From an uncultured Actinomycetota bacterium (lineage in GTDB: Bacteria > Actinomycetota > Actinomycetes > Mycobacteriales > SCTD01): DNA of 64,000 bases. A program made the translations under genes and the position numbers. The notes beneath the pieces were generated by a model that made no database searches, was not told where the DNA came from, and saw nothing but the letters and a program-made list of their open reading frames with translations. The number at the start of each line of letters is the position of its first letter. Position 1 is the stretch's first letter. Below, piece by piece: positions 1-64,000 of this stretch. The DNA is taken from NCBI GenBank assembly GCA_963781675.1, contig CAWAGF010000001.1, positions 764,280-828,279 of the forward strand, read 5' to 3'.

Positions 1-55
1 GGACGGCTCAGGCTAGTGGGGAGGGGATTCGCCGTCACCCGTCGAACTCCTGCTC

Positions 56-904
56 ATGACCTTGCTGCCGGGTGCTCCGCGTCCGCTTCGCGCGCCTCGT
101 CCCGCGGTGTCCCGCCGCCTGCTGCTCGCGGTCGCGGTGCTGCTGCTCGGCGCGCTCGTCCCGGGCACCGCGAGCGCAGCGCCGGAGAGGGGCGTCCTCG
201 TCGTCGAGGGCAGGGGCGGCACCACCACGACGCTCGTCGTGACGGAGCCGATCTCGCTGCGCAGCGCAGAGGCGACGCTGACCGGCGGGGGCGAGTACGC
301 CGGCGTCCTCCTCGAGCCGCTGGACCGCCAGCCGCAGAGCGGCCGGCTCGGGGCTGTGCAGATCCGGGCGTTCCGCGACAGCACCCGGACGGTGGTGACG
401 CCCCTGGGCGCGGACGGGGCGATCGAGCCCGGCCGCTACACGGTCGTGCTGCTCGGCCAGGGCCCGGTCCGCGCGAGCTACCCGCTGCAGTCCCCGGACG
501 CGCCCGGCGTGCGCGTCGTGCCGCGCACGCCGCTGCCGGTGCGCTTCCTGGGGCGGGCCGAGGCGCTGCCCGCAGGCAGCTTCGGGAAGGCCCGGGTCGA
601 GCTGCCCGGCGCCCTCCCCGCCGGCAGGCGCGCCATCCAGGTCGCGCTGCGCGACCGGACCAGCGTCGAGGACTTCCGGATGTGCGCCACCAGCGGCTCC
701 ACCTGCCCCGGTGCGCTCCCGTTCGCCCCGCCGTCCCCCGTGCCGGCCCCGCCCGCCGGCGCCCCGCTCCCGGGGCAGGCCGGCCCGACCGCGACGGCGG
801 TGCTGCACAGCCCGGCGACGACAGCGCGCGCGCTGGTCTGGTCGGTCGAGAGCTCCTACCAGGAGGCGGACGACCGCCTGCGCACGGCGGCCATCGTCTT
901 CTAG
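56..904 (+). CDS. secreted hypothetical protein (signal peptide)
   Basis: 282-aa ORF with ATG start. The N-terminus RRLLLAVAVLLLGALVPGTASA looks like a signal peptide. Composition is protein-like, unlike the overlapping Arg/Pro shadow ORFs. Confidence 0.55.
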   Translation: MTLLPGAPRPLRAPRPAVSRRLLLAVAVLLLGALVPGTASAAPERGVLVVEGRGGTTTTLVVTEPISLRSAEATLTGGGEYAGVLLEPLDRQPQSGRLGAVQIRAFRDSTRTVVTPLGADGAIEPGRYTVVLLGQGPVRASYPLQSPDAPGVRVVPRTPLPVRFLGRAEALPAGSFGKARVELPGALPAGRRAIQVALRDRTSVEDFRMCATSGSTCPGALPFAPPSPVPAPPAGAPLPGQAGPTATAVLHSPATTARALVWSVESSYQEADDRLRTAAIVF

Positions 905-2880
905 CGCGCGCCGCGCCGTCCGCGGCGCGCCCGCAGGTAGTCGCTCACGACGTACTCCCCGAGCCGGGCCGGGTCGGGCGCGAAGACCCGGCCGCCGTTG
1001 CGCGCCGCGAGCCCCTCGACGAACTCCACCAGCCGCGGCTCGTCGTCGAGCATGAACACGTTGATGGTCGCGCCGCGCCGGGTGACCCGCTCGACCTCGG
1101 CCATCGTCAGCTCCAGCGTCTCGGGCAGCGGCGGCCAGCAGAACTCGGCGTAGCCGCTGCGGGTGAGGTGCGCGGTCGGCTCGCCGTCGGTGACGACCAG
1201 CACCACCGGCTCGGCGTCCGGGTGCTTGGCGAGGTGCCGCCCGGCGAGCACGAGGGCGTGCTGCAGGTTGGTGCCCTGCACGCGCTGGGCGTCCAGGCCG
1301 GCGAGCCTCTCCGGCGTGAGCACCTGCGCGTAGTCGCTGAAGCCGATGATCTCGATCGCGTCCTGCGGGTACTTCGTCGTGACCAGCGAGTGCAGCGCGA
1401 GCGCGGTCTGCTTGGCCGTGCCCCACGTGCCGCGCAGCTCCATCGAGAACGACAGGTCGACGAGCAGCGCGACGGCCGCGCTGGTGCGCCGCTCGGTCTC
1501 CACGACCTCGAAGTCGTCGACGACGAGGCGCACCGGGGACGCCGTCGCGCCGGAGGCGCGCAGTGAGGGACCGCCGCGCAGGACGGCGTTGCGGACGGTG
1601 CGCACCACGTCGAGCGGCTGCTCGTCGCCGAACTGCCACGCGCGGGAGGCGCCGGTCGTCTCGCCGGCCGCACCGGCGTCGCGCACGTCGTGGCCGCCCC
1701 GCCCGCCGGCCTCGAGCCTGCTGAACACCTTGCGCAGCGCGGTCGCGCCGACCCGCCGCACGGCCCGCGGCGACAGCTCGAGCCGGCCGCGGCTGTCGCG
1801 CACGAGGTAGCCCTGCTCCAGCAGCTCCCGCTCGATGCGGCGCAGCGCCGCGACGTCGTCCACCGCGGTGCGCCCGAGCGCCCGCTGCACCGCGGCCTCG
1901 TCGACGTCGTCGAGCGAGGCGCCCGGGTAGTCCTGCCCGAGCGCCGCCTCCAGGTCGTCGAGGTCGGCCAGCTCCTCGAGCGCGCTCGTCGCGTCACCCA
2001 TGCCCATCGCACCGTCGCCGCGCATCCGCTCGCGGCCGCCCCACGGCAGGTCGGGTCGCGCGTTGCGCAGGCTGTCCCCGAGCTGCGCCATCTGCGCGGC
2101 GAGGTCCATGTCGAGAGCGCCCTGCATCAGCTCGCCGAGCTCCTGGCGCTGCTGCGGCGTGAGCGAGTCCATCAGCCGCTGCTGCGCGGCGGCGCGGCGC
2201 GCCAGGTCGTCGACCAGCTCCTCGAGCGTCTGCGGCTCGGACGGGAAGAACTCCCCGTGCCTGCCCATGAACTCGTCGAACTGCTCCTGCGTGTGCTGTC
2301 CCCGTGCGTCGGCGTCGAGCATCGCGTTCAGGTCGGCCAGCATGTCCTTGACCGCCTGCAAGGCAGCAGGATCCGCGTTCTCGAGCGCCGCCTTCATGCC
2401 GCGGAACTGGCTGTCGAGCACCTCGCGCCGGAGCAGGTGGTCGATCGCCTCGTACGCCTCCCGCGCCTCCGGGGAGCGCCACTCGTACGGCTTCAGCGCC
2501 TGCACGGCGCGGGCCGTGTCCGTCGGCAGCGTGTCCAGCTCCAGCTCGGCCATCCGCGCGGCGTCGGACGGGTCGGGGAACAGCTCGCGCCGCTCGGCCT
2601 CGAGCGCCTGCTCGAGCAGCTCGCGCACCTCCTGCAGGGTCCCGTCGAGCTGGCCCTTCTGGCGGGCCTGCCGCTGCCGCTTGGCCACCTGCCGGCGCAG
2701 GTCGTCCAGCCCGCGCAGCCCGTCGGCCCCGCGGCGCAGCAGGTCGCGCATGGCCTGCCGCGCGCTCGCCCCGTCGAGGACGGCCTCGCCGATCTGGTCC
2801 AGCGCCGCGGCCACGTCGTACGGCGGCTCGAGCGGGTCGCGGCCGCCGGACCAGGCGCCGTAGCGGTACGCCGAGCTCAT
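901..2880 (-). CDS. VWA (von Willebrand factor A) domain protein, partner of the AAA+ ATPase upstream
   Basis: 659-aa ORF. MIDAS-like DxSxS motif (LLVDLSFSM) and VVLVVTDGEPT lie in the C-terminal third. It overlaps the next gene in the same direction by 4 nt. Confidence 0.75.
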   Translation of the reverse strand: MSSAYRYGAWSGGRDPLEPPYDVAAALDQIGEAVLDGASARQAMRDLLRRGADGLRGLDDLRRQVAKRQRQARQKGQLDGTLQEVRELLEQALEAERRELFPDPSDAARMAELELDTLPTDTARAVQALKPYEWRSPEAREAYEAIDHLLRREVLDSQFRGMKAALENADPAALQAVKDMLADLNAMLDADARGQHTQEQFDEFMGRHGEFFPSEPQTLEELVDDLARRAAAQQRLMDSLTPQQRQELGELMQGALDMDLAAQMAQLGDSLRNARPDLPWGGRERMRGDGAMGMGDATSALEELADLDDLEAALGQDYPGASLDDVDEAAVQRALGRTAVDDVAALRRIERELLEQGYLVRDSRGRLELSPRAVRRVGATALRKVFSRLEAGGRGGHDVRDAGAAGETTGASRAWQFGDEQPLDVVRTVRNAVLRGGPSLRASGATASPVRLVVDDFEVVETERRTSAAVALLVDLSFSMELRGTWGTAKQTALALHSLVTTKYPQDAIEIIGFSDYAQVLTPERLAGLDAQRVQGTNLQHALVLAGRHLAKHPDAEPVVLVVTDGEPTAHLTRSGYAEFCWPPLPETLELTMAEVERVTRRGATINVFMLDDEPRLVEFVEGLAARNGGRVFAPDPARLGEYVVSDYLRARRGRRGAR

Positions 2881-3167
2881 CGCCGGCCGGCCTTCGCGTT
2901 GAGGTAGCGCGCGAGGCCCTGCAGACCGTACGCGGCAGCGAGGGCGAACAGCGCGACGTAGCGCGGCAGGGGCTCGCCGGTGACGAGGTAGGCACCGCCG
3001 ATGGTGAGGCCGATCGCCAGCGCGACCTGGACCAGGGTGGCTAGCGTCGCCCGCGCCGTGCCCTTCAGCGCGAAGTCGTAGAGGAACGGCAGCCGTGACA
3101 GCCGGCCGATGCGGGCCCGCTCGGCGCGGCGGCCCTCCTTGTCCATGGGGACGGCCGGCTCAGCCAC
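2877..3167 (-). CDS. small membrane protein (two hydrophobic helices)
   Basis: 96-aa ORF, overlapping start/stop with both neighbours. Hydrophobic stretches LATLVQVALAIGLTIGGAYLV and YVALFALAAAYGL. Confidence 0.5.
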   Translation of the reverse strand: MAEPAVPMDKEGRRAERARIGRLSRLPFLYDFALKGTARATLATLVQVALAIGLTIGGAYLVTGEPLPRYVALFALAAAYGLQGLARYLNAKAGRR

Positions 3168-3417
3168 TCTCGCCCCGGCTCTCCAGGAACGCCTGGTAGG
3201 CCAGCCGCCGGCGCAGCCGGTTGGCGGCCAGCACCGGCGCCATCAGCGGCCGGACGACGAGCACGACCAGCAGCAGCATCCCCGGCAGCAGCAGCCAGGG
3301 CGGTCCGTCGACCGCGGTCACGGCGTAGCCGATCACGAAGAAGCCGAGCAGCGCCGCCGCTGCCGCGAGCAGCACGCGGCGGCGCAGCGCGGCCGGGTCC
3401 GGTGCGTCGGGCTGCAC
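3160..3417 (-). CDS. small membrane protein
   Basis: 85-aa ORF packed tightly between the ATPase and the next small gene. Hydrophobic stretches LLAAAAALLGFFVIGYAV and LLLPGMLLLVVLVV. Confidence 0.5.
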   Translation of the reverse strand: MQPDAPDPAALRRRVLLAAAAALLGFFVIGYAVTAVDGPPWLLLPGMLLLVVLVVRPLMAPVLAANRLRRRLAYQAFLESRGESG

Positions 3418-3418
3418 G

Positions 3419-4816
3419 TCAGCCGCCGTAGACGGTCCGGCCGCCGACCTCGTCCTTGGCCAGGCGGCGGTTCAGGTGCAGGCCTTCCAGGGCGAGCTCG
3501 AGCGCGGCGGCGGCGAGGCCGGGCGACTCCTCCTCGATGCCGAGGCGGGACAGGATCGCCGCCAGGCCGGGCACCGGTCCGAGGCCGGCCAGCAGGTCGG
3601 CGGCGGGCACCAGGTCGCCGGTCTCGACGGTGGCGCCCTCCTCGAAGCGGCCCTGCAGGCCGGTGAGGTCGGTGCCGGCGAGGCGGGCGCGGAAGACGTC
3701 GGCGGTGGCCTTGCGCAGCAGGTGCGCCAGCACCTCGAGCTCGCGCCCCTCCTCGGCCGCCTCGAACTCGACCTTGCCGCGTGCGGCGGCGACGACGGAC
3801 GGCAGGTCGCAGACCCGCGCGACCGCCTGCTGCTCACCGGTGACCGCGGCCCGGCGTACGGCCGACGCCGCGACGGTCTCGGCGGCGGCCACGGCGAAGC
3901 GGGCGCTGACGCCGGAGCGCTGATCGACCTGCGGCGACTCGCGCACCAGGCGGGTCCAGCGGGCGACGACCTCGAGCAGGTGCTCGGGGACCACGACGTT
4001 GCTGCCCGGCCAGGTGAGCTGGGCCTCCTGGGCGATCAGGCGCACCTCGTCCTCGAGCTCGAGGGGGTAGTGGGTGCGGACCTCGGCGCCGAAGCGGTCC
4101 TTGAGCGGCGTGATGATGCGGCCGCGGTTGGTGTAGTCCTCAGGGTTGGCGGAGGCGACCAGCAGCAGGTCGAGCGGCAGGCGCAGCGTGTAGCCCCGGA
4201 CCTGGATGTCGCGCTCCTCCAGGACGTTCAGCAGCGCGACCTGGATCCGCTCGGCGAGGTCGGGCAGCTCGTTGACGCTGAAGATGCCGCGGTTGGTGCG
4301 GGGGACGAGCCCGTAGTGGACGGTCTCCGGGTCGCCGAGGGTGCGGCCCTCGGCCACCTTGATCGGGTCGACGTCACCGATGAGGTCGCCGACGGAGGTG
4401 TCCGGCGTGGCCAGCTTCTCGCCGTAGCGCTCGCTGCGGTGCTTCCACGCCACGGGTGCCGCGTCGCCGTGCTCGGCGACGATCCGCTTGCCCTCGGGGC
4501 TGATCGGCTCGTACGGGTGCTCGTTCAGCTCCGAGCCCTCGAGCACCGGCGTCCACTCGTCGAGCAGTCCGACCAGGGTGCGGATCAGGCGGGTCTTGCC
4601 CTGGCCGCGCTCGCCGAGCAGGACGAGGTCGTGGCCGGCGAGCAGCGCGCGCTCGACCTGCGGGAGCACGGTGTCGTCGAAGCCGAGGATGCCGGGGAAG
4701 GCCGTCTCGCCGGCGGCCAGGCGGGCGAGCAGGTTGTCGCGCACCTCCGCCTTGACGCTCTTGTGGACGTGGCCGCTGGCGCGCAGCTCGCCCAGCGTGG
4801 TGGGGGGTGGGGTCAC
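3419..4816 (-). CDS. AAA+ ATPase, Mg-chelatase ChlI/BchI- or MoxR-like
   Basis: Only the C-terminal 466 codons of the 872-aa ORF look like protein. GTG start at 4816 (VTPPPTTLGEL). Walker A is LLGERGQGKT, with a Walker B-like GIFSVNELPD. It is paired with a VWA protein, as in chelatase/MoxR systems. Confidence 0.75.
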   Translation of the reverse strand: MTPPPTTLGELRASGHVHKSVKAEVRDNLLARLAAGETAFPGILGFDDTVLPQVERALLAGHDLVLLGERGQGKTRLIRTLVGLLDEWTPVLEGSELNEHPYEPISPEGKRIVAEHGDAAPVAWKHRSERYGEKLATPDTSVGDLIGDVDPIKVAEGRTLGDPETVHYGLVPRTNRGIFSVNELPDLAERIQVALLNVLEERDIQVRGYTLRLPLDLLLVASANPEDYTNRGRIITPLKDRFGAEVRTHYPLELEDEVRLIAQEAQLTWPGSNVVVPEHLLEVVARWTRLVRESPQVDQRSGVSARFAVAAAETVAASAVRRAAVTGEQQAVARVCDLPSVVAAARGKVEFEAAEEGRELEVLAHLLRKATADVFRARLAGTDLTGLQGRFEEGATVETGDLVPAADLLAGLGPVPGLAAILSRLGIEEESPGLAAAALELALEGLHLNRRLAKDEVGGRTVYGG

Positions 4817-4924
4817 TTCCCGACAGTACGTCCGGCCCTGCGGACGCGCACGGCTCGGCAGCCGCAGTCGACACGGCCGCGGGGCATCGCGGTGCTCGCG
4901 CCGGATCTCGGACAGGATGGGCCC

Positions 4925-6073
4925 ATGTCGCGCTTCGGGGACGGGCTGGCAGCGGGCGGCGACCTGCTCGCCGCGGCGCAGCGCGCCACGGAGCAGGCGC
5001 TCGAGCCGCTCGGCGGGCGGGTGCCGGACCTGCTGTGCGTGTTCGCGACCGGGCCGCCCGACGAGGTGGCCGAGGCCTACCTGCGGGCGGTGGCGGTGTC
5101 CGCGGCGACCTCCTCCCTCGGCTGCAGCGCCGGGGGCGTCATCGGCGGCGCCCGCGGGGTGGAGGGCGAGCCGGCGGTGAGCGTGTTCGCCGCGGTGCTG
5201 CCCGACGTGCGGATCCGCAGCTTCCACCTCGAGGTCATGCGGGCCGAGGCCGGCGCCGCGGTCGTCGGCATGCCCGAGCACGAGGAGGACGAGGTCGCGC
5301 TGCTGCTCGCCGACCCGTTCAGCTTCCCGGCCGACGGCTTCGTCACGCAGGCCAACGTCGCGCTGCCCGGCCTGCCGGTGGTCGGCGGCCTCGCGTCCGG
5401 CCCGCTCGGCGCCGGCTCCACCCGGCTGCTCGTCGACGGCCGCGTCGTCGACCGCGGTGCCGTCGGCGTGCTGCTGCGCGGCGCGGGGGTGCGCACGATC
5501 GTCAGCCAGGGCTGCCGCCCGGTCGGGCCGGCCATGACGGTGACCGCGTCCTCCGGAAGCGTGGTGCAGGAGCTCGCCGGAGTGCCTGCCCTGCAGCGGA
5601 TCGAGCAGGTGCTGGCCGAGCTGGTGCCGGCCGACCAGGCCCTCGCCAGCACCGGCCTGCAGCTCGGCATCGCCGTGGACGAGTACGCGGAGGACCACGA
5701 CTTCCTGGTGCGCGCCATCCTCGGCGCCGACCGCGAGACGGGCGGCGTCTCGGTGGGCGACCTCGTCCAGGTCGGCACGACGGTGCGGCTGCAGGTGCGC
5801 GATGCCGAGGCCGCGGACGCCGACCTGCGCGCGCTGCTCGCGGCCTACCGGCGCGACACCCGGGACGCCCCGGCCGGTGGCGCGCTGCTGTTCTCGTGCA
5901 ACGGCCGGGGGGCGCACCTGTTCGGCAGCGCCGACCACGACCCCGCCCTCGTGCGCAGCGAGCTCGCGGCCCTCGGCATCGCCGGCTTCTTCGCGGGCGG
6001 CGAGCTCGGCCCGGTGGCCGGCCGCAACCACCTGCACGGCTTCACCGCGTCGGTCCTGGCCTTCCCGTGCTGA
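4925..6073 (+). CDS. FIST domain protein (FIST_N + FIST_C sensor-like)
   Basis: ATG at 4925, so only the last 382 codons of the 865-aa ORF are used. The C-terminal LLFSCNGRG...FFAGGELGP pattern is typical of FIST_C. The stop overlaps the ilvA start. Confidence 0.7.
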   Translation: MSRFGDGLAAGGDLLAAAQRATEQALEPLGGRVPDLLCVFATGPPDEVAEAYLRAVAVSAATSSLGCSAGGVIGGARGVEGEPAVSVFAAVLPDVRIRSFHLEVMRAEAGAAVVGMPEHEEDEVALLLADPFSFPADGFVTQANVALPGLPVVGGLASGPLGAGSTRLLVDGRVVDRGAVGVLLRGAGVRTIVSQGCRPVGPAMTVTASSGSVVQELAGVPALQRIEQVLAELVPADQALASTGLQLGIAVDEYAEDHDFLVRAILGADRETGGVSVGDLVQVGTTVRLQVRDAEAADADLRALLAAYRRDTRDAPAGGALLFSCNGRGAHLFGSADHDPALVRSELAALGIAGFFAGGELGPVAGRNHLHGFTASVLAFPC

Positions 6074-7281
6074 GCCTGCCGGTCGGCCTGGACGACGTGC
6101 TGCACGCCCGCACCCTGCTGGCGGGCGTCTCGCGGGTCACGCCGATGGAGGGCCTGCGCGGGCTGTCCGACCGGGTCGGCGGCCCGGTGCTGCTGAAGTG
6201 CGAGAACCTCCAGCGCACCGGCTCCTTCAAGATCCGCGGGGCGTACGTCCGCATCGCCCGGCTGACCGACGAGGAGCGCGCGCACGGCGTCGTGGCCGCG
6301 AGCGCCGGCAACCACGCGCAGGGCGTCGCCCTGGCCGCCTCGCTGCTCGGCTGCCGCTCCACCGTCTTCATGCCCGAGGCGGCCCCGCTGCCGAAGGTAG
6401 CGGCCACGCAGGCGTACGGCGCGCAGGTCCGGCACGCCGGCCACACCGTCGACGAGGCGCTGGTCGCGGCCAAGGCGTTCGCGGCGGAGACCGGCGCGGT
6501 GCTCATCCACCCGTTCGACCACGCCGACATCGTGGCGGGGCAGGGGACCGTCGGGCTCGAGATCGCCGAGCAGTGCCCGGACGTGCGGACCGTCGTGGTC
6601 TGCACCGGCGGGGGCGGGCTGGTCGCCGGCATCGCCGTCGCGCTCAAGGGCCTGCTGCCCGACGTGCGCGTCGTGGCCGCCCAGGCCGCCGGCGCCGCGT
6701 CGTACACGCCGTCGCTCGAGGCGGGCGCACCCGTGCCGCTGATCGCCATGACGACGATGGCCGACGGCATCGCGGTGGGGTGCCCGGGTGAGCTGCCGTT
6801 CGCGATCGTGCGCGAGCTGGTCGACGACGTCGTGACCGTCGACGAGGAGGCGCTGTCCCGCGCGCTGCTGCTCGCGCTGGAGCGGGCCAAGCTCGTCATC
6901 GAGCCGGCGGGAGCTGCCGCGCTGGCCGCCGTCATGGAGGACCCCACCGCGTACGAGCCCCCGGTCGTCGCGGTGCTGTCCGGCGGCAACATCGACCCGC
7001 TGCTGCTGTCCAAGGTGGTGCGCCACGGGCTGGTCGCGGCGGGCCGGTTCATGTCGCTGCAGGTGCGCATCCCGGACCGGCCGGGGGAGCTCGCGCGGCT
7101 GCTCGGCGTCCTCGGTGACAGCGGCGCGAACGTGCTCGACGTGGAGCACTCGCGCACCGGCGCGGGCCTGCACGTCGACGAGGTCGCGGTCGGGCTGCAG
7201 CTCGAGACGCGCGGCCGGCCGCACGGCGACGAGGTCCTCGCGCACCTCGACGGCGCCGGCTACGCGGTCACCCCGGTCTGA
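6067..7281 (+). CDS. ilvA: threonine ammonia-lyase (threonine dehydratase) with C-terminal ACT-like domain
   Basis: GTG at 6067. PLP-lysine motif GSFKIRGA, plus SAGNHAQG and GGGGL loops. The regulatory tail resembles an ACT domain. Confidence 0.85.
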   Translation: MLSLPVGLDDVLHARTLLAGVSRVTPMEGLRGLSDRVGGPVLLKCENLQRTGSFKIRGAYVRIARLTDEERAHGVVAASAGNHAQGVALAASLLGCRSTVFMPEAAPLPKVAATQAYGAQVRHAGHTVDEALVAAKAFAAETGAVLIHPFDHADIVAGQGTVGLEIAEQCPDVRTVVVCTGGGGLVAGIAVALKGLLPDVRVVAAQAAGAASYTPSLEAGAPVPLIAMTTMADGIAVGCPGELPFAIVRELVDDVVTVDEEALSRALLLALERAKLVIEPAGAAALAAVMEDPTAYEPPVVAVLSGGNIDPLLLSKVVRHGLVAAGRFMSLQVRIPDRPGELARLLGVLGDSGANVLDVEHSRTGAGLHVDEVAVGLQLETRGRPHGDEVLAHLDGAGYAVTPV

Positions 7282-7298
7282 GCGGGTAGGGGTCGGTC

Positions 7299-7619
7299 AT
7301 GGACCCCTCGGCGGCGCTGGCCGCGCGCGAGCAGGAGATCGCCGCCCAGCTGGACGACATCGAGGTCGCATCGCGGCGGCAGACCGCGGGCGGCATCGGC
7401 TTCGGCAAGCGCGTGGGCGACGGCACCAACATCGCCGTCGAGCGGATGACCGACGTGGCCGCGCACAGCGGCCTGCAGCGCGAGCGCGACCAGATCCGCC
7501 GCGCGCGGGCCGCGCTGGAGGCAGGGACCTACGGCACCTGCGAGCAGTGCGGCGGCGACATCGGTGCGGCCCGCCTGGAGGCGCGTCCGGCGTCGACCCG
7601 CTGCGTGCGCTGCGCCTGA
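7299..7619 (+). CDS. DksA/TraR family C4-type zinc-finger protein
   Basis: 106-aa ORF with C-terminal CEQCGGDI...x17...CVRC (a CxxC-x17-CxxC finger). Confidence 0.8.
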   Translation: MDPSAALAAREQEIAAQLDDIEVASRRQTAGGIGFGKRVGDGTNIAVERMTDVAAHSGLQRERDQIRRARAALEAGTYGTCEQCGGDIGAARLEARPASTRCVRCA

Positions 7620-7638
7620 CTCCGCCGGCCGCCATGGT

Positions 7639-7694
7639 CATCCGCACCTCGACGGCGCGACCCGCCGGCGCGTCGCGCCGCTCACGTGCGGATG
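7639..7694. terminator. long nested inverted repeat between convergent genes (likely bidirectional terminator)
   Basis: The outer arms CATCCGCAC (7639-7647) and GTGCGGATG (7686-7694) enclose an inner GGCGCGAC/GTCGCGCC pair. It lies between the dksA-like stop and the hppD stop. Confidence 0.4.
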
Positions 7695-7719
7695 ATCTCC
7701 GGGCACGGCCTGCTGCGGG

Positions 7720-9325
<1,606 letters not shown>

Positions 9326-9369
9326 GGTGCTTCCTCGCAGGGGTCGGGGTGGTGCAGGTCACGTCGATG

Positions 9370-9811
9370 CTACGGGGAGCGGACCGCCCCGGGGATCGGG
9401 ACGTCGGTGCAGCGCCCGACCTCGCCGGTCACGGCGCGCTCGGACGTCGTCAGCACGTGCTCGAGCCGGACGACCCGCTCCGGCGTCCCCACCGCGTCCA
9501 CCACGACGACGTCGCGGCCGACCTCCGCGCCTGACCTCCCGCGCGACCGGACGAGGCAGTACGCCTGCCCGCCCGCGCGCTTGAGCACCTCGACGTCGAT
9601 CACCACGGACGCTGTCGGACTGCACCTGGAAGTCGATGACGCGGGCCTGCACCCGGTCGCTGCCGTACCTGTTGTAGAGGAAGAACGCGATCGCTCCGAG
9701 CAGCCCGATGAACAGCACGGACAGGACCACCGCGAAGGTGCGCCCGAGCAGCTGCGACGGCGGGTCGTAGCGCCCCTCGGGACGGCGTCGCGGGGCGGTG
9801 GGGGAGGTCAC
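9370..9811 (-). pseudogene. DUF4307-type membrane protein, reading frame broken by an apparent 1-nt insertion near 9607-9613
   Basis: GTG at 9811 gives VTSPTAP...[21 protein letters not shown]...[10 protein letters not shown]. The protein continues in another frame as (A)[24 protein letters not shown]...EVGRDVVVV to the stop at 9370. The 442-nt span is 3n+1. The position between greA and mca matches the conserved synteny. Confidence 0.6.
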
Positions 9812-9901
9812 GGGGTCTCCTGCGGGGATTGCCAGGTGGAGTGGCAGCGTTGGGGGGTGCGGGACGATGGTCCCCCGGTCCGGACCAGGAGGCATCCCCG
9901 C

Positions 9902-10783
9902 ATGAGCGACGAGCAGCTGCGGCTGATGTGCGTGCACGCCCACCCCGACGACGAGTCGAGCAAGGGCGCGGCCACCATGGCGCGCTACGCCACCGAGGGC
10001 GTCGACGTCCTCGTCGTCACCTTGACCGACGGCTCCCGCGGCTCGGTGCTGAACCCGGCCATGGACCGGCCCGAGGTGCTGGCCGACATCACCGCGATCC
10101 GCGCGAGGGAGATGGACCGCGCCCGCGAGATCCTCGGCGTGCGGCAGGTCTTCCTCGGCTTCGTCGACTCCGGGCTGCCGGAGGGCGACCCGCTGCCGCC
10201 GCTGCCGGACGGCTGCTTCGCCGTCGGCAGCCTCGAGGAGCAGACCGAGGCGCTGGTGCGGGTCGTGCGCGAGCAGCGTCCGCACGTGATGACGACGTAC
10301 GACGAGAACGGCGGCTACCCCCACCCGGACCACATCCGGTGCCACGAGGTGTCCGTGGCGGCGTTCGAGGCGGCGGGCGACCCCGACCGCTTCCCCGATG
10401 CGGGCGCCCCCTGGCAGCCGCTGAAGCTGTACTACAACCTGACCTTCCACAAGAGCCGCCTGGAGAAGCTGCACCAGGCGATGCTCGCGGCGGCGGTCGA
10501 GTCCCCGTACGCGGAGTGGCTCGTCAACTGGGAGGACAAGCCGGGCGACGCGGAGCGGCTGACCACCTCTGTGCCGTGCGCGGAGTACTTCCCGGTGCGC
10601 GACGCCGCGCTCATCGCGCACGCCACGCAGGTCGACCCGACCGGGCGCTGGTTCGCCTGCCCGATCGAGCTGCAGCAGGAGACCTGGCCGTACGAGGACT
10701 TCCAGCTCGCGCGGTCGCTCGTCGACACGAGCCTGCCGGAGGACGACCTGTTCGCCGGGATCCGCACGCGGGTGGCCTCGTGA
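9902..10783 (+). CDS. mca: mycothiol S-conjugate amidase (LmbE/MshB family)
   Basis: ATG at 9902. AHPDDES motif and YPHPDH motif. About 293 aa, at the conserved location next to greA. Confidence 0.8.
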
Positions 10784-10968
10784 GCGCCGGGCTGCTGCTG
10801 GTCGCGGTCCAGGAGGAGGACCTCGCGACCGGGCCGATCGGCCTGGTGATCATCCTGGTGATGCTCATCGTGACCGTCGCCCTGATCCGGAACATGAACA
10901 CCCGCATCAAGCGCCTGCCGAAGTCCTTCCCCGGCCAGGACGACGAGCCGGAGCAGCCCGACCGCTAG
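10780..10968 (+). CDS. small membrane protein
   Basis: GTG at 10780 overlaps the mca stop (GTGA). 62 aa with one hydrophobic helix ([16 protein letters not shown]). Confidence 0.45.
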
Positions 10969-11393
10969 TCGTCGTGCCGGCCGGACCGGCCGCGCTTGAC
11001 CTCGGAGCGCTGGCGCTTGCCCTCGAGGCGGCGCTCCTTCGAGCCGCGCGTCGGCTTCGTCGGCCGGCGCGGAGCGGGCGGCGGTGACACGGCCTCGCGC
11101 AGCAGCTGGGCCAGTCGCTGCTCGGCCGCCTCCCGGTTCTGCAGCTGGCTGCGGTGCTCGCTGGCGGCCACCGTCAGGACGCCGTCGACCAGCCGGCCGG
11201 CCAGCCGCTCCAGGGCCCGCGCCCGCAGCAGGTCCGACAGCACCGGCGAGCGCGCCACGTCGAAGCTGAGCTCCGCGCGGCTGTCGGTGGTGTTCACGCC
11301 CTGCCCGCCGGGGCCGGACGAGCGCGAGAAGCGCCAGGACAGCTCGGCCTCCGGGACGACCAGGCGCGAGGTCACCTGCAGCGGTCCGGGCAC
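10965..11393 (-). CDS. arfB: alternative ribosome-rescue factor ArfB (class I release-factor-like peptidyl-tRNA hydrolase)
   Basis: 142-aa ORF with the GGQ motif ([14 protein letters not shown]) and a basic C-terminal tail. Confidence 0.85.
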
Positions 11394-11425
11394 GTGCCGA
11401 GCATGGCAGGGGGAAGGATCGCGCC

Positions 11426-13378
<1,953 letters not shown>

Positions 13379-13437
13379 ACGACGTCACGTTTTGCTTCTG
13401 CGCAGGTGTAATCATGTAAGCAATGTGAGCGAGGGGG

Positions 13438-14013
13438 ATGGACATGGGTCCGAGGAACGAGCGCGGCGCAGGCCGCGGAGCAGGAGCAGGACGGCAGGAG
13501 GTGCCGCTGCCGGCCGCCGACGGGGTCGCCGGCTGGTTCGCCGGGCGGCTGCCGGACGGCTGGTTCGAGGGGGCCGCCGAGGTGGTCGTCGACCGCGACG
13601 AGGTCCTCGTCGTCGGGACGCTGGCCGCACCGGAGGCCGCGGGCGACGCCGTCGCCGCCGCCGAGGCCGAGGCCGGCCGCATCGCGCGGTTCCGCGAGGA
13701 CACCCGCGAGGAGCGGATGCGCATCGCGCGGGAGGCCGAGCACCGCTACGGTCGCAAGGTCGCCTGGGGCGCGAGCGCCGGCGGCACCCGGCAGCTGTTC
13801 ACCACGCTGTCGGTGCCGGTCATGACGCGGCTGCGCCAGCCCGAGCGGCTGGTGCTCGACACCCTGGTGGACAGCGGGGTGGCCCGCAGCAGGTCCGAGG
13901 CGCTCGCCTGGTGCGTACGGCTCGTCGGGCAGAACGCCGGCACCTGGCTGGACGAGCTGCGCGACGCGATGCAGGCCGTCGAGCGGGTGCGCGCGGCAGG
14001 ACCTGCCACGTAA
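13438..14013 (+). CDS. hypothetical protein
   Basis: 191-aa ORF preceded by the most AT-rich intergenic stretch in the window. The composition is protein-like. I recognise no motif with certainty; the C-terminus may be ribbon-helix-helix-like. Confidence 0.5.
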   Translation: MDMGPRNERGAGRGAGAGRQEVPLPAADGVAGWFAGRLPDGWFEGAAEVVVDRDEVLVVGTLAAPEAAGDAVAAAEAEAGRIARFREDTREERMRIAREAEHRYGRKVAWGASAGGTRQLFTTLSVPVMTRLRQPERLVLDTLVDSGVARSRSEALAWCVRLVGQNAGTWLDELRDAMQAVERVRAAGPAT

Positions 14014-14111
14014 CCGTCAAGCCCCCGGCGCTCCCGCCGACAACAGGGAGGACGGGTCCGGACCGTCTCTGATCAGCGGCCCGGGCCCGCCGACCTGTGC
14101 GGCAGGGGGAG

Positions 14112-14792
14112 CTAGGCCGCCGCGCCGTACGTCGCGAACGACACCGCGACGTAGTGCGTGACGAACGCCAGCAGCGTGAAGGCGTGGAAGACCTCGTGGA
14201 AGCCGAACCACCGCGGTGACGGGTCCGGGCGGCGCAGCGCGTAGACGACGGCGCCCAGGCTGTAGAACAGCCCGCCGACGAGCAGCAGCACCACGACCGC
14301 CAGGCCGCCGCTCTCGTGCAGCTGGGGGATGACGCCGAGCGCCACCCAGCCGAGCAGCAGGTAGAGCCCGGTGAACAGCCAGCGGGCCGGGCGGCGCACC
14401 GCGTTGCGCAGCACGACGCCCACCGCGGCGCCGCCCCAGACGACGCCGAAGACGACCCAGCGCGCGGTTCCCTCGAGCAGCAGCAGGGCGAACGGCGTGT
14501 AGGTGCCGGCGATGAGGATGAAGATCATCGAGTGGTCGAGCCGCTGCATGACGGTGTGCGCGCGGCCCTGCCACGGGCCGCGGTGGAAGGCGGCCGAGGT
14601 CCCGAACAGCAGCGCGACGCTGACGGCGTAGACGACCGCAGCGGTCCGCGCGCGGGCACCCTCGGCCAGGCACACCAGGACGGTGCCGGTCACCAGCGAG
14701 ACCGCGAAGGCCGCCTCGTGCAGCACGCCCCGCAGGCGGGGCTTCAGGGCGGCGGCGAGCTCGTGCACCCTGGCTTCTACGGCGTCCTGCAC
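14112..14792 (-). CDS. hemolysin III / PAQR family membrane protein
   Basis: Seven hydrophobic segments, with the family motifs [17 protein letters not shown] and [14 protein letters not shown] at 14792 with AGGAGA upstream is the preferred start. The ORF could extend to 14858. Confidence 0.8.
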
Positions 14793-14929
14793 GGGTCTCC
14801 TGCGTCGGTCCCTGGTGGCGGATCCCACAGCGCTGCGATCAGCGCCCACGGGTAGCATCCCCCTACTCGTCCGGACAGGGAACTCGTGCCTTCCCGCCCC
14901 TGTCGGACCACCTCGACGGAGAGGCAGAC

Positions 14930-16753
14930 ATGACGACCGCGTCCACGATCCCGGGGCTCGACGCCGCGCCCACCAAGAACACCAAGCTGGTCGAGTGGGT
15001 GCGTGAGATCGCGCTGCTCACCAAGCCCGAGCGGGTCGAGTGGTGCGACGGCTCCGAGGAGGAGTGGCAGCGCCTGACCACGCTGCTCGTCGAGCAGGGC
15101 ACCTTCCTCAAGCTGGACGAGAGCAAGCGGCCGAACAGCTTCTACGCCAAGTCCGACCCCACCGACGTCGCGCGCGTCGAGGACCGCACCTTCATCTGCT
15201 CGGAGAAGGAGGCGGACGCCGGCCCGACCAACAACTGGATGGCGCCGGACGAGATGCGCGCCACCCTCAAGCCGCTGTTCGACGGCTGCATGCGCGGTCG
15301 CACGATGTACGTCGTCCCGTTCAGCATGGGCCCGCTCGGCTCGCAGATCAGCCAGCTCGGCGTCGAGATCACCGACAGCCCGTACGTCGTGGTGTCGATG
15401 AAGATCATGACCCGCATGGGCAAGGCCGCCCTGGACCAGATCGGCGACGAGGGCTTCTTCGTCCCCGCCGTGCACACCGTGGGCGCCCCGCTCGAGGCCG
15501 GCCAGGCCGACGTGCCGTGGCCCTGCAGCGACACCAAGTACATCGTCCACTTCCCCGAGACCCGCGAGATCTGGTCCTTCGGCTCCGGCTACGGCGGCAA
15601 CGCCCTGCTCGGCAAGAAGTGCTTCGCGCTGCGCATCGCCTCGGTGATGGCGCGCGACGAGGGCTGGATGGCCGAGCACATGCTCATCCTCAAGCTCACG
15701 CCGCCGAGCGGCGAGCCGCGCTACGTCACCGCCGCGTTCCCGAGCGCCTGCGGCAAGACCAACCTCGCGATGCTCACCCCGACCATCCCGGGCTGGAAGG
15801 TCGAGACCGTCGGCGACGACATCGCCTGGATGCGCTTCGGCGACGACGGCCGGCTGTACGCGATCAACCCCGAGGCCGGCTTCTTCGGCGTCGCGCCCGG
15901 CACCGGCGTGGACACCAACGCCAACGCCGTGGACACCTTCTACGGCAACAGCATCTTCACCAACGTCGCGCTGACCGACGACGGCGACGTGTGGTGGGAG
16001 GGCCTGACGGAGGAGCCCCCGGCGCACCTCGTCGACTGGAAGGGCAACGACTGGACGCCCCAGTCCGAGACCCCGGCCGCGCACCCGAACGCCCGCTTCA
16101 CCACCCCCGCCGGGCAGTGCCCGACCATCGCGCCGGAGTGGGAGGACCCGAAGGGCGTCCCGATCTCGGCGATCCTGTTCGGCGGCCGGCGCGCCACCGC
16201 GGTGCCGCTCGTGACCGAGGCCTTCGACTGGCAGCACGGCACCTTCCTCGGCGCCTCGGTCTCCTCGGAGACGACCGCAGCGGCCGCCGGCGCCATCGGC
16301 CAGCTGCGCCGCGACCCCTTCGCCATGCTGCCGTTCTGCGGCTACAACATGGGCGACTACATGGGCCACTGGCTCGAGATGGGCGAGAAGGCCACCGGCC
16401 AGCTGCCGCGCATCTACTACGTCAACTGGTTCCGCAAGGACGACAGCGGCAAGTGGCTGTGGCCCGGGTTCGGCGAGAACAGCCGCGTCCTCAAGTGGAT
16501 CATCGGCCGCATCGACGGCCAGGCCGACGGCGTCGAGACCCCCATCGGCGTCCTGCCGACCAAGGAGGCCCTCGACCTGGACGGGCTCGACATGCCCGAG
16601 GCCGACCTCGACCTGCTGCTCTCCGTGGACACCGACGTGTGGAAGAAGGAGGCCGCGCTCATGCCCGAGTACTTCGCGCAGTTCGGCGACCACCTGCCGC
16701 AGGCCATCACGGCCGAGCACGCCGCTCTCGTGGAGCGCCTCGAGAAGAGCTAG
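14930..16753 (+). CDS. pckG: phosphoenolpyruvate carboxykinase (GTP)
   Basis: 607-aa ORF with FPSACGKTN (kinase-1a) and WMRFG...[13 protein letters not shown], as in GTP-type PEPCK. Confidence 0.95.
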
Positions 16754-16771
16754 TACGCCCCGCTTCGTCCC

Positions 16772-16799
16772 GACGCCCCGCTCCTTCGAGCGGGGCGTC
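16772..16799 (+). terminator. intrinsic terminator hairpin after pckG
   Basis: Perfect 12-bp stem GACGCCCCGCTC / GAGCGGGGCGTC with a CTTC loop, 19 nt after the pckG stop. There is no U-tract, which is common in high-GC actinobacteria. Confidence 0.6.
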
Positions 16800-16849
16800 C
16801 GGCGTTCCAGGGGTTGCCCGGCCCCCGGCCGGACAGGACGATCACCACC

Positions 16850-17446
16850 ATGGCCGAGCTGCGCTGCGTCGACGGGTCCGTCCTGTCCGTGCTGCCGGAG
16901 CCGTGCCTCGGTCGTGACGGCGTGCCGTACGAGGTGACGCTGCGGCTCGAGCGCGACGGCCAGCAGGTCGGCGCCGTGGGCGAGCGGTGCGGCTTCTTCC
17001 TCGCGCAGACCGCGGCCCGGCTGCGGGCGGTGCACGGCTTCCCGGCGAGCGGCCTCGAGGCGGGGCTGCGGGCGTGGGCCGCGGACCACGGCGCGGACGC
17101 CGACGAGGCGTGGTCCGGGTTCGCGCGGTACCTGCCGCGCGACCGCGAGGTCCTCGCCTTCCGGTCCCGCGACCCGGACGACGTCTCCTCGGCGGGCGAG
17201 CTGCGGGTCGTGCTGCGCGAGGAGCGGTCGTGGGCGCCGGCCCGCGAGGACGGCGGCCGCGGCGGCTGGCGGCTGCGCCGGCTGGCCGTCGTCGAGGCGT
17301 GGGACGCCGGCGGCCGGGGCGTGCGCTCGGTGCTCGACCGGGACGGCCTGCTCGCCTTCCTCGACCGGCTGCTGGCCGACTGCGCCGCGGCCGGGGTGCC
17401 CTACGACGACGACGCGGTCAGCGGGGTGCGCCGCCCGGTCGGGTGA
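16850..17446 (+). CDS. hypothetical protein
   Basis: ATG at 16850 (MAELRCVDGS). The ORF could start at TTG 16814. No recognisable motif. Confidence 0.4.
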   Translation: MAELRCVDGSVLSVLPEPCLGRDGVPYEVTLRLERDGQQVGAVGERCGFFLAQTAARLRAVHGFPASGLEAGLRAWAADHGADADEAWSGFARYLPRDREVLAFRSRDPDDVSSAGELRVVLREERSWAPAREDGGRGGWRLRRLAVVEAWDAGGRGVRSVLDRDGLLAFLDRLLADCAAAGVPYDDDAVSGVRRPVG

Positions 17447-17533
17447 CGGCGCCGCAGCGGGTCACCCCATCGGGTGGCTCAGCCCGAGCCCCTTCCCGCC
17501 GATCACCGTCCGGAGGGAGAGGAGGGGTCTGTC

Positions 17534-19444
<1,911 letters not shown>

Positions 19445-19468
19445 GCGCCTGCGCGTTAGGGTTCGACC

Positions 19469-20242
19469 GTGGGCCTGAGGGACGTCGCGTACGCCGCGTA
19501 CGAGCGCCGTCTGGCGCGCTCCCTCGAGCGCAGCGGCGCCCCCGTCCCGCGGCACGTCGGCGTCATCGTCGACGGCAACCGGCGGTGGGCCAAGGAGCTG
19601 GGCCTCGACGACCCGAACCAGGGCCACCGCGTCGGCGCGCGCAAGATCCGCGACCTGCTCGGCTGGTGCGACGACGCCGGCGTCGACCTGGTCACGCTGT
19701 GGCTGCTGTCCACCGACAACCTCAGCCGGCCCGAGCCCGAGCTCGCCCCGCTGCTGCGCATCATCGAGGGCCTGGTGAGCGACCTGGCCGGACCGCAGGG
19801 CCGCTGGACGATCCGCATCGTGGGCGCGCTGGACCTGCTGCCCGCCGAGACGGCCCGCGTCCTGAAGGAGGCCGCGTCCGGCACGGAGGGGCGCCCGGGC
19901 GTCGAGGTGAACGTCGCCGTCGGGTACGGCGGCCGCCGCGAGATCGCCGACGCGGTGCGGTCGATGCTGCAGGCGCACGCCGCCGAGGGCCGCACCCTCG
20001 AGGAGGTCGCCGACCTGCTCGACGTCGAGCACATCAGCGAGCACCTCTACACCCGCGGCCAGCCCGACCCCGACCTCGTGATCCGCACCAGCGGCGAGCA
20101 GCGGCTGTCGGGCTTCCTGCTCTGGCAGAGCGCGCACAGCGAGTTCTACTTCTGCGAGGCGTTCTGGCCCGACTTCCGGCGGGTGGACTTCCTGCGCGCG
20201 CTGCGGGCGTACGCCGCGCGCCAGCGCCGCTTCGGCACGTGA
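19469..20242 (+). CDS. uppS: cis-prenyltransferase (isoprenyl/undecaprenyl diphosphate synthase family)
   Basis: 257-aa ORF with IVDGNRRWA and RTSGEQRLSGFLLWQ motifs. It may be the short-chain Z-prenyl diphosphate synthase paralogue (position like Rv1086) rather than the true UppS. Confidence 0.8.
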   Translation: MGLRDVAYAAYERRLARSLERSGAPVPRHVGVIVDGNRRWAKELGLDDPNQGHRVGARKIRDLLGWCDDAGVDLVTLWLLSTDNLSRPEPELAPLLRIIEGLVSDLAGPQGRWTIRIVGALDLLPAETARVLKEAASGTEGRPGVEVNVAVGYGGRREIADAVRSMLQAHAAEGRTLEEVADLLDVEHISEHLYTRGQPDPDLVIRTSGEQRLSGFLLWQSAHSEFYFCEAFWPDFRRVDFLRALRAYAARQRRFGT

Positions 20243-21407
20243 ACCTCGTCCACGAGTACGTCCGGCTGGGGCTCGCCTTCGACCGGCTGGAGCGCGGCTT
20301 CGTCGACGCGTGGACCGGCCCCGCCGCCGTGCGCGCCGACGTCGAGTCCGGCCCGCTGCCGAGCGCGGCGGGCCTCGCCGCGCGGGCACGGGACCTGCTG
20401 CGCGAGCTCCCGTCCGCGGGTCTGTCGCCGGAGCGGACCGCGTTCCTGGAGGGGCAGCTGACCGGGCTGCACGCCAGCGGCCGGGTCATGGCCGGCGAGC
20501 AGATCGCCTACCTGGACCAGGTCGAGGCGTACTTCCAGGTCCGGCCGGCCCTCGAGGCGGTCGAGACGTACGAGGCCGCCCACCGGGCGCTGGACGACCT
20601 GCTGCCCGGCGACGGGCCGCTGCCCGAGCGCTACAACGCCTATCGCGACGGCGCGTCCGTGCCCGTCGACCGGCTGGCCGAGGCGGTCCGCTCCTGGTCG
20701 ACACTGCTGCGCGAGCGCACCCGCGCGCGCGTTCCCGCTGCCGGACGAGGAGGTCGTCGAGTACGAGGTCGTGTCCGACAAGCCGTGGGCCGGCTTCAAC
20801 TACTACCGCGGCGGCTTCCGCAGCACCGTCGCCATCAACGCCGACCTGCCGGTGAGCCTCGGGATCCTGCCGGCGCTCGTCGCGCACGAGAGCTATCCCG
20901 GCCACCACACCGAGCGGTGCCGCAAGCAGGCCGGTCACGCCGACCTGCCGGAGCTCGACCTCTGGCTGGTGAACACCCCCGAGAACGTGCTCGCCGAGGG
21001 GCTGGCCGACCTCGGCCTGCGGGGGCTGGACCTCGCCGACTGGGGACCGCTCGCCACGGAGCTCTACGCCGACCTCGGCATCCGGTACGACGGCGAGCGT
21101 GGTCACCGGATCGCCTCTGCTGCAGCCGATCTCGGCGCCGCGCAGCAGGACGCCGCGATCCTGCTCCACGACCGCGGGCGCCTCGCCGGAGCAGGCGCAG
21201 GAGCACCTCGAGCGCTGGGCGCTGCAGTCGCCGGCCAGGGCGGGCAAGGCGGTCGAGTTCCTCACCGACCCGCTGTGGCGGGCCTACATCTCGACCTACG
21301 TCGAGGGCGAGCGGCTGCTGTCGCGGTGGCTGGACGAGGGCGGGGAGTTCGTGCGGCTGCTCGACGAGCAGCTGACGCCGCGAGCGCTGGCTGCCGAGGT
21401 CGCCTGA
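20239..21407 (+). pseudogene. DUF885-like protein (HExxPGHH motif), frame broken twice
   Basis: GTG at 20239 overlaps the uppS stop. The protein reads through three frames: ...LLRERTRAR | FPLPDEEVVEYEVVSDKPWAGFNYY...AHESYPGHHTE...LLHDRG | SPEQAQEHLERWAL...AAEVA. The breaks are near 20722-20731 and 21175-21182. The 1169-nt span is 3n+2. Confidence 0.55.
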
Positions 21408-21517
21408 CGCTGCGGCGTGGCGCGCGCCCACGGGGTCGGGCGGGTCCTACCGTCCGTACCAGCGGCCGGCAGTCCGTCGGTCGCTCGGGAGGCCCGATGT
21501 GCGCACCTGCACGCGAA

Positions 21518-21536
21518 GGGGCCGGCGCCCGGCCCC
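21518..21536 (+). terminator. hairpin downstream of the DUF885-like gene
   Basis: GGGGCCGG-cgc-CCGGCCCC, a perfect 8-bp stem. Confidence 0.35.
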
Positions 21537-21581
21537 GCGGCCCGGTCCCGGTCTGACAGGCAGGCGCGCCGGGAGCTCCTC

Positions 21582-22863
21582 GTGAAGACCTTCGTGCTCG
21601 ACACGTCCGTCCTGCTGTCCGACCCGGGGGCGCTCGCCCGCTTCGACGAGCACGAGGTGGTGCTCCCGCTCGTCGTCGTCAGCGAGCTCGAGGGCAAGCG
21701 CGACCACCCCGAGCTCGGCTGGTTCGCCCGGCAGGCGCTGCGGGTCCTGGACGACCTGCGCGTCGCGCACGGCCGCCTCGACCAGCCGATCCCGATGGCG
21801 CAGGGCACCGTGCGGGTCGAGCTCAACCACGTCGACACCTCGACGCTGCCGTCCGGCATCCGGGGGACCGACGGCGACAGCCGCATCCTCGCCGTGGCCG
21901 CGAACCTCGCCGCCGAGGGCGCCGACGTCGTGCTCGTCTCGAAGGACCTGCCGCTGCGCGTGAAGGCCGCCTCGATCGGGCTCATGGCGCAGGAGTACCG
22001 CGCCGAGCTCGCCGCCTCCAGCGGCTGGACGGGCATGGCCGAGCTGGAGGTCGCGGGCAGCGACCTCGACCTGCTCTACGCCGACGGCCGGCTCGACCTG
22101 CGAGGAGGCGCGCGAGCTGCCGACCCACACCGGGCTGGTGCTGCTGTCCGAGCGGGGCAGCGGCCTCGGCCGGGTCGCCCCCGACAAGAGCGTGCGGCTG
22201 GTCCGCGGCGACCGCGACGCGTTCGGCGTGCACGGCCGCTCCGCCGAGCAGCGCATCGCCATCGACCTGCTGCTCGACCCGGAGATCGGGATCGTCTCGC
22301 TCGGCGGCCGGGCCGGCACCGGCAAGTCCGCCCTCGCCCTGTGCGCCGGTCTCGAGTCGGTCCTCGAGCGCCGCGCCCACAAGAAGATCGTGGTCTTCCG
22401 GCCGCTGTACGCCGTCGGCGGCCAGGAGCTCGGCTACCTCCCCGGCGACGCCGGCGAGAAGATGGGCCCCTGGGCGCAGGCGGTCTTCGACACGCTCGGC
22501 GCCCTGGTCGCGCCCGAGGTCGTCGAGGAGGTCATGGCGCGGGGCCTGCTCGAGGTCCTGCCCCTGACGCACATCCGCGGCCGCTCGCTGCACGACTCGT
22601 TCGTCATCGTCGACGAGGCGCAGTCGCTCGAGCGCGGCGTGCTGCTGACGGTGCTGTCGCGCCTCGGTCAGGGCTCGCGGGTCGTGCTGACGCATGACGT
22701 CGCCCAGCGCGACAACCTGCGCGTCGGCCGGCACGACGGCGTGGCCGCGGTCATCGAGGCGCTCAAGGGGCACCCGCTGTTCGCCCACGTCACGCTCACC
22801 CGCTCCGAGCGGTCGCCGATCGCCGCGCTGGTGACCGAGATGCTCGAGGACCTGCCGCTCTAG
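21582..22863 (+). pseudogene. phoH2: PhoH2 (N-terminal PIN domain fused to a PhoH ATPase), frame broken by a 1-nt insertion near 22101
   Basis: GTG at 21582 ([18 protein letters not shown]-like). After ...[10 protein letters not shown] the protein continues in the next frame as [15 protein letters not shown]... with Walker A GRAGTGKS and IVDEAQ. The 1282-nt span is 3n+1. Confidence 0.85.
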
Positions 22864-23547
22864 TCGCTCTCGGGGAGCCGTCCCTCGGGCGGGACGTCCC
22901 GGCGGACGGTCGACCGGTGGCCGGCCATCGCGACGTCGCCGTCCCCGCCGACGGTGACGCCGCCGGTGACCTCGACGCCCTCGTCGTGGACCGTCTTGAC
23001 GACCGTCGCGCCGGCCCGGACGACGACGTCCTCGAGCAGCACGCTGTCGACGACCTCGGCCCCCGCCTCGACCTTGGCCCCGCGGCTGAGCACGGAGCGG
23101 GTGACGGTGCCGGCCACCTCCGCGCCGGCGGACAGCAGGCTGTCCGACACCTGGGCGCCGGCTCGTACGACCGCGGCCTTGGCACACCGCCGCCCTTGGT
23201 GCGCAGCGGCCACTCCGGGTCGCCCGGGTCGAAGGGCGGGTCGGCCTGCAGTCGCCCTGGCGCGGGTGGGGCAGCAGCAGCCCGCCCGTCGTCCGGTCGA
23301 GGTCCCACGGCCGGCCGTTCGACAGGTGGTGCCGCAGCGACGTGCGTCTGCTCGACGATCCAGGCGTCGGACATGCCGGAGTTCGGGACGTTCGACAGCA
23401 CCACGCCGATCAGCCGATGGTGCCCGGCGTACTCCTTCCCGAAAAAGGTTCGCGAACCCGCGCGAGGTTCTCGGGGGAGCCCCGTTGCATGGGGTGTAGG
23501 GCGGCGACGGGCCGCCTCGCCAGAAGGAGAACCCCCTTGAAGCGCAT
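22860..23547 (-). pseudogene. decayed glucose-1-phosphate adenylyltransferase (GlgC)-family nucleotidyltransferase gene
   Basis: Fragments lie in at least 4 different frames. They read MRFKGVLLLA..., then FFGKEYAGHHRLIGVVLSNVPNSGMSDAWIVEQ, then SLRHHLSNGRPWDLDRTTGGLLLLPHPRQGD. These are followed directly by LQADPPFDPGDPEWPLRTKGGG and the beta-helix tail AKAAVVRAGAQVSDSLLSAGAEVAGTV...SVLLEDVVVRAGATV. The central catalytic portion (about 150 aa or more) is missing. Confidence 0.6.
23447..23458. promoter_or_regulatory. perfect 12-bp palindrome GGTTCGCGAACC upstream of the small peptide gene
   Basis: Read directly from the sequence. It lies 79 nt upstream of the TTG start. A third GGTTC half-site follows 8 nt downstream, and GAAAAA precedes it. 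Confidence 0.3.
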
Positions 23548-23698
23548 CGCTCTCGCCGCCGCCGCTCTGTCGATCGCCGCCCTCGGCGCCTTCGCCGCCC
23601 CGGCCTCCGCCGCGGGCCAGGTCTGCCTCACCACCGACGTCAACGTCGCCGGCACGGCTGCCCCCACCAACGGCACCAACTGCGTCGACACCCCCTAG
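23537..23698 (+). CDS. 53-aa secreted peptide precursor (signal peptide + 28-aa two-Cys mature part)
   Basis: TTG start 6 nt after GAAGGAGA. Nearly all third codon positions are G/C. The Sec-type signal MKRIALAAAALSIAALGAFAAPASA is followed by AGQVCLTTDVNVAGTAAPTNGTNCVDTP. Confidence 0.6.
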   Translation: MKRIALAAAALSIAALGAFAAPASAAGQVCLTTDVNVAGTAAPTNGTNCVDTP

Positions 23699-23715
23699 TA
23701 CGACCCCTCAGACGT

Positions 23716-23759
23716 CCGAGGGCCCGCTTCCCCTGCTGGGTGGGGACGCGGGCCCTCGG
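23716..23759 (+). terminator. strong stem-loop (terminator/attenuator) between the peptide gene and the kinase gene
   Basis: Perfect 12-bp outer stem CCGAGGGCCCGC / GCGGGCCCTCGG, plus an inner CCCC/GGGG pair. It begins 18 nt after the peptide stop. Confidence 0.55.
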
Positions 23760-23812
23760 CGCGTCCGGGTGTCGTCCGTGCGCGCTTCCGCTGACGGCGG
23801 CATGCTTCGGCG

Positions 23813-25162
23813 GTGACGCCCCAGGTCCGCACGGCTCTCGCGGCGCTCGTGGCCGTGGGGGTGACCGCCGTCGTCCTGGTCCGCGACGAGCGCCTCGCCG
23901 CGACCGGCGGGGACAGCCAGCTGGTCATCGACACGGCCGCCGCGACCGTCGGGCTGATGCTCGCCTACCTGCTGTACGGCAGGTTCCGGCTGCGCGGCCT
24001 CGTCCACGACCTGCTGCTGTGCCTCGCCCTGCTCGTCCTCGGCGCGGCCAACGCGCTGCTGTCCGTCCTGCCCGCCGTCGTCGGCGACGCCCCCGGCCGG
24101 CTGACCACCGCAGGGGTCGCCGCGGGTCTGCTCGCCGGCCTGCTCTACGCCGCGGCCGTGTGGGTCCCGCCGTGGGTGCTCGCTGCAGGTCGCCCCCGGG
24201 CGCGCGCGCTGTACGTCCTCGTGCCTGCGGTGCTGGCCCTCGCGTTGGTGTGGTCGGTCCGCACCGCGCGGCCCGGCTCCGGCGCGGCCGACAGCTTCGG
24301 CGGCACCGACGACCTGCTCGTCAGCCTCACGCAGGGCGCGGCGGCGCTCGCCTTCCTGGTCGCGGCCGTCGGCTGGAGCCGGCCCGCTGCGCAAGGGGAC
24401 TCGGTCGCCGCTCCGCTCGCAGTCGCTGCCGTCTTCGGCGCCGGCTCGCGCATCGACTTCGCCGTCGCCGAGGGGCCGATGTCTGCCTGGGTCGCCGCCG
24501 GGACGCTGCTGCGGGTGCTCTTCTACGTCGCGCTGGTCGCCGCAGCGGTGCTCGAGGTGCAGGCCCTGCGACGGCGGGTCGCCGAGGTCGCCGTCCTCGA
24601 GGAGCGGCGCCGCCTTGCGCGCGAGCTCCACGACGGCCTCGCCCAGGAGCTCGCCTTCATCGTCACGCAGGCCCGTGGCCTGCGCGAGCAGTCGACCAAC
24701 CGGCGGGCCCAGCTCGTGGTCCGTGCCGCCGAGCGCGCGCTCGACGAGTCCCGCCGCGCCATCGCCGCCCTCACCCGTTCGCTCGACGAGCCGCTCGAGG
24801 TCGCCCTGGGGCAGACCGTCGAGGAGGTCGCCAACCGGTTCGGGACACGGGTGCGGCTCGACCTGGCGCCCGGCATGCGGGTCGAGGGGGAGCAGCGGGA
24901 GGCGCTGCTCCGCATCGCCCGCGAGGCCGTCGCCAACGCCGGCCGGCACGGCGGCGCGTCCTCCGTCGTGGTGTCCCTGGCCTCGCGTGACGGCCTCCGC
25001 CTGACGGTGCTCGACGACGGGCAGGGCTTCGACGCGACCGCGCCTGCGGCCACCGGCAGCTTCGGTCTGCTGTCGATGCGCGAGCGGGCCGAGGCGCTGG
25101 GTGGTTCCCTGCAGGTCGACTCCCGCCCGGGCGCCACGACGCTGGAGGTGCACCTGCCATGA
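23813..25162 (+). CDS. sensor histidine kinase, HisKA_3 (NarL-partner) type, polytopic membrane sensor
   Basis: 449-aa ORF with GTG start. The N-terminal ~250 aa are 7-8 hydrophobic helices with no large external loop. H-box is LARELHDGLAQEL. The ATPase part has REAVANAGRHG, DDGQGF and GLLSMRERAEALGG. Confidence 0.85.
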   Translation: MTPQVRTALAALVAVGVTAVVLVRDERLAATGGDSQLVIDTAAATVGLMLAYLLYGRFRLRGLVHDLLLCLALLVLGAANALLSVLPAVVGDAPGRLTTAGVAAGLLAGLLYAAAVWVPPWVLAAGRPRARALYVLVPAVLALALVWSVRTARPGSGAADSFGGTDDLLVSLTQGAAALAFLVAAVGWSRPAAQGDSVAAPLAVAAVFGAGSRIDFAVAEGPMSAWVAAGTLLRVLFYVALVAAAVLEVQALRRRVAEVAVLEERRRLARELHDGLAQELAFIVTQARGLREQSTNRRAQLVVRAAERALDESRRAIAALTRSLDEPLEVALGQTVEEVANRFGTRVRLDLAPGMRVEGEQREALLRIAREAVANAGRHGGASSVVVSLASRDGLRLTVLDDGQGFDATAPAATGSFGLLSMRERAEALGGSLQVDSRPGATTLEVHLP

Positions 25163-25792
25163 CGATCCGCATCGTCATCGCCGACGACCACGCACCGACG
25201 CGCATGGGTGTCCGGATGGCGCTGGAGGACGACGGCTTCACCGTGGTCGGCAGAGGTTGCGACCGCCCCGGCGGCCGTCGCCGCCGCGATGACGCACCAG
25301 CCCGACGTCGTCCTGCTCGACGTGCACATGCCCGGCAGCGGCATCGGCGCGGCCCGCACCCTCACCGCCGAGCTGCCATCAGCCGCCGTCGTGATGCTGA
25401 CCGTCTCCCGCGACGACGCCGACCTCTTCGAGGCGCTGCGCGCCGGAGCGCGCGGGTACCTGCTCAAGGACATCGACCCGGACCGCCTCGGCCCGGCCCT
25501 GCGCGGCGTCCTCGACGGCGAGGCCGCCCTGCCCCGAGGACTGGTCGCCCGACTGGTCGACGAGTTCCGCGGGCGCAGCCGCGCGCCGTCCGCCGCAGAG
25601 GCGGCAGCTGCCTCGCTCACCAGCCGTGAGTGGCAGGTGCTCGACGGCCTCGGCAAAGGCCTCACCACCGGACAGATCGCCGAGGAGCTGTTCGTCGCCC
25701 CGGTGACTGTGCGCACGCACGTCTCGTCCGTCCTGCGCAAGCTCGGGGTGGGTTCGCGCGATGCGGCCGTGCGGCTGATCAGGGGCGACTAG
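25159..25792 (+). pseudogene. NarL/LuxR-family response regulator, frame broken by a 1-nt insertion near 25251
   Basis: ATG overlaps the kinase stop (ATGA). MTIRIVIADDHAPTRMGVRMALEDDGFTVVG continues in the next frame as EVATAPAAV...DVVLLDVHMPG...VVMLTVS. The C-terminus has a LuxR HTH (LTSREWQVLDGLGKGLTTGQIAEELFVAPVTVRTHVSSVLRKLG). The 634-nt span is 3n+1. Confidence 0.85.
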
Positions 25793-25807
25793 TCACGGCC
25801 GATCAGA

Positions 25808-25829
25808 GCGTTGAGCCAGATCTCAACGC
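25808..25829 (+). terminator. hairpin after the response regulator gene
   Basis: GCGTTGAG-ccagat-CTCAACGC, a perfect 8-bp stem, 16 nt after the stop. Confidence 0.4.
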
Positions 25830-25927
25830 CGGGTTGGTCACGACGTGTCAGGCGTCATAAGCGACATCCGGAGCACTGTGGCCGCAGACGAGGCGCAGAC
25901 TGCGCTCGCCCCGACCCGGGAGCCCCC

Positions 25928-28210
25928 ATGGCACTGCACGCGAAGCCCGCAGGAGGCGCCTCCCAGGCGCTGAAGCGCCGGACGGTGGTGGTGGCAGCAT
26001 CGGCGCTCGTCGCGAGCGTGGTGCCCATGGCGGTGGCCGCCACACCCGCTTTCGCGCAGCTGTCCGGCGCCATCTTCACCACCAACGCGGGCTGCAGCCA
26101 GGTCAACGGCAACCTCTACTCCAGCAAGCAGGACGTCTTCCTCAATGGTGGCCCGCACAGCGACAACGGCGGCGCGGGGCTCCCCTCGAACACCTACTTC
26201 GTCCAGGTCACCGACCCGAGCGGCGCAGCCGTGCTCGGAACGAGCGTGGGGTCCGGGGTCGAACGCCCGATCACGGTCGGGGAAGACGGCTCCTTCGCGA
26301 GCTGCTACCAGCTCTGGTCTCTTGTCGCGGACGCCGTTGGCGCGGAGGGCTACGCCACCACTCCCAACCAGGGCGGCGAGTACAAGGTCTGGGTCTCCAG
26401 CGTCAGCACGTTCCCGAACGACAGCACGAAGACGGACAACTTCAAGGTCGTCATCACTCCGCCGCCCACCGACGGCGGATTGCGCGGCATCTCGGTGTCC
26501 ACCAGCGCGACGAGCATCAAGAACGTCGCGAGTACCTGGACGCTCGACAAGTCCGTGACGCCGGGCACGGTCAACGGATGGGCCGGCGGCTCCACCACCG
26601 CGGCGACGTGGAAGGTGGTGGCTGACCGCACGGACACGCCGACCTGGAAGGTCTCTGGCGACGTCGTCGTGACGAACGCCGGCTCGGACCCGGTGACGGT
26701 CACCGTGGAGGACACCCTCGGCGACGCTGCCGCTACCCACCCCGTGCTCAACTGCGGCACTCCGGTCACCGGCACCTCGAACGTGTACGCCGTGCCCGGG
26801 ACGGGGGAGCTGACCTGCACCTTCACCGACACAGCCGTGACCTCGGACCCGGTGGAGAACACAGCACTGGTCTCCGTCATCACCGGTGGCGTGCCCGGTG
26901 GCGAGGACGTCGCTCCCGTCGTGAACGACCCGACGACCGATACAGCCAGCGGTGACCCGTCGATCACCGTTGACGACTCGCGAGCTGCTGCAGGCGCGCC
27001 GAACTCCGAAGCTGTCTCCGCTGACACGACCTGGACCTACGCCGAGACGTTCCCCTGCCCAGTCCCGTCCGCCGACGCGGTCTACGCGAACGGGGTGCTC
27101 ACGAGGACGGTCACGAACACCGCCGTCGGCGACTTCGCCAGCGCCACGACAGACCTGAGCGACACGGCGGACGTCACCGTCAACTGCTACGCGCTGATCG
27201 TCGACGACCCGGCCTCCACCAGCTGGAACCGGTCGTACGGGTGGGGCCTGACGAAGACCGTCGACAAGGCCACCCACACGCTGGCCCCGGGCGCTTCGGG
27301 GATCTCGAACTACACCGTCACGGCCACGCGCAGCACCACGGAGAACGGCTTCAACGTCGCCGGGACGGTCACCGTCACGAACCCCAGCCCGGAGGACGTG
27401 ACGGTCGCCGTCTCGGTCGACCTGCCGACGTCCGCGTGCAACGCGAACCTCCTCGTGCCGGCCGGTCAGTCCAAGACCTGCAGCTACTCGAGCTCCGTCC
27501 CCACGAAGGCCCCCGGCACCGTGACCGCGACCGTCACGATCAACGGACTCACCTTCACGGACGGCGACAGCTACACGTTCAGCGACGAGCCGACGACCAC
27601 GACTGGCAAGGCATCCGTCACGGTGACTGACACCTTCAACGGGTCCGTCATCCGCTCGAAGTCGGCTACGGACGGACTGGCGGAGCTCAAGTACAGCGAG
27701 ACGTTCAGCTGTTCTCGCAACGCGGCCGACTACACCGATGGCGCCTACAGCACCAGCACGACGAACGTGGCTGTCATCAGCGACCCCGCCCTTCAGGCCA
27801 GCAAGAGCGTGACGAAGAACTGCGTTGCCACCTGGAAGGCCGAGAGCGCGACGCCTCGTGGGCCGATCTGGCCGAAGCACGGCGGCAACTGGTTCATGTA
27901 CACGCCGTACACGGCGGGTCCGATCGACCTGCTCGCCGGCCAGACGTACAAGGCCGGCACGATCACGATGGCGCCGAGCGCGACCCCTGGCAAGACCGAC
28001 ATCACCATCACCTTCAACAACAACTACCGGCTGCGCAGCGGTCTGACGAACAACGTCAAGGTCCAGCCGATGGGCACCGCCCCGACCAGCTACACCCAGC
28101 CTGGGGCCTTCACGCAGAAGTTCACGAAGACCGGGTCCCCGATCACGGTGACCGTGCCGACCGCGGCCTTCTACGGCATCCACCTCGACGTCGAGCGGGC
28201 GATCTTCTAG
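25928..28210 (+). CDS. exported multi-domain beta-sandwich repeat protein (prealbumin/DUF11-like repeats)
   Basis: ATG at 25928. Signal peptide is RRTVVVAASALVASVVPMAVAATPAFA. The N-terminal domain has FTTNAGC...VFLNGGP...YFVQVTDPSG...GGEYKVWV. Several Thr/Val-rich repeats of the VTVTNPS..EDVTV type carry paired Cys. I saw no LPXTG or lipobox. Confidence 0.7.
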   Translation: MALHAKPAGGASQALKRRTVVVAASALVASVVPMAVAATPAFAQLSGAIFTTNAGCSQVNGNLYSSKQDVFLNGGPHSDNGGAGLPSNTYFVQVTDPSGAAVLGTSVGSGVERPITVGEDGSFASCYQLWSLVADAVGAEGYATTPNQGGEYKVWVSSVSTFPNDSTKTDNFKVVITPPPTDGGLRGISVSTSATSIKNVASTWTLDKSVTPGTVNGWAGGSTTAATWKVVADRTDTPTWKVSGDVVVTNAGSDPVTVTVEDTLGDAAATHPVLNCGTPVTGTSNVYAVPGTGELTCTFTDTAVTSDPVENTALVSVITGGVPGGEDVAPVVNDPTTDTASGDPSITVDDSRAAAGAPNSEAVSADTTWTYAETFPCPVPSADAVYANGVLTRTVTNTAVGDFASATTDLSDTADVTVNCYALIVDDPASTSWNRSYGWGLTKTVDKATHTLAPGASGISNYTVTATRSTTENGFNVAGTVTVTNPSPEDVTVAVSVDLPTSACNANLLVPAGQSKTCSYSSSVPTKAPGTVTATVTINGLTFTDGDSYTFSDEPTTTTGKASVTVTDTFNGSVIRSKSATDGLAELKYSETFSCSRNAADYTDGAYSTSTTNVAVISDPALQASKSVTKNCVATWKAESATPRGPIWPKHGGNWFMYTPYTAGPIDLLAGQTYKAGTITMAPSATPGKTDITITFNNNYRLRSGLTNNVKVQPMGTAPTSYTQPGAFTQKFTKTGSPITVTVPTAAFYGIHLDVERAIF

Positions 28211-28269
28211 CCGCCTCGGCGCGACGCGACGGGCCCCTCATCCACCAGGGTGCGGGGCCCTCCGCGTGC

Positions 28270-29887
28270 TCAGGTCCAGCTGACGGAGACCGACGGGGTG
28301 CACGCGATGGCACCGCACACCTGGTAGGTGAAGGTCTTCATGCCCTTGGTCCCCGTCCGCTCCTCGTAGGAGGATCCGCTGTTCGGCTGGGCGACGACCG
28401 CGCCGTCGCGCAGGACGCGGTACGGACCGGTCAGGTTCGTCCAGGAGAGGCTGAGCGATGTTCTGCGCCTTCAGGCGTGAGGCGACCGCCCTCAGCGCGG
28501 CAGCCGGCGCCTCGCTCGGCGCAGCAGCGGCCGTTGGCGCCGGACTGGTTGCCGGGGGGGCGGTCGGGGACGGCTCCACCGTCGAAGGAGTGGAGGAGGG
28601 CGTCGTGCCGGGGGTGGCGGCGCTGGTCGGGCTGGGCGCAGGCGTGGCGGGTACGGAGGGGATGGGGCTCGGGCTCGTCGGAGCGGTCGCCGTCGTCGTC
28701 GGTGCGGCATCGGACAGCAGGCGGATCGTTGCGGCGGCGTCGACGCGGCCGTGGTCCACGCCGTTGATGCGCACGGCGCTGCTGGTAAGCGCCTGGCGGA
28801 CTGCGGCGGCAGTTGGCGCACCGGGGAGCGACAGCGCGAGGCCCGCGATGCCTGCCGCGGCGGGGGTAGCCGAAGACGTTCCGGTGAAGGTGTAGACGCG
28901 GCCGTCGTTTCCGACGGCCTTGTTGGCGCCGGGGGCGGCGACGTCGACGCCGGGCCCGAAGTTGGACCACGTGTAGAGAGCGTCGTTCGCGTCGCTGCCG
29001 GCGACTCCGACGACCTCGGCGTAGGCGGCCGGGAACTCCTGCTGGCTGACACCGCTGTTGCCGGCGGCGGCGAACAGCAGCACGCCCCGGTCGCTGGCGT
29101 ACTTGACCGCGCTCTGCAGCGCCGCGCTGGAGCCGCTGCTGCCCAGACTCATGCTGATGACGTCAGCGCCGTTGTCGGTCGCCCAGACGATCCCGTTCGC
29201 CACGTCGCTCATCACGACTGCCGCGTCAGCGACCTTGACCGGGAGCAGCTGGCACGACCAGCAGTACCCCGCGACACCGGCACCGTTGTTGCTCGATCCC
29301 GCAGCAACGCTGGCCGCCGTGGTGCCGTGGCCGTTGGTGTCCGTGACGTCGGCGCTGCCGGTCATGACGTTGCGGCCGGGCATGACCTTGCCCGAGAAGT
29401 CGGCGCTCTGGGTGAGGCCCGTGTCCAGGACCGCGATGACGACGCTGCTCGAACCCGTGGTGGTGTCCCACGCCGCGGGCGCCGCGGTCTTGCTCGGGCC
29501 CCACTGGTAGGACCACCAGGGGTCGTTGGGCAGCGTGTCCGAGAGCTGCCCGGCCACGTCCCGCTCGGCGTACTCGACCTTGCCGCTGCGGCTGAGCGCC
29601 TCGACCACGCGAGCCTCCGCGCCGGCCGGCACCTTCAGGACCTTGACGCCGAGCTGCGCGATGTCACTGACCCGAGCGGCCCCATGGCTGCGCTCGAGCC
29701 CGGACTGAGATGCGCGGTCGACGTCGGCCTTGTACTTGACGAGCACCCGGCCGGGAGCGAACTCAGCGGCGGGGGCGGTCGACGACGGTGCACCGCCGCC
29801 GCTCGCGGGAGCAGCCATTGCCGACACCGGGATCACGAAGCTGGTGACCAGTGCCGTGCCGACGATCGCGATCCGCGTGCTGAGCAT
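28270..29887 (-). pseudogene. exported subtilisin-like (S8) serine protease with Pro/Thr linker and C-terminal beta-sandwich domain; frame broken near 28456-28460
   Basis: There is a signal peptide and an inhibitor-I9-like propeptide (RVLVKYK). The catalytic residues sit in VAVLDTG (Asp), NGHGTTAAS (His) and GTSSATPAAAG (Ser), followed by a PT-rich linker. After ...RLKAQN the protein continues in another frame as SLSLSWTNLTGPYRVLRDG...FTYQVCGAIACTPSVSVSWT, to the stop at 28270. The 1618-nt span is 3n+1. Confidence 0.85.
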
Positions 29888-29906
29888 GTGTCGCTCCCCG
29901 TGGTCT

Positions 29907-29925
29907 CACGCACTGTGAGTGCGTG
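29907..29925. promoter_or_regulatory. palindrome CACGCACT-gtg-AGTGCGTG in the protease leader
   Basis: Perfect 8-bp inverted repeat, 20-38 nt upstream of the protease ATG (29887) and just upstream of its GGGGAG ribosome-binding site. Confidence 0.3.
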
Positions 29926-30048
29926 CCGGCTGACTGCTGCCACCGTGTATCGACGCCGCGGGCTAGTCCCTAACGCGGTGGAGCCGAGGAGTAGTCGGGC
30001 GCATCACCCGAAGGCGCGCACAGCACCCGAGGAATTTCTCCGTGCCTA

Positions 30049-30161
30049 GTCACTCGTGACCAAGGGCTCTGATCAGGAACCGGACAAGGCGCTGGTCATC
30101 GTCACGTACGGTCACAGTCACACCAGGTGAGGACGGGGCAGCCGCAAGCAGTCACGACGTG
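30049..30161. promoter_or_regulatory. cluster of GTCAC motifs in the fumC-protease intergenic region
   Basis: GTCAC-tc-GTGAC palindrome at 30049-30060. GTCAT/GTCAC/GTCAC/GTCAC direct repeats at 30095-30121. GTCACGACGTG at 30151-30161, and the same 11-mer at 25837-25847. Confidence 0.3.
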
Positions 30162-30257
30162 GATGCGGTCGTCGTGGCGGCGACCTCCGCGCGCCCAGGA
30201 GTGCCGGCAGCCGAGGTGCTTTCTCCGCGCGGGTGGTGGGACCTGGCGCGCAGTGGC

Positions 30258-31656
30258 CTACAGGCCGGGGCGGGTCATCTTCAGGACGTCGAGCGCCTCG
30301 TCGAGCTGCTGCTCCGTCAGCTTCCCGTCCTCGACGTAGCCGCCCTCGAGCACGACCTGACGGATCGTCTTCTTCTCCTTGAGCGACTGCTTGGCGACCT
30401 TCGCGGCGTTCTCGTAGCCGATGTACTTGTTCAGCGGCGTGACGATCGACGGGGAGGACTCGGCGAGCTCGCGGCAGCGCTCCTCGTCGGCCACGATGCC
30501 GTCGACCGTGCGGTCGGCGAGCAGCCGGGAGATGTTGGCCAGCAGGCGGATCGACTCGAGCAGGTTGCGCGCCATCACGGGCAGCATGACGTTGAGCTCG
30601 AAGTTGCCGGACGCGCCGGCGAAGGCGATCGCGGCGTCGTTGCCGATGACCTGCGCGGCAACCATGTGCGTCGCCTCCGGGATCACCGGGTTCACCTTGC
30701 CGGGCATGATCGAGGAGCCGGGCTGCAGGTCGGGCAGCTGGATCTCGCCGAGGCCGGCGCGCGGGCCGGAGCTCATCCAGCGCAGGTCGTTGCAGATCTT
30801 GTGCAGGCCGACGGCGATGGTCCGCAGCTGGCCGGACGCCTCGACGAGCCCGTCGCGGGCGCCCTGCGCCTCGAAGTGGTCGCGGGCCTCGGTCAGCGGC
30901 AGGCCGGTCGCCGAGGCGACCTCCGCGATGACGGCGGCGCTGAACCCGGGCGGGGTGTTGATGCCGGTGCCGACGGCGGTGCCTCCCAGCGGCAGCTCGG
31001 CCAGCCGGGGGAGCGACGCCTGGAGCCGCTCGATGCCGTACCGCACCTGCGCGGCGTAGCCGCCGAACTCCTGGCCGAGCGTCACCGGGGTGGCGTCCAT
31101 CAGGTGCGTGCGGCCGCTCTTCACGACCGTGGCCAGCTCGGAGGCCTTGCGCGTCAGGGAGTCGGCCAGGTGTGAGAGCGCCGGCACGAGGTCGTTCACG
31201 ACCGCCGAGGTCGCCGCGATGTGGATCGAGGACGGGAAGACGTCGTTGTGACGACTGCGAGGCGTTGACGTGGTCGTTCGGGTGCACGGGGCTGCCGAGC
31301 TTCTCCGTCGCGAGGGTCGCGAGGACCTCGTTGGTGTTCATGTTCGACGACGTGCCGGAGCCGGTCTGGAACACGTCCACCGGGAAGTGGTCGTCCCAGC
31401 GCCCGTCCGCGACCTCCGCCGCGGCGTCCTGGATCGCCTGCGCCATCGGCGCCTCGAGCACGCCGAGCGAGGCGTTCACCTTGGCGGCCGCGGCCTTGAT
31501 CCGGGCCAGCGCCTCGATGTGCGCGCGCTCCAGCCGCTGACCGCTGACCGGGAAGTTCTCGACGGCGCGCTGGGTCTGCGCGCGGTACTTCGCGTCGGCG
31601 GGCACCTGGACCTCGCCCATGCTGTCGTGCTCGGTGCGGAAGGCCGGAGACGTCAT
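30258..31656 (-). pseudogene. fumC: class II fumarate hydratase, frame broken by a 1-nt insertion near 31248-31252
   Basis: ATG at 31656 ([24 protein letters not shown]...[13 protein letters not shown]...[10 protein letters not shown]). It continues in the next frame as [12 protein letters not shown]...[11 protein letters not shown] (the fumarate lyase signature) to the stop at 30258. The 1399-nt span is 3n+1. Confidence 0.9.
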
Positions 31657-31693
31657 GCCGTCATCCTGCCAAGCGCCCTGGCAGGCTGCGCAG

Positions 31694-32764
31694 GTGCCCC
31701 GCTCCGACCCCCGCGCCGCCGTACGACGCCGGCTGGCGGCGTCGGCGGCGCGCGTCCGCGGCGGCGCGTGGTCGGTGCTGCAGTGCTCGATCGGCGCCAC
31801 CGTCGCCTGGGCCCTGGCCACCGGGCTGCTCGGGCACGACCGGCCGTTCTTCGCCTGCGTCGCCGCGGTCGTGTGCCTGGGCGTGCGGGCCGCACAGCGG
31901 CTGAGGCGGGTGGCCGAGCTGGCGGTCGGCGTCACCGTCGGCGTCGCCGTAGGAGACGCGCTCGTCGGGGTCATCGGCAGCGGCGCCTGGCAGATCGGCC
32001 TGGTCGTCGGCACCGCGCTCCTGCTCGCCCTGGCGCTGGACGGAGGCACCCTCGTCACCGCCCAGGCCGGCCTGCAGGCGGTGTTCGTCGTCGCCCTGCC
32101 GCGGGTGCCCGGCGGCGAGGTGGCCCGCTGGCAGGACGCGATGGTCGGCGGCGCCATCGCGCTGGCCGTCGCCGCGCTGCTGCCCGCCTCGCCGTGGCGG
32201 CCGGCGCAGCGGGCGGCCGGCCAGGTCCTGCGCGAGCTGGCCGAGGTGCTGCGCGAGTGCGCCCGCGCGCTGCGCGAGCAGGACGCGGCGGCGGCGGCCT
32301 TCGCGCTGACCCGCGCCCGGGCCACGCAGCCTGCACTGGAGCGCTGGGCCGAGGCCCTGGCCACCGGCCGCGACATCAGCCGGCTCTCGCCGCTGCGCCG
32401 GGACACCGGGCACGTGTGGGAGCGGGAGTCGGCTCGGGCCGCGGGCGTCGACCGGGCGACGCGCAACCTGCGCGTGCTCGTCCGGCGGGTGCTGTTCGCA
32501 CTCGGCGACGCCGACCCGCTCCCGCCGCCGCTGGCCGGCCTGCTGGAGCAGACCGCGGACGCGCTGGACCTCATGGCCGACGACGAGGCGCAGGCGCTCG
32601 TCGCCCTGACCGACCTGGCGGCGCTGCTCGACCCGGCGGTGCTCACCGGCGGGCTGTCGGCCGCCGTGGTCGTGGGGCAGCTGCGCGCGGCGGCCGTCGA
32701 CCTGCTCGAGGCGTGCGGCGTCTCGCCGGAGGCCGCCCGAGCCGCCATGCCCCGCAGCCACTGA
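31694..32764 (+). CDS. FUSC / aromatic-acid-exporter-like membrane protein
   Basis: The N-terminal half has 4-5 hydrophobic helices, followed by a long Ala/Leu-rich helical cytoplasmic part. The start is uncertain: GTG 31694, ATG 31655 and 31619 are all in frame. Confidence 0.55.
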
Positions 32765-32817
32765 CGCCGGTCCTGCAGCTGCGGCACGCCTGCCGAGCGT
32801 GATGGGTGGGCTGTGGG

Positions 32818-33570
32818 CTACAGGTCGACGTCCACCACGAGCGGGGCGTGGTCGGACGCCCCCTTGCCCTTGCGCGCCTCCCGGTCGACCCACGCGTCGC
32901 GCACCGGCACCGCTTCGGTGGCGAGCACGTAGTCGATCCGCATCCCGAGGTTCTTGTGCATCATCCCGGCGCGGTAGTCCCAGTAGGTGAAGGGGATGTC
33001 GCCCTTGCCGGGCCGCGCCTCCACGTCGATCAGGCCCCAGTCGAGCAGCTCCTGCACGGCCGCGCGCTCGGCCGGCGTGACGTGCGTCGAGCCGTCGAAC
33101 GTCGAGATGTCCCAGACGTCCCTGTCGTGCAGCGCGACGTTGAGGTCCCCCATGACCACAAGGGGAGAAGAAGGGTCGTGCGCGTCGAGCCGGTCGCGCA
33201 GCGAGCGGAACCACGCCAGCTTGTAGTCGTAGTGCGGGTCGCCGAGCGCACGCCCGTTCGGGACGTACGCGGAGGAGACGTGCAACGGGCCGCACTGCGC
33301 GGAGGCGAGCCGCGGCTCCGGGTGGCCGTCCAGCACCAGCGACACGTCCGACAGGCCGACCCTGGACAGGACGGCGACGCCGTTCCAGCGGCCGTCACCG
33401 GCGTGTGCGGCCTCGTACCCCAGGGCCTGAAGAGGCAGGTACGGGAAGGCGGCGTCGGCGCACTTGGTCTCCTGCAGCGCGACGACGTCGGGGGCGACCT
33501 CCTCGAGCCACGGCAGCAGGCGCGGGAGGCGCGCGCCGATCGAGTTGACGTTCCAGGTGGCTATCCGCAT
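32818..33570 (-). CDS. xthA: exodeoxyribonuclease III
   Basis: 250-aa ORF with MRIATWNVNS...VALQETK...GDLNVA...SDHAPLVVDV, the EEP nuclease motifs. Confidence 0.9.
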   Translation of the reverse strand: MRIATWNVNSIGARLPRLLPWLEEVAPDVVALQETKCADAAFPYLPLQALGYEAAHAGDGRWNGVAVLSRVGLSDVSLVLDGHPEPRLASAQCGPLHVSSAYVPNGRALGDPHYDYKLAWFRSLRDRLDAHDPSSPLVVMGDLNVALHDRDVWDISTFDGSTHVTPAERAAVQELLDWGLIDVEARPGKGDIPFTYWDYRAGMMHKNLGMRIDYVLATEAVPVRDAWVDREARKGKGASDHAPLVVDVDL

Positions 33571-33583
33571 GGGCGACGGGCGG

Positions 33584-34609
33584 CTAGCTCTTGCTGTGGT
33601 GCTCGAAGTCGATGGACGCGTACGCCCGCAGCTTGGTGAGCCGGTGCTGGGACGTGACCCGGCGGATCGTCCCGGACTTGGAGCGCATGACCAGGGACTC
33701 GGTCGTGGCGCCGCCGCCGCGGTAGCGGACGCCCCGCACCAGCTCGCCGTCGGTGATGCCGGTGGCGACGAAGAAGACGTTGTCGCTGCGCACCAGGTCG
33801 TCGGTGCCGAGGATCGCGTCGAGGTCGAGCCCGGCCGCGGCGGCGTTGGTGAACTCGCTCTTCTTCTGCGGCCAGAGCTTGCCCTGGATCGTCCCGCCGA
33901 GGCACTTCACGGCGCAGGCCGTGATGATCCCCTCGGGGGTGCCGCCGATGCCGAGCAGCAGGTCCACGCCGGTGCCCTCGGAGCAGGCCATCACGGCGCC
34001 GGCCACGTCGCCGTCGGAGATGAACTTGATGCGGGCGCCGGCCTCGCGCACCTCGCGGACCAGGTCCTCGTGCCGCGGCCGGTCCAGGATGCAGACGGTG
34101 ACGTCCTCGGCCGACCCGCCCTTGGCCTTGGCCACAGCGTTCACGTTGTAGGAGACGGGGGCGGTGATGTCGACGACGTCGGCCGCCTCCGGGCCGGTGA
34201 CCAGCTTCTCCATGTAGAAGACCGAGCTGGGGTCGTACATGGTGCCGCGCTCGGCCACGGCCATGACGGCGATGGCGTTCGGCATGCCCTTGGCCATCAG
34301 GGTGGTGCCGTCGATCGGGTCGACCGCCACGTCGCACTCCGGCCCCTCGCCGCAGCCGACCTCCTCGCCGTTGAACAGCATCGGCGCCTCGTCCTTCTCG
34401 CCCTCGCCGATGACGACGACGCCCTTCATCGAGACCGTGCCGATGAGCTGGCGCATGGCGTCGACGGCCGCGCCGTCGCCGCCGTTCTTGTCGCCGCGAC
34501 CGACCCAGCGACCGGCCGCCATGGCCGCCGCCTCGGTCACCCGGACGAGCTCCATCGCGAGGTTGCGGTCCGGGGTCTCGGCCGTGGTCGGCTGGAGGTC
34601 GTCGCTCAT
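33584..34609 (-). CDS. glpX: class II fructose-1,6-bisphosphatase
   Basis: 341-aa ORF with [14 protein letters not shown]...DPIDGTT...GGTPEG motifs, next to fumC as in other actinobacteria. Confidence 0.95.
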
Positions 34610-34668
34610 GGCCGCACCCTATCGGCGGGGCAGCCCCCCGGGCGCGGGCGCGGTGGCAGAGTGACGGT

Positions 34669-35271
34669 GTGCGCCGCGACTACGACCCTGCCGAGCTCGG
34701 AGCGGCGATCTACCCGCTGCTCAACAGCGTGGTCGTCCCGCGGCCGATCGCCTGGGTCTCGACCCGGTCCGCGGACGGGGTGGACAACCTGGCGCCGCAC
34801 TCCTTCTTCACCATCAGCTCGGTGGTGCCGCCGGTGGTCCAGTTCACCTCCGTCGGCACCAAGGACTCGCTGCGCAACGCCGAGGCCACGGGGGAGTTCG
34901 TGGTCTGCCTGTCGCCGGAGGACCTGGTCGAGCAGGTGAACGCGACGGCCACCGACTTCCCCGCCGACGTCAGCGAGTTCGACGCCGTCGGGCTGGAGCG
35001 CGAGCCGAGCCGACTGGTGGCCCCGCCGCGCGTCGCCGGGTCACCGGTGGCGATCGAGTGCCGGCTGGCCGGTACGAAGGACTTCGGCGGCGGCTCGACG
35101 GTCGTGTTCGGCGAGGTCGTCTGGGTCGCGGTCGACGAGCGCGTGCTGCGCGACGACCGGCCCGCCATCGACCTGCTCAAGCCGATGGCGCGGCTGGGCG
35201 CCAACGAGTGGAGCACCATCGGCGAGGTCACCGACCGCCGGCGCGTCCCGTACGCCGAGCTCAAGGGATGA
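34669..35271 (+). CDS. flavin reductase family protein
   Basis: 200-aa ORF whose N-terminus LLNSVVVPRPIAWVSTRSADGVDNLAPHSFF is typical of the flavin reductase-like domain. Confidence 0.8.
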   Translation: MRRDYDPAELGAAIYPLLNSVVVPRPIAWVSTRSADGVDNLAPHSFFTISSVVPPVVQFTSVGTKDSLRNAEATGEFVVCLSPEDLVEQVNATATDFPADVSEFDAVGLEREPSRLVAPPRVAGSPVAIECRLAGTKDFGGGSTVVFGEVVWVAVDERVLRDDRPAIDLLKPMARLGANEWSTIGEVTDRRRVPYAELKG

Positions 35272-35876
35272 CCAGCACGCTGCGCCTGGCCGGCCGCGCG
35301 GCCACGACGCGGGGCGCGCTGCTCACCGCGGCGCGGGAGGTGTTCTGCGCGTCCGGCTTCGCGGAGGCGTCCATCGCCGAGGTCGTGGCCGGCGCGGGCG
35401 CCAGCGTCGGCAGCCTCTACCACCACTTCGGCGGCAAGGCCGAGCTCTACCTCGCGCTGTTCGAGGACTACCAGCAGCGCCAGGAGGCCCGCGTCGTCGA
35501 GGCGGTGCGTACGGCGGCGGCCGAGGGGGAGCGCGATGCGGTGGCGCTGTTCGTCGCGGGCTCCCGCGCCTACCTGGAGGGGTGCTGGGCGGAGCGCGAC
35601 CTCGCGCGGCTGTTCCTCGCCGGTGGCGGCCCGCCCGGGTTCGAGCTCGTGGCCCGGCGGCGCTACCGCGAGTGGACCCGGCGCAACGCCACCCTGCTGA
35701 GCAGCGGGCCGGACGACGCCGCCTGGGGCGAGGCGCTCGTGCTGGTGCTCACCACCGTCGTCAGCGAGGCCGGCCACGAGGTCGCCGTCTGCGAGGACGA
35801 GGACGCCGCGACCCGGCTGGCCGGGGACGTCCTGGAGCTGATCGGCCGGATCGGCCGCCCGCGGGGCGAGCGGTGA
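35268..35876 (+). CDS. TetR/AcrR family transcriptional regulator
   Basis: ATG overlaps the upstream stop (ATGA). The HTH region is TRGALLTAAREVFCASGFAEASIAEVVAGAGASVGSLYHHFGGKAELY. Confidence 0.8.
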   Translation: MTSTLRLAGRAATTRGALLTAAREVFCASGFAEASIAEVVAGAGASVGSLYHHFGGKAELYLALFEDYQQRQEARVVEAVRTAAAEGERDAVALFVAGSRAYLEGCWAERDLARLFLAGGGPPGFELVARRRYREWTRRNATLLSSGPDDAAWGEALVLVLTTVVSEAGHEVAVCEDEDAATRLAGDVLELIGRIGRPRGER

Positions 35877-35910
35877 GCCAAGGTGTGCGGGTGAGCGCAG
35901 CGGAGGCCTT

Positions 35911-36507
35911 GTGAGCCTGTTCGACGACGAGCCGGCCAAGGCCGTCCGCAGCGGCGCCGACTGGGAGAACCACCGCAAGCACCGCGCGCCGCAGAGCGGA
36001 CCGCCGCAGGACGAGGTCGGCGTCCTCGCGCTGTCGTCGTTCCTGCTGGCCCGTACCGCCGAGGTCGTCGTGGCGGTGCGCGGCATCACGGCCTACTCGG
36101 ACGGGCTGCACCTGACCGTCGTGGTGCTGTTCGCCGACGAGCAGAAGTCCGAGGACCTGGCGTACTCGATGAACGACTTCAGCCGCAGCCCCGGGCGCTT
36201 CCGGTTCGGCTGCGTCTACGCCGACGGCCGGGCGGCCACGAGCGGGACGCGCGACGCGCCGGTCGTGGAGGAGTCCGGCGGCGGGCCCGCGCTGGTGCTG
36301 CTCCGCTCCGGCACGGCCGGCCTGCTCTGGACCGGGGAGTACTGGCTGCACCCGCTCCCGCCGGCTGGACCGCTCGTGCTCGGCTGCCGGTGGCCGGACC
36401 GCGGCATCCCGGAGACCCTGGTCGAGATCGACCCGTCGCCGCTGCTGTCGGCCGCGGCGACCTCGGCGCCCGTCTGGGGCAGCCCGACCGGGAAGGTGCG
36501 GCTGTAG
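35911..36507 (+). CDS. hypothetical protein
   Basis: 198-aa ORF with protein-like composition and no recognisable motif. Confidence 0.45.
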   Translation: MSLFDDEPAKAVRSGADWENHRKHRAPQSGPPQDEVGVLALSSFLLARTAEVVVAVRGITAYSDGLHLTVVVLFADEQKSEDLAYSMNDFSRSPGRFRFGCVYADGRAATSGTRDAPVVEESGGGPALVLLRSGTAGLLWTGEYWLHPLPPAGPLVLGCRWPDRGIPETLVEIDPSPLLSAAATSAPVWGSPTGKVRL

Positions 36508-37649
36508 TGCACGAGGAGCTGCTGGACCGTCGCGCCGACTACCCGGTGCTGGCGCGCAAGACCTACCTTGCCAGCCACACGCTCGGTGCGATGCACCGGC
36601 GCACGCCGGAGCGGCTCGCGGAGTTCACGGAACGGTGGGGCGAGCTCGGCGTCGTGGCGTGGGAGGACTGGGCCGGCGAGGTCTGGAAGGCCGCCGACCT
36701 CGTCGGCTCCCTCATCGGGGCCCCGCCCGGGACCACGGTCATGCGGCAGAGCGTGGCCGACCTGCTCGGCGACGTCGTGGCGTGCATCGACTGGCACGGC
36801 CCGCGCAACCGCGTCGTCACCTCCTCGCTGGAGTGGCCCGGCTCGCTCAACACGTGGTCGCAGATCGGCCGGCTCGGCGGCGAGGCCGTCGTCGTGCCGG
36901 GCTCCGAGGACGGCATCACGCTCGACGTCCAGCGGATGGTGGACGCGATCGACGAGCGCACCGCGCTGGTCGAGTGCTCGCACGTGCTGTTCCGGACCTC
37001 GACCCTCGTGGACGTCCGGCCGCTGGTGGAGAAGGCGCACGCGGTCGGGGCGCTGGTGATGGTCGACGGCTACCAGGCGGCCGGCACCGTGCCCGTCGAC
37101 GTGGTCGACCTCGGCGTCGACCTCTACGTCGGCGGCTCGGTGAAGTACCTCTCCGGCGGCCCGGGCAACGGCTGGATGTACGTCTCGCCGCAGGTCGAGC
37201 TGGAGCCGGTGACCACCGGGTGGTTCGGCACCGCGCGGCCGTTCGACTTCGACCCGGAGCTGGCCTACGGCGAGGGCGTGAAGCGCTTCCGCGGCGGGAC
37301 GCCCGGCGTGCCGGCGGCGTACGCAGCGGTGCCGGCGTACGAGGCGCTGGTGGAGATCGGCATGGACAAGGTGCGCGCGCGCTCGGTGTCGATGACCCAG
37401 CCGCTGCTCGAGGCGGCGCTGGAGCGGGGCTTCACGGTCCGCTCGCCGCACGACCCGGCGCAGCGCGGCGGTCACGTGACCATCGACCCGGGTGACGCCG
37501 CCCGCGTGCAGGACGCGCTCATCGCCCGCGGGACGGTGGTCGACCACCGGCCCGGCGTCGGCATCCGCGTCTCGCCGCACTTCTACAACACCCTCGACGA
37601 GGCGCTGGGCGTCCTCGACGCGATGGCCGAGGTGCTGGCCGGTCGTTGA
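36507..37649 (+). CDS. class V aminotransferase-fold PLP enzyme (kynureninase / cysteine desulfurase-like)
   Basis: GTG at 36507. GGSVKYLSGGPG contains the candidate PLP lysine. The layout is a class V fold of about 380 aa. Confidence 0.65.
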   Translation: MHEELLDRRADYPVLARKTYLASHTLGAMHRRTPERLAEFTERWGELGVVAWEDWAGEVWKAADLVGSLIGAPPGTTVMRQSVADLLGDVVACIDWHGPRNRVVTSSLEWPGSLNTWSQIGRLGGEAVVVPGSEDGITLDVQRMVDAIDERTALVECSHVLFRTSTLVDVRPLVEKAHAVGALVMVDGYQAAGTVPVDVVDLGVDLYVGGSVKYLSGGPGNGWMYVSPQVELEPVTTGWFGTARPFDFDPELAYGEGVKRFRGGTPGVPAAYAAVPAYEALVEIGMDKVRARSVSMTQPLLEAALERGFTVRSPHDPAQRGGHVTIDPGDAARVQDALIARGTVVDHRPGVGIRVSPHFYNTLDEALGVLDAMAEVLAGR

Positions 37650-38197
37650 CCAGCGACACTGGACGGGTGAGCAGGAGCAGGCGCGGCCGGGAGACCGCGC
37701 TGGACATGGTCCGCTCGCTGGGGCTGGTCTTCCTCGCGGTCCTGCCGGTGTGGTTCTTCGCGCAGGCTCCGGACTCCGACGAGCAGGAGCTGCGCGAGGT
37801 CGACCCCCGCGGGTCCATCGAGGCCTTCGCGCGGGACCTGCCCGACGTGCCCGTGCCCGGCGCGCTGCCGGACAGCTGGCGCGCGACCTCCTCCTCGTAC
37901 AGCGGCGGCGAGAAGGCCCTGCGCGTCGGCTGGGTCACGCCCAGCACCCAGTACGCGGAGTACAGCGCCTCGACGGCCGAGCGCAAGGAGTTCCTCAAGA
38001 CGACGGCCGGCGCCGACGTCCAGCGCCTCGAACCGCTCACCGTCGACGGTCAGGAGTGGGAGCAGCTGCGCGAGCCGGACGGCTCGGTCTCGCTGGTCCG
38101 GTCGTACGGCAGCACCACGGTCGTCGTCGGCACGAAGCGGGCGACGGCGTCCGTCGCCGAGCTAGAGGTCCTGCTCCGCTCGCTGACCCGCGGCTAG
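37646..38197 (+). CDS. DUF4245-like membrane-anchored protein
   Basis: [26 protein letters not shown] anchor followed by a soluble domain. The position near xseB matches other actinobacteria. The start is uncertain (TTG 37646 or GTG 37667). Confidence 0.55.
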
Positions 38198-38380
38198 CGC
38201 GGAGTCCAGCCGGGCCTTGGCGCCGTCCAACCACGACTGGCACACCTTCGCCAGCTCCTCGCCGCGCTCCCAGAGAGCCAGCGAGTCCTCGAGCGTGGCG
38301 CCGCCCTGCTCGAGCTGCCGGACCACGTCGGCCAGCTCCTCGCGCGCCTGCTCGTAGCTCGGCCTGGAAGGATCGGTCAC
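38162..38380 (-). CDS. xseB: exodeoxyribonuclease VII small subunit
   Basis: GTG at 38380. 72 aa: [44 protein letters not shown]. Confidence 0.85.
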
Positions 38381-38881
38381 GTGGGAGACCTTAGGCGCGC
38401 GACGGTCGCCGACGCCGCCGACCTGACGCGGCTGCGCGGCCACATGGTCGCCGCGATGGGCGGCGACCCGGCCGTGCCCGGGTGGACCCAGGCCTGCGAG
38501 GAGGCGTTCGCGCGGCGGCTCGCCGAGCCGGACCGCTTCGCCGCCTGGCTGGTCGAGGTCGACGGCGCGGCGGTCAGCAGCGGGGTCGGCTGGCTGGAGG
38601 AGCACCTGCCCTCGCCCGGCTCGTTCGACGGCCGGCGCGGGCACATCGCGTCGATGAGCACCGACCCGGCGCACCGCCGCCACGGGCACGGCCGCCGGGT
38701 CTTCGTCGCGCTGATGGGGTGGTTCGCCGGGATGGCGGTGCCGCGGGTGGACCTGCGGGCGACCGAGGACGGTCGGCCGCTCTACGAGGAGCACGGCTTC
38801 CGCGAGCTGGGCGGCGCCACCATGGCCTGGACCGCGTCCGAGGCGGCCACGCCGGGGCTCGGGTTCGCTACTCCGCGGTGA
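38381..38881 (+). CDS. GNAT family N-acetyltransferase
   Basis: 166-aa ORF with the acetyl-CoA-binding-like segment [15 protein letters not shown] and C-terminal LYEEHGF. The start abuts the divergent xseB start, so it is uncertain. Confidence 0.65.
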
Positions 38882-40067
38882 CGAACAGGACGCCGGCCGC
38901 CAGCCGCACCTGCAGGTCGGTCCCCGGCGGCACGGCGTCGGCGTCGCGCACCACCGCCCCGTCCTCGTCCTGCACGACGGCGTAGCCGCGGTCCAGCGTG
39001 GCCTGCGGGGAGAGCGCGACCACGCGGGCGAGCACGTGGTCGAGGTCGGACTGCGCCCGCTCGAGCTGCGCCCCGGTGCAGCGGCGGGCCCGCTCGCGCA
39101 GCGCGTCGACGTCCTGCCGCCGCCCCTCGACCAGCGTGCGCGGGTCCGCGAGCGACGGCCGGCTCCGTACGGCGTCCAGGCGCGCGCGCTCGCTCGTGAC
39201 GAGGTGCGTGACGACGCGGCGGCAGCGGTCGCGGGCCTGGCGCACCCGCTGCGCCTCCTCCTGCACGTCGGGCACGACCCGCTTCCCGGCGTCGGTGGGG
39301 GTGGAGCAGCGGACGTCGGCGACCAGGTCGAGCAGCGGGCTGTCCGGCTCGTGGCCGATCGCGCTGACGACCGGCGTGCGGCAACGCGCCACCGCGCGGC
39401 AGAGGGTCTCGTCGCTGAACGGCAGCAGGTCCTCCACGCTGCCGCCGCCGCGGGCGATGACGATCACGTCGACCTCGGGGCTCGCGTCGAGGGAGTGCAG
39501 CGCCCCGGTCACCTGCTCCACGGCGAGGTGGCCCTGCACGGCGACCTCGCGGACGTCGAAGTCGACGGCCGGCCAGCGACGCCGCGCGTTCTCCAGGACG
39601 TCCCGCTCGGCAGCGCTGGCCCGGCCGGTGATGAGGCCGACCCGGCGGGGGAGGAACGGCAGCGGCTTCTTCAGGTGCGGGGCGAACAGCCCCTCCTGGC
39701 CGAGCAGCACCTTGAGCCGCTCGAGCCGGGCGAGCAGCTCGCCGACGCCGACCTGGCGGATCTCGATCGCCTTGAGCGACAGCGTGCCCCGGCCGGCGTA
39801 GAACTCCGGCTTGCCGTGCACGACGACCCGGGTGCCCTCGGTCAGCGGCGGCACGACGGCCTCGCAGACGGCGCGGGCGCACGTCACGGACAGGCTCATG
39901 TCGGCGACCGGGTCGCGCAGCGTCAGGTAGACGGTGCCGGGGCGCTTGGACACCTGGGTGACCTGGCCCTCGACCCAGACCCGGCCGAGCTTGTCGATCC
40001 ACTCGACGAGCGAGCGCGCCACGGTCCGCACCGGCAGCGGCTGCTCCGCGCTGTTGGCCAGACCCAC
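38868..40067 (-). CDS. xseA: exodeoxyribonuclease VII large subunit
   Basis: 399-aa ORF with an N-terminal OB-fold part ([23 protein letters not shown]) and [20 protein letters not shown]. Confidence 0.9.
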
Positions 40068-40144
40068 GCCGCGAGCCTAGGCGCGGTGCCCGCTCATGAC
40101 GAAGGCCGTCCCGCGGGTGCGGGACGGCCTTCGTGGTGCAGGAC

Positions 40145-41285
40145 CTAAGCGGGGTTGGTGCTGCCCGAGCCCGACGAGCGCGGCTGCGACGGGTTGGTGG
40201 GGTCGCCGGCCGACGGCGGGTTCTGGGCCGGGCCGCCGGTGACAGGCTGCACCTTCGCGCCGGCCTCTGGCGCCCTTGGGCTTGTCGGGGGCGGCCGCGG
40301 CGGCGGTCGGGTCGCTGCCGGACAGCGGCGCGGTCGGGTCGTCGGCGAGCTTGGCGATCCGGTTGTCGAGCATGGTGATGATCGGCAGCCGGTCGGCGTG
40401 CGCCTTCTCGTAGTCGCGGACCTGGATGAGCTGCGGCAGGTCGAGGCTGCGCATCCGGCCGCGCAGCGACCCGAGCGTCAGGTGGTCGTAGTCCGGCAGC
40501 GGCAGGTCGTCGTGGGCGAGCACCACGCCGCCGACGCGCGCCGAGACCTGCTCGACGGTCTCGACGACCTGGGGCGCGGCAGCCGTGTCGACGCGGGTGT
40601 CGTCCGGCTGGCTGGCCTTGGGGGTGGCCTTGCCCTTGGTGGCCTGGGCCGGGTTCTTGCGCTGGCGCTCGGCCTGCGCCGGGTCCAGGCCCGCGGCGGC
40701 GGCCTTCTCGGCGGCCTCGGCGGCTGCCTGCTCCGCGCGCTGGGCGGCCTCGGCGACGTGCCGCTCGGCCTCGGCGACAGCCTTGGCGGCTGCGTCCGCG
40801 TCGACCGGCGCGGCCTTGGCCGGCTTCTTCGCCGGGGTCGTGGCCTTCGCCTGGGTGCCGCTCACGCTCTGGGCGGCGTCCTCGACGCTGCCGGCCGCGG
40901 AGGACAGGCCGTCGCCGACGGTGCGGGTCGCGGTGCCGGTCGCCTTGCGGGCGGTGCGGGCCAGCCGCGTGACTCCCTCGCCGACGTCCTCGAGCGCGTC
41001 CTCGACCTTGTCGTACGGCCGGGCGAGCGGCGTGCCCTGCAGCGCGCCCTCGACGCGGTCCTCGACCTCGTCGAAGGAGGTGCCGCGCAGGCGGGCGATC
41101 AGGCGCTCGCCGCGCTCGGCGAGGTCGTCGTAGCCCTGGCGCGCTGCCCCGATGCTGGTCAGCGCGTGGCTGACGGCATAGACGGGCAGCTGCACAGCCT
41201 TGCCCGGCAGGCGGCGGACCCCGCCCAGGACGGTCGGCACCAGCCCGAGGGCGGCGGCGACAGGGCGGGAGACGGGGCTGGGCAT
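40145..41285 (-). pseudogene. conserved Ala/Lys-rich hypothetical protein, frame broken near 40268
   Basis: ATG at 41285 ([14 protein letters not shown]...). The conserved C-terminal block is LPLPDYDHLTLGSLRGRMRSLDLPQLIQVRDYEKAH. After ...PDKPKGA a plausible tail (EAGAKVQPVTGGPAQNPPSAGDPTNPSQPRSSGSGSTNPA) continues in another frame to TAG at 40145. The 1141-nt span is 3n+1. Confidence 0.5.
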
Positions 41286-41403
41286 GGACGGCGTCCTTCG
41301 GCTCGGGTGGGGCTGGGCGGTCTGCCGTCTGCCTGCCCGCCGCTCCCCCTCGTACACGTCGCGAGAGGAAGATCACCGGGCCGACTGGCGCCGCGGACGT
41401 AGC

Positions 41404-42396
41404 ATGGGAGCCATGACGGAGACTGCGGCACGCCCGTCGAAGCGGGTCCTCGTGGCCAAGCCGCGCGGCTACTGCGCCGGCGTCGACCGCGCGGTGCTGA
41501 CCGTCGAGAAGGCGCTCGAGGCGTACGGCGCGCCCGTCTACGTGCGCAAGCAGATCGTGCACAACGCCCACGTGGTCCGCACGCTCGAGGCGCAGGGCGC
41601 GGTGTTCGTCGACGAGACGGAGGAGGTGCCCGAGGGCGCCACCGTCGTGTTCTCCGCCCACGGCGTCGCGCCGACCGTGCACGCCGAGGCCAAGGTCCGG
41701 CAGCTGAAGACGATCGACGCCACCTGCCCGCTGGTGACCAAGGTCCACCTCGAGGCCAAGCGCTTCGCCAAGGAGGACCTCGACATCGTGCTCATCGGGC
41801 ACGAGGGCCACGAGGAGGTCGTCGGGACGACCGGCCAGGCACCCGAGCACATCCACCTCGTCGACGGCGTCGAGGAGGCCGCCCGGGTCGAGGTCCGCGA
41901 CCCGAGCAGGGTTGCCTACCTGTCGCAGACCACTCTGTCGGTGGACGAGACCAACGTGACGGTCGACGCGCTGCGCCAGCGCTTCCCGCTGCTGCAGGGG
42001 CCGCCGTCCGCAGACATCTGCTACGCCACCCAGAACCGTCAGGTCGCGGTCAAGGAGATCGCGCAGGCCTCCGACCTGCTGCTGGTCGTCGGCTCGCGCA
42101 ACAGCTCCAACTCGGTGCGCCTGGTCGAGGTCGCCCTCGACGCCGGCGCCCGCGCCTCCTACCTGGTCGACGACGCCTCCGAGATCGACGAGGCGTGGCT
42201 CGACGGCGTCACCACCGTCGGGCTGACCAGCGGCGCCTCGGTGCCGGAGAGCCTGGTGCAGGACGTCATGGCGTGGCTGGCCGCCCGTGGCTACGCCGAC
42301 GTGGAGGAGGTGGAGTCGGCGCAGGAGCACCTGCTGTTCGCGCTGCCGCCCGAGCTGCGCCGCGACCTGCGCGCGGCGGGGATCTCCGAGACCTGA
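41404..42396 (+). CDS. ispH: 4-hydroxy-3-methylbut-2-enyl diphosphate reductase
   Basis: ATG at 41404 (or 41413). The motifs are [28 protein letters not shown] and [10 protein letters not shown]. Confidence 0.95.
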
Positions 42397-42461
42397 CCGC
42401 GGGAGCCCGGCTCCGGTGACCCCATGGCGTCCGGCGGGCGGCACGCAGCGGGCCGGTCGGG

Positions 42462-42887
42462 CTAGCGGCGGCCGGCGGACCAGCGGACGACGGCCACCAC
42501 CAGCGCGGCCACCGTCGCCGCCATCAGCACCGGGGCTCCCAGCACCAGGGCGTTGACGAGCTCGAGGGCCTGTCGGGTGAGGAACGACCCGCTGCCCATC
42601 GTGCGCTCGACCGCGCCGGCGACCAGCGCGAGCAGGACGTAGACGAGCGGCGGCATGACGACCGTGGCGACCAGGTCCTCGCGGTGCACGGTCAGGGCGC
42701 CGACCAGGCAGCCGCCGACGAAGCTGACGGCGAACACCTCGCGCAGTCCGGAGCCGGTCAGCACGTCGATCGTCCCACCCAGCAGGCCGAGCGCGAGGGC
42801 GACGGCGACCGCGCCGACGGCGGTCAGCCCGCGGCGGTCGCCGACGGAGGGCAGGGCGTGCCCCTGCGTCGGGCCCGGTGCGGTCAC
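42462..42887 (-). CDS. membrane protein (four hydrophobic helices)
   Basis: 141-aa ORF that is mostly hydrophobic helices. No known motif recognised. Confidence 0.5.
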   Translation of the reverse strand: MTAPGPTQGHALPSVGDRRGLTAVGAVAVALALGLLGGTIDVLTGSGLREVFAVSFVGGCLVGALTVHREDLVATVVMPPLVYVLLALVAGAVERTMGSGSFLTRQALELVNALVLGAPVLMAATVAALVVAVVRWSAGRR

Positions 42888-42937
42888 GGCACCGGACGGT
42901 ACCCCCGTGGCGGCCGCCCCCCGCCGGACCTAGGTTC

Positions 42938-43243
42938 GTGCGCGTGTCCGGTGACAGCGGTTCCTACGGCGAGGGCGAGCGGGTCTTCGGGCCGCCGCAG
43001 GGCAGCTACGACGCGGACTGGGTGGCGAGCAGCGCCCGCACCGCGGACCCCGGTCTGCCCGAGGCACTGGCCCGCGAGCTGGCCGTCTACGCGTGGGACC
43101 ACCTGCGGGCGATCCGAGAGCTGGACGCGCCGGAGGTCGCCCGCCGGCTGCTGGCCGGCCACTCGACGGCCGGGGCGACGGCGGCCAACGTGGTGGCCAA
43201 GGCGGCCGTCGACTTCTGCGCGGCCTACGACGTCCAGCCCTAG
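42938..43243 (+). CDS. hypothetical protein
   Basis: GTG at 42938, 101 aa, protein-like composition. Confidence 0.4.
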   Translation: MRVSGDSGSYGEGERVFGPPQGSYDADWVASSARTADPGLPEALARELAVYAWDHLRAIRELDAPEVARRLLAGHSTAGATAANVVAKAAVDFCAAYDVQP

Positions 43244-44358
43244 GCGGGCCGCTCCAGCAGGCTGAGCTCGGGCGAGACCGGCGGCGTCGCCACGGCCTCC
43301 AACGAGCGCGGGGCCGGCAGCTCGTCCGGCACACCGGCGAGGTCGGCCATCCGGCGTGCGCTCGGCAGCAGGCTGCGCTCCAGGGAGGCGACGGTCCGGT
43401 TGTAGTCCGTCACCGCGCTGTTGAGCGTGCGGCCGAGCTTGTCGACGTGGCCGCCGACGGTGCCGAGCCGGGCGTAGAGCTCCTTGCCGGCGGTGACGAC
43501 GGCCCGGGCGTTCTCGGTCAGCTGCTCCTGCTGCCAGGAGTGCGCGGCGGTGCGCAGGAGCGAGACGAGGGTGGTCGGCGTCGCGACGTGGACGTGCCGG
43601 GAGAACGCGTGCTCGAGCAGCGCCGGGTCGTGCTCGAGCGCGGGCGCGAGGAAGGCCTCACCGGGCACGAACAGCACGACGAACTCGGGCGAGTCGGGCA
43701 GCGCCCGCCAGTAGGCCTTGTCGGCGAGCCGGTCGACGTGGGCGCGCAGGTGCCGGGCGTGCGCCGCCATCCGCGCGGCGGCCTCCTGCTCGTCGTCGCA
43801 CTCGACGGCCTCCAGGTAGGCGGCCAGGGTGACCTTGGCGTCGACGACGATCGAGCGGCCGCCGGCCAGCCGGACGACGAGGTCGGGCCGCAGCACCGCC
43901 CCGTCCGCGCCGGCGAAGGACGCCTGCTCGGTGAAGTCGCACCGGTCGACCATCCCGGCGTACTCCACGCAGCGGCGCAGCTGCACCTCGCCCCAGCGGC
44001 CGCGCGCCTGCGGGCGCCGGAGCGCGTCGACGAGCGAGGCGGTCTCCTTGCCGAGCAGCTCGCTGGTCCGCCGCACGCCGGCCACCTGCTCGCGCAGCTC
44101 GGCCTGCGCCCGGGCCCGCTCGACCTCCAGCCCGCGGAGCTGGGACTCGACCAGGTGGAGCTGCTCCCGCAGCGGCCCGACCAGGTGCTCGACGGCCTGG
44201 CGCTGGGCCAGCGCCTCCCGGTCGGACTCGTCCCGCAGCGCGCGCGAGGCGAGGCCCTCGAAGGAGGAGAGCAGCACCTGCTCGTCACGGCGGGCGAGCA
44301 GGCGGCCGAGCAGGAGCCCAGCGGCGAGGCCGAGCAGCAGGGCGAGGAGGACGGTCAT
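43240..44358 (-). CDS. rmuC: DNA recombination protein RmuC
   Basis: 372-aa ORF with an N-terminal anchor, a long coiled-coil and the RmuC core (RGRWGEVQLRRCVEYAGM...VVDAKV...FVVLFVPGEAF). Confidence 0.9.
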   Translation of the reverse strand: MTVLLALLLGLAAGLLLGRLLARRDEQVLLSSFEGLASRALRDESDREALAQRQAVEHLVGPLREQLHLVESQLRGLEVERARAQAELREQVAGVRRTSELLGKETASLVDALRRPQARGRWGEVQLRRCVEYAGMVDRCDFTEQASFAGADGAVLRPDLVVRLAGGRSIVVDAKVTLAAYLEAVECDDEQEAAARMAAHARHLRAHVDRLADKAYWRALPDSPEFVVLFVPGEAFLAPALEHDPALLEHAFSRHVHVATPTTLVSLLRTAAHSWQQEQLTENARAVVTAGKELYARLGTVGGHVDKLGRTLNSAVTDYNRTVASLERSLLPSARRMADLAGVPDELPAPRSLEAVATPPVSPELSLLERPA

Positions 44359-44405
44359 GCGGCGAGGTTGGCATCGCCCACCGACAGGACGTCAGCGGCG
44401 CGCGG

Positions 44406-44684
44406 TCACCGCTTCTCGCAGGCGATGCCGTCCCTGTCCCGGTCGAGGCCGCGGTTCGCGCGCATCGCCCGGTCGTACCCGGCAGTGTCCTTGCGCCAGG
44501 TCGTCACCGGCGCGCCGGTGGTCCGGTCCTTCGCGCCGACCCGGCCGATGCCGTGCGGGTAGCTCTTCTGCAGCGCGGTGCAGTTCGTGTACGAGACGGC
44601 GGCCGCGGCGGGTGGCGCGAGGACGACGGTGCTGAGGCAGGCGGCGAGGGCAAGGCCGCCCAGGGTGGTGGCTCGGACGGCCAT
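44406..44684 (-). CDS. secreted excalibur calcium-binding domain protein
   Basis: ATG at 44684 with a signal peptide. The C-terminal DRDRDGIACE matches the excalibur DxDxDGxxCE motif. Confidence 0.7.
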   Translation of the reverse strand: MAVRATTLGGLALAACLSTVVLAPPAAAAVSYTNCTALQKSYPHGIGRVGAKDRTTGAPVTTWRKDTAGYDRAMRANRGLDRDRDGIACEKR

Positions 44685-44779
44685 GGCTCCTCCTGGGACG
44701 ACGGGGTCACGCAGTGTGACACCCAGGACCGTTCCGGCGCAGCGGAACGCCCGCACCCGCGCCGGTACCGTCGTACGCC

Positions 44780-53700: not shown

Positions 53701-56700
53701 ACGGCAGCACGCTGACCGTCGAGGTGGGCACCACGACGATCGGCATCGGCGACGCCACGGTCTTCGTCGGCTACCACCCGGGCGCGTTCTCGGACGACCC
53801 GGAGATCCCGCTGTCGTGCGCCGCCCTGGTGGCCGACGCCAGTCGGCTTCTGCGCCGAGCAGATCGACGTCGCCCTCGTGCTCGCCTCGCTCACCGACGC
53901 CGAGGCCGTCACCGGGTACGCCCTCCCCAGCTTCACCGCCGCGAAGATCAGCATCGGCGACGTCGACCTCCTCGGACTCCCGGACGAGCTCGAGCTCGAC
54001 CTCGAGGGCATCGCGCTGACGATCAACCGGGGCGGCGCCGTCACCAAGGGCACGACGCGCACGGCCGTAGCGGGCAGCAAGGCGTGGATCGACTGGGCGG
54101 CCTCCTTCGAGGGCGACGACGAGACGCCCGCGGGCCTCGACGTGGAGACCGGCTCCGGGACCGCCTACCTCGACCTGCGCGACCCCGTCCTGGGCGTGTC
54201 CGCCGACGCGGTGACCATCACCATCGACGCGTTCGTCAGCATCCGCGGCAGCTTCGCCTTCCAGCAGGGCGGGCTGGTCGACCTGGCCGTCCGCACGCCG
54301 AGCCTCACCGCGGACCAGATCGGCCGGCTCGCCGGCGACGTCACGGGCGCCACGGCGGTCGACGGCGGCCTGCTCGTCACGGGCGTCACGACGACGGCGA
54401 TCGGCATCGGCGGCGCGAACGTCTACGTCGGCTACGCGGCAGGCGGCTTCGACGACGACGGCGCCCCTGTGGACCCGGCCGAGTTCTACGGGCTCGAGGC
54501 GACCGGGATCGACTTCGGGCTGGTCGTCGCCAAGGTCGTCCCCTCCGGCCTGGCGGTCACGCACACGCTGCCGAGCTTCGTCGGCTTCGCCGCGACGCTG
54601 GACGAGCTCGGCTTCGTCGGCATCCCCAAGGACCTGGTCGAGATCGGCCTGTACGACCTGACGTTCGGCTACAACAGCGCGCGGCCCGTGACGGGCCCGG
54701 GGCTCGTGGGCGCCCTCGCCTTCGCGGACTGGTCCGCCTCGACCAGCTCCTCCGACCCCGACGGGGCCGCCGGGGGCATCGTCGTCGCGACCGACGGGGT
54801 CGGCGGCTCGGTCCTGCTCGACCACGACAACGCGATGGTCGGGGTCTCCGCGGAGCGCGCGGTGCTGGGCTTCGGCGACTTCGTCCGCATCAGCGGCTCC
54901 TTCTCCTTCCAGCGCGGCGCGCTCGAGGAGGTGACCGCCGGCGTCTCCGGGCTCAACCTCGGCCAGTACGAGGCCCTGCAGCTCGCGACGGTCAACAACG
55001 ACGTCACCGTCACCGGCAACGTCGTCGGTCCCGAGGTCTCGCGGGTGCGCATCCACGACCTGCTGGTCCGCACCACCCTCATCGGCCTCGACGACGCCGG
55101 CGTCTTCGTGGGCTACAACCCGGGCGGCTTCGACGACGACGAGGCCGTGGACTGCGCGGCTCTCGACGCCGACCTGGACGCGCGCGGCGCCTTCGGCCTC
55201 TGCCTCGACGACATCTCGCTCGGCCTCGTGCTCGCGCAGGCGCTGCCGAACCAGATCGGGGCGCTCGGCGCACCGAAGTACACGGCGCTCCGCGCGAACC
55301 TCGGCGTGTTCGACGCCGCCGTGAACCTGCTCGGCCTCCCGGACTTCTCCGAGTGGCTCACCCTCCAGCTGAAGGGGCTGGAGCTGACCGTGAACCGCGG
55401 CAAGCTCACCGCCGCGCCCTTGTCCGCCACCTGGATCGACTGGGCCGACAGCTTCCCCGGCACCGGCGGCGGTCCGGTCGGCCTGCCGGTCCCGACGGGC
55501 GGCGAGGACGTGCTCATCGACTTCGCCAGCCCGGTGGTCGGCGTCTCCGCCGACTACGCGCGGCTGACCATCAGCGACTTCGTGCACGTCTCCGGCGGGT
55601 TCGCGTTCCGGGCGGGCGGTCTGGAGGAGGTCGACGTCGACGTGCGCGGACTGACCGGCCTCACGCAGCTGCGCGACGTCGAGGTCAAGACGACGACCTT
55701 CGGCATCAGCAACGGCTCCGTCTTCGTCGGCTACGCGCCCGGTGGCATCGACCTCGGCGAGGACGACGAGGAGACGGCGGAGCGCGAGGACCTGCTGCTG
55801 ACCGAGGACGAGCTCGGCGAGGACGCCACGGGCCTGCTGCTCGTCGACGTCGACCTCGGCATCGTCTTCGCGACGCCCACCAAGCCGTACCCGCTGGGCA
55901 TCACCAAGCTGCCGACCTTCATGGCGCTCAACGCGCACGTCGGCGACTTCGTCCCGGTCGGCCTCGAGCTGTCCTTCGTCGAGCTGCAGCTGCACGACCT
56001 CGGCCTGCTCCTCAACCGCGGTGGTCCGGCCTCCGGCACGGGGATCAACGGCCAGGCCACCATCGACTGGGGCGGCAGCTTCGACGGCGGCTACCTCATC
56101 CCGACCAGCACCACCGACGCCGAGCCGATGCGCATCGACGTGCGGGGGCCGGTCGTGGGGCTGTCGGCCGGCCGCGCGGTCGTCTCCCTCAGCGACTTCG
56201 TCCACGTCTCGGGCGGCTTCTCCTTCATCAAGGGCGAGACGCTCAGCGTCGACATCAACCTCAACGCGGGCGTGCTCGGCGCCGCCGCCATCTCGACGAT
56301 CCTGACCGCGTCCAGCACGGCATGTACCGCAACGCCGACGGGACCGTGCTGTTCGCGGTGCCGGTGGACACCATCCAGATCGGCGTCCGCAACGCCTCGA
56401 TCTTCCTGGGCTACAACCCGACCGACGGGGCGACCTTCGACCTGGGTGCGGACGACCCGGACACCCTGGACGTCGACGAGAGCCTCGTGCTGGGCCGTGA
56501 GGACCTGTCGGACGACGCCGTCGGCCTGCTCGCCAGCGACCTCGACCTCGGCATCGTGCTGTCGACGATCGTGCCGGACAAGCGGCTCAACCTGCTCGGC
56601 ACGCTGCCCCGCTTCGTGACGGTCAGCGGATCGGTCGAGGAGTTCACGGCCCTCGGCTTCGAGGACTTCGTGACGCTGGACGTGCGCCGGGCGCGCGTCG

Positions 56701-58300
56701 AGGTCAACTACGCCGGCAAGTGGGGCAGCTTCGCGACCGCCTCGACCGGCCCGGCCATCGACTGGACCACCCAGACCTACGACGACGACAACGACGACAG
56801 CACCGCCGAGGTGGCCGGCGGGTACGGCATCGCCACCGGCGGCAGCAACGACGACGTCGTCGTCAAGATGTCCAACTACGTCCTCGGCGGCGGCGCCGAC
56901 CTGCTCGTGCTGGGCATCGGAGAGTTCGTGCACCTGCGCGGCTCGGCGTACTTCGAGATGGGCCAGACCCTCACCGTGCCGCTGGCCGGCGTCGTGGACG
57001 ACGCGGCGCTGGCCGCGCTCGGACCGGACGTGGCGAGGTTCGCAGGGGTGAACGAGAAGGAGCTGCGGTTCCTCACCTTCGGCGGCCAGGACCTCTACGC
57101 GTTCATCGGCGTCGGCGGCCCGCACTGGCTCACCGAGGACGAGAGCGACCTGAGCAGCGACGTCCGCTTCGAGTGCGACCCGGGGGCCGCCGGCTGCGTC
57201 CCGGCGACCGACGACGACCCCGGCAGCTGCGGGCCGGACAGCAAGCCCCTTGACGGCTTCGCCGAGGCCGAGAGCAACCCGCTGTGCCGCGCGATGGTCA
57301 ACCCGAACGCCGTGGGCATCGCGGTCTCCGACCTCGACTTCGCCTTCGCCATGGGCACCCCGACGCTGCAGGTCGACCCGACGCGCTACTACACGCTGCG
57401 CGCCCGGATCGACGACGCCGGCCTCATCGGGCTCGAGAGCGAGGGCCTGGTCGCCCGTCTGCGCGGAGTGACCGTCGAGGTGAACGTCGCGACCCCGACG
57501 GTCGGGGCCTTCCCGCTGCTGCCGGTCATCGACTGGAAGGCGCACGCCCTCGCGAGCGGCTGCGACCAGGCGGCCGTCGACGCCCTGCTCGGCGGCGGCA
57601 CCCCCTCGGGCGACTGCGAGCCGTTCGGCGTCCGCACCGGCCGCGTCGTCGCCGGCCAGGACGTGCGGGAGTACTTCCTCTACGACGGCCTCTACGTCCG
57701 CGCGGCGGTCCGCCTGGCGCAGATCGACCTCTTCGGCGTCCTCGTCGCACGGGGTTCGCTCGCCCTGGTGCTCGGTCCGGTCACGGACGTGGTCCTCACC
57801 GACGGCACGCCGGTGACCGGGGTGACCACGATGACGATCGGGGGGTCGGACCTCTACGGCTTCCTCGGCTCGGACGGCCCGCACTGGGTCGAGGACCCCG
57901 ACACCGAGGAGATCCTGTACACCGACGACGGCACCGTCGACGGGGAGGTCTGCCTCGCCGGGAGCGCCGGCTGCACCCTCGTGCGGAACCCCGACGCGGT
58001 GGGCCTCGCCCTGAGCAAGATCGACTTCGGGGTCTTCATCGGCGCCAAGCTCGACCCGCAGGCACCGGCCGCCTACGTCGCCGCGAAGGTCAGCTTCGAC
58101 GGCCTCGACCTGGTGGGCGTGCCCGGCGTCGTCGTCACCGGAATGCTGGCCCTGAGCCTGAACCTCGGCTTCGCCCTCGGCGGCAGCACGAGCGCCTCGA
58201 TCGCGGGCATCAGCTTCGGCGCGAGCTTCCCGTACACCGGCAGCGCGACCGACGGCGTGGACGGCTTCCTGCTCGACACGGGCAACCCGGACGCGCCGCT
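50800..58300 (+). repeat. about 11 tandem, diverged 180-260 aa protein modules of unrecognised type
   Basis: The recurring order is DFV..GSFSF..G, then TTT.IGI..A.VF.G..PG.F, then AVGLCA..IDLGLVLA, then LPSF.A.....I......GLP, then ..NRGG, then IDW..SF, then LD..DPV.GVSA. The NRGG-type markers fall near 51708, 52260, 52800, 53392, 54025, 54670, 55393, 56013, 56703, 57480 and 58150. Confidence 0.65.
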
Positions 58301-60099
58301 CCTGCTGGACTACGAGAGCACCTTCCTGCAGGTGCAGCTGACCGGGGCGATCGAGATCCGCGCCGGACCAGAGGACGACGCCAAGCCGCTCGTGCGCATC
58401 GACGGGATCTTCTTCCTCGGCGTCGGCCTCGACGCCGGTGCGGAGTCGTTCCGCCTCCTCGCCCTCGGCGAGATGACCGTCGGCCCGGACATCGGCTCCG
58501 ACGACCCGCTGCTCAGCATCGGCGCGGTGGGCGTGCTGGTCCTCGACCAGGACGGCGTGGCGGGTGACTTCACCGTCAACCTGCAGGCCGGTGGACCGCT
58601 GTCCGACGTGCTCTCCCTCTCCGTCTACGCCCGCGTCGTGTTCAACACCGCCGGCAAGGACATGACCGTCGAGCTCCCGGAGGAGCTCTCCGGCTACCTG
58701 ACCGACCTGGGCACCTCGTCCGTCAAGGGCGTGAGCAACCCGGGCAGGCTCGCCGACGCGCTGATCGACCGCCTGGAGCCCTGTGGCGACCTGCTCTGCT
58801 ACACGATCAGCGGCCGGTCGCCGAACCTCGTGTCCGGTACCGGCCCGGACGACGCGACGATCGCCTGGCTGCTCGGCGACGGCCCGAAGCCCGATCTCAG
58901 CGGACAGGACCTCGAGCCCTACCTCGTCGCCGTCGTGGACGGGAGGCTCACCCTCGTCGGCTTCGCCTCCGCGACCGTCTTCGGCGCGATCCGCATCGCC
59001 GACAGCGAGTTCGAGCTCATCGCGGACCTCCAGTTCGAGCTCGGGACCAGCCGCGACGTCGGCCTCATGGTCGATGTCAGCGCCATCGCCGAGATCTCCT
59101 CGGCAGGCTTCTACCTGCAGGCCACCGTCGACCTCGAGGCCAACCTGCTCTCGGTCTTCGACCTGGACGTGTCCGGCACCCTGACGATCGACACCCGCGG
59201 CAGCTCGACCGCCTTCGAGCTCGGCCTGAGCGGCTCGGTCAACGTCCTCAACGTCGTCCGCCTGAACGCGACGATCGCCATCAAGGTCGGCGGCGCGCTC
59301 GGCGAGGACGCCTGGTACTTCGGCGCGACGGTCGAGGGCAGCTTCGGCCCGCTGAGCCTGAAGGGCGGCGGCTTCGTCTCCTCGTGGGGCAGCTTCTCCT
59401 TCGACCTGTCCGGCAGCGTCGACCTGTCGATCGCCGGGACGGGCATCGAGGGCGGCCTGTCCGCGCACCTCTCCTACTGCGCCCGAGTGGACGGTGCGTC
59501 CGCCTACGACCGCCGCTGCGCGGACGACATCCGGACCGACATCCTCGACGGCACGGTGGACCAGGCCAAGCTCGACCTGATCCACGACTTCCAGACCGAG
59601 GGCGGCCCGCTGAACGCCGGCGGTCGCACGTTCGTCGTCGCGCTGGACGGCCGTGTCGCCGTGAAGATCATCGGCATCACGCTGGCCGGCGTCGGCGTCG
59701 GCGTCGAGGCAGCAGGCGTGCTCGGCGGGCTGGTCCAGGTCCGGGCGACCTTCACCGTCGAGACCATCTTCGGCGACATCAGCCGCACCGTGACCATCGC
59801 GACGTTCCAGCTGCCGACGTCGCTGGTGAACGGCAGGCCGAAGCCGCCCGTGCTCGCGACCGTCGACCCCGCCGACGCGACGGTCCTGCTGCTGAACGTG
59901 GGTGACCGCGCCGGCAACCGGGAGGTCCGGCCGCTGGAGGAGGACGAGGACTACACGATCACGCAGTCCGGTGGGGTCGTCACCGTCTCCGCCTTCGGGT
60001 GGACCGAGTCGTTCACCGGCATCACCCACATCTCCGGTGACTTCGGGAGCGGCCGGGACAGCCTCACGGTCTTCCCGTCCGTCACCGCCAGCGTCACCG

Positions 60100-60300
60100 C
60101 CACGGGTGGCGCCGGCGATGACCGCCTGGCGCACGCCGGCAGCGGCGTCGCCGACCTCAGCGGCGGCGACGGCGACGACGTCCTCATCGGCGGCCTGGGC
60201 GCGGACACGCTGCGCGGCGGGGCCGGTGACGACTTCCTCGACGGCGGCCCCGGCGTCGACCTGATGTACGGCGGTGAGGGGGACGACACCTTCTTCGGCT
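60100..60300 (+). other. RTX-like Gly/Asp calcium-binding repeats in the giant protein
   Basis: GGAGDDRLAHAGSGVADLSGGDGDDVLIGGLGADTLRGGAGDDFLDGGPGVDLMYGGEGDDTFFG. Looser GGxGxD / G.D.D repeats recur at 49980-50100 and 61500-62600. Confidence 0.65.
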
Positions 60301-62689
60301 TCGGCCACCAGATGGCCGGCGAGACCCTGGACCCGGGCGAGGGCTACGACCGCATGGAGGTCGTGGGCCGCGACACCGGCGAGACGATCACGCTGGACGC
60401 CGTCGGCACCGACCTGCAGCTGGACTACGACGGCGCGGGCACCACGCTGTCGCCGTTGGTGCTCACCGGCATCGACGAGCTCCTGCTCCGCCTGAGCGGC
60501 AGCGACGCGCTCACCGTGCAGGGCGACGTCCGGACGCAGCTCGCGGTCCTGACCGTCACCTCAGCGCCCTACCGCAGCCAGCAGGTCGCGACCCAGGCAG
60601 ACGTGGACGCGAAGCTCGCGGCCAAGGTCGGCGACGTGATCGCCACCGCCCTGGCCAGCAACGACAGCATCACGCTCGTGCTCGACGACGCGGCCGTCGC
60701 CGACACGGTCGTGATCAGCTCGGCGATGAGCGCGGCACCCAAGACCTTCTCCCAGGGCGACGGCGTGTTCGGCCTCGCGAGCACGAACGGCAGGTCCGTC
60801 GCGACGACCACCGTCCGGTGGACGAGCGCGGGCTTCCTGTTCACGATCGCGAACACCGGCCTCACCGCGGACGACCACGACCTGCTCACGATCCGCACCG
60901 GTGGCGGCACCGACGACGTCGCCGTGCGCAGCCTGCTGACCGACCTCGCCCTCGACCTCGGCGACGGGGACGACGTCGTCGTCGTCGGCAGCGCTGCCGA
61001 CTGCTCCGCCGGCACCTGCACCAACGCCGCCGGAACGGTCGACCGCGTCCTCGCGCCGCTCAGGGTCACCGCCGGCGCCGGCACCGACCGCCTGGACGTC
61101 GAGGACACGACGGACACGACCGGCGACGCGCTGCTGGTGACCAGCGGCCTGGTGTCCGGCCTGGACATGCACCCGACCGGCATCCGCTACAGCGGCCTCG
61201 AGCAGCTCGACGTCCGCACCGGCAGCGGCGCCGACCTCGTCAGCGTCCGGTCCACGTCGGCCGTCACGACGATCGAGAGCCGCGGGGGCGACGACGTCTT
61301 CCACGTCTCGTCCGACGCACCAGCCGATCTCGGCAGCCTGGACGGCATCGCCTTCGCGCTGACGCTCCTCGGCGGCAACGGCGCTCGACACCGTGCACCT
61401 CAGCGACCGCGGCGACAGCACGGGCGACACCGGCACCCAGACGTCCACGACCCTGACCGGCTTCAGCCCGGCGGTCATCACCTACACCGCGTTCGAGACC
61501 CTCGACCTCGACCTCGGCAGCGGGGCGGACCACCTCACCCTCACCTTCACCGCGCCGGACCTCATCACGGTCCACACCGGGGACGGCGCGGACGTCGTGA
61601 CGCTCACGGCCGCTCCGGTCGGCGCGCGCGTCACCCTCGAGGCCGGCGGCGGCGACGACCGCGTCGAGGTCCTGGCCAGCGCGGGGACCCTGCTCGTCGA
61701 CGGGGGGCAGGGCTCCGACAGCACCGACCTCCACCTGCTCGGGACCGGCGACGCGCGCACCGATGTCCGGGACACCGGGTCGATCGGCACGAACCGCCTG
61801 GTGCTGTGGGGCTCCGCGTCCGACGACACCCTGCTGCTGCGCCGCGACCTCGTCGCGCTGCTGAACGACCCGCTGCCCAGCGGTGCCTTCGCGAGCGCCG
61901 AGCTGGTGACCTACGACGACGGCATCGACAGCCTCGTGCTGAACACCCTGGCCGGGAACGACCACGTCTCCTTCGACGACGTCTCCGCGGCCACCACCGT
62001 CAACGGCGGCGCCGGCGACGACGTCTTCCAGGTCGGCCAGCTCTACAGCGACGCCTGCGCCACCGCCGGCAGCGCGAACCCCTGCTTCGACCTGCGCTTC
62101 GTCCCGCCGACGCTGGTGGACACGACGCAGGGCATGGTGTCCAACGGCATCAGCCAGGCGACCACCCTCAACGGCGGCGAGGGCGCCGACCTGTTCCTGG
62201 TCTTCCGGAACAAGGCCGTCCTCACGCTGAACGGCGAGAACGGCGACGACACCTTCGTCATCCGCACGTTCCTCGAGGAGGACTCGGAGACGCAGCTCAC
62301 CGCGGGCGACGGCGCCGACAGCATCTCGTACGTCATGAACGCGCCGGTCAGCATCAACGGCGGTGACGGCTACGACCGGCTGTTCGTCATCGGCACCGAG
62401 GCCGACGACACGTTCGTCGTCACCTCCGCGGGCGTCTACGGCGCCGGTCGCTACGTCAGCTTCGTCGGGATCGAGCTGCTGGTCGTCGACGCGGCGGAGG
62501 GCGACGACCGCATCACGGTGCTGTCGACCGCACCGGGCCTCGACGTCCAGGTCTTCGGCGGCCTCGGCAGCGACGTCGTCGACGTCGGAGGTGACGCCGC
62601 GCCGGTCGCCGCCGACGACCTCAACGGGCACAGCGGGCTGGTCGTGCACTCCGTCGAGTCAGGCAGCGTCCTCGCAGGTCGACCCGTCG

Positions 62690-64000
62690 ACGGCATCGCG
62701 GTGGAGGTGGCGGACGACGACGCCCCCGCCGTCCTGCTCACGCCCTCCGGCGGCTCGACCGTCGTCCGCGAGGGCTCGACGGCGACCGACTCGTACACCG
62801 TCGTGCTGACGCGGGCGCCGAGCACGGACGTGCGGGTGGCCGTCACGACCGCGGAGCTCACGCCGGACCAGGCCGCGGCCGGGATGCGCGGCGTCGAGCT
62901 CTCCCTGGACGGCCGGACCTGGTCGTCCGCGGTCGAGCTCCTCTTCACCGCCGGCACCTGGAGCACCGAGCGCACCGTGCTGGTCCGGGCCGTGCAGGAC
63001 GCGGCGGCCGAGGGCGCCGAGACCACGGTCCTGCAGCACACGGTCCGCGGCCAGCTCGACGGAGCGGTCGCCTCGGCGGGCGGCAGCAGCCTGACCGTCA
63101 GCGGCACGCCCTTCGGCGACCTCGCCCTCGTCGGGCGCCAGGTCGTGATCACGGCCGGTCCCGGAGCGGGCCAGGTGCAGACCATCACCGGCCGGCAGGG
63201 CAGCACCCTCGTGCTCGGCGGCGTCTGGACGGCGCTGCCCGGTGCCGGCAGCACCTGGCAGGTCCGCGGCATCGGCGAGTACGACGAGCTGGCCCTGAAC
63301 GTGCTGCCCGTGCTGGTCGTGGACGACGACGTGTCGGAGCTGGTGCTCACGCCCAGCGACGGCACGACGGTCGTGGGCGAGAAGGGTCTGCGGGACAGCT
63401 ACACCGTGGAGCTGAGCGCCCCCCGCGCCGTCCCGACGGTCATCACCGTCGCCGCGTCGGCCGACGTCTGCCTGTCCACCGACGCGAGCGCTGCCGCCAC
63501 GGCCGACTGCGCCGGCCTGCGGCTGGTCCTGCCCGCCGGCGCCGGCCCGGTCACGGTGTGGGTGACGGCCAAGGACGACGCGCTCGTCGAGAGCTTCGAG
63601 CAGGTCCGCCTCGACCACGCCGTCGACGGCGTCGCTGCCGGCTTCCTCTCCGTGCTCGTCACCGACGACGACGTGGCCGACGTCCTCGTCGTCGAGTCCG
63701 ACGGCTCCACCCAGGTGGCGGAGGGCGGCCGCACCGACGGCTACACCGCCGTCCTCACCAAGGACCCGGGCGGCACCGTCACGGTGACGGCCACGGCGGT
63801 CGCCACCACGACCCAGTACGTGTCGCCCACGGGCGTGCGGACGACCCGCACGGAGCAGCAGGTCGAGCTGAGCCTGGACGGCCTCGCCTGGTCGTCGTCC
63901 GTCGCCCTCGTCTTCACCAGCGCCAACTGGCAGGCCGGCATCCCGGTGCAGGTGCGGGCCGTGCAGGACGGCGTCGTCGACGGCAGCGTCCTGCAGGCCT
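62690..64000 (+). other. Calx-beta-like units in the giant protein
   Basis: Units are bounded by V.V.DDD (VEVADDDAPAVLLTPSGGSTVVREG..DSYTVVLTRAP; VLVVDDDVSELVLTPSDGTTVVGEKG..DSYTVELSAP; VLVTDDDVADVLVVESDGSTQVAEGG..DGYTAVLTKDP). Confidence 0.6.

Follow-up and report, generated by a model that had tools for sequence, protein, structure and literature searches.

The quorum-sensing locus ComQXPA of Bacillus subtilis combines the isoprenyl transferase ComQ with a peptide carrying a modified Trp residue, and peptide and receptor are polymorphic. ComP and AgrC are peptide-sensing kinases whose polytopic sensor part lacks an external domain. Peptide bacteriocins are typically accompanied by ABC2 transporters and two-component systems, which serve in immunity and sensing. 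In Actinobacteria, signalling was described in a 2016 review as relying mainly on gamma-butyrolactones and on cyclic or modified peptides (PMC4748050).

In this study, we analyzed a locus of an uncultured soil actinobacterium which is bounded by the housekeeping genes phoH2 and fumC. Positions refer to the window, i.e. the whole stretch of 64,000 nucleotides, and loci or contigs from other assemblies are designated by L numbers. A first-pass annotation had listed seven features between the two genes, all of which were found, and had regarded them as an accessory island. Our results show that the locus is composite and consists of three layers rather than one self-contained island.

Gene content and extent of the locus

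The features are given with coordinates, strand and description:

21585..22863, +, phoH2 (PIN_4 and PhoH domains), backbone gene; Pfam matches split over two frames
22860..23431, -, remnant of a GlgC-like sugar-1-phosphate nucleotidylyltransferase gene with Hexapep_GlmU C-terminus (Pfam)
23438..23536, +, conserved 5' region of the peptide gene, with CGAGG-N14-SCGTTG, a GC hairpin and AAGGAG in this order
23537..23698, +, peptide gene, 53 aa; TTG start, AAGGAG ribosome-binding site
23711..23765, +, core of the hairpin 3' of the peptide gene; -60.7 kcal/mol, z = -4.6
23779..23782, no strand, left GTGC microhomology of the circular junction in L023
23813..25162, +, histidine kinase, 449 aa; 8 membrane helices, HisKA_3, HATPase_c (Pfam, AF2)
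25159..25792, +, NarL/LuxR-type regulator (REC and GerE); PF00072 and PF00196 above their cut-offs
25810..25843, +, inverted repeat GTTGAG-N6-CTCAAC followed by the motif TTGGTCACGA, directly 3' of the regulator stop
25928..28210, +, exported 760-aa protein; signal peptide, conserved 140-aa N-terminal domain, tandem beta-sandwich repeats
28270..29887, -, exported S8 subtilase; Fervidolysin-type pro-domain, catalytic domain, Pro/Thr-rich linker, small C-terminal beta domain
30054..30063, -, second exact TTGGTCACGA, upstream of the S8 gene; GTGAC follows, giving the inverted repeat GTCAC-N2-GTGAC
30216..30219, no strand, right GTGC microhomology of the circular junction in L023
30258..31653, -, fumC, backbone gene; frameshifted as printed

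The extent of the additional DNA was defined by comparison with L018, an empty site of roughly 90% identity which aligns to 23434-23765 and then straight to 30262-30765. An insert is indeed present, but it measures only about 6.5 kb (23766-30257) instead of the 7 kb assumed before, and it contains only the genes for the kinase, the regulator, the repeat protein and the S8 protease. The GlgC remnant, the peptide gene and the hairpin, previously counted as island parts, all belong to the backbone according to this comparison. A GC content below that of the surroundings, likewise ascribed to the extra DNA, holds only for two stretches at about 25.8-28.5 and 29-30.6 kb (65-71%), and not for the kinase and regulator genes (74-77%). 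Since GC3 of the repeat-protein gene is still 0.90, the low GC of this gene mostly reflects amino-acid composition.

Several genes are interrupted as printed. The regulator gene has an extra G at 25249/25250 and the S8 gene one at 28449; both frameshifts are assembly errors, because the two genes are in frame in other, independent assemblies from this population (contig L028 for the regulator, L022 for S8). The corrected S8 stop lies near 28270, not 28238, with the C-terminus taken from L022. An apparent +1 frameshift in phoH2 at about 22100-22105 is flanked on both sides by 99% identity to the intact PhoH2 of L001 (tblastn) and is probably an assembly error as well, as is probably the frameshift in fumC. 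The source assembly is error-prone, and seeming pseudogenes need a second assembly before being trusted. Unlike the frameshifts in the regulator and S8 genes, the loss in the GlgC-family gene, already recognized as decayed, is a true deletion. Compared with intact homologues in L001, L017, L018 and L019 it shows two clean deletions, one of about 490 bp at 23247/23248 and one of about 103-118 bp at 23432/23438 that removed the start codon, and it retains about 560 of about 1170 bp. The intact homologue in L001 (388 aa) reaches 292 bits against TIGR02091 (glgC), which is under the cut-off. A Prenyltransf gene at 19460-20242 is an UppS-type backbone gene which is also carried by kinase-free loci.

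A conserved gene for a small secreted peptide

The 53-aa peptide with signal peptide and two Cys residues, which had been listed before, is the product of a real gene, conserved in homologues. It carries a Sec-type signal peptide composed of KR, a hydrophobic core and a cleavage site between PASA and AG. The mature peptide of 28 aa (AGQVCLTTDVNVAGTAAPTNGTNCVDTP) contains two invariant Cys and has an acidic composition (two Asp, neither Lys nor Arg). Among 39 close homologues the mature part is nearly invariant, and variable sites are distributed over the three codon positions as 13, 10 and 21 of 26. The family comprises 75 clusters at 50% identity, nearly all of 44-80 aa, and the peptide has no match in Pfam, NCBIfam or PDB.

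The conserved 5' region accompanies the gene in every context (upstream sequences of 19 loci, among them L014 and L021 with unrelated surroundings). The hairpin, proposed earlier as a stem between the peptide and kinase genes, follows the peptide gene in essentially all loci; its loop CCCCTGCTGGGTGGGG is conserved, 6 of 17 pairs covary, and a U-tract is absent. The peptide gene together with its 5' region and terminator hairpin is part of the phoH2–fumC backbone. On its own, the family represents an undescribed, unannotated and strongly constrained small secreted product, often missed by gene callers, which comes with a conserved promoter or leader region and a terminator of its own.

Sensor, regulator and secreted-protein genes

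The kinase matches HisKA_3 (PF07730, 37.1 bits, cut-off 24) and HATPase_c (PF02518, 39.1 bits, cut-off 26.4), and its His273 in LHDGLAQE is invariant in 27 family members; about 26 members of the family were found. The structure model (AF2, pLDDT 87) agrees with the expected polytopic sensor without sizeable external domain, with 8 membrane helices and a longest inter-helix loop of 19 residues. In eight of ten members, the sensor aligns to positions ~84-218 of MASE3 (PF17159), always the same region of the profile, with scores of 13-25 bits at a gathering score of 31; the kinase of this locus gives no match at E <= 0.01. To our knowledge, no ligand is known for MASE3. The sensor is the fastest-evolving part of the protein, with 41-44% identity between clades and 41-69% over all comparisons. 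Kinase stop and regulator start overlap as ATGA. The neighbouring NarL/LuxR regulator proved intact once corrected and has the anticipated REC and GerE domains, and both proteins form a two-component system of the NarL/LuxR class (HisKA_3 plus REC-GerE).

The description of the 760-aa product as an exported beta-sandwich repeat protein is in agreement with an all-beta AF2 model (pLDDT 70.8) and with Foldseek matches to tandem Ig-like arrays. Its N-terminal domain is shared with proteins of about 430 aa that contain SdrD_B, and the protein itself has no Pfam match. A role as sortase-anchored pilin or adhesin was ruled out: the C-terminus (...TVPTAAFYGIHLDVERAIF) has no LPXTG motif and no hydrophobic tail or membrane anchor. 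The convergent gene encodes an exported subtilisin as annotated before (PF00082, 139 bits; PF22148, 52.8 bits), with a signal peptide and readable D, H and S motifs (VLDTG, HGTTAAS and GTSSATP). It was rejected as a mycosin (TIGR03921, 137 bits, cut-off 279).

The 10-mer TTGGTCACGA occurs exactly only twice in the 64 kb, upstream of the repeat-protein gene and of the S8 gene, and nine matches with one mismatch were found where 2.3 were expected. Further blocks upstream of S8 are conserved between two clades (this locus and L024), and the inverted repeat GTTGAG-N6-CTCAAC is kept in L001 and L007. The 10-mer shows no obvious conservation ahead of the cargo genes of L001, L007 or L027, and could be a promoter element rather than an operator of the regulator.

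Genes follow the regulator in five of the six kinase loci, and in four of these five they include large secreted beta-sandwich proteins. The repeat protein and S8 of this locus are replaced by a 1561-aa SpaA_4 protein and a Big_7 protein in L001, by a 754-aa Cys-repeat protein in L007 and by SpaA/SdrD_B proteins in L027. L024 carries an S8 homologue of 44% identity in the same position and orientation, along with a 281-aa protein of unknown fold, and L025 has no genes after the regulator.

Occurrence and inheritance

The peptide was detected in about 25 related MAG and metagenome loci, only five of which also carry the kinase, so that loci with the peptide only and loci with peptide plus kinase stand at about 4 to 1. 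In the kinase-free loci (about 20; L002, L003, L005, L006, L008-L013, L015, L016, L018-L021 and L029-L035), the peptide gene is located at the phoH2–fumC site or elsewhere. L024 has lost the peptide coding sequence and retained the kinase, regulator and S8 genes. Members of the kinase family are found at the phoH2–fumC site in six of six readable contexts (this locus, L001, L007, L024, L025 and L027).

Kinase identity is 68-75% within clades and 50-54% between clades, at PhoH2 identities of 94-99% and 88-90%, respectively. In all 15 pairs, kinase and regulator identities scale with PhoH2 identity, and only the cargo differs between loci. Because its divergence tracks that of PhoH2, the kinase–regulator pair has been inherited vertically and repeatedly lost, not imported. 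A horizontally acquired island was rejected on account of this congruence and of missing mobility features: no recombinase domain was found in the block (Pfam), no tRNAs in 15-40 kb and no meaningful flanking repeats. The accessory island of the first-pass annotation is thus replaced by an inherited sensor–regulator pair with losses and a peptide gene of the backbone. From the self-contained module that it had proposed, the kinase, the regulator and the exported proteins do recur as a unit, but the peptide is not part of this unit; in the co-occurrence comparison, the peptide–kinase link largely fails and the link between kinase, regulator and exported proteins holds.

Proposed function and alternative explanations

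The explanation we favour, at a probability of roughly 55%, is that the inherited sensor–regulator pair controls a swappable cargo of secreted proteins and that the peptide is a separate mini-gene of the backbone. From gene content, domain architecture, conservation, presence or absence and the shared motif, we infer the cue, the direction of the phosphorelay and the targets as follows. The mini-gene, present throughout the lineage with its own 5' region and terminator hairpin, would give rise to a Sec-exported peptide of about 27 aa forming a disulfide-closed hairpin. The second layer would be the vertically inherited 8-helix kinase with almost no external loops, translationally coupled to the NarL/LuxR regulator; in most related lineages, the pair would have been deleted. 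In the third layer, the gap between regulator and fumC is filled by lineage-specific genes, mostly for secreted beta-sandwich or adhesin-like proteins, with an S8 protease present in two distant lineages as well. The kinase may sense a membrane- or envelope-associated cue and phosphorylate the regulator, which would switch on the adjacent secreted-protein and protease genes through the shared element TTGGTCAC-N-GTGAC. The distance between hairpin and kinase start is only about 48 nt, and kinase and regulator may therefore be read through from the peptide promoter. With such read-through, the link between peptide and kinase would be closer than the main explanation assumes.

A closer tie is the core of a peptide-signalling circuit in the order ComX-ComP-ComA, in which the kinase reads the Sec-exported disulfide peptide and acts via the regulator on the secreted-protein and protease genes; lineages having the peptide only would use it otherwise or sense it via another receptor. 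The order peptide, hairpin, kinase and regulator in five of six kinase loci from two clades is consistent with this, as are the confinement of the kinase family to the phoH2–fumC site (readable contexts), an 8-helix sensor without external domain like those of ComP and AgrC, a conserved DSFGGT motif in the largest predicted outside loop of the kinase, and a hairpin without U-tract 48 nt before the kinase, which is compatible with leaky termination and co-transcription. However, about 20 loci have an equally conserved peptide and no HisKA_3 kinase within their flanks, and L024 keeps kinase, regulator and S8 without the peptide coding sequence. The mature peptide is nearly invariant, whereas sensors fall to 41-44% identity between clades. 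In L025, the peptide is strongly diverged and yet the sensor is ordinary (62-67% to clade mates), and hence there is no ligand–receptor co-variation. The promoters of peptide and cargo share no cis motif, and common ancestry fully explains the adjacency of peptide and kinase. As the peptide gene usually occurs without the sensor, peptide signalling is a minority possibility which we consider rather unlikely. In L002, L003, L012, L034 and L035, the peptide gene is immediately preceded by genes for a DrrA-like ATPase and an ABC2 permease, which would suit a Sec-dependent bacteriocin-like or antimicrobial peptide with the kinase–regulator pair or the ABC2-type transporter in sensing or immunity. 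The mature peptide is acidic, unlike membrane-active bacteriocins, it is extremely conserved where bacteriocins are usually diverse, and neither transporter nor kinase adjoins it in many loci; we regard this explanation as highly improbable.

Block losses whose ends hug the hairpin and the fumC stop, and likewise the circularly permuted contig L023, go beyond simple vertical descent. Both would be accommodated if the kinase-regulator-cargo block (23780-30217) were an excisable circle or tandem-amplifiable cassette without a recombinase of its own, and the patchy presence of the block and its tight deletion ends beside the conserved hairpin would follow. L023 (a noisy contig of 6449 bp from an independent assembly) is an exact circular permutation of 23779-30216; its ends meet at 25534/25536 and its junction lies in the 4-bp GTGC microhomology. 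Its mismatches to the window fall preferentially on third codon positions (49 of 83) and are unevenly spread, so L023 represents a haplotype of its own rather than read noise alone. The ends of the unit lie no more than 14 and 40 nt from those of the insert as defined by the empty site, and the differing short spacers between hairpin and fumC stop in kinase-free relatives point to several independent, tightly bounded deletions. On the other hand, block and flanks contain no integrase, transposase, tRNA, att-like or dif-like repeat, the junction homology amounts to only 4 bp, L028 from an independent run reads through the chromosomal hairpin-to-kinase junction, and the phylogeny of the kinase agrees with that of the backbone. 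The same picture would result from a collapsed tandem duplication or from an error of the assembler in a noisy long-read contig of low coverage, and we consider a cassette unlikely. It is similarly doubtful that a new kind of actinobacterial circuit for cell-cell or envelope signalling, with an unmodified, Sec-exported and disulfide-closed hairpin peptide of about 27 aa acting directly on an 8-helix kinase in the ComX-ComP-ComA order but with no modification enzyme, and a recombinase-free excisable or amplifiable cassette apply jointly.

If control of a swappable cargo by the inherited pair is correct, the sensor–regulator pair keeps its chromosomal address while the adjacent secreted proteins are exchanged among close relatives, and the locus provides a compact model of surface-protein turnover in uncultured soil actinobacteria. 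Should the peptide be the cue of the kinase, it would be a rare case of signalling by a ribosomal, unmodified peptide in Actinobacteria.

Comparison with described systems

With ComQXPA, the locus shares the gene order of small peptide, polytopic kinase of the HisKA_3 class and NarL/LuxR-class regulator; in both, the kinase has numerous membrane helices and lacks a large external domain. In contrast, no ORF of 22860-30257 encodes a ComQ-type isoprenyl transferase (Pfam, NCBIfam), and the peptide carries a Sec signal and, in place of a modified Trp, two Cys. It is also nearly invariant rather than polymorphic in step with a receptor, and occurs mostly in kinase-free genomes. Quorum sensing of the ComQXPA type was rejected since ComQ, peptide–sensor co-variation and regular co-occurrence are all missing. 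Agr-type cyclic peptide signalling was dismissed as well: there is no AgrB match, and the regulator is of the GerE/LuxR and not the LytTR type.

Lantibiotic loci (LanRK, LanP) likewise bring a peptide gene together with a two-component system and an S8 protease, and read-through of the hairpin is conceivable here. They differ in that this locus has no LanB, LanC, LanM or LanT, that its peptide has a normal Sec signal as leader, and that the kinase is a polytopic HisKA_3 protein and not an EnvZ-like two-helix sensor. The absence of a modification enzyme, ABC exporter or AgrB, remarked on before, was reproduced in Pfam and NCBIfam scans of the island ORFs. A lanthipeptide or other RiPP cluster was discarded, as no LanB/C/M, radical SAM, YcaO or dedicated exporter is found among these ORFs.

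The intramembrane-sensing envelope systems of the NarL class, LiaSR/VraSR and Streptomyces MacRS, resemble the pair in a HisKA_3 kinase with minimal loops, a NarL/LuxR partner and neighbours related to the envelope or to secretion. The kinase matches the LiaS, MadS and MacS profiles weakly (39-95 bits, cut-offs 300-700; NCBIfam), and it differs from these systems by 8 membrane helices instead of 2-5 and by having no LiaF-like or transporter partner. Regarding the cargo, surface and secreted proteins of Gram-positive bacteria with tandem Ig-like domains (SpaA, SdrD_B and DUF11 type) are set apart from the 760-aa protein by its lack of a Pfam match, an LPXTG sortase signal and a membrane anchor. 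The similarity to them lies in its all-beta tandem sandwiches and in the SpaA_4, SdrD_B and Big_7 domains which are present in the cargo of the sister loci.

Gene content and assembly quality

The GC content of the window is about 74%, and genes were therefore chosen by codon-position GC and subsequently confirmed with domain scans. By these means every feature listed in the first-pass annotation was found to be real:

21585-22863, phoH2, with PIN_4 and PhoH domains
22860-23431, minus strand, remnant of a GlgC-like gene
23537-23698, peptide ORF of 53 aa with a TTG start and an AAGGAG ribosome-binding site
23711-23765, hairpin core (-60.7 kcal/mol, z = -4.6)
23813-25162, histidine kinase (HisKA_3/HATPase_c)
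25159-25792, regulator (REC-GerE), the ATG of which overlaps the kinase stop codon
25928-28210, exported protein of 760 aa
ending at 29887, convergent S8 subtilase
from 30258, fumC, followed by genes for a FUSC-type membrane protein and an Exo_endo_phos protein and by glpX

Upstream of phoH2, a GGDEF-EAL protein and a UppS-type prenyltransferase (17447-20242) belong to a conserved backbone, which in relatives is seen together with PEPCK and HlyIII.

In the window as printed, phoH2 (22100-22105), the regulator (25249-25250), the S8 gene (28449) and fumC (about 31054-31247) each shift frame. Two short contigs from Logan assemblies of ERR11523665, L028 and L022, with 99.7-99.9% identity to the window, served as an independent check. 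The extra G at 25249/50 is absent from L028, where the regulator reads MTIRIVIADDHAPTRMGVRMALEDDGFTVVAEVATAP... in a single frame, which rules out a pseudogene. Likewise, the extra G at 28449 is absent from L022, where a proper small beta domain closes the S8 protein and the stop lies near 28270. These two frameshifts, the testable ones, are single-base errors in G runs. The phoH2 frameshift is probably also an error, because the sequence on either side of it matches an intact homologue at 99% identity (tblastn). The window therefore derives from an error-prone, presumably long-read assembly, and apparent pseudogenes in it need a second source. Unlike the frameshifted genes, the GlgC-like gene is a true remnant: compared with four relatives, it lacks approximately 490 bp at 23247/8 and, at 23432/8, a further stretch of approximately 103-118 bp that contains the start codon, with clean deletion junctions.

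A conserved gene for a small secreted peptide

The 53-aa peptide gene is a real, conserved gene. Its TTG start is located six bases 3' of AAGGAG, and in the product a Sec-type signal peptide is followed by AGQVCLTTDVNVAGTAAPTNGTNCVDTP as the mature sequence. A protein search gave 39 close homologues, 48-88 aa long, in which the mature part hardly varies. When 1.84 billion cluster representatives were searched with a profile, 75 clusters were obtained, almost all of 44-80 aa; common to them are a signal peptide and two invariant Cys that flank an NG turn. In the mature region, the variable sites at the three codon positions number 13, 10 and 21 of 26, and the stretch encoding PTNGTNC shows synonymous changes only. 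In one related locus (L025 8730-8888) the peptide is strongly diverged (AVFCAHASVTVNDTNQTQDICTPV) and retains both Cys. No relatives were found in Pfam, NCBIfam or PDB, a PDB profile search with the family giving no match below E = 1.9. The broad alignment (A7) was too diverse for search patterns, and a metagenome scan with alignment A1 returned only 7 short loci. Literature on actinobacterial peptide pheromones yielded general reviews only. A 37-nt stretch of the repeat-protein gene (27346-27382, encoding GFNVAGTVTVTN) is 76% identical to 23635-23671, which encodes DVNVAGTAAPTN of the peptide; this likeness of DVNVAGT to FNVAGT was judged to be a chance product of beta-strand-coding GC-rich DNA.

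The approximately 100 nt 5' of the peptide gene are conserved in every context and comprise CGAGG-N14-SCGTTG with fixed spacing, a GC hairpin and AAGGAG (23438-23536 of the window and its counterparts in 18 further loci). The motif is kept even in the unrelated contexts of loci L014 and L021, and the region may serve as a promoter for an alternative sigma factor or as a leader RNA. Relatives do not share the 12-bp palindrome GGTTCGCGAACC (23449-23460), which was therefore ruled out as an operator.

The hairpin following the peptide gene is conserved including its loop CCCCTGCTGGGTGGGG, which is kept across all lineages, and in six of its 17 pairs both partners have changed without loss of pairing. 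Such conservation of the loop exceeds what a plain terminator needs. In one clade a second copy follows phoH2, so that two copies bracket the peptide gene (single copy in the window, 23711-23765; L007 3546 and 3890; L024 8758 and 8908; L025 8556 and 8917; L027 8595 and 8918). Among the loci fetched, the hairpin was seen only at the peptide site; a further copy of the loop at 42775 is a chance match within coding sequence. A scan of the whole window revealed no Rfam family at its gathering score, so that neither the hairpin nor the region 5' of the peptide gene belongs to a known RNA family. Scans for sigma-70 promoters and U-tract terminators were uninformative in 74% GC DNA.

Distribution and descent

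For comparison, 35 related loci were fetched and mapped by tblastn, all of them from metagenomes or MAGs labelled Frankiales, Frankiaceae, Mycobacteriales, Actinomycetales or just Actinomycetota/Actinomycetes. The order phoH2-(glgC-like)-peptide-hairpin-fumC occurs without a kinase in about 20 loci. In one sub-lineage (L002 2878-4580, L003, L012, L034, L035), genes for a DrrA-like ABC ATPase and an ABC2 permease replace the glgC-like gene directly 5' of the peptide gene. L018, a relative with about 90% DNA identity, matches 23434-23765 and from there passes straight to 30262-30765; the extra DNA is therefore 23766-30257, comprising the kinase, regulator, repeat protein and protease. The peptide gene, which the first-pass annotation had counted among the parts of its accessory island, lies outside this extra DNA.

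The kinase-bearing loci fall into two clades on the phoH2 tree, interspersed with kinase-free loci. Identities within clades are 94-99% for PhoH2, 68-75% for the kinase and 70-82% for the regulator; between clades they are 88-90%, 50-54% and 62-67%, respectively, the sensor half of the kinase evolving fastest (41-44%). This is the pattern of vertical descent of the kinase-regulator pair with repeated loss rather than of recent import. Neither a tRNA nor a recombinase was found at the kinase-regulator-cargo block, and it is not bounded by repeats.

A 6449-bp contig of a separate assembly (L023, contig_104658 of ENA ERZ25039498) aligns to window 25536-30216 and then on into 23779-25534; the contig thus corresponds to the block at 23779-30216 in exact circular permutation, with the junction in a GTGC microhomology. 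It shows many indels, and its substitutions are enriched at third codon positions (49/83) and unevenly spread as a mosaic, from 0.3% in the repeat-protein gene to 7.7% near the S8 start; L023 therefore represents a separate haplotype. It reflects either a circle, a tandem copy or an artefact of the assembler. In another data set, L028 shows the ordinary chromosomal junction.

Kinase, regulator and cargo

The structural model of the kinase is confident (pLDDT 87) and places eight helices in the membrane, of which the eighth continues without a break into the HisKA_3 helix. Loops rich in Arg occur alternately on one side, as would fit a cytoplasmic location of both termini. The longest loop predicted to face outward (residues 149-167) contains a conserved DSFGGT motif. 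Sub-threshold matches to MASE3, a Pfam membrane sensor domain, were obtained for 8/10 family members; no papers on MASE3 kinases were found. A profile search with the sensor returned only about 26 proteins, and none of the 262 pattern matches from a metagenome scan with the sensor alignment (A3) was confirmed.

The real difference between loci is the DNA 3' of the regulator.

Cargo between regulator and fumC in kinase loci with readable context
Window: 760-aa repeat protein and S8
L001: 1561-aa SpaA_4 protein and Big_7 protein
L007: unrelated 754-aa Cys-containing repeat protein
L024: S8 (44% identical to that of the window, same orientation) and 281-aa protein
L025: nothing
L027: SpaA/SdrD_B proteins

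The 760-aa protein carries a signal peptide, and reading of its sequence revealed no sortase signal. Its 140-aa N-terminal domain (residues 43-180; window 25928-26470) has 50-60% identity with the N-terminal part of numerous proteins of about 430 aa, some with SdrD_B, and looks like an unannotated, widespread secreted domain. Most of these relatives have no Pfam annotation over that part, and the few with source labels include Ramlibacter, Longimicrobium and Acidobacteriota. The body consists of repeats common to other large proteins; the protein was modelled as all-beta (pLDDT 70.8), with tandem Ig-like arrays as the only Foldseek matches. The GC3 of the gene is 0.90 and its low GC is due to GC1 and GC2, which weakens low GC as proof of foreign origin. 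The S8 protein possesses a Fervidolysin-type pro-domain and the Asp, His and Ser motifs, and comparison with NCBIfam showed that it is not a mycosin. The flank fetched for L001 showed no S8 gene; past the L001 cargo (19063-20156), a BsuPI (subtilisin-inhibitor-like) domain protein and an ECF-type sigma factor are encoded.

Directly 3' of the regulator stop, GTTGAG-N6-CTCAAC (25810-25827) is conserved in L001 and L007. It is followed by TTGGTCACGA at 25834-25843, the sole other exact copy of which in 64 kb is located on the S8 side at 30054-30063 and extends into GTCAC-GA-GTGAC. The S8 upstream region has several blocks in common with L024, though the proteins are only 44% identical. These shared elements are the best hint of co-regulation of the two cargo genes, and we infer that the adjacent regulator may control them. 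A DosR-like palindrome, GGACTAGYCC, 5' of S8 is conserved with L024 and was rejected as a candidate, being not enriched in the window (9 matches, 7.8 expected).

Organization of the locus and comparison with known systems

The most economical account is a locus of three layers: a backbone mini-gene encoding a small secreted hairpin peptide, an inherited pair of polytopic kinase and LuxR-type regulator, and a slot occupied by secreted beta-sandwich proteins and a protease, probably under control of the regulator. Alternatively, the kinase may sense the peptide. The gene order is like that of ComX-ComP-ComA in Bacillus subtilis, the hairpin before the kinase is short and U-less, and all kinase family members on contigs long enough to judge are located at the same site, directly 3' of the peptide gene or its remains. 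We nevertheless regard this link as unlikely: co-occurrence is one-sided, the two do not co-vary, and L024 has lost the peptide coding sequence while its upstream region and two hairpins are kept (8668-9001). The three-layer account places peptide and kinase in separate layers.

By comparison with known systems, the kinase-regulator pair is a NarL-class two-component system and the protease an S8 subtilase. The small-peptide family adjoining a kinase-regulator-cargo system is undescribed, and the system in the window differs from Com, Agr and lanthipeptide loci in the features that define each of them.
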